A DNA stretch of 62,854 nt, filler included, from Gonapodya sp. JEL0774 (Eukaryota), in NCBI GenBank assembly GCA_027604505.1. It is 19 parts of 19 records of this genome, joined end to end, with 100 filler letters (N's around TTAATTAATTAA, not from the genome) between each part and the next. Parts side by side here need not be neighbours in the genome. Positions count along the whole stretch, not along the records: positions 53,059 to 56,259 come from JADIIX010001407.1; 18 more parts are not named here. The stretch is one strand, 5' to 3'. The position numbers were made by a program, and so were the translations under genes. Under the pieces are notes generated by a model. That model saw nothing but the letters and a program-made list of their open reading frames with translations, was not told the DNA's origin and made no database searches. Shown piece after piece: positions 1 to 62,854 of this stretch. Numbering within the stretch: the first letter of the stretch is position 1; each line of letters opens with the position of its first letter.

Positions 1-1127
1 GATGACGACGACAAATGACCTGAGAACTCAAATCTGAGCGTAGAGATACATTTTCCAATCGTGAAAGGTGTTTCCGCCATGAGTGACTGTCTGTGATCTT
101 AGTCTGAGGGGCACTACGAGGCCGCTGAGCTGAACACACTCAAGCGCAACCCAGTACCAGGGTATGACAGCACCAGCCGAGTGTGTATGCGGAAGACTGG
201 GTCAATTCATCTCCATCAATTCGGCAGTTGGACCATGTACATATGGAAGATGTTTCAAATATTGGACATGAAGACAGCAGCCATCAGACACCAAGCCCCT
301 GTGCAAGAGCAGTACTCAAGACAGTATCAAACTCCTCGGAATCATGTTGTGACGTCTTCCTCTGTCAAAAATTCATCACAACGGATTTGGACAGATTTTC
401 AAAGCAATCTTGCATATGCTTGTCGCACTTATACATAGCAACCACCACTGTCCACTGAGATCAAATCGTTTAACGTTGACCTTTTTGAACTCCAAGCCGT
501 CACGTGATGCATAACGTCATATATATTTCCCAATTATGTTTTTGTGTCCGAGCGAGAACTGAATGTATAACTGTCTGGCTGTCGAAACGTCTCCCGGTTG
601 AGAAGTCCATCGCTTCCTGAGACGGTAACCAGTAACCCGATGCAATTGAAGCGTTCTGAATTATTGGTTGTGAGTTATGTACTGAACCGGATCTGATTTG
701 CGATGTTTTGGAGATCAGTAAAGACACGATCGCGAGTATATTACAGTAAAATACAGTCCCAGGCGTACTCCAGATAGTCGAGAAACATGTATCCTGGTGC
801 GGTTGCCACACACTAGGTTTGAGCACAGTTTGTCAACTCACCAGAGTAAGTGTTCCCACGCAGGTTGGAGGCCGAGGAGCAGTGGTAGTAAAGGTAGGAG
901 GGAAGACGTGTCAGTACTCAGTACTGTGGTGGGTGTGCGCAACAAGTGGTGACGACAAAGAATGTAGGTGGCGATAAGGTGGAGAGGTGGATGCGCTGAG
1001 TGCTGGGGAACGTCACGTGGTGCACGGGATGTCCAATCAGGAAAATTGTTGTTTACCCGCCCCCTTGGCTGATCTCCATACGTACTTCTATTTTGCATAA
1101 AACTCAACGCTGTAAAACCGGACCATC

Positions 1128-3234
1128 ATGAAGACGAAGGATCCGCAGCCTGCTGTAGGAGTTAGAATTGGAACTGGTGGATCGACCTCGAAAAGGACCT
1201 TTCCCGGTGTTCTGGATGGCGTCCTGCAGCAATCACCCGCTCAGAGCGCGCATTCTTCCACGGCTTCAGCAATGAGTCCAAGAAACTTTATATCTATTGG
1301 TCTCGCGCCTTTGAATAAGCCAGGTCAGTGTCGTTTTCTGATGGGGCCCGACTTGCGAAGCTCTTATTATCTGCGTGATTGACTTACGGTGCCAACTCCT
1401 CGCCGTTTGAATGTATAATCGCAGGGGTTCTCTCGCTTATCGCTTCGCATCACGATCATGCCCATGATCACATGCTCATTCCGTACGCTGTCGCTTCGTT
1501 CGATGATGGGAATCCGGGAGGAATTCGAATGGTGAAGTACGAACTGGACCCACAGACCGAATCAAAAGTATTAGTGAGTACTACTACGGGAAGACACCGC
1601 GCGTTTGGGGCGGCCATAATGGGGATGTAGCGTTTTCGCTGTGTACGCCCCTCAAATCAGATGGACGAGAGAGTGGTTCCTCGCCGGGCAGCCCTGAAAA
1701 CCCCCACTATTTCATCATCGGTGAATTCCAATGCACCTATCGGCCAGACTGCACATTCACTGCCAAGGAGTGCTGGCTCAGCGAGCTCCGCAGCATCTCT
1801 ACCGAGGGCGAAACATGTAGCTTCCGACCATTCGGTCGACTCTTTCACGATGCCTCGTCTCATTTGCATTGATGATGATTATGCAAGAGAGTGGGCGAAG
1901 ATGCACCCGGGCCATCGCCTGATTCCTGTGGGAAAGACGACTCGTACCTCTGTTGATGCTGTTCAGTTCGCCAACAAGTGGGGTACTGGTCACTGGAGGC
2001 ACCCTTCCTTTTGGCATAACTGTCGCGCTTTTGTAAACGACTTTTGCCAGTACCTTGTTACTGAGCGGCCCGGGGCATGGGAATTGCCTGTTCCCACTGT
2101 CTCGAAGCTGCGGGATGGTCGCGTAGCGCCTAAAGCCAGCAAGGTACGTGCTCCGCGAACTCGAACCAAATCACGCCAATCAGGTGACCAAATTGTTTTC
2201 TGATAGACGTTTTCAACGCCGATTCAGTACGCTTTTTGGACGGTGGATCGCTTCCCGAGTAGCTCGACGCAAAAATTAGCAGCAGACATTGAATCTGTTC
2301 GATCTGAGACAGGTGATTCAGAAAACCTCGCCAAACCAACCACGAGCTCGAAGAAGGAGAAGGGAGGGACTCGCATTCAATTCTCGCTAGCGCCCGCTCA
2401 GGCAGAAGATTCCATGAAAAATGCCCGACTGATCACGACCATGGAATCTAGTCCGGTATCCACGAAGCAACGAAGCTTCGGGGCCCCAATTTCAATCCTA
2501 AATCGACGTGTCAGCTCCAACATCAACGCCACAGTCACTAGTGAAGGTCGTCTCGATCTTGACATTGAAGATTTAGGTATTGGCGCTTTGTTCACAGATG
2601 ACGAAGACGTCGAGGATTCAAGCACCTCCGAGGTTGAATCCAGTAGGCCTCCTCGTCCGTTCACGGAAGTGCGCAAATTATCTCAAATGGTACAGCAAGA
2701 GAAAGTCGCGGAAGCAAACGAGAATTTGGCGAGGCGGAAGCTAATTGGAATGCGTGACGCCTTCACCGTGCCGAGATTGAATGTTTTGATAACGATTGTT
2801 GGAAGTCGCGGAGGTACAGTATCTCTTTGTTTGGCAAGTAAATTGTCTCAAACTCATCCCCATTTGTGTCTTTCTTTTCTCGCACCGATCAACTGCAGAT
2901 GTTCAACCATTTATTGCGTTGGGCAAGCGGCTACAAGCGCCATCGCCCAAACATCCTTTCGGTCATCGAGTTCGTTTAGCTACGCATGAAACTTTCCGCA
3001 AGTTTGTGACCGACTCTGGTCTCGAATATTACCCTCTAGGAGGCGATCCCGCGGATTTGATGGCGTACATGGTCAAAAGTAGGCTCACGTCTTACTGACT
3101 GCTTCGCTTCGAGTAAAGACTGATGCTCGCATCTTTGGAGATCCTGGGGTACTTCCCGGAATTTCATCTATTCGTGCTGGTGACGTTGGGAAGAAACGCA
3201 CTCAAATGCGAGAGATAATTAAGAGCACCTACAA
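1128..3234 (+). CDS. Multi-exon gene, 3' truncated: N-terminal PPPDE/DeSI-like (permuted papain) domain fused to a sterol 3-beta-glucosyltransferase (GT1/UGT80-Atg26-like, Glyco_transf_28 N domain)
   Basis: Phase-consistent GT-AG introns 1324-1424, 1574-1660, 2144-2206, 2814-2898 and 3079-3140 join the ORFs. Glucosyltransferase motifs: [25 protein letters not shown]...[16 protein letters not shown]...[28 protein letters not shown]-like motif: VGKT...[14 protein letters not shown]. Confidence 0.8.
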
Positions 3235-3334
3235 NNNNNNNNNNNNNNNNNNNNNNNNNNNNNNNNNNNNNNNNNNNNTTAATTAATTAANNNNNNNNNN
3301 NNNNNNNNNNNNNNNNNNNNNNNNNNNNNNNNNN

Positions 3335-6300
3335 GAAAGTATGCACATGTCACAACACTCAATGCCGTCAGTGCATCAGCAAAATCACGCACTCGTCCGA
3401 AGAGACGGGTGGCAGGAGAGCCATTCTAACAGCGTATCCAAGTGGTATTTTAGCTTTGTCCAGAGTAAAGACAATGAGAAGTTATAGGTCTACCGGAGAA
3501 TTGATGTCAAAGAAGGAACACTGACTCTTCTGCTCGAGACCATCCAAAATCGACAGAATGTCCTTGATGGATTTCAATAAGACGGATGGCCGAAGAATGT
3601 CGAACGGAATCTAAAATGATAGATTGAATGGCATCGACATCCGCTAGTCTCTGCGATACCCAGAATATCATAATATCGTCCTACTCACGGTCGTATCAAC
3701 ATCCTTCAACAATGGATCCTTCCGATCGCCTCCAATCAAGTTGACTGGAGAGGTTGACTTGTAGACGAGAGCGTTCACGTGACTGCAAAAGTGAACACAA
3801 ACCCTCTCACTACAGAGTCCGACATAAGTTAACAATAAGTTTTCTGACCTCGTCACTCGTGTCGTAATGGCCCGAATCAAGAATCCAGTCGGACGGTATG
3901 CTAGATCATATACTTGTACTTGTTCCTTCTGGTTCAGCGATGTTACCAACGCGTGCATGGCGGTTCGCAACTGCCAGAGCCTTGACCAAACAGTTCAGGT
4001 AGCCAAAATTTCCGTGAAGTTGGAGACACATCGGTGCTCACCGTTCTTGCTCTGCTGTGGAGACGGATGCGCCAGGAGTGGTTTCTTGTTTCTTCTTTTT
4101 GAGCTTCTTTGTTTCTTTGAGATTCTCAATTGATTTCTTTACCACCTTCGTGACGGTGTATTGGCATCAATGGCAGTGGCTCGTGTAGCATCCAATCATC
4201 TTCTGAACCTGAATTCATCCTGGCACTTACCGCAGCGGACGCCTTTTGCGACTCACCAGCAAACTCGACCACCAGATCTGCCGCGCGTGAGCTCACAGTG
4301 GTAAATAATTCTTCAATAAAAGTTCCAGCCACCACCTTAAAGTGGTCGAACTAAAAATCAAACATGCGAGCAATGGTTAAATAGTGTGGTTGCCAAATGC
4401 CTCGGGGCTTACCCAACAAAAAAAAAGTACCTCCATTGGAAAAGCACTCGCCGCGCACATCGGCGCAGCGATTAATACATTGGCGTACCCGATAATGTAT
4501 CTTTGCTGGTCCGAAGCCATGGAACTCGGGGCCAATATATCCTCCACATGTTCATTTATCTCATTGGTATAGAAAACGAGCTCTTTGAGTGAATGATTCG
4601 ACTCCATAAACCCTTCGAAGTCAGCAAGAGGTGCCACAATGTACATCAACATGTCCATTTTCCCCGCCAATTCAGCGAATACGCTGGCCTTTTTTATTGC
4701 GGCGCCGTGGGAGGAGGCCAAAATCTGCACCTTGAGCCAAGCGGGTTCAACCATTTTGAGCGCGGGCAAGTCCATCGTGCCCTCGGCAACGGCAACGAGG
4801 GTGCTCTCGAGGTCACCGACGATGGCGAGGGCGGCGCGTCCACTGCTGAAGGAATCTTCGACGGAGTTACGGACGTTAAGAGACGCGAGATACGTTTTTA
4901 ATCTTTCTAGGCGGAGCTGATGAATTGCTAGCGGGACAAAACAATTCAACACTTCATGGGCTCAGATGCACAAAGGCGGCAGCCGAGCTACCTACCTTTT
5001 TTCATCCCCCTCAAAGTCGCATCCAACCTCCAAGTCTGCCAAACAAGTTCCGTGATCGTGCCGTCCAGGTTCGTTCGGCCCCCTTTATTCGGTTTCTTGC
5101 TCAAGGATGACATCCTCTCCAGGTTGGAGAAATACCACAATATTTCATCTTTGGAAGTCGCAAGGGCGCATAAAAAGATCTAAAACCGGTTACGCGGGGT
5201 GGTAGTGGTGTGTGTGTGGGCGGAGGGAGCATGTCAGGTACCGTCAATTTTATTGGTGTGTCCGTTGCACAGTGTGAGCGAGAACGACTTACGTCCAGCA
5301 GCGTTCCTAAATGCTCAGGGCAATTAGAGAGTGGGACGAGTTTCTTAAATTGCAGTCGCAGATACTCTCGGCGTTCCTTATGTAAAGCGATTTGGGAAGC
5401 AAGGGTGGTATCGCTAAACGTACGCGTTTGAGTGCAGGAGCAAAGTTGCTGGTTGGTTGAAGATGAAAGTAAGAGAGTGTGAGAAGCCCCCAAGGGTCAA
5501 CGTACGATAGCCGGGGAGCGTTCTTGAGCTTCACTTTCCCGATTTCGTCCGGGACGTAAAGCAACTTTCATTCACAAGGAGGGTTGTTACCACACAAAAT
5601 AATTACTAGTGGTCCGAACGGAAGGCAGCAAGACGAAATTTCCCAAGAACATACGATGTTTCGATCGATTCTTATGGCCGACCCAAATTCGTACGCGGTG
5701 GCTAAGAGGTCCGTGTCCTTGTGGAACTCTTGTGGGAAGAGGAGATACGGAAGTACAAGGTACCCAAATTTGCGGCTGCTTGTCGAGTAGCCAGAAGCGT
5801 TCTACGTTTGTGGAGTCGTTACAGAGTAGTGGAGTAAAGATGAGGAGTCGTTAAATTCACAGTTACTGTTCCCCATTGTCGTTGCAAAGTACAGACTGAC
5901 CAGGAAGTCCAGTTCCTTTGGCATCGACGCTTGCGTTGCCACCATTTTCAAATCCTCAGGCTTGATGCGGGACGCTGTTCGAGGTAAATTTGGATTGCGG
6001 AAAGTGGCCAATACGTCGCAGAGCTTGTAGATCGATCCAGTGACGTCCGGTGGTACAATCTTTCCCTCACAGGTTTGAATGAGTCTGGAAATCCTAGATG
6101 TTATCGGCGAAATATGTCGTGTTGGTTATTTCAAGTTAGAAAACAAGAGCAATCTGCAATCTCTCTCGGCATAGAGACCAGCGGTGGTAAGACTGTGTCC
6201 ACTCAGCCTTGGTTTGACCTCTTTAGGCTCTCTCACAACAGCTCACGTTTTGCACCCTGTTATATGATCCGCTCCGGGAGCAATATGGGGCCATAGGACC
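3335..6300 (-). pseudogene. Fragmented, probably decayed gene of unknown family
   Basis: Several protein-like minus-strand ORF pieces (5802-6011, 5101-5493, 4377-4952, 4126-4335, 3668-3970) interrupted by stops and frame changes. No recognisable motif. Confidence 0.3.
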
Positions 6301-6668
6301 AAGACGATTTTGCGCGTGTCCCCACAAAGCTCAAAGAGATGGTGAACGTGGAGGATTGCCGTAAGAAGGTCGCAGACAACAGTAGCAAGGGAGGTGGTGA
6401 CGGGGAACTAGCGACCGGCCGTAAACGAAGCGGATTTCAGTGCGAATCAGCGTCGTCCGACAGGCATCTGTTCCTTCAATCCCCCCCGAACGTTTTTTCT
6501 CTCGCGGTTGTCCGATAGGTCCCGCCTCCCACCACTCACGATCGAATTGTCAGAGAACTCACATCAACNNNNNNNNNNNNNNNNNNNNNNNNNNNNNNNN
6601 NNNNNNNNNNNNTTAATTAATTAANNNNNNNNNNNNNNNNNNNNNNNNNNNNNNNNNNNNNNNNNNNN

Positions 6669-9600
6669 GCTCAACTCATCCACGCAGCCATCCAACAACC
6701 GTCCAGATTCGGTAAAGACCGGTCATTGACAGACACGGCCTTGTTACTCTGGCACGCGGAAAGAGCAGACGCTGTAGAGTGTGTCGAGTTGGTCGTCAGG
6801 GGCGCTTATGGGGCAGAGTTTGTGGGGACCCCGGTGCGACACACGCTCCGCACGTTTGCGGTCGAGGTGCTCGGACTGCCCGAGATGGTTGATCCGTCGT
6901 CGACCGACTTCTCTGCAAACACAACCAACAACACCCGCACATCGGCGTTCTCCACCACAACCACACCCACAGCAACGTCCTTCTCCCTCCCCCACCACCT
7001 CCTCTCCCTCCTCTCCTCCCTCTCGAACCCCACCACTCTCTCCACTCCCAACACCTCGACCTCTTTCACTCCCACCCCGCTCCCCCCCACCTCCCTCTCC
7101 CTCCACACCTCCCACTCCCACTCCCTTGCCCACCGCTCCTCCATCCTCCTCTCCTCCCTCGCCTCCCACAACGCACTCTCCCCACCAGCAGCCCTCGACT
7201 GTCTCCGCACGCTCAAACAAGCCACCATAGACGATATCTGGTGGAGGGCCATGTTCGTCACCGTGGCAGAAACTCTCCGGGTGTCCCCCTCCCACTCCAC
7301 GTCCCACCACTCCCCGACCGACGATGACGACCACCACCACCACCACCACCACGGCCCGCTCTTTTTGCGCGACAAGGACCTCATCCGTGCCATGTGGGCT
7401 GAAATTGACGGGAAGAAGACCGAGTGGAAGTGGGACGGATTACGTGCTGCAACGGGACTGGTGTGGGTCGTGGCAGCAAGGGTGGTGGCCGAGGTATGTT
7501 GGTTGTGGGACAAGGGGGTACCGGGCGGGGTTTCATTGGGGGACTGGGGGTCGGGGCAGTGGCGGGTTTCGTCTGGCCGGTCGGACACGTTTCCGGTTCC
7601 TCGTGCTTGTCTCTGACGGTGTAACTCACACATGTTCCTCCCTCGTATCTCTCGTCCTTCCCTCCCCCTCTCACACCCTATCGCACCTCACTCCACCAGT
7701 CCGACCCCACACCACAGCCCCACCTCACCCACCTCACACCCAAAACCACCTCCCTCATCGACTCCTCCGCTCTCCTCTTTTTCCGTACCCAGTTGCTCGC
7801 CTTCCGACCCTGGCACTGGACGTGCGACGGTGTCCTCACGCCACCTTCCACCCCCGCGCGTGGTACCGGTGCGGCGTCGTTCTTCTCCTCCGTGCCTGAC
7901 CAACCCTCCCTCGACAAGGACCTCCACGCGCGCTGTCTGAGCGTGGTGGAGGACTGGGTCATCGGGTTCTTGCAGCGGTGCGGCACGGCGGTGTGGAGGG
8001 CAAGGCAGGTCGAGGAAGATAACGCGGGTGGCGGGGCGCCGTCCGCGGCCACTGCGTCCAGCTCAACATCGGGGGACCATCACCCCACCCGCTCAACCCG
8101 CTTCTCCTCGTCCTCCCACCGTGCGTCCTCCCCAACAACAGCCACCACGACCTCCCCCGTCCCCGCCACCCGCCTTCCCCCCTCTGACCCGCCTTTCACC
8201 TCCCTGCTCCTCCTCCTCCACCTCCTCTTCCGTGGCCGCCCCGACTCCTCCTCTGCCCTGCGATTCTGGCGCACTCCGGCATGCGTGGGATTCTTGAACC
8301 ACGCCAGGGACACCACAAGTGCCACGGCCAGGGCGGCGGTGTTTTTGGCAATCGTCGGGGTGGCGGAGGGGGGGAGGTGTGCTGGGGAGGCGTTTAGGTA
8401 CCTCGAAGGAGCCGGTGGGGGGCGGGGGTTCGGAGGTGCGGGAGGGATAGCGGGGTATGGGACTGGGATGGGGCAGCAGCACCATTTGTGTAGCTGGAAG
8501 GCCCTCGCGGCGGGTGTGGAGTATTCTACCAGGGTGGCGGTCCAGTCTGCGTCCGCGGGCCCCACCGCCACCTCCACAACCACCACCCCTACCACTGAAT
8601 CCGCCATCCTCACCGCCTTCCTCCACCTCCTCCGCACCGTGGTGTCCTACCACACCCCGGCCCGACTCGCCCTGTCCGGCCTCCACCCGCACCCGCACCC
8701 CCACCAGCGGTACGCAATGCTCGACCTGTGCGTCGCCCTCGCGGTGGCGCCGGTGCCGGCGGGCGTCAAGGCCGCCGCGGTCGGCGCGGTGGGAGGCATG
8801 TGTGAGGGACGGGACGGAGCAGCGGAATGGGTGTGGAAGGTGGTGGAGGAGGCCGGGGTGGTGGTGCAGGTCCGTCAGGAGGGCGGCGCGGGTGGGGGTG
8901 GGGGTGTCCCGTCCGCACCACCCGCGCCGGCGACCCCTCCCGGCGCCCAAGCCGACCTGGAGCTGGAATCGTCTACGGGGAGGTACCCCGTGACCACGGC
9001 CCTGGTGGAGCTTTTCGCCACGTTGGTCCGCACGACGGTGAACGGCAGCGGCGTGGGCGGGGTGTACGAGACGCTCGGTGCCGGAAAAAGGAGTCCCGGG
9101 GTGAGGCCATATGTGGAGTGGGTCGTGGGAGGGGTAGGGGGAGAGGTGAGTTGTGCGTCGTTGGGAGGAACGGTGTGTTTTGTGAGATGGTCGTGGTGAT
9201 GGTGACGGATTTTTGCTTTTTGGGTTTGGCTCTGCCTGTTCTGTGTGGAGCTAGGCCGCGACGAGGTATTACGCCGACCCGGCCGAGAAGTACCGCCTGG
9301 TGTACGCTTACGTGAGGTTCGTCGAGGCGTGTTTGGACACGTTCGATCTGGGTGACGTGGCGGCGCACCGGTCGGCGCGACCCATCGGCGCGACACCACA
9401 CTCGCCGCCCCCGCCTCCGTACCCCGCAGTACCTGCAGTCCACGACCCCGCTCTGGCCGCCCTCCAGTCCGCCATCCACCACCCCGGGTTCACCGTCATG
9501 CTTGCCATCCTATCTGGCCACAAACTCGTCGACGATCTCTGTGCCGTGATCGCGGCGGAACCCGTGCCGGGCTTGGTGGGCGTGGAGGCGGTCGACGCAG

Positions 9601-9901
9601 GTACCGCAGCGGGGGTGCCGCCGGACTTCAAACCGGCGGTGATTAGGTGTATGAGGATCCTCACTAGAGTGGCCGAATTGGAACGGCCGTTTTTGGACAC
9701 TGTAGTGCCCGCGGTGCGGGATGCTGTGGCGGCTCGGGCAGCGGCGACAGGTGGGGGTGGACAGGGAGCCGGTGTGGGGTTGCCGGGTACGTTCGACCCG
9801 CCGGTCCGTGTTCCCGCGTCCCTGTTCACGCTCGCCGAAGTCCTGCTCAACCGTCGGGTGCCCGTGGTTCCCCGGATCGCCGCGTACGTGGGGTGTGCCT
9901 G
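6669..9901 (+). CDS. NUP192: Nucleoporin Nup192/Nup205 family, internal multi-exon fragment
   Basis: Motifs LLLLHLLFRGRPD...FW, ELESSTGRYPVTTALVELFATL, LGAGKRSPGVRPYVEWV, RYYADPAEKYRL and HPGFTVMLAILSG in ORFs 6726-7616, 7793-9199 and 9300-9901. Confidence 0.8.
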
Positions 9902-10001
9902 NNNNNNNNNNNNNNNNNNNNNNNNNNNNNNNNNNNNNNNNNNNNTTAATTAATTAANNNNNNNNNNNNNNNNNNNNNNNNNNNNNNNNNNNNNNNNNNN
10001 N

Positions 10002-12722
10002 GGTTTGTGATTTTTCAGCTTGCATGAGGGTATTGGAGTGAACAGGCTTTGCTTGTTAACTATCAGCAGATGGCAATGTTGACCTGGCTACAACAGAAAC
10101 TCAATGCAGCTTTTGCACCACTTTGACTTGAAAACAATTGCATGGGTGTGTGATTGAGTAATGTGATGGAAATGCAGCATGGGTGTTTGTGGATGGAGGT
10201 GTCTGCACACAAGGGGACAGGTCCCTGCTGCTCCACCACCAATATGGCTGGATGGCACAGGTTGAACTTGTGTCTAAGCCTGCAGGTACTCTCACAGTAT
10301 CCATAAAACTGTGGCTGTGGAAGATCCTGGTGATTTTTCAGCGTGAGTGGTTGATCAATTTCTCTGCCCATTGTGTGTGTGTTCATGGCACAGCTTGTAT
10401 CAAAAGTCCATGAAAATTTGGCTCCTCTGCAGCGGGCAGCTCATTTATCATCCTGTCAGAGCATGAATGAGTCGGATTCTTTGTATGTTGAAGCCCAAGT
10501 CTATTCACATTCAGATGCTCTGGGTTTGTGGGCTGATTGCTGCTTGTTCCCTGCATTCCCCTTGGACCTGAATTTTCTCATGGGTAGTGCAACAGAATCT
10601 GCATTTGTCTGCATAATATCCCCACTCACTGCCAAAACACAAAGGGATACATCAGTTTTACATGCCAAGTCTGTGCAGATACTGTGGATTGGTTGACCCC
10701 ATCCCAGATGGCTCAAGGCAAGCACACTGACCTTGGGTTTCTCAAAGGGTGTGGTGATGAGATCTGAAATCATCTCATCTAGCACGCCAATGGCACCACA
10801 GGAAGAGATGTCTCTCCTTTTTGGAGATCCAGTCCATATGGACCCTGTGTGTTTGTTGGATCTGTAATTGTGTGTCAGACACCATACAGTACTCATGCCC
10901 CACACCTGCAGTGCCAATTGATGGGGTGCACCTCACTCCCAGTCTCAAGCACCATATCTCTGAAAACAAAGTGCTTGGGCAGTGTTGTGTGTTGGTGGGA
11001 GTGAATTCAGTAGAATATCATTATTGGTGCAGGTCACTGCGGGTTGTTGACACATATCACCTCTCTCTCCACTTTGGTCCCATGGCACAGGTTGAACCAC
11101 CATCTGTCTTTGCAGACACTCTCTAAAATTGCTATTAAAATCCATCTCTTAAAAAGTTTTGTGATTTTTCAGCTTGCTTGAGGGTATTAGAGTGAATAGG
11201 CTTTGCCTGTCGACATCAGAAGATTGCATGTTGACATGGCTACAACAGAAACTCAATGCAGCTTTTGCACCAGTTTGACTTGAAACATGGTATGGGTGCG
11301 TGACTGAGCAATAGGATGAAAATGCAGCTTGGGTTTTTGTGGATGGAGCTGCCTGCACTCGGGGGGGGCAGGTCCCAGCTGCTCCACCACCTGATTCGGC
11401 AGGATGGCAAGGGTTGAACTTGTGTCCAAGCCTGCTTGTCCTCTCGCAATGTCTGTGAAAGTGTGGCTGTGAAAGATCTTGGTCATTTTTCAGCGTGGGT
11501 GATTGATCAATTGTTCTGCCATTACATGGCAAGACAGCTGGTGCCAAAAAGTCCAAGAAAATTTGGCTCCTCTGTGTTCAGCTCTGTTATGTTTCTGACT
11601 GAGCATTGATGAGCGGTTTCTTTTCATGTTGAAGCCCCAGTCTATTCACATTCAGAAACTGTGGATTCGTTGGCTGATTGTTTACTGCGTTGATCCCCCT
11701 TGGGCTTCAATTTTCTCATGTGTGGTGCAACAGAGTCCGCATTTGTCTCCATGGGATCCCCACTCCCTGCAAAAGCGCAAAGGAATCTATCAAGCTCAGA
11801 TGCCTAGTCCATGCAGATATGGTGGATAGGTGGACCCAATGCCCGGTGGCTCAAGTCACGCAAGCTGATCTTGGGTTTCTCAAAGGGTGTGGCAATAAAA
11901 ATCTGTGGTCATCTCATCTAGCGTGCTAAGTGCACCGTGGAAAGCGTTGTCTCTCTTTTTTGGAGGCCCAGTCCATTGAGACACTGTGTGTTTGTAGGAT
12001 CTGTAATTGTATGTGAGCCTGCACCAGTGTTCCATGCCCCACACCTGCAGTGCCAATTGATAGGGTGCACCTCACTCCCAGTCTCAAGCACCATATCTAT
12101 GAAAACAAAGTGTTTGGGCAGAGTTGTGTGTTGGTGGGAGTGAATTCAGTAAAGTCCCATTATTGGTGCAGGTCACGTTGACACATGTCACCACACTCTC
12201 CTTTGGCCCCATGGCACGGGTTGAACCACCATCTGTCTTTGCAGACACTCTCTAAAATTTCTATTAAAATCCATCTCTCAAAAGGGTTTGTGATTTTTCA
12301 GCTTGCATGAGGGTATTGCAGTGAACAGGCTTTGCCTGTCAACTATCAGCAGATGGCAATGTTGACCTGGCTACAACCGAAACTCAATGCAGCTTTTGCA
12401 CCACTTTGACTTGAAAACAATTGCATGGGTGTGTGATTGAGTAATGTGATGGAAATGCAGCATGGGTGTTTGTGGATGGAGGTGTCTGCACACAAGGGGA
12501 CAGGTTCCTGCTGCTCCACCACCAATATGGCTGGATGGCACAGGTTGAACTTGTGTCTAAGCCTGCAGGCACTCTCACAGTATCCATAAAACTGTGGCTG
12601 TGGAAGATCCTGGTGATTTTTGAGCGTGAGTGGTTGATCAATTTCTCTGCCCATTGTGTGTGTGTTCATGACACAGCTTGTATCAAAAGTCCATGAAAAT
12701 TTGGCTCCTCTGCAGGCAGCTC
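10002..12722. repeat. Tandem repeat, about 1.14-kb monomers in A-B-A' order, CpG-depleted
   Basis: The unit start tttgtgatttttcagcttgc recurs at about 10004, 11157 and 12287. The third copy is near-identical to the first (ORFs 10063-10386 and 12346-12669 differ by only a few residues); the second is clearly more divergent. Confidence 0.92.
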
Positions 12723-13532
12723 AGTAAATTATCATTATTGACGCTTTCTGCAGTATCTGCCCCTGTGTCCACCCCTTCACGCATCGTGAGAGCTGCATTT
12801 GATGGCATTGAAGTTATGGATTGGATTTCTTTGTGTCCGGAAAGGTGCTGAATGGGCCCACTTGTTTGTGGGGAGGATGCACAATGAACCTTAGATTGTT
12901 ATGTTCTACGTAATATGTTGTTTTTTTTGGGGTTGTTCTGGCAGTGCGGCTCTCTGACAGGAGTGGCGACATGCACCATTATTGAACAGATTGAGGACGT
13001 AAAAGGAGCTTCGGAGCCAGCAGACTGGGGATCTGGCATCTGTTATGTGGTGGCGTTTCATTTGTATCATGTACATACTAGTATATGTTGGGGTGTGAGG
13101 ACGAGTTTCGGATCGAGGTGACCAGCTGTGAGCAGTGGCCAGTCACCAGGTGGATGGGATTGGGAGCGGTCACACAATATATTTTACAAAACCAGTAAGT
13201 GTTCTATGTCGTTGGTTCTTGGATTGGAGAANNNNNNNNNNNNNNNNNNNNNNNNNNNNNNNNNNNNNNNNNNNNTTAATTAATTAANNNNNNNNNNNNN
13301 NNNNNNNNNNNNNNNNNNNNNNNNNNNNNNNATGAATACCGCCTCTCCATCTGGTCCACACCAACGCTGCGGCCACATATGTCAGAGTCTCTTCTACGAA
13401 CCGGCGCAGAAGTCGCAGCAATTAAAACGCATATGCGACCATAACCGCCAGCTGGAGTATTCATTTGAATGCGCTGAGTCCGCGCCGTAGGTAACCGGGG
13501 ACTGCCATTCAGCATAGACACACATCTACCCC

Positions 13533-15145
13533 TTACCGCCTCCCACCCCGACCTCCGGACCCACTCCTACTCAGTCCATACTCCACACCCGGTTCATCCT
13601 CGAAACCTCGTCCACCGACTCTCCGGCTTCCGCCGCCCTGCGCCCTCCCGCTCATTGGACCCCTGATATCCATCATTGGAGTCATGTCGTCGTCCGGATC
13701 CCTAACATCGTACTCTGGGTCGAGATCGTCATAGTCCCTGTCCCGTCCACCAGCACCGCGTCTGGGCATACCACCGGCAGGGGGAACCACCCTCCTGCCA
13801 CCGGCTGGTCCTCTGCCAAACGGCGATCCAGGGAAGTTGGGGAAAGAATCCGTCACGGGCGTCATGAAACCACCAGGTGCGCCACGGCGGGAGGAGGGCA
13901 TACGAGGGTCGGCGGACATGGGATCGCGGTAGGAGTTTTGGCGGTCGAGGGGGCGGGAACGGGATGAGTCGCGACGGTCCAAGGGACGGGAGTCGGTGTC
14001 TCGGTCGCGCATGGTCATTTCTTTAGGTGCGCCACCGGACTCGCCACCAGCTCCGCGGCCTCCACCCCCACCACCGTCCTTCTTCTCTCCTTCAGGTTTC
14101 TTCTCACCACCTCCACCCTTCTTGTCGCCCCCGCCCTTCTTGGGACCAGCGTCCTTGAGCTTCAAATGTCTGCCCCACAAGGACATTCCCGAAATGTAGA
14201 GCAGTCCCAGTCCACCGGCGATAAGAATGACCTCGTTCTCCTTGATCCAGGAAGCTTCCGGATCACCCGCCGCCGTAGCTCCTCCACGCCAAGGAAGTTG
14301 TGCCCTCAAGATGTTGATCTGTCTGTAGTCTGCGTACACCTGAATGGGTTGGGTTTTGTTCCACGGGAGAACAGTCGCTCCGGGCATCAAGTCTGTCGAG
14401 TTGTTGGTGTTCAAGTCGCACTTCATGGCGTCCCACCATTGGATGAGGATGGGCGGTAGAGTACCGGGATCGGCGAGTGATTTGGCGTTGTAGTTTTTGC
14501 GAAGGTTTGCGCAAGAGAAGACGATGAAGTCACAGCCCTGGACGATCCACCTGGTTTGCCGGATTTTAAGAGATTAACAGAGAGACGGAGTGTGTAGAAG
14601 GAGATGTTAGTTGTTTGGCGATACAGTTTAGGTTTTGTTAAGAAGCGGCTCCAATGCCTCATCGGGCTACATTCGCATAAAGACGACCATCAACTCACCA
14701 CGCCTTAATGGATGGATCCCTGTTTTTCCCCCAGATGTAATCGTTGTATGAGATGTTGCTGGGGAAGATTCCAAAGAAGCCTTGGAATTCGGGGCACTGG
14801 GCGATACCCGGAGTTGGTCCTTGTTTGGGAACGAGGGCGGCCGCACGTCGCGCAATGTGAGCGGGTCGTTGTCTGGGTTTGCGTCCGGTGTGGGGAATTG
14901 TGTGGTGTTTGGTGAGATGGCGAAAGCCGTTGGTTCCCCTCGATTTCAACTCACACATGTCTGGGTACGACGGGACGCTCTATCGGCACCGGAGTTCCGG
15001 AAACAGAAGATACGATGCACAGTAAGAGAATTGCAGATGCAAAGGGGAGTGCAAGTCGGTGTAGGGAAAAGGGAAAGCTTCTTCTATTGGAGGAAGCGCC
15101 GTCGAGTTCGCATGGGCGTCGGTGATTCGGCACTCGCGTTTCCAT
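13533..15145 (-). CDS. Predicted single-pass membrane protein with signal peptide/anchor, Cys-containing ectodomain and G/R/D-rich cytoplasmic tail; function unknown
   Basis: Hydrophobic N-terminal segment (LALPFASAILLLCIVSSVSG), TM segment VILIAGGLGLLYISGMSLWG, exon pieces in ORFs 14951-15145, 14695-14958 and 13533-14426. Confidence 0.55.
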
Positions 15146-16049
15146 TTTCGTTTGTCTTTCCCTCGACGGTTCCCGTTTCCCAGGTGCAGAGTCCGATTGG
15201 TATTGCTCGTTTCAAGGTCTGTGTCTTTGGTCTCCGGGTGCGCCTCCATTTCAGGCAAGCCTCCGAGTGATCTGCGGCGTGTGGGGAAGATCGTCACAAG
15301 GGATCTGTGACTCAACCAACGCAGATTTCTACTGTTGAGTAAAGCGAGATTATGGTCGGGTGTTTCAGAGCTGCGGGTGCCTGAAGATGGCGCGGGAATC
15401 GAGGAAAGCTCGTTGGACTGGGAAGCCACGGAAGCAGTTGATCCGCCATCCCCCGGAACGAAGGTTGCATGTATGTTCTAACACTGCATGTCTGTGAATC
15501 GGTTAGAATAGTCTCAGTTTGTTCAAAACAAAGTTCCCGAAGAATATATGTATATCAATTTATCGCTGCCTGGACACACTTCGGTAAGCGCAGCCTGTCT
15601 CCCTGATGGCTCACGCATGTGAAATGAGGTAGCAAAGTCGAGGGTCAATAGCTAAGCCGATGCTTGAGTTTTGCTGTATTCTCAGTTTCCGTTTGGGTCT
15701 TCGTGTTTTGGAAATTTTGCGGGTGAGTGCGGCCTTTTGCTATCATCCGTGACTGGATCAGAAGTATCGAATCCTGGAGCGTAGTCAAATCTCACTGTGT
15801 TTTTATGCATACTATTCAGCGGAGGAGATAGGATTTTCATTATTTGTGGCATCACTACAACATTGAATATGTATAACAAAGACACGCATCAGTCAATGGC
15901 CTCCCTCGGTGACACATGGTGTGATGACCTTTGTCTTGTGCCATCTGTTCCTACTGCTGTTCTGCGTTGGGATCAGGCTGTTCAATGTTAGGTGCTGTGG
16001 TCCCCGCAACAGTCCTCCTCCCACTCTCTGTGATTCCACACAGAGATCG

Positions 16050-16413
16050 ATGACTCAAGGCGCCATCAAGAAGAAGAGCAACGCAGCCAAGCCCAAGTCA
16101 GGTGGAAAACTCAAGCAGGTGCTCAAACGGGGCGGTGAGTTCCTCCTCTTTTGTCCCATGGTTTCCTCGAAAGGAGAAAACTGGAAACCTGTTCCCACCA
16201 GCCAATCTCCACATCGCCCCCAAACGCCCATCCGTCATCGCTGCAGTCACGCAGCACAAGCGTGCCGCTGCGGTCCTTGCGCGAGCTGTGGAGGAGAGCG
16301 CCGCGAGAGTCGCCGCGAGTACCGGGAAGTTGAACTTGGTCAAGGATCCGAGGAAGGAGGGCGAGAAAGGGAAAGGGAAGGACGGGAAGGGGAAAGCAGG
16401 GGGAAAGAAGTGA
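16050..16413 (+). CDS. Small basic L10K/C19orf53-like (DUF2462/UPF0390) protein
   Basis: MTQGAIKKKS...KRG|ANLHIAPKRPSVIAAVTQHKRAAAVL...GKLNLVK; intron 16135-16201 is phase-consistent. Confidence 0.75.
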
Positions 16414-17119
16414 TGACGGACGACTGAATGGACTTATGAAGAGGAAACTCCATCATTCGGTCAACGAATCATCATCCGACAGTTGGCCGATGGCATCGGA
16501 TAGGTAGTTCAGGATCGCTGCGACGCGATCATCATCATGTCTTGCATTCACTGGATTGAANNNNNNNNNNNNNNNNNNNNNNNNNNNNNNNNNNNNNNNN
16601 NNNNTTAATTAATTAANNNNNNNNNNNNNNNNNNNNNNNNNNNNNNNNNNNNNNNNNNNNCCACCACTCTGCACTCCCTACTCCTCGCCTCCGTTTCGGG
16701 CAGGCACTCTGCCCTCCTACGGTGGTGGAGCGGTGAAGGTGGGGAGAAAGCGGTTCGGAGCGTGGAGGTGGTCATGAGCTGATGGTGAGGCCGCGCCCGA
16801 GAGGCGGAGCACTAATTGTTGGTGGCGGTGGGTTCATCACTTGTAGGGATCGCACAGGAACGAGGCAGGGTTATACCATCAGTGCCGCGGAAGGGGTTCA
16901 CGGCTCACGCCTGTGCAGAGAGAGGGAGGGGGAGTGGGAGTGGGAGAAGAGGGGGGCTAAGCAACTATAGTAGGAGCCTGGAGGTAGTGTAGGGTTAACA
17001 CCGGAAAATCGCTCAGAGTAACAGTATGCAAACGACGGGAGACATACAAACCATATAACAATTGGGCCGGCAGCCGTCAGCACGGTTTGACGGACGCTTG
17101 CGGGCAAAGAGAGAGAAGA

Positions 17120-18150
17120 GGGCCTCGCTAGACAGAACAAACGATGATGGAACATCTTCAGTCTCAACTGCCCTCACGTTGTCCAAGGTGACATCTGACC
17201 AACAGCGGTAGCAGAGAGCAAGGTCGTCGGTTGCATTGTGCATTGGAGTGCGAGCATGCAAGCTCTGGGCCATTGCTCCCCGTAATTACGGCCCACACTT
17301 TGAGCCGTATAAACATTGGCCGGTAGAAGTCGGCACTGAGTTTGTCCGATGCTTGTGGGCAGAGACGGAAGGACAGGCGGCTGGATTATGGAAACAACTA
17401 TGACAGGAACTCGGCCTTGAGCAAAAAGGAAGAGACGATTTGACCGACTGGGGTAGTTGAGAGTAAGGCCCAGGACGTGGACGGCTGCGTCTATGTACCG
17501 TGCAAGTCATGGGTCATTGCGCCCAGTCACTGCGGTCCAAACTTCGCTTCATAAAAATTCGGTCGGCAGCAGTCAGCAGTCAGCACCGCACGTGCTCGAT
17601 CCTTGCAGACAAGGAGGGAGAAAAAGGGCGCGTTTAGATAGATGAGAAGATGATGGAACGCTGTCAGCCTCGACAGCCCTGAGTGTCCCAAGTGTCAAAT
17701 CTGACCGACTGCAACAGCCGAGAGTAAGACCCAGGACATGAACGGCTGCATTGACGTGCAATGCAAGTCATGGGCGATTGCTCCCCCGTCACTGCGATCC
17801 AAAAAATTTGCTTTATGAACATTGGCCGGAAAGTGTTGGCACTGAGTTTGTCTGATACTTGCAGGTAAGGAGGGAGACAAGGGACTCGCTGGATGAGGAG
17901 ACAATGACGACAGGAAAGACGCATACAGCGATGTGGTTTTCCTAATGACACTGTGTTCTGTGTTTCCCCGCTCTGACGGTCATACCCTAAGACGCAAGCC
18001 CAGGACGCGGACGGCTGCACGGACGTTGGTGCAAGTCCTGGGCCTTGCTCTCCCTGATGTCCATCCAAACTTTGAGTGGAAACACTTGACCAGTACCGTG
18101 CTCGATCGAGAGAGAAGCAAAAGTACTGGCACCGACGTGGAGGACCAACT
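17120..18150. repeat. Degenerate repeat, about four copies of a ~250-bp unit
   Basis: cccaggacg(t/c)ggacggctgc-like motif at about 17468, 17730 and 17999. gatgatggaac at about 17143 and 17649. aacattggccgg...ggcactgagtttgtc at about 17312 and 17818. Confidence 0.6.
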
Positions 18151-18836
18151 AAGGTTCTGCCCAAAACCGATTGAGCATCGGCGCCAAGAAGCGCATAAGC
18201 ACCGTCCACACGCCTATACGGAATACTAGACAGTGCCAACTTGGAGTTGCAGTCGGGTCTCCACCTTCCCCGGTGACAAACTCTGTATGTAGGCGAGGTC
18301 CTCAAGACCAAAAGGAGGACCGGATCGTTCTGCTAAAGCGGCATAATGCGGCCCATCTGTTGATTTTGAGCACCGCCATGTGTAAGAAATCGTGTGGGGA
18401 TGACGTCATGCTGATGAATCATGAACAGCGTGTTCGGATTGCGGATTTGATTCTCGGGTTGACATGCGAGATGGACAGTGCACATTCCATGACCGAAGTT
18501 CCCGGTCCCAACTCCATCTCAACCTTGCGAACACGTCTTTCATTCATTTGACGTTCAAACGCAGTTCTCCTGTATTTTTGGACAAATCTCGCAGTCAAAA
18601 CAGCAATTGCGAGTGTGTTTTTCCTGCAATCGGCATCTCAGACGGCACAAGTTGGACATCGACTGCGCACTATTAGAACTCTGTATGGAGCTGCTTTCCC
18701 ACTCCATGACCCGCTGTTGGCAACCGTATATTCATCCCCTCCTTGTCAACCCCCTGCTCTTGTTCTTCCAACTCACTCCTCTTTCCCAGTCTGACCATAA
18801 ACACCTTCACCCCATAATATCCTTCTCCCTCCTCCA

Positions 18837-19427
18837 ATGGCAAGTATCGGCGTCCCCGTAAAACTCCTCCACGAAGCTGCAGGCCATGTCGTCACTCTCG
18901 AACTCAAAACCGGGGTCGTCTACCGCGGAAAACTCATCGAGGCCGAGGACAACATGAACTGCCAACTCGGAGAGGTCAACGTGACGCAACGTGACGGTAG
19001 AGTGACACAGCTGGATCAGGTGTATCTCAGGGGCAGTCAGGTTCGGTGAGTTGAGGCAGGGAAAGAGGCACAGACTGTGTTAGGAGACGGAGAAGTGCCA
19101 CATCGCCCGTCAACCACTTTATAAGGACCCACACTCTCATTCTAATCCCATCCTTCCCACTTCACTAACGATTTTCTTCCCCTCCGACTTCAATAACCAA
19201 CACCCACAACCCATCCCTCGCTTCCCCACTCCCCCAGCTTCATCATCGTCCCCGACATGCTCAAGAACGCTCCCATGTTCAAGAAAATCGGCCCGGGCGC
19301 CCTCAAGGGCAAAGGTGTCGGCATGGGCCGGGGGCGAGCCACCGTGGCCAGAGCACAGGCTAGAGGACGGGGCAGGGGCAGAGGAGGGCCGCCAGGTGCA
19401 CGGGGGGGTTTCAGGGGAGTGCGATGA
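18837..19427 (+). CDS. SMD3: Small nuclear ribonucleoprotein Sm D3
   Basis: [26 protein letters not shown]...[10 protein letters not shown]...[24 protein letters not shown] followed by an RG-rich tail; intron 19046-19237. Confidence 0.97.
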
Positions 19428-21089
19428 TGGCGGTGGTGGCGCAGGCCGGACTGGGGCGGGAGGAGAGGGGAGAGTGGCAGGAGATGGGCGGGTTGGGATC
19501 ACTCTGGGAGCTTCACGAGGGAAATGGCGTTCATTAACGTGACACGAACGCTTTGGCACTTTCTAATGCAATATACACGATGGTGCCGCAGCGAAATACC
19601 CTCACTCCCGCCAACGAACCCAAAACCCCTCCACGCTCGCCTACCCGCATCATCTCTCCGATACATATTGTCACGTCCCACTTCACCCCTCCCCCGTCGT
19701 AGGCCCGTATACCCATCTCACCCACCGTCCCTCGTCAGATCTTCCCCGGGTAAAAGCTCTTTTTCAACTCCGCACACGCCACCGCCATAGCCTGCCCGGC
19801 TTCGGGAACCTCGGGGTCTTGGAAGTAGCGCATGAAGCCACTGCACGGGTGGAACAACAACAACAACAACAACACCAAAAAGGANNNNNNNNNNNNNNNN
19901 NNNNNNNNNNNNNNNNNNNNNNNNNNNNTTAATTAATTAANNNNNNNNNNNNNNNNNNNNNNNNNNNNNNNNNNNNNNNNNNNNGGGTCCTTGCGGGTAT
20001 CCCCCGTTGTAGGAATTCTGATTAGGAGGTGGTGGCATTGAAGAAGGGGGTGGTAACAAAACGGAAGATCGACTGAGGGGAGCTCAAGAGAGTCCTTAGT
20101 CGAGCTTGAAGTGGAGGGTTTCTTGCAGGTTCTCTGAGTCCCGAAACCAAGCTGCCACAAGTATATATAAAGCCAAATGAGGCCTTTTGCAGTCTACGAA
20201 TCTGATTGCCACCCAAGTTGCCGGTGTTCATGCGATCGAGCACACCACACAGTTCAACAAACGCCAAAGACGGGACCCAGCAACAACAGAAAAGAAGTCG
20301 AAAACAGCAAGATGATTGAGTATGTAGCGAAGCCGGGAGTTCAGATCCGTCCAGGAGGCAGAAGACGGTCCAAGGCGACAAGGGGGAACGAGAGTACGAA
20401 CGCCTCAGATTGGGAAAAGGGCAGACCAGGGCACGCCCGAATTGCAGCACCCACCTTGGCCGCTCCGATATAAAAAGTCGTTCTTTGTCTTCCAACGACG
20501 CTTCTTTCGGTCCGCCGTGTCCGTTCTTGGACTTGCCGAATCGGGGGTCAAATTGGAATGCGGCTGGGAGTTTGCGGGTGTTTGATTTTACACCCTTTTG
20601 TGGAGCCTCAACGTCACATAAAACTGTTTTCAAACTCAAGATAAGACTGCCCTATTGGGGGTGCTCAGAGGCATTAGAGAGCTTATTTCAAGATTATCGT
20701 ATTTGCCTGGAGCTGTTTTGTGCCATCGCTATCGGCTGTCGGAATCCCGTTCGCCAAGCCGGAACAGGGTATGAAATCGAGGCCAGCACGTCGGAGATAG
20801 GAATCTTCAGACCAGAGATCTTTGAATGTTCATGTTCTTTTACGTAGAAAGAGTTCGTGTATGTAAAAACTCCGCGTTGGCGATCACGAGAATGGGAACT
20901 GCACACGGAGATTCCGAAGTTCTAGGGCAAAATTTCTCTTTTTCATTACTTGCATTCACTCTGCTTCTTCGTACATATGGTGAATCCTCTGATCACTTAC
21001 GCCAACATCAATGACCATAGCTCCGACGACTGAACCAGTTTATCCGACGTCTGGAACTCGTTTTTCTCTCAGGAACGCTCGAGCACGCG

Positions 21090-22950
21090 ATGACCATCGA
21101 CACCGTCCGCCCGGTCAGGAAGGCCTTTTACAGGTCGATTCTCGGAGACATGGGCATATCGGTCCCGGAATCCGAGTTTCTGACGTTTTCAGATTTCGCC
21201 GCAATGGTCGACCGCACGCTCCTGGTTTCCCAGCGTCTCGATCACATTCTCCTGGCCAAAAAGGCCGCACCTGTAGGCCAATCGAGTGCTCAGTGGGCCC
21301 TGGCCGCTCCGCGGCGAGTCCTGGCCCCGCTCGACTGCCCCTCCTGACCGGCGGTGGCTCCCCGCATCCTTGGAGTGGACGACCTGCTCTTCGCGATAGA
21401 GAGCAGCTTTTCCAAGACTAAATCCAAGTTCAGAATTGAGTATGGCATGCTCCTCCAAGCTGGCAACATGGCCAAGTGCGAACAGATGACCGACTCCATG
21501 TCGAATTGGTTCCACCTCCGGAACGACCTCGGACATCGCGCACACCCTGCTTTCCGCTTCACCGGTGGTAAGACGTTCCGCATCGGTTTCCGAACAGGTC
21601 GAGGCTCCCATATCGAAGACCAAGTCTGGATCGACTTTCTGGAACTCAGGGTGCTCAAACGTGAACCTGATGGCACACCGCTGGTACAGTCTTCAGCTGT
21701 AAAAATAAAGGAAATGAGACGCATGTCGTCACAGCATCCCGTGGCTGTAATGCGGTGGGCTCAATACAATGTCGCTGAGCTCGGCGCCACGGCCGACAGA
21801 AGTTTTGTCGAGGCGATGACAACCGGCTTACAACCCAAACTCAAAACTGACCGAGGAGCAAAGACAAAGCGCATTTGCCACCTCATATGGCGAACTCACC
21901 TTGGTAAGTGACTCCAATCTCATCATCACCCCGATGTGGTGGTACCCACCATACACCTCGTCCCACCTCCCACCACCATCCCCGCCCACCAGAACATGCA
22001 CATCACCCAAACCACCTTCGACCTCCTCATCCACGTCCTCCGCCTCAACACCTCCCAGACCTCTTTGCCCGCCGACTAAACCACACGTCTCCCCAAGGGC
22101 GAGTACTTCCAGCACTGCTTCCTGGGCGTCATGCGTCCCATCGACCGAGAAGACACCAAGAAGGTCGTGGGACCGTTTGTACTGCCCAGATTGGTGTGTG
22201 CAGTGTGTGGCGATGAGGGAGCCAAGTCGTGTGCGAGGTGGATGGCACTCTTGAAGGTCGATCCACGAGAGTGATTGATTGACGCGTGTCCTCCCTCACG
22301 GTGATTTGGTCCTGCTCAGATGCATGGACACTCATTACTGGTGCGTTTGTTACTCTCAGCGTACGTGTTTCTTAGTTTCTCTCATTTTTACCAACACCGA
22401 CTAACCATTACCGCCCACTGTCAAAAATCCTCGTGAGTCCACACACCCTTCGTCCAACCCCATCCTGCCCCCATCGTCCCTCATTTCTCCCCACCACACT
22501 TCTCAGCTGGAAATCCCACAAACCCTGGTGTGCCCATCCCACCGATCCCACCCTACCCGGCCCGTTCCCTCCCGACTCCCTCCAACAATCCGACGCCGCC
22601 GGGTCCGTGCTCTTTTCTACGGCCATATCCGACCCCACGATCGTGGACATGATGGCGGACACGTCCGTTAACAACGTGGACCTCCGGTTGAAGACGGCGG
22701 TGGAAAAGGGGAAGAAGCAAAAGGATGTGTAAGGAGCCAACAGGTTTGTCGTCAAGGTGAGTTTTCACGGCTTGCCCCAGGGAATCGACAACGAATCTCG
22801 CACCGTAGCTTTTAACACGCCGTGTTGTCTTACTCCCACAGGTCCAACGATCCGAACCCGCCGGCCGCCTCCTCCTCTACTACCAACACCGCACTATCAA
22901 ACTCCAGTTCGCATGCCCCACCAGCGCTCCCGAACTCGTCCGACTCGATG
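21090..22950 (+). pseudogene. MYND-type zinc-finger protein gene with in-frame stops
   Basis: VCAVCGDEGAKSCAR (about 22193-22238) and WKSHKPWC (about 22508) match the two halves of a MYND finger. In-frame TGA at 21345 and TAA at about 22077 interrupt an otherwise continuous frame. Confidence 0.55.
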
Positions 22951-23306
22951 AGGTGGTGGCGGCTTCAAAGGAGTGGAGCGGTATCAAGGCGATCATGTGG
23001 GCCAGGAGGGAGGGGGATTGGTTGAGGGTGTGAGACAACGGTGAGTGGCCGGAGCAAAATGTGGAGTGGTAGGGGACAGGGTAGGAGGGATGTGAGGATT
23101 GGAAAGCCGTGAAACGACTGCTTTCACGCAAATATTATCAATACATAATAAAGTATGGGATCAGGCCAATGTCTTTCGTATATACAAATGCGGTATGCGA
23201 GCCAAANNNNNNNNNNNNNNNNNNNNNNNNNNNNNNNNNNNNNNNNNNNNTTAATTAATTAANNNNNNNNNNNNNNNNNNNNNNNNNNNNNNNNNNNNNN
23301 NNNNNN

Positions 23307-24190
23307 CACTCGACCAGCGCCCCCGACTCCCGCGACTTCCAATCCGTCACCGCGGCCTCGTACGTGCAGCACCACGTGACGGCTGACATGAAGGTGAGTA
23401 TGTGTGCGAGTCACAGAGGTCACCCACCGCGGGTCACTCATCGCAGTATATTTCACACACTGGGTTTGCGTACCCCTGGTACCGGTCAATCCGCGTTCCC
23501 ATTCCCCCCCTCCTCCCCCCCCGCAGCCCAAATCCGCCGCCCCCCCCTACATCCCCCTCCCGCAGACCCCCTTCACGGCCCACACGCTCAACGCCGACAC
23601 CTTCGTGTCCATCCCCATCCTCTCCACCACGCGGGCCCAGCTGGTGCGGCCCAAACCGGAGTACGAACGCCTCACGGGGAAGTTGGAGGGTGAGACGGTG
23701 TACAAGGGGGATTTCGGACCGAAGGAGCTGGGGAAAATGTACAAGAGGGAGGTGGGAAAGTATGTGCCGAGTGCGGGGAAGATGGAAGGTGGGTTGGGGG
23801 GAAGGGGGCGGGGTGTGTGTGTGGCGTATGGCAGGCACACCGTTCCAACACCACCTCACCCCACCACCCCCCTCAGCCCTCTCCACGGCCCACGCCGACT
23901 ACCACGCCCTCCCCCTCCACCCGACCGTGTCCTTCCAACCCCGGCTCAAGTACTCCCCCGGGCTCGAAGACCGGGACTTCACGTCGCAGACGCACGCGGC
24001 GTACACCAAAAAGACCCTCGAGGTGTGCGAGGTGGCCAAGCACGGAGGGGAGGGGACCAGGAGGGATGGGACGGGGCACTTGTACTTCACGGGGGGGAAG
24101 GGCGGCGTGGTGGGAACGGGAGCGGGAGCGGGAGTGGCGGGAATTGGAGCGGGGAAGGAGGGGAAGAAGGTGGTGGTGGTGGAGGGGTAA
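23307..24190 (+). CDS. SAXO/FAM154-like stabiliser of axonemal microtubules, 3' part
   Basis: Repeated Mn-like motifs: FQSVTAASYVQH, FTAHTLNADTF, LEGETVYKGDF, LSTAHADYHA, FTSQTHAAYT. Introns at 23394-23526 and about 23790-23877. Confidence 0.7.
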
Positions 24191-24949
24191 CAAGGGTACG
24201 AGAAGGGGTGGTAGAGCGAGGGAGTGGCACCAGCAAGTGAGGCATGGTGGAGGTTGTATTGTGGAAGCGTAACTTGTACATCTAGGTTCTTTCTTTTTTC
24301 ATCTTTTTGCTTTCGGGAATTACATACACGGTGTGGGCGAAACGAAGTCCGAGTGAATCAATCATTGTCGTGACTCGTGCATGCGTCAGCGAACCGTTCG
24401 TGGAGAAACGCGCCGCCTGCCCGCCGTGTGGACCGGTGCGTGGTCCGTGGTCCGTGGTCCGTGGTGGGTGGTGTGTGGTGCGTGGTGCGTGAGTATGTGA
24501 CATGCATGTGCATTGCATCGTCTTGGTGAGGCCCCTCACCCGTCACCCGTCTACGTGTGTCTTGTGGGGCTCGTCATATGGTGTAAGCTGGGTGTGTTCG
24601 ACGGACGCGCGTACCTAGCTACGTGGTACGATATGCACTGGAGTCGTGGGCGAGATCATCAAACTCAGTCGAAATCAAATATAATATATTACACAGAAGC
24701 TTTTTGTCCCATCCTTTTTGAACTCCGATGGAAGATGCTCAAAGAGGTGTACGAATGTGAGACGTCGTGGGGCACAACGACGGATTGTACGTCCTCAATT
24801 GAGCAGCGCCAATCGGGGTCGAAAAAGGCAAAAAGTCAAGTTGGACTGCCCTTCGAAACCTCTGTTCATCCGCGTCAAGGGAGATTTGGGGCTCAGGGCG
24901 GGCCATGGGTGTTTCGATTCGGCTGATTCGTGAGACGTGGTCGACGGAG

Positions 24950-26519
24950 TTGGTGAACGGAATGGGGAAGACGATCAAGATTTGGAGAAGAACTCTTCAT
25001 CGACAGAAAGGTCTGTGAATGGCGAGTTTTCGGATTGAATTTCAACGGTTTACGAGGCTTGAACGGTTTGAAGAGAATTCGTCGAACTTGGGGTCGTCGC
25101 TAAAAAGGGTATTCCCACGTGCTTGTGTAAATGATGACACAATTTTCGCGCTCACGCAATTCCAGTACGTAAAAATTTGACCTGTAACTAAATTAGACCT
25201 GTCCTCGTAACTCCGACGGGCGAGAATAGTGCGCACCGCTTGCTCTGAAAGTACGAGTCTCCGAACCAGACGGACCGTGTTGCTCACGATCAAAGCTCTT
25301 GCAGTGCGCTGGAGTACGCGCAATGCAAAGATCTGTCAACTTTTAGTGGATTTGGGAGTCCCTAGGTCGATGTCACGGCTCTGAGCGAAGCTAGAGATCC
25401 GCAAGTCCCAAAACAGCCGGTTGTGGCATGTTTTCGAGCCTCCACTGTGAACGTTGAATACAGAACAGCTGAAAACACCCGTCGAGTCTGGCCATCATAC
25501 ATGCGGATGTTGCACAATAATCCAGATACTTATTGTATTCCTCCCGCGTGTGTAATCCTCAATCCCGTCTGCGCAGCAACTGTGGCGCCAGAACGACGCG
25601 CAGACGGGATTGAGATTTTTGAACAGAGCGATAATCCCAAGAGTCGCATTTTCGCAACTGATCCTACTTTTTGATATTTATGGCCAGGATGGTAGTCCTA
25701 TGGAAACGCTTATATCCCCTCTGTGGAGTTGTAGAAGAGGAAAATATCGATAAGCGAGGTGTTTTGGACTTGCAGACTTCTCGACCGTTACAGAGACAGG
25801 ATTTTGAGCTCTCAGCTTCATCAAATACTTACAATCGAGATATGTTTAGAATGCGCGTACTCCCGACTTTGGCACTTGCTTGGATCGTGATCGATATTGT
25901 GCGTCTGCGGCAAACGCTTGTGTTTGCAGAGCTATCGGCGGACCAGATCTGGCCAATCCAAGTACGCAGGCAAACCGAACGTGTCTTTCCTTCAATTTCT
26001 CCCGTACTCAATTCCTGTGTGCGAGAAAATTGTAATTTGCAAAGGGTGGTAGTTTCGTTGTGTGGTGTAAACGCATTGAAGCGCGCGGTGAACTCAAAGG
26101 AGCTCTCGCCCATTGTTGGAACTGAACGATCAACCACCACACCCCATAAATTGCAGGATAAAAGAATTTCTGGACGCACCGCCGTTGAACTCTGGTTCGA
26201 AGAGTGAGTGTTGCTGGAAGCAAACACGTTTGATAGTTTGTTGCGACGGCCGGCCGTTGGCTGATTTCTCCTCCAACCTCACACTCAGGTCGCGGACATG
26301 TCTCATCCGAAAAGCATAGAGATTCTACGGCGCATGTGAGCTCACTGTCTTTCTGTGCTGGTATCTCGTGATACGCGTCTTCAGGAGTGCAATGAGCTGT
26401 TATGTAACGTCATCGAATTCTGACTTCACACTTTCAGGAGTAGCCAACCGCCTCTTCCCAAACTCTCTCCCAAGGATCCTCGTCAAATCATTTCTCTCGC
26501 AAAATCGCTGCTGTCTCGT
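24950..26519 (-). pseudogene. Possible decayed dynamin-family (Mx-like) gene, middle and GED region
   Basis: Minus-strand relic motifs NNGRELL (compare SRGRELP) and GQIFTYWNCVSAKIVSSF...LFSDDP (GED-like), in the expected order, with many stops. Confidence 0.3.
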
Positions 26520-26619
26520 NNNNNNNNNNNNNNNNNNNNNNNNNNNNNNNNNNNNNNNNNNNNTTAATTAATTAANNNNNNNNNNNNNNNNNNNNNNNNN
26601 NNNNNNNNNNNNNNNNNNN

Positions 26620-27230
26620 GTTTCCAGATAATCCGAGTGGTCTTGAAGATGAAACCTCACACAGCAGCCAGTGTGACTATGTTGAGTGATGTATCAAGGG
26701 GTTCAGAGCGCGATAGTGCTGCTCTTCCATCCCAACATCAGAGGAATGACACGGGGAGTTGGGGTATGACAGTCAACCTGAAATGGTACCGTATTCTGGA
26801 TTCACTTTCTTTACAAGATCGCAAAGCCGACCGTCTTCTCGCCACTAGCCCCTTCGTTGTCCTGTGCAAGGCTTCCAAGTCCCAGTCCCAGACTCCAGTC
26901 AATCTGTGGGAATCTCCCATTCAACTCTCCACCCCGCACTCACGAATACCGTGTCTGCTCCGAAGTTCTTGTCTCTTCCGCAATCAAGATCTCTTCTCTT
27001 GCGATATCGCAGGCGCTCGGAAGGAATGAGCCGAATGGCTTTTCTTTGAGGTTGACGTCATGTCCGAGTTCGATGTGTTTGGTCCGTGGAGACCACTTCC
27101 ACAACGTCTGTAGTGCGGTGCGGTGCTTTGAGTGGGATGAAGAAGGTAATACAGAAACTCACTGAAAGTTGGCAACGAAAAGATGACGTGGGTTTAGGCC
27201 GGGCTTGCTCTGATGCGGTTACATCCATCC
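26620..27230 (-). CDS. 5' part of an unidentified multi-exon gene divergent from SPAG6
   Basis: Protein-like exon pieces (IELGHDVNLKEKPFGSFLPSACDIAREEIL; LTGVWDWDLEALHRTTKGL) bounded by GT/AG sites. Confidence 0.35.
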
Positions 27231-27857
27231 ATTTATTCTCATCTCAAAATCTAAAGCTGCGCGTCGCCTCATATTATTGTTGATTTCATTGATCGCCGAA
27301 TGGGACCTCGTGAGTATCCTGTTTTGGGGCGAATCATGCTTGCCGGATGCGGGCAAGTCTTTGCCGGAAGAATCTCTCCTTTATAAGCACCCGGTGGCGC
27401 TATCGGCATCCAATTCAACATGCGAACTTGTGAAATTTACTCAGTGGAAGTATTGAACGATACCCTCTAGGGTAAACTAACGTTAACTCTTGTTGACAAA
27501 CCCGAGAAACGGCCAACTATTCGAGTACCAAACTCTAATCATCCGGTCAGATCGCTGATATTGGTGTATTGGTCCAGCCCTCTTGCTCTGCATTTGCAAA
27601 TGTGCGGGTTTGCGCAATCTGGACCGCAGTCGGTGTCTTCGCACAGACTTCGCACGAGTGATCGGACACCGAAACTCCTGCAGAATTCCATCAAGGACAA
27701 ACAAAAGATTGCCGAATCTGTGGATTGATTTATTACGTCATCTCACTTTCCCGATTTGGAAGGTTGATCTGTCTGCCGGTTGACGTCATTCATCTTTCAC
27801 TCTCTGCGTCATCTCAACAACAACAACACACACGCATCACTCGGCACTCAGCCAACA

Positions 27858-29830
27858 ATGTCTCCCACTGTCTCCCCTCCCCGCGCTCCCACTTCAAACT
27901 CAAAACGCCCACCGCTCGCTCAGTCACCCCAACCGCAGTCTTCCCTCCCCACAGCTGCGCACAGACAACTCATCACACTTTTTGACCGCTACCAGCGCGA
28001 ACGTTTGCTTTTTGCTCAGTCTATATCTGAACTCTCGGCCAGGGACAACACCGCCGACTTGCTCGCTGCAGCCGGAGCCACCAGATTGTTGAGACCCCTG
28101 CTGGTCGATCAGGTGCCCGCGGTCCAGCAGGCGGCGGCCATGGCTGTGGGCAGGATGGCGGGGTGGTCGGAGGAGGTGGCTAGGGAGGTTGTCAGGGAGG
28201 GGATACTGGAAGGTGTTGTGGTTGGGTTAGTGGATGGGAATGTGAGTGTGTGGTTGGTCAGACGGGGAAAGGGCAGTGGGAAAGATCCGTTTTGGGTTAT
28301 TTGATGGCGACTACGGAGGAGCGTGGGTCGAGTGTTGTGCTCTTGTGAACGTGTGAATGGATCGATATCGAGTTGGACGCTAGGTGGGGGACCGCACTCA
28401 TTCCCCTTCTCTCTATACGCCTTTTCTCCAACTACCTCCACAGCGCTTCTACAAGAAAGCATCGGCCTTTGTTCTCCGCTCCGTCGCCAAACACTCTCCC
28501 AGCCTCGCACTTGCCGTCGCCGACGCAGGCGCCCTTCCGGCCCTCGCTCGCTGCATCGAGGATTTCGATCCACAGGTCAAGGAAGGTGCGGTGTGGGCTG
28601 TGGGGTACGTGGCAAGACAGAATGCGGGTGAGTATCGTGGAGGGTTGACGTGATCGGTCGGCTGTGTGACCAATTACGTGGTGGATTGTGCGAGCAATTC
28701 AGCTCTGATCCAGTATTCTCACATGAAGTAATTTATTTCCTGTACCTACGTCACCGTATCACGCTACTCCCCTCGTACCTCCCATCCCCTCCCAGACCTC
28801 GCCCACCGCGTCGTCTCCTCCTCCCTCCTCCCCCTCCTCGTCCTCTGCCTCCAAGAGCCCTCCACGCCTCTCAAACGCGTGGCCGCCAGCGCCCTCTCCG
28901 ACATCGCCAAACACACCCCGACCCTGGCTCGTGCCTGCCTGGACGCCCTGGCCGTCCGCCACCTGTGTCCCCTGGTGACCCACGCCGACGCCAAGTTGAG
29001 ACGGCAGGCCATGTCGGCGCTGGGGCAGGTGGCCAAGCATGGGATTGATATGGCGGAGACGGTCGTGGACGGGCAAGGATGGGGGGGTGACGGGGCAATG
29101 GTCGTGGAGGCGATCGTGAGGGGGGTGAGGGACGAGGACGCGGCGGTGAGGAGGGCGGCGGGGACGTTGGTGTGTGAGATTGTGAAGCACTCGGAGGAGG
29201 TATGTGGTGTGTGGGGGGGGGGGGGTTAGGGGGTCTCCATTTGAGACCAGTGGTTCTACATACACACGACTCACTCACTCACCCCGCGCCGCCCCCGAAC
29301 CCCCCAGCTCTCCCAACTCCTCGTCAACTCGGGCGCCCTCTCCCCGCTCATCGAGTCCCTCTCTTCCACCTCGGGCATCGCCCGCTTGCCCTCCATCATG
29401 GCCCTTGGGTACATCTCCGCGTTCGGTGAGGCCTTGGCGCTCGCGGTGGCGGTGTCGGGAGGGGTCGAGGCGGTCGCGGGGGCTTTGGTGCAGGATGAGG
29501 AGGGGGTGGTGAAGGTGGGTTCATGTGGAGTGTGGGTGGAGAAGAGGCGGAGGGCGAGTTTAGAGACCGAGCTCCGTTGGCTTTCCACCCTCGTCCCCCA
29601 TAACGTACCACCCCCGGCCTCCAGTCCGCCTGCGCATGGACGCTGGGCCAGATCGGCCGGCACAGTCCAGAACACGCCCGGGCCGTAGCCGCGTCGGGGG
29701 CCTTGCTGAGACTCGCGGAGATCGTGGCGGCCCACGACGGCACGGTGCTCAAGACGGGTGGATCGGACCACGCCGACACCATGCGGCCGGCGACTCCACC
29801 CAACGCAGATCTCTCGGCGGACCACACCGT
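27858..29830 (+). CDS. SPAG6: Axonemal central-pair armadillo-repeat protein SPAG6/PF16, 3' truncated
   Basis: FDRYQRERLLFAQSISELS...LRPLLVDQVPAVQQAAAMAVGRMA; RFYKKASAFVLRSVAKHSP; CIEDFDPQVKEGAVWAVGYVAR; LKRVAASALSDIAKHT; PSIMALGYISAF. Confidence 0.95.
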
Positions 29831-30181
29831 NNNNNNNNNNNNNNNNNNNNNNNNNNNNNNNNNNNNNNNNNNNNTTAATTAATTAANNNNNNNNNNNNNN
29901 NNNNNNNNNNNNNNNNNNNNNNNNNNNNNNTTGAATGGATATTGGGAAGAGAGGGGGGCAAGACGGGAAGAGCAGTTGTTGAGTTTGGGAAGGTGAATGG
30001 TGAAACGAAAATAAATGGAGGCAGCGCTAGAAGTTGAGGGGTCCTAAGTCGAAATGGTGTTCTGTCTCTTCGTAAGAGATGGCATGTACTTGGAATCTTG
30101 GCGATGACCGAGACTCAGTGGAATATGTCAACTTCTTCACGATTCAATGTCTGTTAACCCTCCTCCTCCCTATCCCTCCAG

Positions 30182-30532
30182 ACCACCGGCCTTACCGGCC
30201 TCGCCGTCCACCCCAATCCCCGCCCCGCCCTCATCTCCCTCTACCAAAAAACCCTAGCCGAACTCTCCTCTATCCCCCCGACAGCCCTGTACCGCCAATC
30301 CGTCACCGCCCTCACCTCCCACCGTCTCCGCATAGTCGAGTCCACCGAAGACCTGACCAAGATCGAGCACGAGATTGCCGCGGGACAGGTTGAGGAACTC
30401 ATCCAGCAGGCACAGGACGAGCTGGGGCTCGTCGGCAAGGTCAAGGAGTGGAAGGTTTGGGAGGAACTCGAGGAGAAGGAGCCGGAGAAGCAGTGGGAGT
30501 ACAACTTCTCGGAGAACAAGGGCTCTAGGTAG
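30182..30532 (+). CDS. NDUFA5: Complex I subunit NDUFA5 (B13), last exon
   Basis: TTGLTGLAVHPNPRPALISLYQKTL...YRQSVTALT...IEHEIAAGQVEELIQQAQDELGLV...WKVWEELEEKEPEKQWEY, preceded by a pyrimidine tract and AG. Confidence 0.93.
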   Translation, partial: TTGLTGLAVHPNPRPALISLYQKTLAELSSIPPTALYRQSVTALTSHRLRIVESTEDLTKIEHEIAAGQVEELIQQAQDELGLVGKVKEWKVWEELEEKEPEKQWEYNFSENKGSR

Positions 30533-31185
30533 ATTGGGAGCTGAGGGTGGACTTTCATCGTTACGGAGGGGTTGAGGGACCTGCCAGTGTTGGCGAGGCG
30601 GAAGCCAGGTAGTTATAGCTCATGTATGCGGGAACGGCTCTCTCCGATCGTTGCGTTCGACCGTGGAGAGTTGTCATTTGGTGTATACGTGCTACCGTGT
30701 CAATCACACACTTAAAAGGATCACATTACCCGTTCTTACTGCTCCACTCTAGCCCAGAAGCTAAGAACCGATGTTTATGAGACATATGACTCTTGGAAAA
30801 CTGTCTGCGAGATTAGGATCTCCGAGTAGCTTTAAGATCGGAGAAATTTATGACTCTGCAGAGTCCCGTGGATACATGTGGCCGCCGGAAGTCAACTTGC
30901 CTCGCATATATCCATCTTTCCCGAGTGTGAATGTGCAGGCGGCACCAGTAAGGATCAGAACAGGGAAGAGGGGGGTGTTGTTATTGTGCTTGCGAATGGA
31001 TCTTGATTATAGCGCGCAATTAGTTAACTATAGTTCTGAAGTTTCCGAGATTTCAGTGCTTTCTCCAGGGTCACTGCGTCCGGTTCAACCGGAGCAGGCA
31101 GGCGGACAGATCGCACGTCAGAGTTCACCCGCACCACCAACGCAAACCAAACCAAACCCATCACCGCGCGAGATTCCACAAGAAA

Positions 31186-32908
31186 ATGCAAAACCCTCAA
31201 GATATTCACCTGATCGAGGCAGTCGAAGCAGGAGACGCAGCTCGCGTTCGCCAACTCCTCTCCAGACAGGGGCTTCACGCGGCGAATGCCCATGTTCGAA
31301 AAAGAGTCAAGCTCCAGGCACAGGTGAACACCGGCGATCATGTCACGAAACAAACCGAAACCATCGAATGCGAGTCGGTTCTGAGTTTGGCCATCATGTA
31401 CGGGTTCGCAGAGGTTGTTGTTGCCTTGCTGGAACACGGCGCGGACCCGAATGCACGGATCGAATGGAAGCTCGCCAACAAGTTCCATGCGTGGGGAGCT
31501 GAAGACTGGTCACGCAGACGATGGTGGTACACTCATTCTTTTCCCAATGCTTTGTCACTCGCACTCGCATGCGGTGGAACGTATTGTGGTTGGGATGGAC
31601 GGACCGGGGTCATTCCTCAAAAGGAGGACGGATCGATGGGTGTAAACAAGCTAGGCGGCCTTGTTCGGATCGATGGAAGTAAACGGCGGGATACGTTTGT
31701 CAAAGTCACAATGAGGCCGCACATGGACATCGTCATTCATCTTCTGAGACACGAGACAGTGGTGACCGAGAGCCTTTTGAACCACGCAAAAGAGTTGAAG
31801 GACACTCGGTATTTTGATGTGCTTCAGAGGCACGTTGCAGAGTTGGAGAGCCGTCGTTGGCTTCCTTCCCTCCCCCGCCAGGCCAGCTCTCCGTCTCCTC
31901 CTCCTCCTGGAAAGCCAGCACCACCACCTCAGCCGTATCGCAGTCCATATGGATGAACTTTCTCTCCGTGCCGCAGTCTACGAAAGTAAAGTTACTGTCC
32001 TCGAAAACCAACTGGCAGAAATCACGCTGCAACACTCGTCACTAAAATCAAATCACGAAAAACTGCAGTTGGAAAACAAAGCAAATTTGGCAAAAATTGC
32101 AGCGCTTGAAGCCGAGCTGGCGATTCTCCGCGGACAATCCTCTTCTTCTGTGGATGCTGAATGTCTGAAGGAGCAGCCTGCTCCAGTTTTCCCCAAAACC
32201 ATCAAAGCTGTGACGCTTGCAGCTTCAGATTTCACTGCAAGAGCAGACGATGAGATCGATCTCAAAGTAGGAGATGAGGTGTTTGTAGAGTTGCAATTCG
32301 GGGATGGCTGGGGCTTGGTAAGTTCTAATTTTTGCCTACTCCATGGAATGAAAATACTGGCATTCATCCCCTGATTTGTACACAAATGACGTCTACCGCA
32401 TTTTTCAACCGCTCAGGGTGTCAACCACCGCACCGGATCTTCAGGCCACTTTCCACTTTCCTGCGTCAGTCTGCTTTCCAACACGCGAACTGAGTCCCTC
32501 AGAAGCACGGTCACCTGGCAAACGGATTCCCTCAGAAGCACTGCCACCGGGGGGTCAGGTGCGCCATTGCCGGCCGCGCATATGGCACTGGCAACCTCAA
32601 ATGGACAGCCCAACGGTCGAACCAACTTTATCTTGCCTCAGACACTTGCAGCCGACACTTATGATACCCAAATACATGAATCACACCCTCATGTACCTGG
32701 CACACGCTCCTTACCGCGTATTCCTACTGTTAGGTCTACAACACCGCATGCGGTTCGGAGACGGGCGATGACAATGCCAGACGAAAGCGACTTAATTTGG
32801 GGTGGAGTTTTAACGGAGAGCGGAATTTTGGTGGCTGGGGGCGGAAATGATGGTGGAGGCGATGATGAGCTCGTGCGATCGCGACGGATTTCCTGGGAGG
32901 GGCGGTGA
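31186..32908 (+). CDS. Ankyrin-repeat, coiled-coil and SH3 protein, with a frame break near 31950
   Basis: Ankyrin: LIEAVEAGDAARVRQLL, SVLSLAIMYGFAEVVVALLEHGADPNAR. SH3: DFTARADDEIDLKVGDEV...GDGWGL|GVNHRTGSSGHFPLSCV (intron 32318-32416). Confidence 0.75.
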
Positions 32909-33239
32909 CACCCAAACGTGCACTTTCTTGTGTGAGTAGATGCTATGTGCACTTGCCCGAACGTGGGTGAACGCTTTCGTAGTGTGAAGGTTGTACAATA
33001 ATGTAACTAAACTGTGCATTACATAAGCCTCTTTGGAATCTAGAAACCCAAGAATTTCGTTAATACATCGAATACCTTGATACGATTAGAAATTCATATA
33101 GAGAGCGAGAGACTTGATACTGGGAGACCCGGAGCGATTNNNNNNNNNNNNNNNNNNNNNNNNNNNNNNNNNNNNNNNNNNNNTTAATTAATTAANNNNN
33201 NNNNNNNNNNNNNNNNNNNNNNNNNNNNNNNNNNNNNNN

Positions 33240-33844
33240 GACATTGGCATTAACCATGCTGGACACCGAACTGGAGTGGACGCCTTGCAGAGGTAAAGCA
33301 TGCCCCTCCGTAGTCACTACAGTTCCACCACCTTTAGCAGAATTCATTCCGTTTGCTTCAATCTGCATCAGGGGTCATAATGCTAAGTAATGAGACAACT
33401 GCTCAGGAGTGCGATGGACGAGAATTCATGCCTCACATGAGCAGGCTGACCATTCTCCAGTAGTTTCTGCTCCAACGCTTTGAGCTTCTGTTCCAAGGAG
33501 ATGGCATACTCCAGCCGAAGTTTGCTTGGTGGCTCACGATCGTAACCGCAGTCTTTGTTCAGACGCTTGCAGTAACCGCATGGGCTGGAAGACCCAGGCA
33601 CTGTCTTAATGATATAGTGGCATCCAAAATGAAGCGAAGCCCTCACTTGCCGCCATCACATCGCTTTTTCGAAGCATGGCAACTTTGTTTTAGGGCGGAA
33701 GAGGGGTGATTTGAGATGCGGTGAAAAATCAAAACTGACAGGGGATCCTCACTTGTCACATGCCAGATTGACTCGCTTCTTCACACTGTCACCATGCAAG
33801 AAAACTCTTGTAGGCAGAGTTGTTGGTTGATCGCCTGGGAGCAT
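33240..33844 (-). CDS. Zn(II)2Cys6 fungal transcription factor, 5' part
   Basis: Spliced KRVNLACD(K)|CHASKKRCDGG|PCGYCKRLNKDCGY followed by a coiled coil LEQKLKALEQKL. Confidence 0.88.
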
Positions 33845-36544
33845 CCCAATGGGCTCGAAGGAAAATGTTTTGATTCCGTGCCGGCTGGACGGAGGAACAC
33901 AAACCCCTTCCACAGGTTCAGGTCCTGGGAGTCAATAAATCAGGCAACACCAAAACCTCTGCGATGCGCTGGCGCTCATGCGATAGGGTATCCTGAATGT
34001 CTGTTGGCGTACAGTACATACCTATTATCTAAGGTATGCGCACTCTGTTTACTCAGAAAACCCTGCATTCAAAGCATCGAAATATGTATGTAGTTTCTTG
34101 CCAAGGTCACTTTGGAGAGATCATTCTGGTGGCATGACCAACTCCTCGTTCATTTGGAGAGAATTTCAATAGTTTGACTCAAAAGACGACCTCGAGGATG
34201 ATTATTGAATGTCCCCGTCTGATTCATTCCTTTACAACGCGGCTCTGAAGCGCTTAAGCCACACTCGTACTCCATATGCTTCTATAGTATTGCTTGTGGC
34301 ATTTGCGGGGGGTTGTATGAAGTGAGGCTCATGGGACAATTAGTGGAAGGTGGTCGAGAATACAACAAAATGATGGGCAATGCGAAAGAAACAAATTCTT
34401 GGTGCCTTCTCACAGCATTCTCCCTTGTACAGGCAACCTTCTGATGCTCTCGCTCTGCCGGCAGATAATAGGGTAGATTTGGCCGCCACTGACAAATCAC
34501 AGCGCGTCACGAATGATTCACATAGGGAGCGTCCAATACAAAATTAAAACTGTCAAACTTCGAAGCTTCTCCTCTGGATTCTCTGGATACGCAGATCCGG
34601 AAAGATTTACATTTACGGGGGACATGCGTGTGGGAAGACAATCAAATCTCGGTTGTTCAGCCTCCTCCCGAAATCCACGTCACTGTTTTATTTTCTCGCT
34701 GTGTTGAACGTGGTCTGAGAACGCTTAAGCTGCTCCAAGAATTATTAAATGTGTTCCATAAGTTTGTTTATTGGCCTCCCTGGCCGCAGCCCTCATGAAC
34801 AAAACGGAGTGCTGTGGTTGAATTTCCCCTTTCCCAACAACAGCTCAACCCCCGGACACCGTGTCAAGAGACTCTGCCGTCCGTCGCAATTCAGCTTATC
34901 ACGCGGGGTTTCGGCTTCGTTCCGGTATCTCACTAGGGTTCACTCTGTGTAAAGCCGCGGGACCTGAACGGGTGTGACGGTAGAGGACGGACAGCGGACG
35001 CGACTTAGGGTTTGGGCTTGGGCGGAGCGCCAGGACTTGGACGCAGGACGTGGGAACAAGGGACGGGCGTGGATATTGGAGCGTGAGGTACAACGAGATT
35101 GCGTGTTTGCTAGCCCAAAGTTTCTCGACTATCTTCCGCTCCCGCCATCAGGACTGGACGGGAGGAGCGTCGGTACGATGGGAAGGGAGAAGGCGTCACC
35201 GGGGAAGCCGGCGTGGCTCGGGACGGGAAGTGGCGACCACGTGGGCGCGTCGTCCGTCCACCTCTCTGTGGTGCGCTCTATCAACGTCGTGTTCCCTCAC
35301 ACTCCCCGGGACACGGCGGCCGAGAGACGGGCAATCAGTTTTAGACTCAGTAGTAGCATGGTCACTTCTTGTAATCTATTCCAAATGTAACGTGGGGTTT
35401 CTGGCGCCCTACCACAAGTTCATCTGTTGGCTCATGGTGTGTCAGTCCCGCCCGAGAATCATGTAATCATTCGGCCGAATGGTGAGTACCGCGCTGCCTT
35501 GCATGTGACATACGTCGTAGTATTGTGGAACCGCCCGTTTTGCGTCGTCGCGTGGGTTTGCCTGAGAGGGGTGGCTCCTGGCTCCAATTGACCTTCCAAT
35601 TGCGCGGAGACGAAACCTCAACACTAACCAGGCGAATCTTGACGCTGCGAGCAAGCCACATTCATACATACCGTCTTGTCGCCTTGTGGGCTCTGTTGTT
35701 CTGTCGTTGAATTACCTCAACGCCAGCGGGAAGACCTGAGAGATGTTACAAAGATCTCAGGGTGATTGTTAGATGCACTTGCAGTTCTCATCTTGCTACT
35801 TTTTACTGTCCTATTATTATTGCAAATTCATCCCGAGTACGTTCGTTGGCTGTACTGCCTGGCATCACAGTTGAGTGCTTTCCACACTGGGTACACATTA
35901 ATGTTATCTTTCCTTTGGCAACGCTGCTTTGAACAACTCGTACTTGATATGTTTTCAAACATTACATATTACTTTGGGGTGGGTTTGTGTGAACTTGGGA
36001 GTTTGAGCAAGAAGTACTATCAACCCCACCATCCGCACAAGTGTCACTTAAGAATCGTGAGCCTGACGGCCTTCTGTCCCACTCTGTCACTCTCTTTCTT
36101 GTTCGCTTTTACCGAAAATGGCGAGCTCCGTTTCAGCGCCGAAAGAATCTCCGGTATGAAAGTGTTTCGAGAATGCTCGACCGACATCTTCTTCACCTTG
36201 CCATCTTACCTGTATTTCCTGGTCACCTTTCAGGCTGAGATCGCAGCCAACTTCCAGAAGATGTCGCAGGATGTAGTGAGTGGGCATTGTGCTGTGTCTG
36301 TCAGATGGTGCGGTTCACCATCTTGTTCGCTCATCACAGGAGGCATTGAGAGCCGAACTTCTCCGTATGGAAACGGACAAGGATGAAAATCAGTGAGAAC
36401 TTGTCACTCGCACCAGATGCTTTGGACTCCGTTTACCCTCTTGCNNNNNNNNNNNNNNNNNNNNNNNNNNNNNNNNNNNNNNNNNNNNTTAATTAATTAA
36501 NNNNNNNNNNNNNNNNNNNNNNNNNNNNNNNNNNNNNNNNNNNN

Positions 36545-36975
36545 GGGATGGGATGAAGATTCTGAAACTTTTCCAAATCTCATTCAGGATGAAGGATGGG
36601 ATGGGATGGGATGGGATGAAGGTTCTGAAACTTTTCCAAATCTCATTCAGGATGTGGATGGGATGGGATGGGATGGGATGAAGATTCTGAAACTTTTCCA
36701 AATCTCATTCAGGATGAGGATGGGATGGGATGGGATGAAGATTCTGAAACTTTTCCAAATCTCATTCAGGATGAAGGATGGGATGGGATGGGATGGGATG
36801 AAGATTCTGAAACTTTTCCAAATCTCATTCAGGATGGGATGAGATGGGATGGGATGAAGATTCTGAAACTTTTCCAAATCTCATTCAGGATGAAGGATGG
36901 GATGGGATGAAGATTCTGAAACTTTTCCAAATCTCATTCAGGATGTGGATGGGACGGGATGAAGATTCTGAAACT
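36545..36975. repeat. Compound tandem array: 33-bp core GAAGATTCTGAAACTTTTCCAAATCTCATTCAG separated by variable (GGATG)n tracts
   Basis: Seven full cores plus one partial, at about 36556, 36619, 36681, 36738, 36801, 36857, 36910 and 36962; period 52-63 bp; runs off the contig start. Confidence 0.95.
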
Positions 36976-37004
36976 GTTGTCAAAAAAAAGGACTAGAACG
37001 TAAA

Positions 37005-38051
37005 CTAATTTCGTCGTCGTCGACTTGATGAACCCGCTCCCCGACGGCTTTTGCGCCTACATCCACAACCACCCCCACCACTCACCGCGCTTGGAAGACT
37101 CAACTTGACTGTCGCAATCGCGTCTTTAATGGCTTTTTCATATGTTGCGGGGTGATGAAACTTTGGGCTCATGTCTGTGTGATACGTGAAAGATCGTGCT
37201 TCCCTATGCATCGGGATGACCTTGTTGCCGCATTGCGCCAGGTACACTACTTTGTTCTCTCCAGGCAAAGTTAATGAAGTAGTGTAGCGAGCGTGGGGGA
37301 CGATGTCGTGGTAGTATACGATACATGTACAGTGAGGTGCGACAATATCCTCCATACATGGTGGAACGCATGGAGGTGGCGCAAATGCAAAACCCTGGAG
37401 CATATCAGGGTTATCAGAAACATATTCTCCTCCCAAAGAAGCCATAATCATAATAAGGTACGCCGTGACTGCCGCGCCCAAGCTATGACCAATGACTTTT
37501 ACTTTTCCGCCATTTTGGAGCGCAGGAAGGGCATAACCGGCCCACACATTATGACCAGACTCAAATAAAATAGTTTCAGCTGCCTTAAGGAAGCCCGAGT
37601 GGACACGATTGGGTGAAAGTCCCACGCTAAAGTCTGTAAACCAATCGTTGATTTCTTCGGAACCCCTCACAACGATAGTAACATCTTTCGCGTCCTTCGA
37701 TGTGAAAATCACATAATATGGTGTCCAATGACCCGTTTGTTTGGAATAGAACACAAATCGCGACGCGTTATGCTTTGCACGTTCTTCCTGTCGACTTTTC
37801 ACGGCTGGGGTGATGACAAGTGTTTTCTTCATATCGTCGGAACGTACGTCTTCCGGGTGGAGTTTACTCCACGAAAAGACCGTGTGCGCGAGAGTCATAT
37901 ACTTTCCGAGTTCAATTAATCGGTCATATTGTGTCTGCGCTGGTCCCAGAGCCTTGTCGATCCCCGTCCCCGCATATTTGCAGATGGCGTCGTTGTCTTC
38001 TGTCCATAATTCCTCACATCTTTCTTTATAAATAGTCTTCCACGTCTCCAT
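37005..38051 (-). CDS. Intronless class 3 lipase (alpha/beta hydrolase)
   Basis: IVVRGS...DWFTDF, VHSGFLKAA, nucleophile GHSLG, FAFAPPP, Asp in DIVPH, C-terminal His (FHH). Single 348-aa ORF. Confidence 0.9.
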   Translation of the reverse strand: METWKTIYKERCEELWTEDNDAICKYAGTGIDKALGPAQTQYDRLIELGKYMTLAHTVFSWSKLHPEDVRSDDMKKTLVITPAVKSRQEERAKHNASRFVFYSKQTGHWTPYYVIFTSKDAKDVTIVVRGSEEINDWFTDFSVGLSPNRVHSGFLKAAETILFESGHNVWAGYALPALQNGGKVKVIGHSLGAAVTAYLIMIMASLGGEYVSDNPDMLQGFAFAPPPCVPPCMEDIVAPHCTCIVYYHDIVPHARYTTSLTLPGENKVVYLAQCGNKVIPMHREARSFTYHTDMSPKFHHPATYEKAIKDAIATVKLSLPSAVSGGGGCGCRRKSRRGAGSSSRRRRN

Positions 38052-38754
38052 GTCGTTGGGTTTGTTTGTTTTCTAGATCTCCAACTTACGAAAAAAGGAC
38101 AATCCCAATGCCATCCTGAAGGTTCCAGTATTTTCGCAGAGTTCAGTACATTCCTTGGAGTGATTGACGAATTGAAAATTTGGATCAACGCACCTGGCCA
38201 TCGGGCAATCAAGCGGATGTTGTGGTCGGATTGGGAGGCGCATGTGGCCAAAGACTTGCGCGAGTGCCCATGCCGCGGTCAACACACTTCCAACCATCAT
38301 GGCAAAAAGGGACCGATAGACCGGCCTGGCGGTACATAGGGAAAGCAACCATCCCACCACTATCAAGTCTCGCTGGGCCTCCCTTGTCTGGTCGACCAAT
38401 CGAGACCAACTCGCAACCTCCGCCTTCCCAACCCACACCGAGTTGTAGGCGGACAAAAGACCAGACCCCCTTATCACCGAAAACGACCGTTCAATCGTCC
38501 GATATGTTGAAAGGGACCTCTGATGGTACAGAGGGACTCCGTCGGATGCCGGAAAGGCGGTGCAAAGCCGAAGTATGTTTCGGTCAATTCCCCTCTTGAA
38601 CAACTCTGTTGAACACTATCAAAAAAAAAAAAAGGCGCAGCTGTATACTCTCCTCCGTCGCTTCAGGGATGTTACGGAATCGAACCACATTACTTCAACG
38701 ACAGGTGAATCCAACCCGAATCCCAAACCACTCGAATCTCTTGCAACGCAGAGG

Positions 38755-39748
38755 ATGCAGCGAAACAAAGGACATTCGAAGACTCCCCCAAACTCCAGTG
38801 GACTCAAAAGGCAGAACAACAATGTTTGTCAGACAGACAGCGCACGAACCAAACGTCAACGTACACCCGCCACATCAGCAACGAGTAGTAATGTTCTGGT
38901 GGTGCCCGCAAAGCGGAGAATCGAAGCATCCGACATTCCGGACGACGTTCTTCGGATGATTTTTCGGATTGTGTACTTACATTGCCGGAACTGGAACAAC
39001 AGTCTCGAAGAACGGTCGCAGTGGAGGGAAGGGTTCACGAGTGTCTGGATGGCGTGTAAGCGCTTTTCGCGCTTATCGGGAGAAGCGATGGTCTTCCGGG
39101 GGAGACTGCCAGTTCGAACATTGGTCATTCCCGTCGACACCCTGGGTTCTGTCACACCTGTGCCGTCGGACCGCCCGGGCTACAATGTTCTCACAGAAAT
39201 ACATGAGTTACGTCTTCATTCCGGAGAAGTGGCGCGGGGAGGTTTCGCAGTTCGTTTTCGTAAAAAACATAGGTTGGATGCCATCGTCATCCAATCCCGG
39301 GAATGGAACCGAACCTACGAGAGCGAACCGCATGAAGACGATCTTGCTGGACCCGTCGGACGTCTCAGCGACGAACAATATGTGCCGGAACACGAACTAT
39401 GTCGTCCTGGGAAAATGGTCTATCTGGATACGTTTTACAGAGTCTCACCAGTATTTGTATACTGGCTGCCCCCGGCCTCTGGAGAACAGATTGTTTGGGA
39501 AGCGCGAGACTTGGAGGAGTTGGTCATAAGGACACTGGAAGTCCGGCTGAGAAGACGATTGGTGGTCGGGATCTACAGATTCGTCATGAACTATACAATT
39601 CCTGAACATATCCCGGATATCGTGTTTTACTTTCACGCTGTCTGCATGGGTTTCGATTGGGGCGAGGATCAGTTTCGATTGGCCACACACTCTCATACTC
39701 GGCAAGTGTACTTTCGAGGAGTGTGTTCTGATGAGATGTGGCGAGACA
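38755..39748 (+). CDS. Intronless F-box-like protein, 3' truncated
   Basis: SDIPDDVLRMIFRIV...VWMACKRFSRLS fits the F-box consensus; long uninterrupted ORF. Confidence 0.55.
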
Positions 39749-39848
39749 NNNNNNNNNNNNNNNNNNNNNNNNNNNNNNNNNNNNNNNNNNNNTTAATTAA
39801 TTAANNNNNNNNNNNNNNNNNNNNNNNNNNNNNNNNNNNNNNNNNNNN

Positions 39849-40191
39849 AGAGCGGCAAAACCACCTTGCCGCAGGTCTTTGCCAACGGAGTATTTGTTGG
39901 GGTGAGTTGATGTCCGGCCATGCGCCCGCTATGTTTGGTCAACAGAATCCCTTTGTCGGCCGTCTCTGCGTTCCATCATACTCACTCATAATCTTCGTTA
40001 TTGCCCATCATCCGAACGTCGTACAAACATACCACACGGCACACGCTCACCAACACCCTTTCTACACCTCCCCTGACCACTCTTCGCAGCTCTTTGACGA
40101 GCTCGAAGCCGCCAACGAAGACGGCCAATTGCTCCAGCTCATCAAGTCCAAGGCCAAATCGGGCGCTGCACCATCCACGATCGCTCAATGA
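39849..40191 (+). CDS. 3' end of a glutaredoxin/SH3BGR-like domain protein
   Basis: SGKTTLPQVFANGVFVG|LFDELEAANEDGQLLQLI, with an intron at about 39902-40089. Confidence 0.65.
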
Positions 40192-40461
40192 CGTGCTGTC
40201 CGTCTTGTCGCGGCATGTACATGCCCACACATGTACAAGTCCTTGGCGATCTGGCTTGGGAGGGTGGCGCGCTAATGCCACACAGGGTGTATCATTGATA
40301 TATATTCGATCAATGCATCGATCCAAATTATGATAATAGGCATGTACAGAATCGAATACTCCAGTCCACAGTAAACCTAGCCCCACAGCGCAACCTTCTG
40401 GCCCGGTCAACAACCCTAAACCTGTGCGCCTTCAATCGAATGAGAAAAAGCTTTCATAAAA

Positions 40462-43052
40462 TCACGCCCCGGGTTTCTTCTGCATCACGGATTCCAACAG
40501 TGTCCGGGCATTCACGATACCGGTGGTCAGGACGACGAAGTCCCGTTGGACTAAAGAGTAGAACGGGCCAACGGGTTGGTGACAGAATATGCACGGACAG
40601 ACGAGAACACGAGTATCCGTTAGAATAGGTGTCATCACACAGTCATGATTCGAGCACGCCAAGAAACACACCTTCCTCCATCTGGCCCAAAAACCTCACC
40701 GCAGCCACCTCGGCATATGTACACCCTCCCAAAAACACCACCAAAGTCGTTTTACCCTTTCCCTTGGCCTTGCCCGCCGATCCAACACCAACATCTCCTT
40801 GTCCCTGAGTGCCCCCCGGCCCGCTCTCGCTCTCCGACGTCGCAGCAGAGGGTGAAGCAGTCCTTGCCCCGCTCTGTAACTCCTCAAAATGCGGACCGCC
40901 AGGGACCTTCTTCATCAGCTCGTCTACACCGCTCCATCCTACCGGACGGGGCGGTAATGGTATGGACACAGTCTGCACTCCATCTTTCCCCTTTCCTTGC
41001 CCCGATGACGTACCACCGACCGTACCACCAGCAGAGACCGAAAGACCCGAAGACGCTGGAGATCCCCCGACGCCCCCCGTGACGGCCATCTGCAAGACCC
41101 TCACACTCCCAGGCGCGTACCCGGAAAACACATATGACATGTCCGCCGGGTTCTGGTCGTCCACATCGTCCACGATAAGTCGCAGTTGCTTTCTGAGACC
41201 GGCGATGCTCCCTGTTGTGGAGGATGAGGCGGCCGTGGCTGAACTGCCGGCGAGGATGCGCGGGAAGCCGGAAGTGGTAGGGGCGTCCGGTTTGGGGAGG
41301 AGGCCGGCGGTGGAGAGGTGGTGAAAGGTGAGGAGGTGATGATATCCGTAGGTCTGGACAGTAGAGGTCAAGTAGATCAGTCAATCAGAATCAAACGCTC
41401 CTTTCACAGTCCGATCCACACTCTCCCAAACAACCCACACACCTGCACCACCTCCCTCCTCCAACCATCGTATCCCTTACCCTTCACGCCCCCCACTGCC
41501 ATATTGTACAAGCAAAGCAATCTGATCACGTCCTCCACCGGCTCCTGTTTCCCGATCATATCCTCGATCAAGTCGACGTGTTGTGGAGATGCGATGCCAG
41601 AGACAAAATTTTGCTGTGCTTCGAGTGTAGAGTTAAATTCTGGGGTGAGAGTGTGAGTGGTGATGAGCTCTGCGAGGTGGGTGTCTGTAGAGATTCGAAA
41701 CGACTTGACAGTGAGCAGATCGTTTTGGTATTTGAGGTTGAAAAAGTGGCCCGGAAAACTCACGCAACGCCACACTCTGATGTTCCTCCCTCAGTCCTCC
41801 CAGCCTCCCCACAAAGCTCCTAATCTCTCCCACCGTTTTTGCGGCATGGCGCTCCTCGTACTCGGTCTGGACCTTTCTCGCGACTTCATTTAGTACGCCG
41901 CCGACAACGGCAAAGTTGAGATCACGCAAACGAGCATGGAGGGGATCGGAGGATGAGAGGGGGACTTTGCGGCGGCGTGGTGGACCGCTGGGTGGGGCGG
42001 AGGAGTTTGCAGGTTGAGAGAGGACAGAGGCGTCCACTTCGATGAAGCCTGAGATAGTATAAAGTCACGGATCGGAAGGAGTTGTGATAAGACCAGTGAA
42101 ATGTTTTACGACTCACTGCTTCGAATACCGAATACCTCATCGATAAGTCCTTCATACGTCAGCTGCATGCACAGCGGTGTGACCAGATCCACCGACCGGT
42201 CGAGAACAATGATGCTGTCGATGGATGATATGGAAGGGAAGACGGAAGAGGATGGGCTGTGAGTTAGATTCGCAGTGTTTGCAAGGAGTTCTCGGCGGAG
42301 GTTGACGAGGAGATCAGCGAGAACCTAAACAAATTTCGTTTGAGTGTTCAGTTGATTGGAGTGAAACTTTTGTGGGTGACTTACCCGGGCATATGTCCCC
42401 TTCCCGACTATACGAGGTGCAACACCGTACAGAGTTTGCAGTTTCATGATGGCTTTCGCGAGGTAGTAAACGCAGGTGGTATCTCCTTCCTACCACCCAC
42501 AGTCAGTACATGGAGTTCCAAAAGGGAAGAACACAGAACGCACATGAGGTGATGGCAGTCACTCACCAAATAGAGTTCCCTGAACGACCCCTCCACCTCC
42601 AAACTCAAAAAATCGTCTTCCAATGGCACCAAATCCAGATGATACTCCCCGATTGTCAGATCAGCCAGCACACCCTCCTCTTCGAACAACTTTTCGCACA
42701 CCAAGGTCTTTCTAGGTACGAAAAACACGCTGAAGTCGATCGCCTTCAGAGAGGGGTCCGACGAGCTAGCCGTACGGGATGCTTTGACGTGATCGGCAAT
42801 TTGTCGGGCGAAGGAGAGCTTAGGGCGGCAGAGATAGAGGACGGAGCGGGATTCGTGTGAAATAGGGCCCGGCTGGAGGTGGAAGATTTTCTCCACGCCG
42901 TGCTCCTGGTGAAGCGATTCAGGCACACTTGAGGACATTGATCGTTAAATGTAGTACGAGTATGGCAGCTGACTCACTTTCAGAAGCGAAAACTCGGCAA
43001 TGAGCGATAATGGTCCACTCAATGAAGAATCTATCACCAACGTCTTCTTCCC
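40462..43052 (-). CDS. VPS33: Sec1/Munc18-family vacuolar sorting protein Vps33, 5' truncated
   Basis: FFVPRKTLVCEKLFEEEGV...DLVPLEDDFLSLE; LRDLNFAVVG; DMSYVFSGYAP; LVVFLGGCTYAEVAAVRFL; FVVLTTGIVN. Confidence 0.93.
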
Positions 43053-43264
43053 NNNNNNNNNNNNNNNNNNNNNNNNNNNNNNNNNNNNNNNNNNNNTTAA
43101 TTAATTAANNNNNNNNNNNNNNNNNNNNNNNNNNNNNNNNNNNNNNNNNNNNTCTCTTCTTTTTTTTTCTTTCAATCCATGGGTGGACAAGTTGTTTCTG
43201 GTTGATGCATCATTCACCCATCATTGTCTTTGTATGGCTGTCAGACTAGTGATCTTCTTGAACA

Positions 43265-46250
43265 TGGTGGAACCTGCAGCTCCTCAGGCTGCAAGGCCTC
43301 CAAGTAAGTATCAGTACAAGTATTAGTATTTTGGTTGCATTCTGCTGGGACAGAACAAGAGCTCAAGAGTACTTACACTGATTACCCTTTTCTTACAATT
43401 AATCCCCATTTTTTAATATAACCCTTTGCCAAGTATACACATATGAGGACCCCACCGACATGGTTGCTCACCCTGATTTTAGATTGGCACCAATAGATAT
43501 TGACCTGTTAGGGTTTACCTTGGACTTACAGGATCCACGAAGCGAGAGACATCCTCTTATTGGACTCAATGTGAGACTCAACCTAATTTGATTATTACAT
43601 GAATCATTTTGAAAAGGTCACATATTATCTCAGGTTCAGTACTGCAGCAGCAGTAGGCGTGTTAGGGACCTGCCACAGTTCAAAACTTATTTGCAGATTT
43701 GTGTGCTAATGTCTAACATTGCAATTGTAGGTTCCCATTAACACAAGACTAAAAGCAGTACATTCTCACAACACACAGGTGGGGGGATTTTTGGTCTCAG
43801 CCCCACGCAAAGTCCCTGGTGGAGGTAAAACACAAGAAGCACTCTTGAGAGAGCTTAGAAGAGACGAAGTTGTGTTGGATGACGGTGAAGATGAACACGA
43901 GTTGATATTCCAGACGGGGGCTGGCATAGGCTCCTGGGAAACATTGAGAAAATGCTTATTGGCTGTTGGAATTGATGAGGTATGTTAGGATTTGAAAATG
44001 TGCTTTTAATTTGCAGAAGGTCAGGGAATGGTTCCCTTTTTGCCTAACTGGATAGGTCCGGTTCTTTTGCTACAACCAGAAGGACTTGAACTTTTGGGAA
44101 GGCTATAGAAGTGATCCCCTTCTGCAAAAAGATGCCATCATAGATCTTGGTTCAAATTTTGGTATCTGCCCAGCTAGTGAGAGACTACAAACAGTTGAAA
44201 CTCTGTCCTTCTGAATAACAATTTTTCAAATTAGATGAAGCTTACGTGTGTACCTTCAAATGTCAGAATGACATACCTGCAAATATGCACTTCCATGAAA
44301 CCAACTTCTGTCCTTTATATGGTACAGAAGGGAATGGATATGGCACCATTGAGTTTGAATACCAACACCACAATGGTGGTTCTGTTTACAACCTGCTTGT
44401 GGATTGTTACAATGGGTCCATGCGACATGAGATCCAGGCTAGTTTGGGGAGAAACAGTAGGACAAGCCCCTTCCAGTGGAGACCAAATTCCCAACAACGT
44501 GAGGGTGTTTTCTTTGAGATTTGTCTATGAATGAATCAAATAAGTTCCTTTCAGAGGCAAGGAACTCTTTTACTGGGATGGTTGCACTCTATAATAAATT
44601 GTCTGAGAAAGATCGAAGACGGTTTGGAGGTGGTAGGATGGAGGTCCGCTTTATCATAGGCCAGACTGTGTATGTGTTTTGTTTGGAAGTCCTGACAATA
44701 TGCAGGAAATAACATAATCCTCCTCTGGATCACAGTCCAACCATAGCAGAGGCCTACAGAGTTATGGAAACAATTCTTATTGAGGACCTTCCTATAGAGA
44801 TTCGGTGTATTCCTGTCAGCACAATTTTCAGGAAGTTGGAGAGGCTGCTTTGGATTGCAACCAACCACAGCATCTTTGCAAGTGGTACTGGAGATCTCCC
44901 ACCAACACTTCTGCAGAACAGAGCCAGGGCAGATATCATCAATGCCTTTGGTGTTAGTGATCAACAGAGGAAAATCTATGATCTTAGGCATGTCACTAAC
45001 CCAGGTAATGGACAACCATGGTGGGAAGGCCCAGTGGTGGACTACCATACTCCAGATGTGCTGTGGCAATCTTTTTGGGATAGGGAGGGGTGGAGGTTGA
45101 CTGATTTTGTCATGTACACAGCAAACAAACCTCCAAACCAAAGGTTTGCCAAGAAAAGGAGGGGGGGATAACTGTAGGTGATTTCTAACACAAGTTGGTC
45201 TTATTAACAGGCAAATTAAATCTGAATATTCAATCCAGGCTTTGATGTCTTGGGCAGAGAGTTTAATCCACTGGGCAGACTATCCAGATGAGTTCAAAGG
45301 TATATTACTTTTGATCATGGCATATCCAGTAAGTACATAATGTGTCTCTTCAGAATTAAGTGCATGTGCAGATATTAACTGACATTGAACTCTTATAGAC
45401 TGAGTTTCCTTGCCCACACTGTTATAAATTCAACAAAACTGTTCACTTCTTGTCTGTGCAGCATGAGAAGAGGGCTGGGGGGATGATCTTTTACATGAGA
45501 TGCCCCAAAGGTTTGAAAGATCCACAGGGTAGAGTCATTTGTGGAAAAGTTCGCATGTATTTGGACCTTCTTGTGCCCTGGGGGTACTTGACATTGCTCA
45601 AGTTGAGGCAATATGGTATACAACTGACTGTAGTAAATGAGGATGGGCCCAATTATCCGGTAAGATCAAGGAGAATGTCAGTTTGGTGAGGTTATAGTCA
45701 TGATCATAACAACAATACTACAGCTGCGTGCACCACCTGGAAACGAGCTTCCTCTTTTGCCAGCACCACCAGCACCTCTGGGATTCAATGGAGAGCGCTG
45801 GCAGGGCTTGAAGAAACCAAAGAGGATCACCAGAGCTGTCGGATTTTTTGTCAACTGGAATGATGTTCCCCAGCTGTTCAAGAGACCCAGGGTAATAGCT
45901 CCAGCTGCTGGTGCCCTTCCAGCAATAGGAGAAGCCAAAGGAGCAGAAAGGGTATGTTATGCAGTTCACATGTCATACTTGCAGTAACTTAGCCACACCT
46001 ACAACATACAATAATACAGTCAAGTAGTAACTCCAGTTTAAGCAGTGAAGATGATGGCCAAGGGGCTGATGCTAGAGTAAGGCAGGATGTACATGGTTAT
46101 CAGCCAGGAATGATCTGCTACAGATAGGTGAGAATTGTATCTGACTCCTATTTTTTTTGCAGGAACCTAGTGACCCACTTTCCAGTAGTGAAGATGACAG
46201 ATATGTTAACAAGAGGGTTGAAAGGGCTAGCAGAGCAGTAAGTTTGGATT
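43265..46250 (+). pseudogene. CpG-depleted multi-exon orphan gene or relic, probably repeat-associated
   Basis: Exon-like ORFs (43779-43988, 44246-44530, 44521-44712, 44764-45171, 45450-45689, 45700-45987) flanked by GT/AG sites. CG dinucleotides are very rare and some internal stops occur. Confidence 0.4.
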
Positions 46251-46252
46251 AC

Positions 46253-46269
46253 TTAGGGTTAGGGTTAGG
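46253..46269 (+). repeat. Interstitial telomeric repeat (TTAGGG)2TTAGG
   Basis: TTAGGGTTAGGGTTAGG followed by A7. Confidence 0.6.
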
Positions 46270-46454
46270 AAAAAAACCCCGCCTTGGGCAACTCCTGGGC
46301 GGCCTGCACGCGCAAAGACCATCACCACCAAGCTGATACCGGGACAATCTCAAGNNNNNNNNNNNNNNNNNNNNNNNNNNNNNNNNNNNNNNNNNNNNTT
46401 AATTAATTAANNNNNNNNNNNNNNNNNNNNNNNNNNNNNNNNNNNNNNNNNNNN

Positions 46455-47097
46455 TTCCTGATGGCTGGAGGTGCAGTGAGTTGGTCCAGTGGGAAACAGG
46501 AGCTAGTGGCCACCTCAACCACACATGCAGATTACGTTGGTCAAGACCATGCAGCCAGGGAGCTCTTGTGGATTCCGCAGTTTCTAAAGGAACTTGGACT
46601 TGGTTGCTCAGGTGCAATAAATGTTTATGGTGGAAGGGATCAAGAATGCCCTACTTTGATAGGAGATGATCAGGGAGCAATAGCACTAGCCAAGAACCCT
46701 GTTCACCACAAACTTTCTAAGCACTTTGAACTCAAATATCATTTTATCCGTGAACAGCTTGAGAAGGGGACTCTTAAATTGATTTACTGTCCTACCCATG
46801 TTAATGTTGCTGGCAGTATGACAACGCCACTACCAAAGCAGTCTATTAAGCAACATCGATCATCAATGGGGATGTATTCTATTGCTACTTGAGATAGTGG
46901 AAAACTTCACACTGAAGTGTTTGTTTCAGGGGGTGTGTTGCGACATTTTGGACGGCTCCAGCACCACAGGGAGTTGGAATGGAGGAGTAATCAGTGGCGC
47001 AAAATTATTTGCCGTAAAATTCTCTACAAGTTTGTCCTTTGCAGCGTTATCCGTTAGTGAGCTACATTACAGAACGTATGTAACTTAGTGCACACAT
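46455..47097 (+). mobile_element. Ty1/copia LTR retrotransposon 3' end: RNase H, polypurine tract and start of 3' LTR
   Basis: GAVSWSSGKQELVATST...GDDQGAIALAKNPVHHKLSKHFELKYHFIRE...YCPT; PPT-like agggggtg at 46928-46935 followed by TGTTG at 46936. Confidence 0.88.
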
Positions 47098-47149
47098 TGG
47101 CGGACGGGGCTGTGGTTGTCGCATGAATTGGATTAAGCTTTTTCTGTAC

Positions 47150-47543
47150 AGAGTGTTCGAATAATTGAATTGTAACCACTCAACATGCATTGCACAATTC
47201 CAATAATCCTTATGATCAGAAACAGTGGCCTCTCTATAAGTGTTGGGAGTAGTGACTTTGTCTGTTGTCTGCATTAAAACCCATTCATGATTATCAGCAA
47301 CATTGATGTAAGCTGGTGGATCAAAATGAGGATCAGTCAGTTCATCTGGGCTGTGGGCCAGAACTTCTAACTGAAATGGAGTCAACATCAGTTATCTGCA
47401 AACTCTCCCCTTGATCACTATCACTACAAGAAGAACTCCCCCTGGGAGGCAAGTCCATAAGAGCATGGTCGGCAGAAGGTAACATTTGAGCAGTGGACTT
47501 AGTTCCAGGGATTTTCACTGGCTTTGGCAGAAGAGAAGGAAAC
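47150..47543 (-). mobile_element. Second copia fragment (integrase-RT linker), antisense
   Basis: TPNTYREATVSDHKDYWNCAMHVE matches the copia P.T..EA......W..AM..E motif. Confidence 0.65.
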
Positions 47544-47546
47544 TTA

Positions 47547-49045
47547 GGGCCCGTTTACGTGCAAGGTTTGGGGGCGGTTTGGGGGCAGTTTGAAGTTCCG
47601 GTTTGGAGCCGTTTACTTCCACCCCAGTTTTGTTCAACCAGAAGTTTTGACAAAACCAGAGGTTTGATCAAACCAGCCATGATGTTTACTTTATCGTGGT
47701 TTAATACCCAGTTTGAATATTTCAAACTGAAGTTTGAATTTTCCATAATTGATTTCAAACCTTGCTAGGGAGGTGAATTTGAACTCCAAACCACGCACCC
47801 AAAGAACAATACCCAATTGATTCAAAGCCTATTGACCCATCCAGAGTACATCCACCGTACCATCATGAACAAAAAGTCCAAAAAATCCGTTGGCGACGGC
47901 GAGTTGAGTTACGAAGCCACTTCTGGAAAGGAGAAGAACCCGAAGATCTCATGGACCGAGGACAAGTCCAATTTCTTGCTCAACCTTCTTGAGACGAGTA
48001 AGAAGAGCCCCAATGCTGCTAGCAATGGATTCTCACCGCAGCAGTGGACCCAGATACGGAACAGTCTGGTGGAGAGGTTCCCTGAGAAGGTGAACATTCC
48101 AATGGAATCTATAGATTTGCACTATCAATTCCTCAAGAAGAAGGTCAAAGCTGTTCGAGACTGCAGGAAGGAGAGTGGATTTGGATGGGATGACATTCTC
48201 TGCAAGATATCAGCAGCTCCTGGTGTCTGGGAACGGCTCAAGCTCGAGGTACAGTGTTCCCATCTCTACTGTCTCACATCCCCCTATATATATATGATTC
48301 TCTGCTCCTCCATTGAATTCAGAACAAGAAAAAGTATGACAGGTTCTACCCTCTTCCATAAGGCGCATCGTGTCTTGTCAGACAGCATTGCTGACAGCAA
48401 GTACGCTGCTGGTAGTGGCACAGCTCCGGACACCAACAGTGCTCTCAGTAAGTCTATTGTAGAAGGCTCAAAAGCAGATCTAGACCATGGATATGAGGAC
48501 TCTTCAGATGATGAAGCAACTGGTGAGTCGTGATCTGTTTCAATTGCATTACGGTAGAAGTTGTCATGTTCATGATATCTTCTGTAGTGAAAGAGGCCAT
48601 TCCTATCCCTCCATCACGTCGAGACTCTGATATATCTGTCAGAAGTCGTTCAGCCACACCAGTGGATCCTCCAGTTGTTCGCACCTCCCACTCAAACACC
48701 CGTGGTGAGAAGAGGAAGGCTATTCCTTTGGCCATTGAGCAGTCGTCTCAAGCAGTTGTGCAGGCTGTTGAAATGATGGGGGCCTTTTTCCAAGACATGG
48801 GCCAAGCAAGGAAGGATCGGGAGCAGGAGCGGGAGGCGAAAAGACTGCGGAAGCTTACCCCATTGGAACGTGCAATTGAAACAGTTGAGCATGACGGGTG
48901 GAACCAAGACGCTGTGGATCTTCTTGTGGATCTCTTCACCTCAGACAACAGAGCTGCTACAGCGTACGGAACTTTGAAAAACCGGGAGTCAAGAATTAGG
49001 GTCGCATTGGATAAAGTGAAGAAACTACACGGAGTTAGTTCATAA
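47547..49045 (+). mobile_element. PIF/Harbinger-like element, left end, with Myb/SANT-like accessory gene (CDS about 47865-49045)
   Basis: TTA (47544-47546) then GGGCCCGTTT, a Tourist/PIF-type TSD and TIR, exactly where the copia fragment stops. Protein ISWTEDKSNFLLNLL...GFSPQQWTQI...LKKK...ESGFGWDD...VWERL is a Myb_DNA-bind_3-type domain. Transposase and right TIR not seen. Confidence 0.72.
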
Positions 49046-49756
49046 TTCTTGTGCTGGTGATCTTTTGAGTGACTGATGTGCTGCCTGCTAGATTGATTTG
49101 GCCCCACCAATGACACAATCGGCAGTTCCCATGTCTCTCCCCTTCAAACCCCTTGCCATTACAAGCATGCTTGGTGGAGGGTATCATTCAACACAGCCTG
49201 CACTTCCAGATGAGCAAGTTGGTGGTGTGTGGCCTCCTGATTTTGGTCAGTTTGGGCCTGGGACAGTTGGCTTTCATGGTCATGGCGGAGAGTACAACTA
49301 GATGATAATGACAGTCAACGTATATTTCTAGAAATACATATATGTATAACCCATTTAGCGACAGTATTCCTCCCACAACCTTCGGGCAATGTACTCCCTC
49401 CAGCGGATCATTTCAGGTGCAGAGGCTGAATTTTCACCACCACCCTGTCTACCATCTGACCCATTCCCATCACCAGTTTCGGCGTCTTTGGGGATCTCTC
49501 TTGCAACTTCATCTTCCTCCTCTCCGCAATCTATGATGTAGTTGTGGAGACGAAGTTTCGCTGAGCGAAAGCGAAGCGAGGCTTCATTCTTTTGATTTTA
49601 AGAAGTGAAGGGGGTCATGCGAGCTGCTCGGCAAAGGTTGCCGGGCCCCACTCGGGNNNNNNNNNNNNNNNNNNNNNNNNNNNNNNNNNNNNNNNNNNNN
49701 TTAATTAATTAANNNNNNNNNNNNNNNNNNNNNNNNNNNNNNNNNNNNNNNNNNNN

Positions 49757-50797
49757 GTGTGCGAGTCGTCACCGCCGGTCAAGAGGGCCATCTTGCAGAC
49801 CGTGGAGGCGCTGAGGAAGATGGGACATGTGGTGGTGGAGTTTAGGTACGTAGTGTGATGGGGTGTGTCAACACCAGAAACTGAGATTTGAAACCAGACC
49901 CATCACGCTCCCACCCTCCTTTTTCAAGCCCCTTCAAGGCCTTCCTCCTCACCTGCATGTCTCTCACCTACTTTTCCAGCCACGGGTACCTCCGCCTGGC
50001 CTCCCACGTCGACCGCACGGGCGACCCTCTGGAACCCTTCACCCGTTCCCAGTACCAGACCGCGAAAACCACCCGGGCCGAATCCGAGGCCCGCGCACAA
50101 GCGGCGTACGAGGCCACGGGGGATGCGATGTGGAAGGAGTTCTTGACGGCGGCGGGCAAGGGACTGGTGAGCGCGGAGGAGTTGTATAAATTGAACGTGG
50201 AGAGGAACGGGGTGTGGAAGGAGTGGTTGGAGGCGTGGGAGGGTACAAAAGTCAGTATGGGGTGTGGAAATCAGGGGCACGACGAGCTGTGTCTGAATTG
50301 TGAATTGATGGATTTGCATGCATAGCACCACCCAAAGAACCCAACGGGACTCCCGATGGACGCCATCATCTGCGAGGTGCAAACTCTTCCGGCCGTTCCG
50401 GAGTGGAAATGTGAGTATTTTTTTTTTTTGAAGCACCGCTGCTTCTGTGGCTGTCTCACCTCGTCTCTCCCTTCGACACCCAGCCCTCGAAGCCCCCTGC
50501 AACTTCACCGGCACGGTCCTGTACAACATCCTCGACTACCCCGGCGGCAGTATTCCCGTGACGACCGTCGACCCGTCCATCGACGGACCCTACACCACGA
50601 AACCCCGGTGGACTGGTGAAGCCATGGTGCACAAGGTGTGGAACGAGAACAGGAACACCATGAAGGGGGCTCCCGTGGGTGTGCAGGTGGTGGGGAGGAG
50701 GAGAGAGGAGGAGAAGACGTTGGAGGTCATGGAGGAGGTGGAGAGGTGCTTGAAGGTGGTGGCAGAGCGGGGGGGCGAGGGGAAGGGGAGGTTGTGA
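49757..50797 (+). CDS. Amidase-signature (FAAH/acetamidase-like) enzyme, 3' part
   Basis: SPPVKRAILQTVEALRKMGHVVVEF; MDAIICEVQTLPA; FTGTVLYNILDYPGGSIPVT; GAPVGVQVVGRRREEEKTL. Confidence 0.88.
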
Positions 50798-51630
50798 GCG
50801 GCCTGCAGGGGAGAACAAGTGTGGGCTCGTGTGTGTATTCGCAGTGGAAGAAGTTAGTTACATTTCGAACTTCAATCAGTAATGTCGGTTTCTTATCAGG
50901 GTGGTTTGACAAGCGCGTGTCCGAAAAAGATGAGCGCACCAATGGATGAGGGCACATATTCGTACGCAGATCCAATCCATCTGAAACTCCCACAAGCACT
51001 TATTGGCAGCATCAGACGTCATCCAAACATTTCCCAATCTACAAATTTTTCCCCCACACGTTCGGATCGCATACTTACGGCACTTTCGTCGACTGACGGG
51101 TTACTTTGACAGTACTTCGACTTCAACTGACAGTCAACATTTCTTGGTAATTGTACTCTTTCCTCTGTACGATTTGACTTCTCGTGGGTCCCACATCTGA
51201 CTTGGCTCTGCTCCTTTGCTGGTCCAGATCAGCGGCTTCTTCCGATATATTGTCCCATTGAGAACAGCAAGGCAGAAGGAAACTATATACGGCATTGGTA
51301 GCACCAAGCATGGCGCAATTTCGCTGGCTCATTTCAGTTTACTGTCAGTTCCGGTGGATCTAGTACCTATTTTGCTTGTCACTATTAGCTCGTAAATCAA
51401 ATCACTTTTTACGCTGGTGGACCCTCCCACAAGTAATGTAAATGGCTCATTATGTGGCGCAGATCATCAAATTCTTTCTGAATGGCATCGCTCTCATTGA
51501 GCAGCTGATTTTCTGTCGTGTACGTAATGGATTGTGTGGAAGATTCGATGGTGTCGTCTTCAAGCAGAACGTAGATAGTACGAAATCACATACTGACCAC
51601 AAGAGGGAACGACATCATAAAGCTCAATGG

Positions 51631-52958
51631 TCATTGACTCACCTCAGAAGAACGTACTTTTCTTGTCAAATTAAAGGTCCGGCTTTCGTTCGTAAGCTGG
51701 ATGACCTGCCACCCCACTCGATGGATGAACACCATGAACTCCGCGGAAATAGCCACATAAGAATCACCTTTAACTCCAAATCTCTCGATCAGCTCAGGCC
51801 AGTATTTCAAGGCCACTTCGGGATATTGTCTGGCGAGTTCAACAAAAAAAGGGTGATTCATAAGCAGCTAGGCGTCACTTGCTTAGATTCAGAATATTCC
51901 AGAATGCGCTGCTCACTTCGTCCTATTCAACATCCATCTCTCTCCCAAGTCCCTCAACCCTTCTCCATTCCAAGTTGAATCCGCGTCAGTGACAAACTTC
52001 TTGTCCACCGGTACTCCGGCTGCAAGGAGGTCGGAGAGGGGTAGTTGAGCGAGAGGAGAGTCAAAGTTGGGCATGAGGAAGTACGGTAAGGAGGTTCTGA
52101 AGAATTATGGTTTAGAATTGGATGTAATTGACTGTTTGCGATGGGTCACACGAGGCTTCGTCCCCTCGACACGATCACCACTCACCGTCCCTTCCGAATC
52201 TTTCTTGTATCGACTCTATGCGTCGTGGCTCGTGCTGCCCCTCTTGTAAATAGTTCTAGAGGCAATCCGATGTTGGCGACTATCGTGCCAGGTATTGGTG
52301 GTGCACCAAGCCAGGTACCATCGTGGCGTTGGACTTCCAGTCCTGGCTCATCCTACAGGAAAATAGCATGATCGATTGTAAGAAAACTCCCACAACCGTG
52401 CGTGGAAACGTGACCTCACTTGCACCAACAGTGTCAACCAACTTCCCGCATCCCTATGCGGACCGATTCCCTGCACGAAAGCATCTTCCTGCTTCTTTTC
52501 ATCCGTCTCTGTCAGAGCGGGGTAGTATGCAAGCTTGGCAAACAAAAATGGTGGGTTACGAACGAACAGGTCTTCGATATAGGATGTGGAGCATCCTAGG
52601 ACATGAACGATGTGATGGAAAAGGACAAGGGAGGTTCTGTGGCAGGTTTCAAAATATCTGCAGCGAATTGTTAGAAGCAAGCCAGTTATTCCAAGTGACG
52701 CATCGTTAGGGAACTGAGTGAAGTTCTCACCGTTCGATAATCGGTCGGAAGTGGGGCAATGAAGAAGGATCAGGCCAGCGGTTGGGGCCTTCGAGAACAC
52801 GTTTCCACAACGGAGCGGCTGGGTCCTTTGGCATTGATGGAGAAGCGGTCAGAGTAGAGATACGACACTTCGTTACACTGGACTTCTCACCTTGACCTCC
52901 TCTACGTCGAAGCCAAAATCAAGATTCTCTCGTAAATTCTTTTGCGTGGCAAAGATCA
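51631..52958 (-). CDS. 2OG-Fe(II) dioxygenase (IPNS/DIOX-like), 3' part
   Basis: KLAYYP...QGIGPHRDAGSWLTLLVQ|DEPGLEVQRHDGTWLGAPPIPGTIVANIG...RATTHRV...SLPYF provides the HxD...H triad. Confidence 0.88.
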
Positions 52959-53058
52959 NNNNNNNNNNNNNNNNNNNNNNNNNNNNNNNNNNNNNNNNNN
53001 NNTTAATTAATTAANNNNNNNNNNNNNNNNNNNNNNNNNNNNNNNNNNNNNNNNNNNN

Positions 53059-54361
53059 CCCTAGCCCCTCCTCGTGCATGTATCCCAACGAGTTCTGAGC
53101 GTAGCAGTTGCCCAATTGGGCCGAGCGTTCGTACCATTTGACGGCCTGTTCCAGATCTCGCTCCACGCCGATTCCTTCTTCGTAGCAGTGTGCGACATTG
53201 TACATGGAGACGGACTCGCCCTTTTCGGCGGCGCGCATGTAGTAGCGGAAGGCGAGTTCGAGGTCCTGAAAGAGAGTGTGAATAATTAGTTGCTGGGACG
53301 TGGAATGCAACTGCATTCTCGTTTCTCTCGAGAATCATTCTCCACGTTTCGGTCACACACCTTCTCCACCCCAAAACCTTCACCGTAGCAGAATCCTAGT
53401 ATTCCTTCACCTCTAGGTTGGCCTGCCTCTGCCGATCTCCGATAATAGTGTACTGCCTTCACTGGATCCTTGTCGACACCTACCCCATCATGGTAGCACA
53501 CGCCAAGAGCGTAATTTGCTAGTGTGGATTTGTTGAGTGGGGAGGTTGAGCATGCTAGGCACACAATACAACCACGGCGAGAATACAGTGTTGTCAAGCT
53601 CACCAGATGGCATATTACCCTCATCCGCGGCAAGAGTCAACCACTTCACGGACTGCGGACCCACGACCCTGACTTTCTTTATCCAATCTTCCGCCTCCAC
53701 TCGGTCGATTTTCACTCCTGGGCGACCATACTTTCTTAAAAAGGCCAGCCGTGCACGTGCGAGCCCTTCACCTTGGGCAGCAGCGGAGACGTACAGGGCT
53801 TCGGCTGCCTTGAAGTCCTCTCCCTCCAGTCCTAGGCCGAACTCGTTGCAAAATCCTAAGATAGCCTGGCATCGGTAATAGTGATGGCGGGTACAAGATT
53901 CGTTTTGATAAAATAGGCAAATGACAAAAGGTCCGAAGAGAGATAGAACCCACCTCTGCCCTCGCGAATCCCCTCACCGCTGCTCTCCTCAGCAATTTTA
54001 CAGCCACCTTTTGATCTTTTTCCTTGCCTCGTATGCCAAGCAGCAGTTTCTCCGCCTCGGACACCAAACTCCCGAGATCTTCCTCTCTCGACTCCACACC
54101 CGCGGCTGCAGATGAGCTGGAACCCGAGCTCCCGCTCAAGCTCGTCTTACGGAGAAGTTTTGAGAGAAACTGCGTCACGCCATGAGACTGTGATCCGGTT
54201 GCTGGGACTAAAGAAGGGCCTGCTGCTGGGGCGATCTGACCTGTGATTCGCCCAGTCGCGGTCAAGTCCACCGACCCCGTTCGGCGATTTGATGATGACG
54301 GCGGCATCGATGCGAGGTTCGACTGCGAATCTGCCGGCGGTTTGGCGCTGGCGGCAGTCAT
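53059..54361 (-). CDS. Sel1-like repeat protein, 3' truncated
   Basis: Repeated ANYALGVCYHDGVGVDKDPVKAVHYYRRSAEAG, SMYNVAHCYEEGIGVERDLEQAVKWYERSAQLG and AQNSLGYMHEEGLG across exons. Confidence 0.92.
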
Positions 54362-54833
54362 CGTTCCAGCTGGGATCGGTGTGGTGGACAATCTGACTGT
54401 GGTGAGCCTTATCGGAGAAAAGGGACAAACCTGCTGACCCGCATAGGAGGGAACGATAGGAGACAAGCCCAATATCGTGTAACATCTAAGAAACAACATA
54501 CAATGCGCGCGCGAGATTGAGGGCAATTCGCTCACTCATAAAGTAGAACGCTTCCAACCACAGTGCTCACGTCGTTTTGCCCCAACGTCATACTTTCACT
54601 GGCAGAGCATAGCATATACCGGAACAGCCATCAAACATGGATCAAAACGGTAGCTAGGTTTAATTTGAATCTCAATTTTTGCTTTGAGTTATGAGCCGCG
54701 TCCAGAGCCAAAATCAGATCAACCTCTCCCAAACTATCATATGTCTATTTTGTCACACTTTTCTTTATTTTCCAGTATTGTCTGACCCTGAAAAGCTTGG
54801 ATTGAATATCAGAAACTTGGATTATGCTGGCAT

Positions 54834-56259
54834 TCAATGAATTCCCTTGAAGACTGTCAGCCGAACGGCCAGCGCACCCAAAGTGAGAGCACCAACAAAG
54901 TACCAAAGTCCCATGCACACATCCCCATCCCCATTTCTTGAAATATACCAACAATGTGTTGCCTCTGTATCTTCCCTCATCTCAAGCCTGGCTATAGCAT
55001 TCACTTTCGTCATGAGATGATCGTAGAACCTGTCAATCTCCATAGCGGCGCGGAAAAGGGAAGAAAGCTCATAACCTTGTTGTTGGATAGAGAGAGATGG
55101 CGGTAGGAAAATTTGCGTAAATGTCCGGAGGTCTCCGCGGAGTGAGCGACCTCGTTTCGAAGTCGCAAGGGCTGAAGTAGGCGAAACTGGCGTCATCTTC
55201 CTCATCCCCGGAGCTGGCGCCAGCAATGCCAGGTCCAAGTTGAAGCGCATAAGCACGACACGAGAATAGAGCAGCACCAGTGCCAGGTCAAAATACACGC
55301 CAAAGAAGATGTCGACGAATGAGTGGTTGTCCGGAGTGGTCCAAAATGCCCCAGAGTGATATGAGAACCCATACTGGCTACCAAAATGCGTCCAACGTCG
55401 ATAGGTGATAGGATCGACCCAACTCAGTTCGAACGGAGTCGGGCCGCAGGGTGATGATGATGATGGAAGATCCACGTTGAGCAAGCGCACCCAGTGGCCT
55501 GAATCGTTCCCATTCGAGCTGTTGGTGAGGTGTTGTGAACTCGCCATTACGGCAGTCCACACAAATGCGCGGTTGTCGGGATACGACAGCCACCCTCTGG
55601 TGGACTCTGAGGGGGTTGGATCTGCAGGATCCGCAGGGTGGGATGTATCCAAAGTCTTGCCAGGTGAGTTCGACGACGCCAAAGACACCTCATAGTCGCG
55701 AGCTCTGGTAATCCACAGTTGTGGCATAATGTGCAGGTTTTGTTTGGTGACGGGATGCACCAATGGGCATTCAAGCATCCAGTCCCATCTACCAAGGTAG
55801 GCACGACTGATGTAATCTGCGTATGCTGCACGCGATGTTGGTGGAGAGTTACTTTCATCGAGAGTCAACTTTCCAATGCAGGCGTTTTTCCGCCAGTCGT
55901 ATCGGCAATCACTGAGCAGGTCCGAATACCCAAATTTAGGATGCGCGAGAAAGGGAAGTCGATAGTACTTGAAAAGCTCGTTCACCTATCATGTGCGAAT
56001 AACAAGGGGGATCATTAAATATAGGACTGAAACGACGGGGGATGAAACCCACCTGAAGAACGTCAGAGAGGTTCAAAGGATCTTCGCCATTCGAAGCTTT
56101 CGGTGTTTTCCCTGACTCCGTCACCTCGACTTTGGAGGGAAACACTAGATCTACGACCATAAAACCATGCTGGAGTGTGCTAGGAGTACCTTGACTTCTT
56201 GCATCACCAGTCGGAAACTCAAACAGAACCAGGTACGCTCCAGCCACCTCCATCTCAAG
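54834..56259 (-). CDS. CorA-like membrane protein resembling the type III CRISPR-associated CorA effector family; 5' truncated; one intron
   Basis: Intron 55986-56052 (CAG|GTGGGT...TAG|GTG) joins LSDVLQ|VNELFKYYRLPF. Ordered motifs follow: PDNRAFVW, WVRLLNVD, TYRRWTHFGSQYGFSYHS, YFDLALVLLYSRVVLMRF, SIQQQGYEL...MEIDRFYDHL, then a C-terminal hydrophobic helix. Confidence 0.75.
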
Positions 56260-56359
56260 NNNNNNNNNNNNNNNNNNNNNNNNNNNNNNNNNNNNNNNNN
56301 NNNTTAATTAATTAANNNNNNNNNNNNNNNNNNNNNNNNNNNNNNNNNNNNNNNNNNNN

Positions 56360-56511
56360 GGATCCATGGTGTGGTTGATAATTTGGAAGAAACCTGAAGT
56401 GACACATGCGGCGCGGATTTGAGCGGCGAGGGCGGCGAGGTCAGATGGGGAGGGTGTGGGGTTGCGGAGGACGGAGACGTCGATGGTCGGGATTACGAAT
56501 GAGAAAGTCAT
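56360..56511 (-). CDS. 2OG-Fe(II) dioxygenase N-terminus (DIOX_N)
   Basis: IPTIDVSVL...LAAQIRAACVTSGFFQIINH. Confidence 0.85.
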
Positions 56512-59500
56512 TTTGGATCGCGTGTGGGGATGTTGCAGTGGGTGACATGCAGGGTTTCAACGTTTTGTAAGTTTTCCCGGGGCGGGTTCATTGTGACCCG
56601 ACTGAATATATTTTTGTGCTCCCTTCTCGCTTTTCATCGTCGGCATGTCGGAACTCCACGAAACTCCACGTTGTGACAAACGGCTTTATTGCACGTCCGG
56701 TAGACCAATGATTCCCCTTGCTTCTGATCCGCATCCCAGTGCCATCCACGGTGCGTTATTGTAAAATAGATAGAAGACATTGACGACCGCATTCCGCCGT
56801 TTCCCCGGTATCCCGCGTTCATGAGGACGTGGGAAAGTGGAGAGCAGACTGAGCAGTATTGGAGCAAGCAACTGTTCACGAAAACACTATGCTATACTCG
56901 GTATTGCATATGAAATATCCACGCTGCTAATTTACACGATTTTTTCGGACCAGCTGAGCCTTTTGGATTCGATGAGTTGTGGCGTGCCAAAGCCATCGCA
57001 GAAATCGAAAACGTGCCCCAACCCGAAACGTTGGCAAGCACGCCTTACATTCAACTGGCAGAAACCTTTGCAAACGAACAGGCGCAGCGTGTACAGCAGC
57101 TCTTGTGGGCTGCTACAGTGAATCCCCCTTGTTGCACATAGCTGACCCGCTGATTACGTTCTCGATCGCGAATGATTCGCATCGGCGCCTCCTTCGAGAA
57201 GCATCGGCTCTTGCAGATACAAGGCAAGAGCGGTGGACATCGTCGACCATTGTGGCTTTTCAAAGTTGGTTTCGATGCGAATCAGCCGTTCGAGTACGTG
57301 GCATAAGCACCCAACGATTCACCTTGCGTGGACAACAAACTCGACACCAGTTTCGAAGGGCGGTTCGCGGCCAGACTTGGGAACCAGGAAGATTTCCAAA
57401 GGTCCGCACTGATGTCTCTGAGTTCGTTGTCTGAGTTTGGTGCATCGCCTAGTCAGTCCTGCGACGAGCTCCTCGTTTTGCAAGGACAATACTACTCTCC
57501 CGGAGCCCAATCCCGCATCATTCAATTCTATCGGCCGTTTTTCTTTGTTGGTGGAGTGTTTGCAGTAATTGAACTTGAGCGTTGTTTGCGAGCAACGCCA
57601 CGTTCCATTTCTGCAAGCGATTCAAACCGCGACGTGTCGCGCCTTGCCTCCATCTCGCCAAGCTCTACTCGGTCATAATCTACAACATACATGATGCTCT
57701 CTCTGTGAGCTCAAAGCGTGCCTCGGGAAAGCCCCTTATAATTGTCTTTACTTGCTACGTTTCAACCATTTGCGAGTACATCACTCCGTCCGCTCCTCAC
57801 AATTCACCATTATTGTTCCGTCAGTGTCACTGAGGACGTGCACAAATGGCACTTGAATCTGCCTTCAGAGGGCATTCACATGAGTGCCAGGTGTTCCAAT
57901 TCTGCCTCAGCAACCGCCCCGCGCTAGCCCAACTGCTCTGCTTGAATTGGGCATGGAAGCACCACACACCCGAGAGCTGACCGTCGTTTATGAAGCCCGT
58001 TCCCTTGTATCCTTGTTCTTGCCCTCCGCTGACGGCCTGCATGGGACGCACCCTGCAGCGACTGATGCCTGTTGCTGTGTGCTATGAAACTTGAGACGCA
58101 GATGTGTACTCCTTGCTTTTTCGCGTGGTGTAATGTTCTGGGCCATGGGGGATTGCCCAGGCGTGACTGGCGACAGACGATCCTCAAGTATCGACTATCG
58201 TATCTTGTCACAATCATGTTCGTTGTGATCCCACTTCTCTTTGGCTTTTGACCCTCTATTCAGATCCACATGAGCTCCGTGCACAATTGATAACCGTGCA
58301 ATGCGCTTGACCTTGTCTTCTCGAACACCCACCGTTGGTAAGCTCTGTGCCTTTTGACAAGGCAGGTCCACACATTAAGGCCGCAAAACAGCTCATTCTG
58401 CCTGCGCATTTCACATCAGTTGCACCAAAAACTCCGCCCACTCGAACCGTCTCCTCCTGTCCGCAATGCAATTTCACCGACATACCACCGTTTCACCAAC
58501 CCGCCATTTCGCAAAGAACATGCTTTACCGTTCTCCTGTGTGGTTGGTGTGCACGGAGCGCCGACGCCCGGGCGGGAAGGCTGGCACGTGTTTGGTGAGG
58601 TGATCGGGTCCACCTGCCAGCGTGACAGCGACCAGCGTGGTACTTCTCTACGTGAACATGCGAGACGGACCTGATGGAAGCTCCCACGCCCAGCAAGTCA
58701 CTAGTGTTGATATCGTAATACAGCCATGTACACGCAGTACAAAACGTACTGTGAAATGTCTACCGAATATATCTCTCCGCGTCCGTGGACATCAAAATTC
58801 AAACCGGTACCTCCATCCCCCGTGCCCCGCCCAGGCTCGCACCGTCCACCCTCCCACCTGCCACTTCCCATGCCCTTCCCGCACCCACCACCCCGACCGG
58901 CTCGCCCGGCCGCCCGTCCAGTCCCACCTGTACCACCGCCTGTCCCACCCACGACCCCCTCCCCTCCGGAGCCCCGTACCGGCGTGCCCGAGTCTCACTG
59001 TACCCCATGTCAACCAGCACTTGTCCCTGGAGACCCTCTATCTGGTTGACTTTGTCGTGCTCGGACACGCACCCGTGTTCCCTCCTCCACTCCACATCCC
59101 CCCCCCCCCATCACGCCACGCCCTCCAGGCTCCACCACCACGAGCCCTCACCATCTACCCTCCCTTGTGTCCGTTGTCCCGCGGTATTCCCCTTCCTCCC
59201 TCTCTCCTCCACTGATCCTCCCACGTCCCACTTCCTCCTTCCTCCCATCCCACCCAAGTCCCTAAACACGCACGCTCCCAATCTCTCCTCACCGAAACAT
59301 CCACAAGAGCAACAAAAAGCTCAAGACACCCGTCAATCCACCGAGGACCATCTGGTCCCGGCGCTTTTTGGAATAGATGGACGACACGAGGGAGAGGAGG
59401 GTGGGGAGGCGGGCTGGAGGTGTGGGGGGAGGTTGGCGTTGTTGTGCGGTAAGAGGGGTGGTTGGGAAGGGGAAGGAGGAGAAGGAGAAGGGACGGGCGC

Positions 59501-60002
59501 GGGCGGGCGGGGGAAACGAGAGGGGGTGCGGGGGGTGTCAGTGAGGCTCAGACGGGANNNNNNNNNNNNNNNNNNNNNNNNNNNNNNNNNNNNNNNNNNN
59601 NTTAATTAATTAANNNNNNNNNNNNNNNNNNNNNNNNNNNNNNNNNNNNNNNNNNNNTGGAAGCAAGTTCCGCTGACCATCAAGACCAACTTTGCACTCT
59701 CCATTGATGTGGTCTTGTGCATTAGGGGCGATTTTAGTAATCTCGTAATCTGCATCACTATTACAGTCGACTCTCCACAACTGCATACTTTCTAAGTGCA
59801 AACACTGTCTGAGTGCAAGGAAATGCTCCCACCGAGTCGGTGGGGCAGGTAAATGCAAGGAATCTGTCTAACTGCTAACTGCAAGGCTTGTCGGCGGGGG
59901 GATAGGGAGTTTGCAGTTAGGGAGAGGTGTACCCAGAGCAGCAGAACAACAATCAGCTCCAATTTAGAGTATTTTCAGTGTACAATAAATTGATTTTCAT
60001 GC

Positions 60003-60585
60003 CTAGATGTCAATATGTGAACAGTACGTTAAATGTACCCCCATTGCGATACTGAAAAGTCAAAAAATTTGTTCTGTTTTCATCTGCGAACATCACAACA
60101 CTGTAAGAAGAGAACACACCTCTGAGCTACGAGCATCAGCGTCATCAGAATCCAATTCAGCAATCGCTAATATCGTTCCTGTCCATTCATTGTGAACCTT
60201 CTTGATGTGATGTTTCGCAATCAAACCCACACGGCAACCAAGCTGCAGATGAATGGACCATCATTGGCAAACCATCCTTGAAAGATTGACCGCACGATTG
60301 CCTACCGCTCCCGTTCCATCATCCTTCAGGAGGTGAACTGCTCGGGCAGGAAAAGAACCTGTTCGATTATGGATATCGTCGCTCAAGTCCGTGGTGACAG
60401 CGGCATGTGTGATCCTTGACTTGATTCTTCACAAACTCACGCCTTCCGCTAGTAGTTACTGTTTCAATAGCTTTGACTTTCAAGCCCGTTGTAATGTAGA
60501 GCCCACAACCATCAGGATGATTCAAGCATTTCCGACCATTGTCTGTGAATGTCCGACCCACAGCAGTTGCGTTGAAATGGCCCAT
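60003..60585 (-). CDS. Four-exon passenger gene inside the transposon: small Cys/His, HIRAN-like protein
   Basis: Spliced MGHFNATAVGRTFTDNGRKCLNHPDGCG...SGR|RSFPARAVHLLKDDGTGA|LGCRVGLIAKHH...ARSSE|YRNGVHLTYCSHIDI*; all three GT-AG introns keep the frame open. Confidence 0.65.
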
Positions 60586-60705
60586 TATTTCACAGTTTTG
60601 TGAACGAATTGGGAAAATTTCTTTTGCAATTTTCCATGGGTGCAGTACTGCCCCATTTTTGTTTGCATTTTGAAACTTGGGATCGCGCATCCCACACCAT
60701 TTGCC

Positions 60706-62485
60706 ATGTCCAACACTGAGTCAAGAGTCTTAATCTCCTTGACTGGTGCCCAGAAGCAGGAAATAATTCGCGAGCATGACCGGCGGATCAAGGACACAGG
60801 GAGGGTCAGGAACAGCGACCTCGCAACCTGGGCGTTCAGGCGTTTTCAACTTCACAAGGAGCCTGACAGTTCTACCATCAGCCGTATCCTCAAGAATCGC
60901 AGATCAATAATGGCTATAGGCAAGGGCAACCTCCAAGCAAAACGTCTTGGAGCAATGGTTGCAGACAATCCCGAGCTGGATAAAGCCCTCGTAACCTGGG
61001 TCCATAATGCACTCCACATGGGCGTTATGATCTCAGGCCCACTTATTAAGGCACAAGGTCAAAGATTTCTCGAGGAAATCAACAGTAAACTCCCAGAAGA
61101 CAAGAAGATCAAGTGCCAGTTCTCCGAAGGGTGGCTCACAGCTTTCAAATCCCGTCACAATCTCCGAGCTTTCAAAACACACGGAGAGAGCAGGGATGCA
61201 GACACAGCTGCACTTACTGCTGCTCTCCCAGATTTGCAAGCCAAAATTGCGGAGTTTGCTCCTGAAGATGTGTACAATGCTGACGAGACCGGCCTCAACT
61301 TTTCAGCATCACCTGACAAAACCATTGCTTTTCAGCGGCCAGAAGGACGAAAAGTGGACAAGACTCGTATCACTGTCTTGATGTGCTCCAATGCAACTGG
61401 GTCCGACAAGTTGCCTTTGTTTTTCATTGGGAAGTCCAAATCTCCCCGGCCTTTCAAACGCAAAACACCGGCACAACTTGGTCTCAATTATGACAGCAAT
61501 GCCAAGGCATGGATGACCACTGAATTCTGGGTACAGTGGTTGCAGCGCGTCAACACTCATGTTGCGCAGGGCAACCCGGACCGGAAGATTCTCCTCATCA
61601 TCGACAACTGCCCTGCCCATGGCAAACCCTCCAATCTTACCACCTTTTCGAACATCGAGATCCTTTTCCTCCCACCCAATACGACATCTAAACTCCAACC
61701 CATGGATGCTGGGATCATTGCCTCCCTGAAGCTTCATTATCGAGGGAAGCAAATGCGACAGGCGATTGACCGGATGGAAGAACTGGTCGACAAGGATTCC
61801 GTGGAAATTTCGGAGGAGGAGAGAAAAAAGAAAGCGGAGATTTACAAGGTGGACATCTTGACAGCAATGCAGTGGTGCAAGGTTTGTTTCGATGAACTCG
61901 AAGTGCTGTGGTGCGAATCACAAACTCATATTTTATTCTCAGGCGGTCTGGGCAAACATGCCTGTTACAACAATTCAGAACTGCTGGGCTCATACAAAAC
62001 TGATGACAAAGGAGAGGATTCTTGGTGTCGTTGTTTTGGGAGGAAGCTCAGAACCTGATGTTGAGGTGGATCAGAGGGACAAGGAAGCACGAAAAGAGGT
62101 GGAGGAAGCAATCAGTAAGCTTGTGGGACAATTTGCGCGAATGACGGTTGATGAATTCATAAACCAACCGGGAGAAGAACAAGTGGGTGAGGAGGTATCT
62201 GAAGGAGACCTGATCACGGCAGCAGTCGGCAGCATCCTCGGAGAGGATGCAATGTCAATCAGTGACAGCTCCAACGAAGATGATGAGGGTGGTGAGGTTT
62301 TGGAGTTGAGTCTGGCAGAGAGGCTCAGGAGTCTTGCAATAACTGCAACGGAGCTGGAAAAGAGGTCGGACACCCTGTCACAGACCACATTGCGAGGAAT
62401 TCGTACACTTCAACGTGAACTAAGGCTGGAAAAGCAACTAAAATTATCTCAGTCTACTTTGGATAGGTATTTTAGCATTAAATGA
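60706..62485 (+). CDS. pogo/Tigger transposase (CENP-B-type HTH plus DDE_1, DD33D)
   Basis: FSEGWLTAFKSRH; VYNADETGL; LIIDNCPAH; FLPPNTTSKLQPMDAGII; intron 61882-61942; C-terminal QSTLDRYF resembles a PIP box. Confidence 0.95.
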
Positions 62486-62854
62486 GAGTTTTAAGGCCAT
62501 CACTTTACAAGTGCAAACTCTGTCTAACTGCAAGGAAAGAGTGTGCGGGACGGTTTGCAGTTGTAGAGAGTCGACTGTATATTCTTCCCTCTTTGTATTT
62601 TGCTTTCAATCAAACCCAATACAGTATGCAAAAATGGATTCGGACTGCAAAGCAATTGGGACTATTCAGATGGATTCAGGGACCTCTTTTGGTCACCGTA
62701 TCACAAGAAATTTGTCGGAATCAGTTTTTGGATTCAGACAACCTTCTTTGGATTTCTATTCAGAAGAGCTTTTAAACCCACTAATGAGGACAAATATTGC
62801 TTGCTAGTACAACATACAAGTGCTCCTCAGGAGTAGTGTGGCATTCTCATGTTG

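Follow-up and report, generated by a model that had tools for sequence, protein, structure and literature searches.

The gene at positions 54834–56259 (minus strand) of the window, the whole stretch of 62,854 nucleotides from Gonapodya sp. JEL0774 that was analysed, is, judged by its sequence, a homologue of the CRISPR-associated CorA effectors and not a canonical CorA, Alr1 or Mrs2 transporter. We tentatively read it, at somewhat short of an even chance for this reading as a whole, as the pore-less member (type B) of a fungal gene pair that derives from a type III-D2 CRISPR CorA effector, with B likely restraining its full-length partner (type A), a predicted nucleotide-gated channel.

The window gene consists of two exons and a 67-nt phase-0 GT-AG intron (55986–56052, minus strand), with AGGTG at either junction, i.e. 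the proto-splice site AG-GT. Exon 1 is a remnant of 69 open codons (56053–56259) that is cut off by the contig end near the position of residue 125 in P0004, the orthologue from G. prolifera, with ~124 N-terminal residues absent relative to the latter. Exon 2 (54834–55985) provides 383 codons (55985–54837) and a stop, and encodes the soluble core, the stalk helices (54954–55253, as placed by a model of the orthologue) and a single hydrophobic tail (54849–54920). Without splicing, the exon 1 frame runs into a stop and the exon 2 frame opens only after two stops. Homologues are colinear over the junction with no indel, and the identical junction appears in the public gene model of a Gonapodya protein (P0003, 419 aa, from a contig of 3201 bp), which is a prediction and not RNA evidence. 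The G. prolifera orthologue is 48% identical to exon 1 (69 aa, E 7e-19) and 56% identical to exon 2 (348 columns). The initial annotation had described this intron, a missing 5' end and a series of motifs, all of which are found in the translations of the two exons; these points stand, as does its remark on a protein without GMN and with one C-terminal hydrophobic stretch, since the window protein has a sole hydrophobic stretch and contains no GMN segment.

As a whole, the window is composed of contigs of ~3.2 kb separated by N44-TTAATTAATTAA-N44 spacers. The gene's own contig spans 53059–56259 (3201 bp) and ends at the artificial spacer 56260–56359, beyond which lies another contig. Downstream of the gene, it also carries a Sel1-repeat gene (53059–54535, minus strand), truncated by the contig end, which is of use as host context only. 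As the initial annotation had indicated, this neighbour appears to contain several introns: the repeats are spread over three distinct reading-frame segments (E 5e-20, 2e-13 and 9e-8) with GT..AG candidates between them, two of which share the GTGGGT donor with the intron of the window gene. The other contigs hold pieces of ordinary genes, as expected of a eukaryote, which resemble Nup192 (7625–9899), Sec1 (40646–42944), Nckap1 (4380–4961), Lipase_3 (37008–38072), Myb/SANT-like (47769–48530), amidase (50432–50794) and DIOX_N (56360–56556). A Pogo/Tc5-type transposase (DDE_1, E 4e-42; HTH_Tnp_Tc5, E 2e-13) is located at 60604–62485 (plus strand) on a separate contig. A profile search over the six frames of the window found no match for cas10, NrN or Cas7-Cas5.

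Exon 2 matches the PADLOC CRISPR CorA-like models PDLC01043 (E 6.1e-20) and PDLC01174 (E 2.4e-12), and a full sequence search returned 354 representatives at E<=0.001 among 1.84 billion; at these values, the match is not due to chance. All eight proteins scanned are recognized by the PADLOC CorA-like models, whereas Pfam CorA (PF01544) has no match at E<=1 in the window protein, in which no Pfam family rises above noise, and none in four fungal type B proteins. NCBIfam holds no family for exon 2, and a PDB sequence search with exon 2 yielded no match. The profiles thereby agree with the initial annotation, which had preferred CRISPR-associated over ordinary CorA homology. Traces of the wider superfamily are visible nonetheless: the family profile matches T. 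maritima CorA at E 0.002, over the stalk and first membrane helix only; the type A fragment P0051 carries a precomputed PF01544 annotation; and in an ESM Atlas search with type A the closest clusters were bacterial CorA-like (score 0.95–0.96). Type III-B CorAs (from two plasmids) are homologous but distant, with the Arcobacter III-B CorA at E 6e-44 on the family profile. The window gene falls short on two defining features, the pore and the CRISPR locus, and is hence not classed as a member of the CRISPR CorA family; type A has the pore.

To place the bacterial relatives in context, GTDB genomes were scanned with the family alignment, giving 49 loci, and 80 ORFs from them were typed by PADLOC, which named a small Cas10, Cas7-Cas5 and multi-Cas7 fusions, Cas6, Cas2 and a CorA-associated DHH nuclease. 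With profiles made from these PADLOC-named genes of the same loci, cas10 was counted in 45, Cas7-Cas5 in 40 and NrN in 18 of the 49 loci, and at least one of the three in all of them. The cas10 gene lies less than 2 kb downstream of corA on the same strand in 41 of the 46 loci having at least 1.5 kb downstream, and repeat arrays were seen in 18 loci. Read from their sequences, two relatives are fused to an NrN-like part and one to a Cas10-like part. The bacterial CorA-like protein P0139 (1134 aa), as read from its sequence, runs on into a Cas10-like palm region, which could be a fusion or a read-through model; in one III-D2 locus (L001:18470–20293), a single ORF combines a CorA-associated DHH/NrN part with a reverse transcriptase; corA is flanked by two different cas10 genes, one on each side, in L023:224–5033; and in L016, L026, L044 and L048 the NrN gene faces corA from the opposite strand and corA does not head a cas10 operon. 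A pattern scan of viral contigs gave 18 matches but no relatives, and phages gave no match. In metagenomes, the fungal patterns found 268 matches with one relative, bacterial-like at 25% identity.

The fungal copies are monophyletic with a support of 1.0 in a FastTree analysis of 193 rows. The clade reaches an SH-aLRT of 100 under a mixture model (42 rows, a quick tree with P0159 left out) and 100/100 in a 16-row tree, which supports A with 100/99 and B with 100/100. With III-B as outgroup, it is nested among the III-D2 CorAs, the rows having been picked by similarity to the fungal query. The mixture model groups the fungi, at a support of 99, with loci from Verrucomicrobiota, Acidobacteriota and Cyanobacteriota; in FastTree the sister lineage differs, and the fungi are joined to four long-branched rows (0.82). 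This join, which the mixture model did not recover, was rejected as long-branch attraction. These results identify the type III-D2 CorA clade as donor lineage, in place of the B. fragilis III-B clade, which is an outgroup only, and the exact donor differs by tree method. A single transfer followed by a single duplication is the simplest reading. The initial annotation had proposed that a prokaryotic antiviral effector was transferred and then gained an intron, and had matched its motifs to the family exemplified by B. fragilis III-B; the position within the III-D2 radiation and the GT-AG intron agree with the first part, while the second has to be corrected, the relatives being III-D2 effectors.

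Matches in eukaryotes are confined to four chytrid assemblies from two phyla, as far as word-based searches of limited sensitivity and length range can tell: two from Gonapodya (Monoblepharomycota) and one each from Zopfochytrium and Cladochytrium (both Chytridiomycota). Both paralogue types occur in each of them, A at full length with two membrane helices and B with one weak hydrophobic tail or none. Type A is represented by G. prolifera KXS21958 (P0012), Z. polystomum locus tag 799397 (P0158), the first part of C. tenue KAJ1554810 (P0011) and, in the assembly of the window organism, two fragments (P0159 and P0051) on other contigs of 1.3 and 1.5 kb (1467 bp for P0159). Type B comprises the window gene, KXS21959 (P0004), tags 799396 (P0005) and 926746 (P0006), and the second part of P0011. 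The search for paralogues in other chytrids suggested by the initial annotation recovered both A and B from G. prolifera, Z. polystomum and C. tenue. The accessions KXS21958/KXS21959 are consecutive, both on contigs of 1,492,162 bp, as are the tags 799397/799396, both on contigs of 196,361 bp, and P0011 is a single gene model in which the end of an A gene runs on into a B gene. A thus appears to lie directly upstream of B, an order read from locus tags, accessions and the fused C. tenue model rather than from the DNA itself, and to which the genome of the window organism contributes no adjacency. In the latter, A would lie upstream of B, past the contig end; no type A gene lies in the window, and a search of the window gene's contig for remains of an A tail found none (best E 0.11). 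The second Z. polystomum type B, P0006, is faster-evolving and sits on a 48-kb contig on which no A neighbour was found; it has no hydrophobic tail and a His for the invariant Asp. The homology of P0159 ends precisely at the intron position of the window gene and is followed by Val-Gly and a stop, like the unspliced window gene, likely reflecting an unrecognised intron common to A and B. This single protein end suggests that the intron predates the A/B duplication.

Against the taxonomy, C. tenue clusters with Gonapodya both for A (97/98) and for B (98/98). A species grouping that unites the two Chytridiomycetes is rejected for B at p-AU 0.039 (0.004 when a single Zopfochytrium copy is used); for A it is not (p-AU 0.26). 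This placement could result from a fungus-to-fungus transfer or from a mixed assembly.

The two-helix pore is missing in all five type B copies, where the C-termini of the copies other than the window gene rest on gene models. After the QQQG motif, B has 35–82 residues, A 152 and the bacterial rows a median of 131. The tail of the window protein has a Kyte-Doolittle value of 1.9, and the family profile does not align it with the pore helices; in three of the five B copies it is missing, and none of 62 alternative splices tried yields a stronger helix. The two-helix C-terminal membrane domain is present in P0012, P0158, P0051 and the N-terminal part of P0011. Across 124 rows (all bacterial except P0051), two helices are predicted in 98, three or four in 7, one in 16 and none in 3, so type A with its two strong hydrophobic helices resembles at least 105 of the rows counted. 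What the initial annotation had taken for a possibly degenerate 3' end is therefore a trait of the whole B class, not the decay of one copy. Likewise, its suggestion that the window gene itself encodes a channel does not hold for this pore-less protein; the candidate channel is A, found on other contigs of the same assembly and apparently beside B in the three other chytrids.

Among the alignment columns that reach at least 80% conservation across 139 bacterial rows, 64 fall in the soluble core and 29 in the stalk. Either type retains 50 of the former, and of the latter A retains 25 and B 13 (Fisher p 0.41 for A and 0.003 for B, with a core/stalk boundary set after viewing the conservation data and alignment columns that are not independent). 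Orthologue identity amounts to 60–74% in the core and 33–51% in the stalk for B, compared with 59–68% and 69–77%, respectively, for A. Over the trimmed columns, A shares 69–82% identity across the two phyla, and the five B copies from four assemblies, all open frames, share 46–65%; the branches of B are longer and its C-terminus is variable. The predicted ligand core of B is kept as well as that of A, with a relaxed stalk in which the QQQG.E motif is retained.

In B. fragilis CorA, R152/R153 and D219/D220 are required for immunity (PMC10600005). Mapped by motif via the Arcobacter III-B protein rather than via the B. fragilis sequence, the leading residue of each pair in the putative SAM-AMP site, Arg and Asp, falls on a column with a conservation of 99% and 100%, respectively, across the III-D2 set, whereas the second Arg (R153) and second Asp (D220) are not conserved in the III-D2 clade or the fungi. 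Type A retains Arg and Asp. The window protein has Lys and Asp: the Lys codon at 55968–55970, the putative equivalent of R152, stands where 99% of 139 bacterial relatives and type A have Arg, and the DNR motif (55569–55577) supplies the Asp that is invariant across these relatives and probably equivalent to D219. Lys replaces the first Arg in five of five B copies, and the Asp is found in three of the four copies covering the site. In type A, GAS occupies the GMN position (4/4; GMN occurs in 49 of 180 bacterial relatives), Asp-Ser replaces Asp-Asn and long insertions are present; with these changes, the ligand and ion choice of A may have shifted.

Monomer models were obtained for the B orthologue (pLDDT 85.9, pTM 0.88) and for A (pLDDT 79.3, pTM 0.80), the latter with a continuous helix at 604–655 and a second membrane helix at 696–736. 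Neither model found a PDB match with Foldseek at E<=0.001, the best rows for A being CorA at E 0.02. VIA-align, run with the whole models, returned helical bundles: the cytosolic domain of E. coli CorA came first for the B orthologue, level with unrelated bundles (Z 6.4, rmsd 3.7, 107 aligned, confined to helices), and A aligned with C. jejuni CorA (Z 8.0, rmsd 4.4, 158 aligned), ranked under spectrin-like bundles. CorA-type kinship is thus visible only in the stalk and first helix, and the soluble domain has no clear match among solved structures. Of the combined check envisaged in the initial annotation, profiles favour CRISPR CorA, and the structural comparison did not add a significant match.

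How might such a pair work? Type A would act like bacterial CorA, i.e. as a ligand-gated membrane effector: a signal, likely a SAM- or adenylate-derived nucleotide, would open this predicted nucleotide-gated cell-death channel, and B would serve as a brake on A, either by buffering the ligand or by docking onto A. Bacterial CorA is toxic without NrN, even in the absence of SAM-AMP, and its association with a degrading enzyme seems obligate (PMC10600005). As the bacterial effector seems always to be paired with a ligand-destroying enzyme, and the fungi without exception retain a pore-less copy whose core is intact, the brake is our favoured role for B. Its relaxed stalk speaks against B assembling tightly with A, and the exchange of Arg for Lys in all five copies may weaken the ligand binding that a sponge role needs. 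It also counts against the brake reading that we know of no signal-making enzyme in these fungi, and against the pair reading that P0006 lies on another contig without a found A neighbour. The pair may have an immune or cell-death role. A more far-reaching version, which we consider doubtful though worth stating, is that zoosporic fungi run an immune or cell-death pathway from a CRISPR effector, in which a SAM-AMP-like messenger, the product of an enzyme of the fungus or of an invader, opens A, B sets the threshold and the two-gene cassette moves between chytrid phyla.

Conceivably, the pair could instead have a housekeeping function, with A as a metabolite-gated cation channel, responding for example to SAM or an adenylate, and B as a soluble sensor of the same metabolite. 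The slow evolution of A across two phyla and its CorA-type C-terminal region (T. maritima CorA at E 0.002; PF01544 on P0051) would suit this, and Cas10 would be unnecessary; yet the distribution is patchy, unlike that of housekeeping genes, A is devoid of the GMN filter, and all bacterial relatives with context sit in defence loci, which makes this explanation unlikely.

We regard it as rather improbable that B is an activating sensor subunit, such that A would be silent alone and open once B, upon sensing a ligand or invader protein, joins it, by analogy with the heteromeric RCD-1-1/RCD-1-2 pores of Neurospora. Fungal heteromeric pores of two related proteins are on record (PMC12881547), core and QQQG.E motif are retained in B, and both types occur strictly together in four of four assemblies. 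However, A holds the gating-linked Arg and Asp, of which B alters the Arg, so that A looks self-sufficient, and the stalk of B is relaxed. The odds seem similarly poor for a selfish poison-antidote or allorecognition element, in which A would be toxic by default, B its antidote, and linkage as well as spread among unrelated chytrids would follow with no antiviral role. This would fit the SAM-AMP-independent toxicity of NrN-less bacterial CorA (PMC10600005), the grouping of C. tenue with Gonapodya in both genes, including the rejected species grouping for B, and the restriction of eukaryotic matches to four assemblies. On the other hand, the species tree is not rejected for A, the same tree would result if the C. 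tenue assembly were mixed or misnamed, and the strongly conserved ligand core of both genes suits gating better than plain toxicity.

It is very improbable that B is a decaying, functionless duplicate of A: its longer branches, lost pore and variable C-terminus would be expected, but five frames have stayed open in four assemblies at 46–65% identity, its core is conserved as much as that of A, and the orthologue has a confident predicted fold (pLDDT 86, pTM 0.88). Bacterial contamination or a chimeric contig, which the initial annotation had already argued against, is scarcely credible: although the assembly comes in 3-kb pieces and the closest non-fungal relatives are bacterial without exception, a GT-AG intron breaks the frame, the Sel1 neighbour is split over frames, orthologues sit on fungal contigs of 1.49 Mb (G. 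prolifera) and 196 kb, the fungal clade has a long private branch, and the metagenome scan with fungal patterns returned one locus at 25% identity.

With its retention in fungi, where it has an intron and is conserved over two phyla, a CRISPR ancillary effector joins the few bacterial defence proteins that eukaryotes have taken into use, for which OLD-like genes in chytrids are a parallel case (bioRxiv 10.64898/2026.08.18.745644). It raises the question of the source of a SAM-AMP-like signal without Cas10. For structural work, the pore-less B makes the ligand domain available in a soluble, well-folded form, and the combination of channel and pore-less copy provides a handle on why CorA is toxic without an off-switch enzyme. 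In PMC10600005 and PMC13294483, CRISPR-associated CorA is described only from bacteria and archaea, and the string "eukaryot" is absent from the former. A search of literature listings and abstract openings found no report of a eukaryotic CRISPR CorA; the main text of a survey of horizontal transfer in early-diverging fungi (PMC11291939) names neither CorA nor CRISPR, and two of its supplementary files list neither KXS21958, KXS21959 nor the UniRef ids.

Compared with canonical CorA, ZntB, Alr1 and Mrs2 (2-TM-GxN), the fungal family is related in the stalk and first membrane helix, but the window protein has no PF01544 match, a different N-terminal domain and no GMN. The SAM-AMP-binding type III-B CorA of B. 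fragilis (PMC10600005) is homologous and has the first Arg of GRR and the first Asp of DDR at family-wide positions; it differs in being an outgroup only, the second Arg and second Asp not being kept in III-D2 and fungi and B having Lys for the first Arg. Type III-B and III-D2 CorAs share 15% identity (PMC13294483). Of the same subfamily as the fungal genes is the III-D2 CorA of Gammaproteobacteria bacterium HyVt-522 (PMC13294483), with which they share the motifs NE.FR, DNRA.VW, TY.RW, YHSG and QQ..E, the fungi being nested among III-D2 corA genes. The tested III-D2 CorA carries ADNRAYVW and TY.RW (PMC13294483, Supplementary Fig. 9) and is required for growth arrest by SAM-AMP/SAM-AMP2 (PMC13294483). 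It has the same domain order and two membrane helices as type A. Unlike it, the fungal gene resides in a eukaryotic host, has an intron and lies on a contig without cas10, array, NrN or toxin-antitoxin genes, and the fungi have duplicated it into a full-length and a pore-less copy, the window gene being the latter. As an analogy only, the RCD-1-1/RCD-1-2 and HET-Q1/HET-Q2 death switches (PMC12881547, in whose accessible text chytrids were not found) place a pore-former under the control of a second related or adjacent gene product, as proposed here. Those systems use the gasdermin fold with alleles or a protease partner, whereas the chytrid pair would combine a CorA-type helical channel with a tandem pore-less paralogue.
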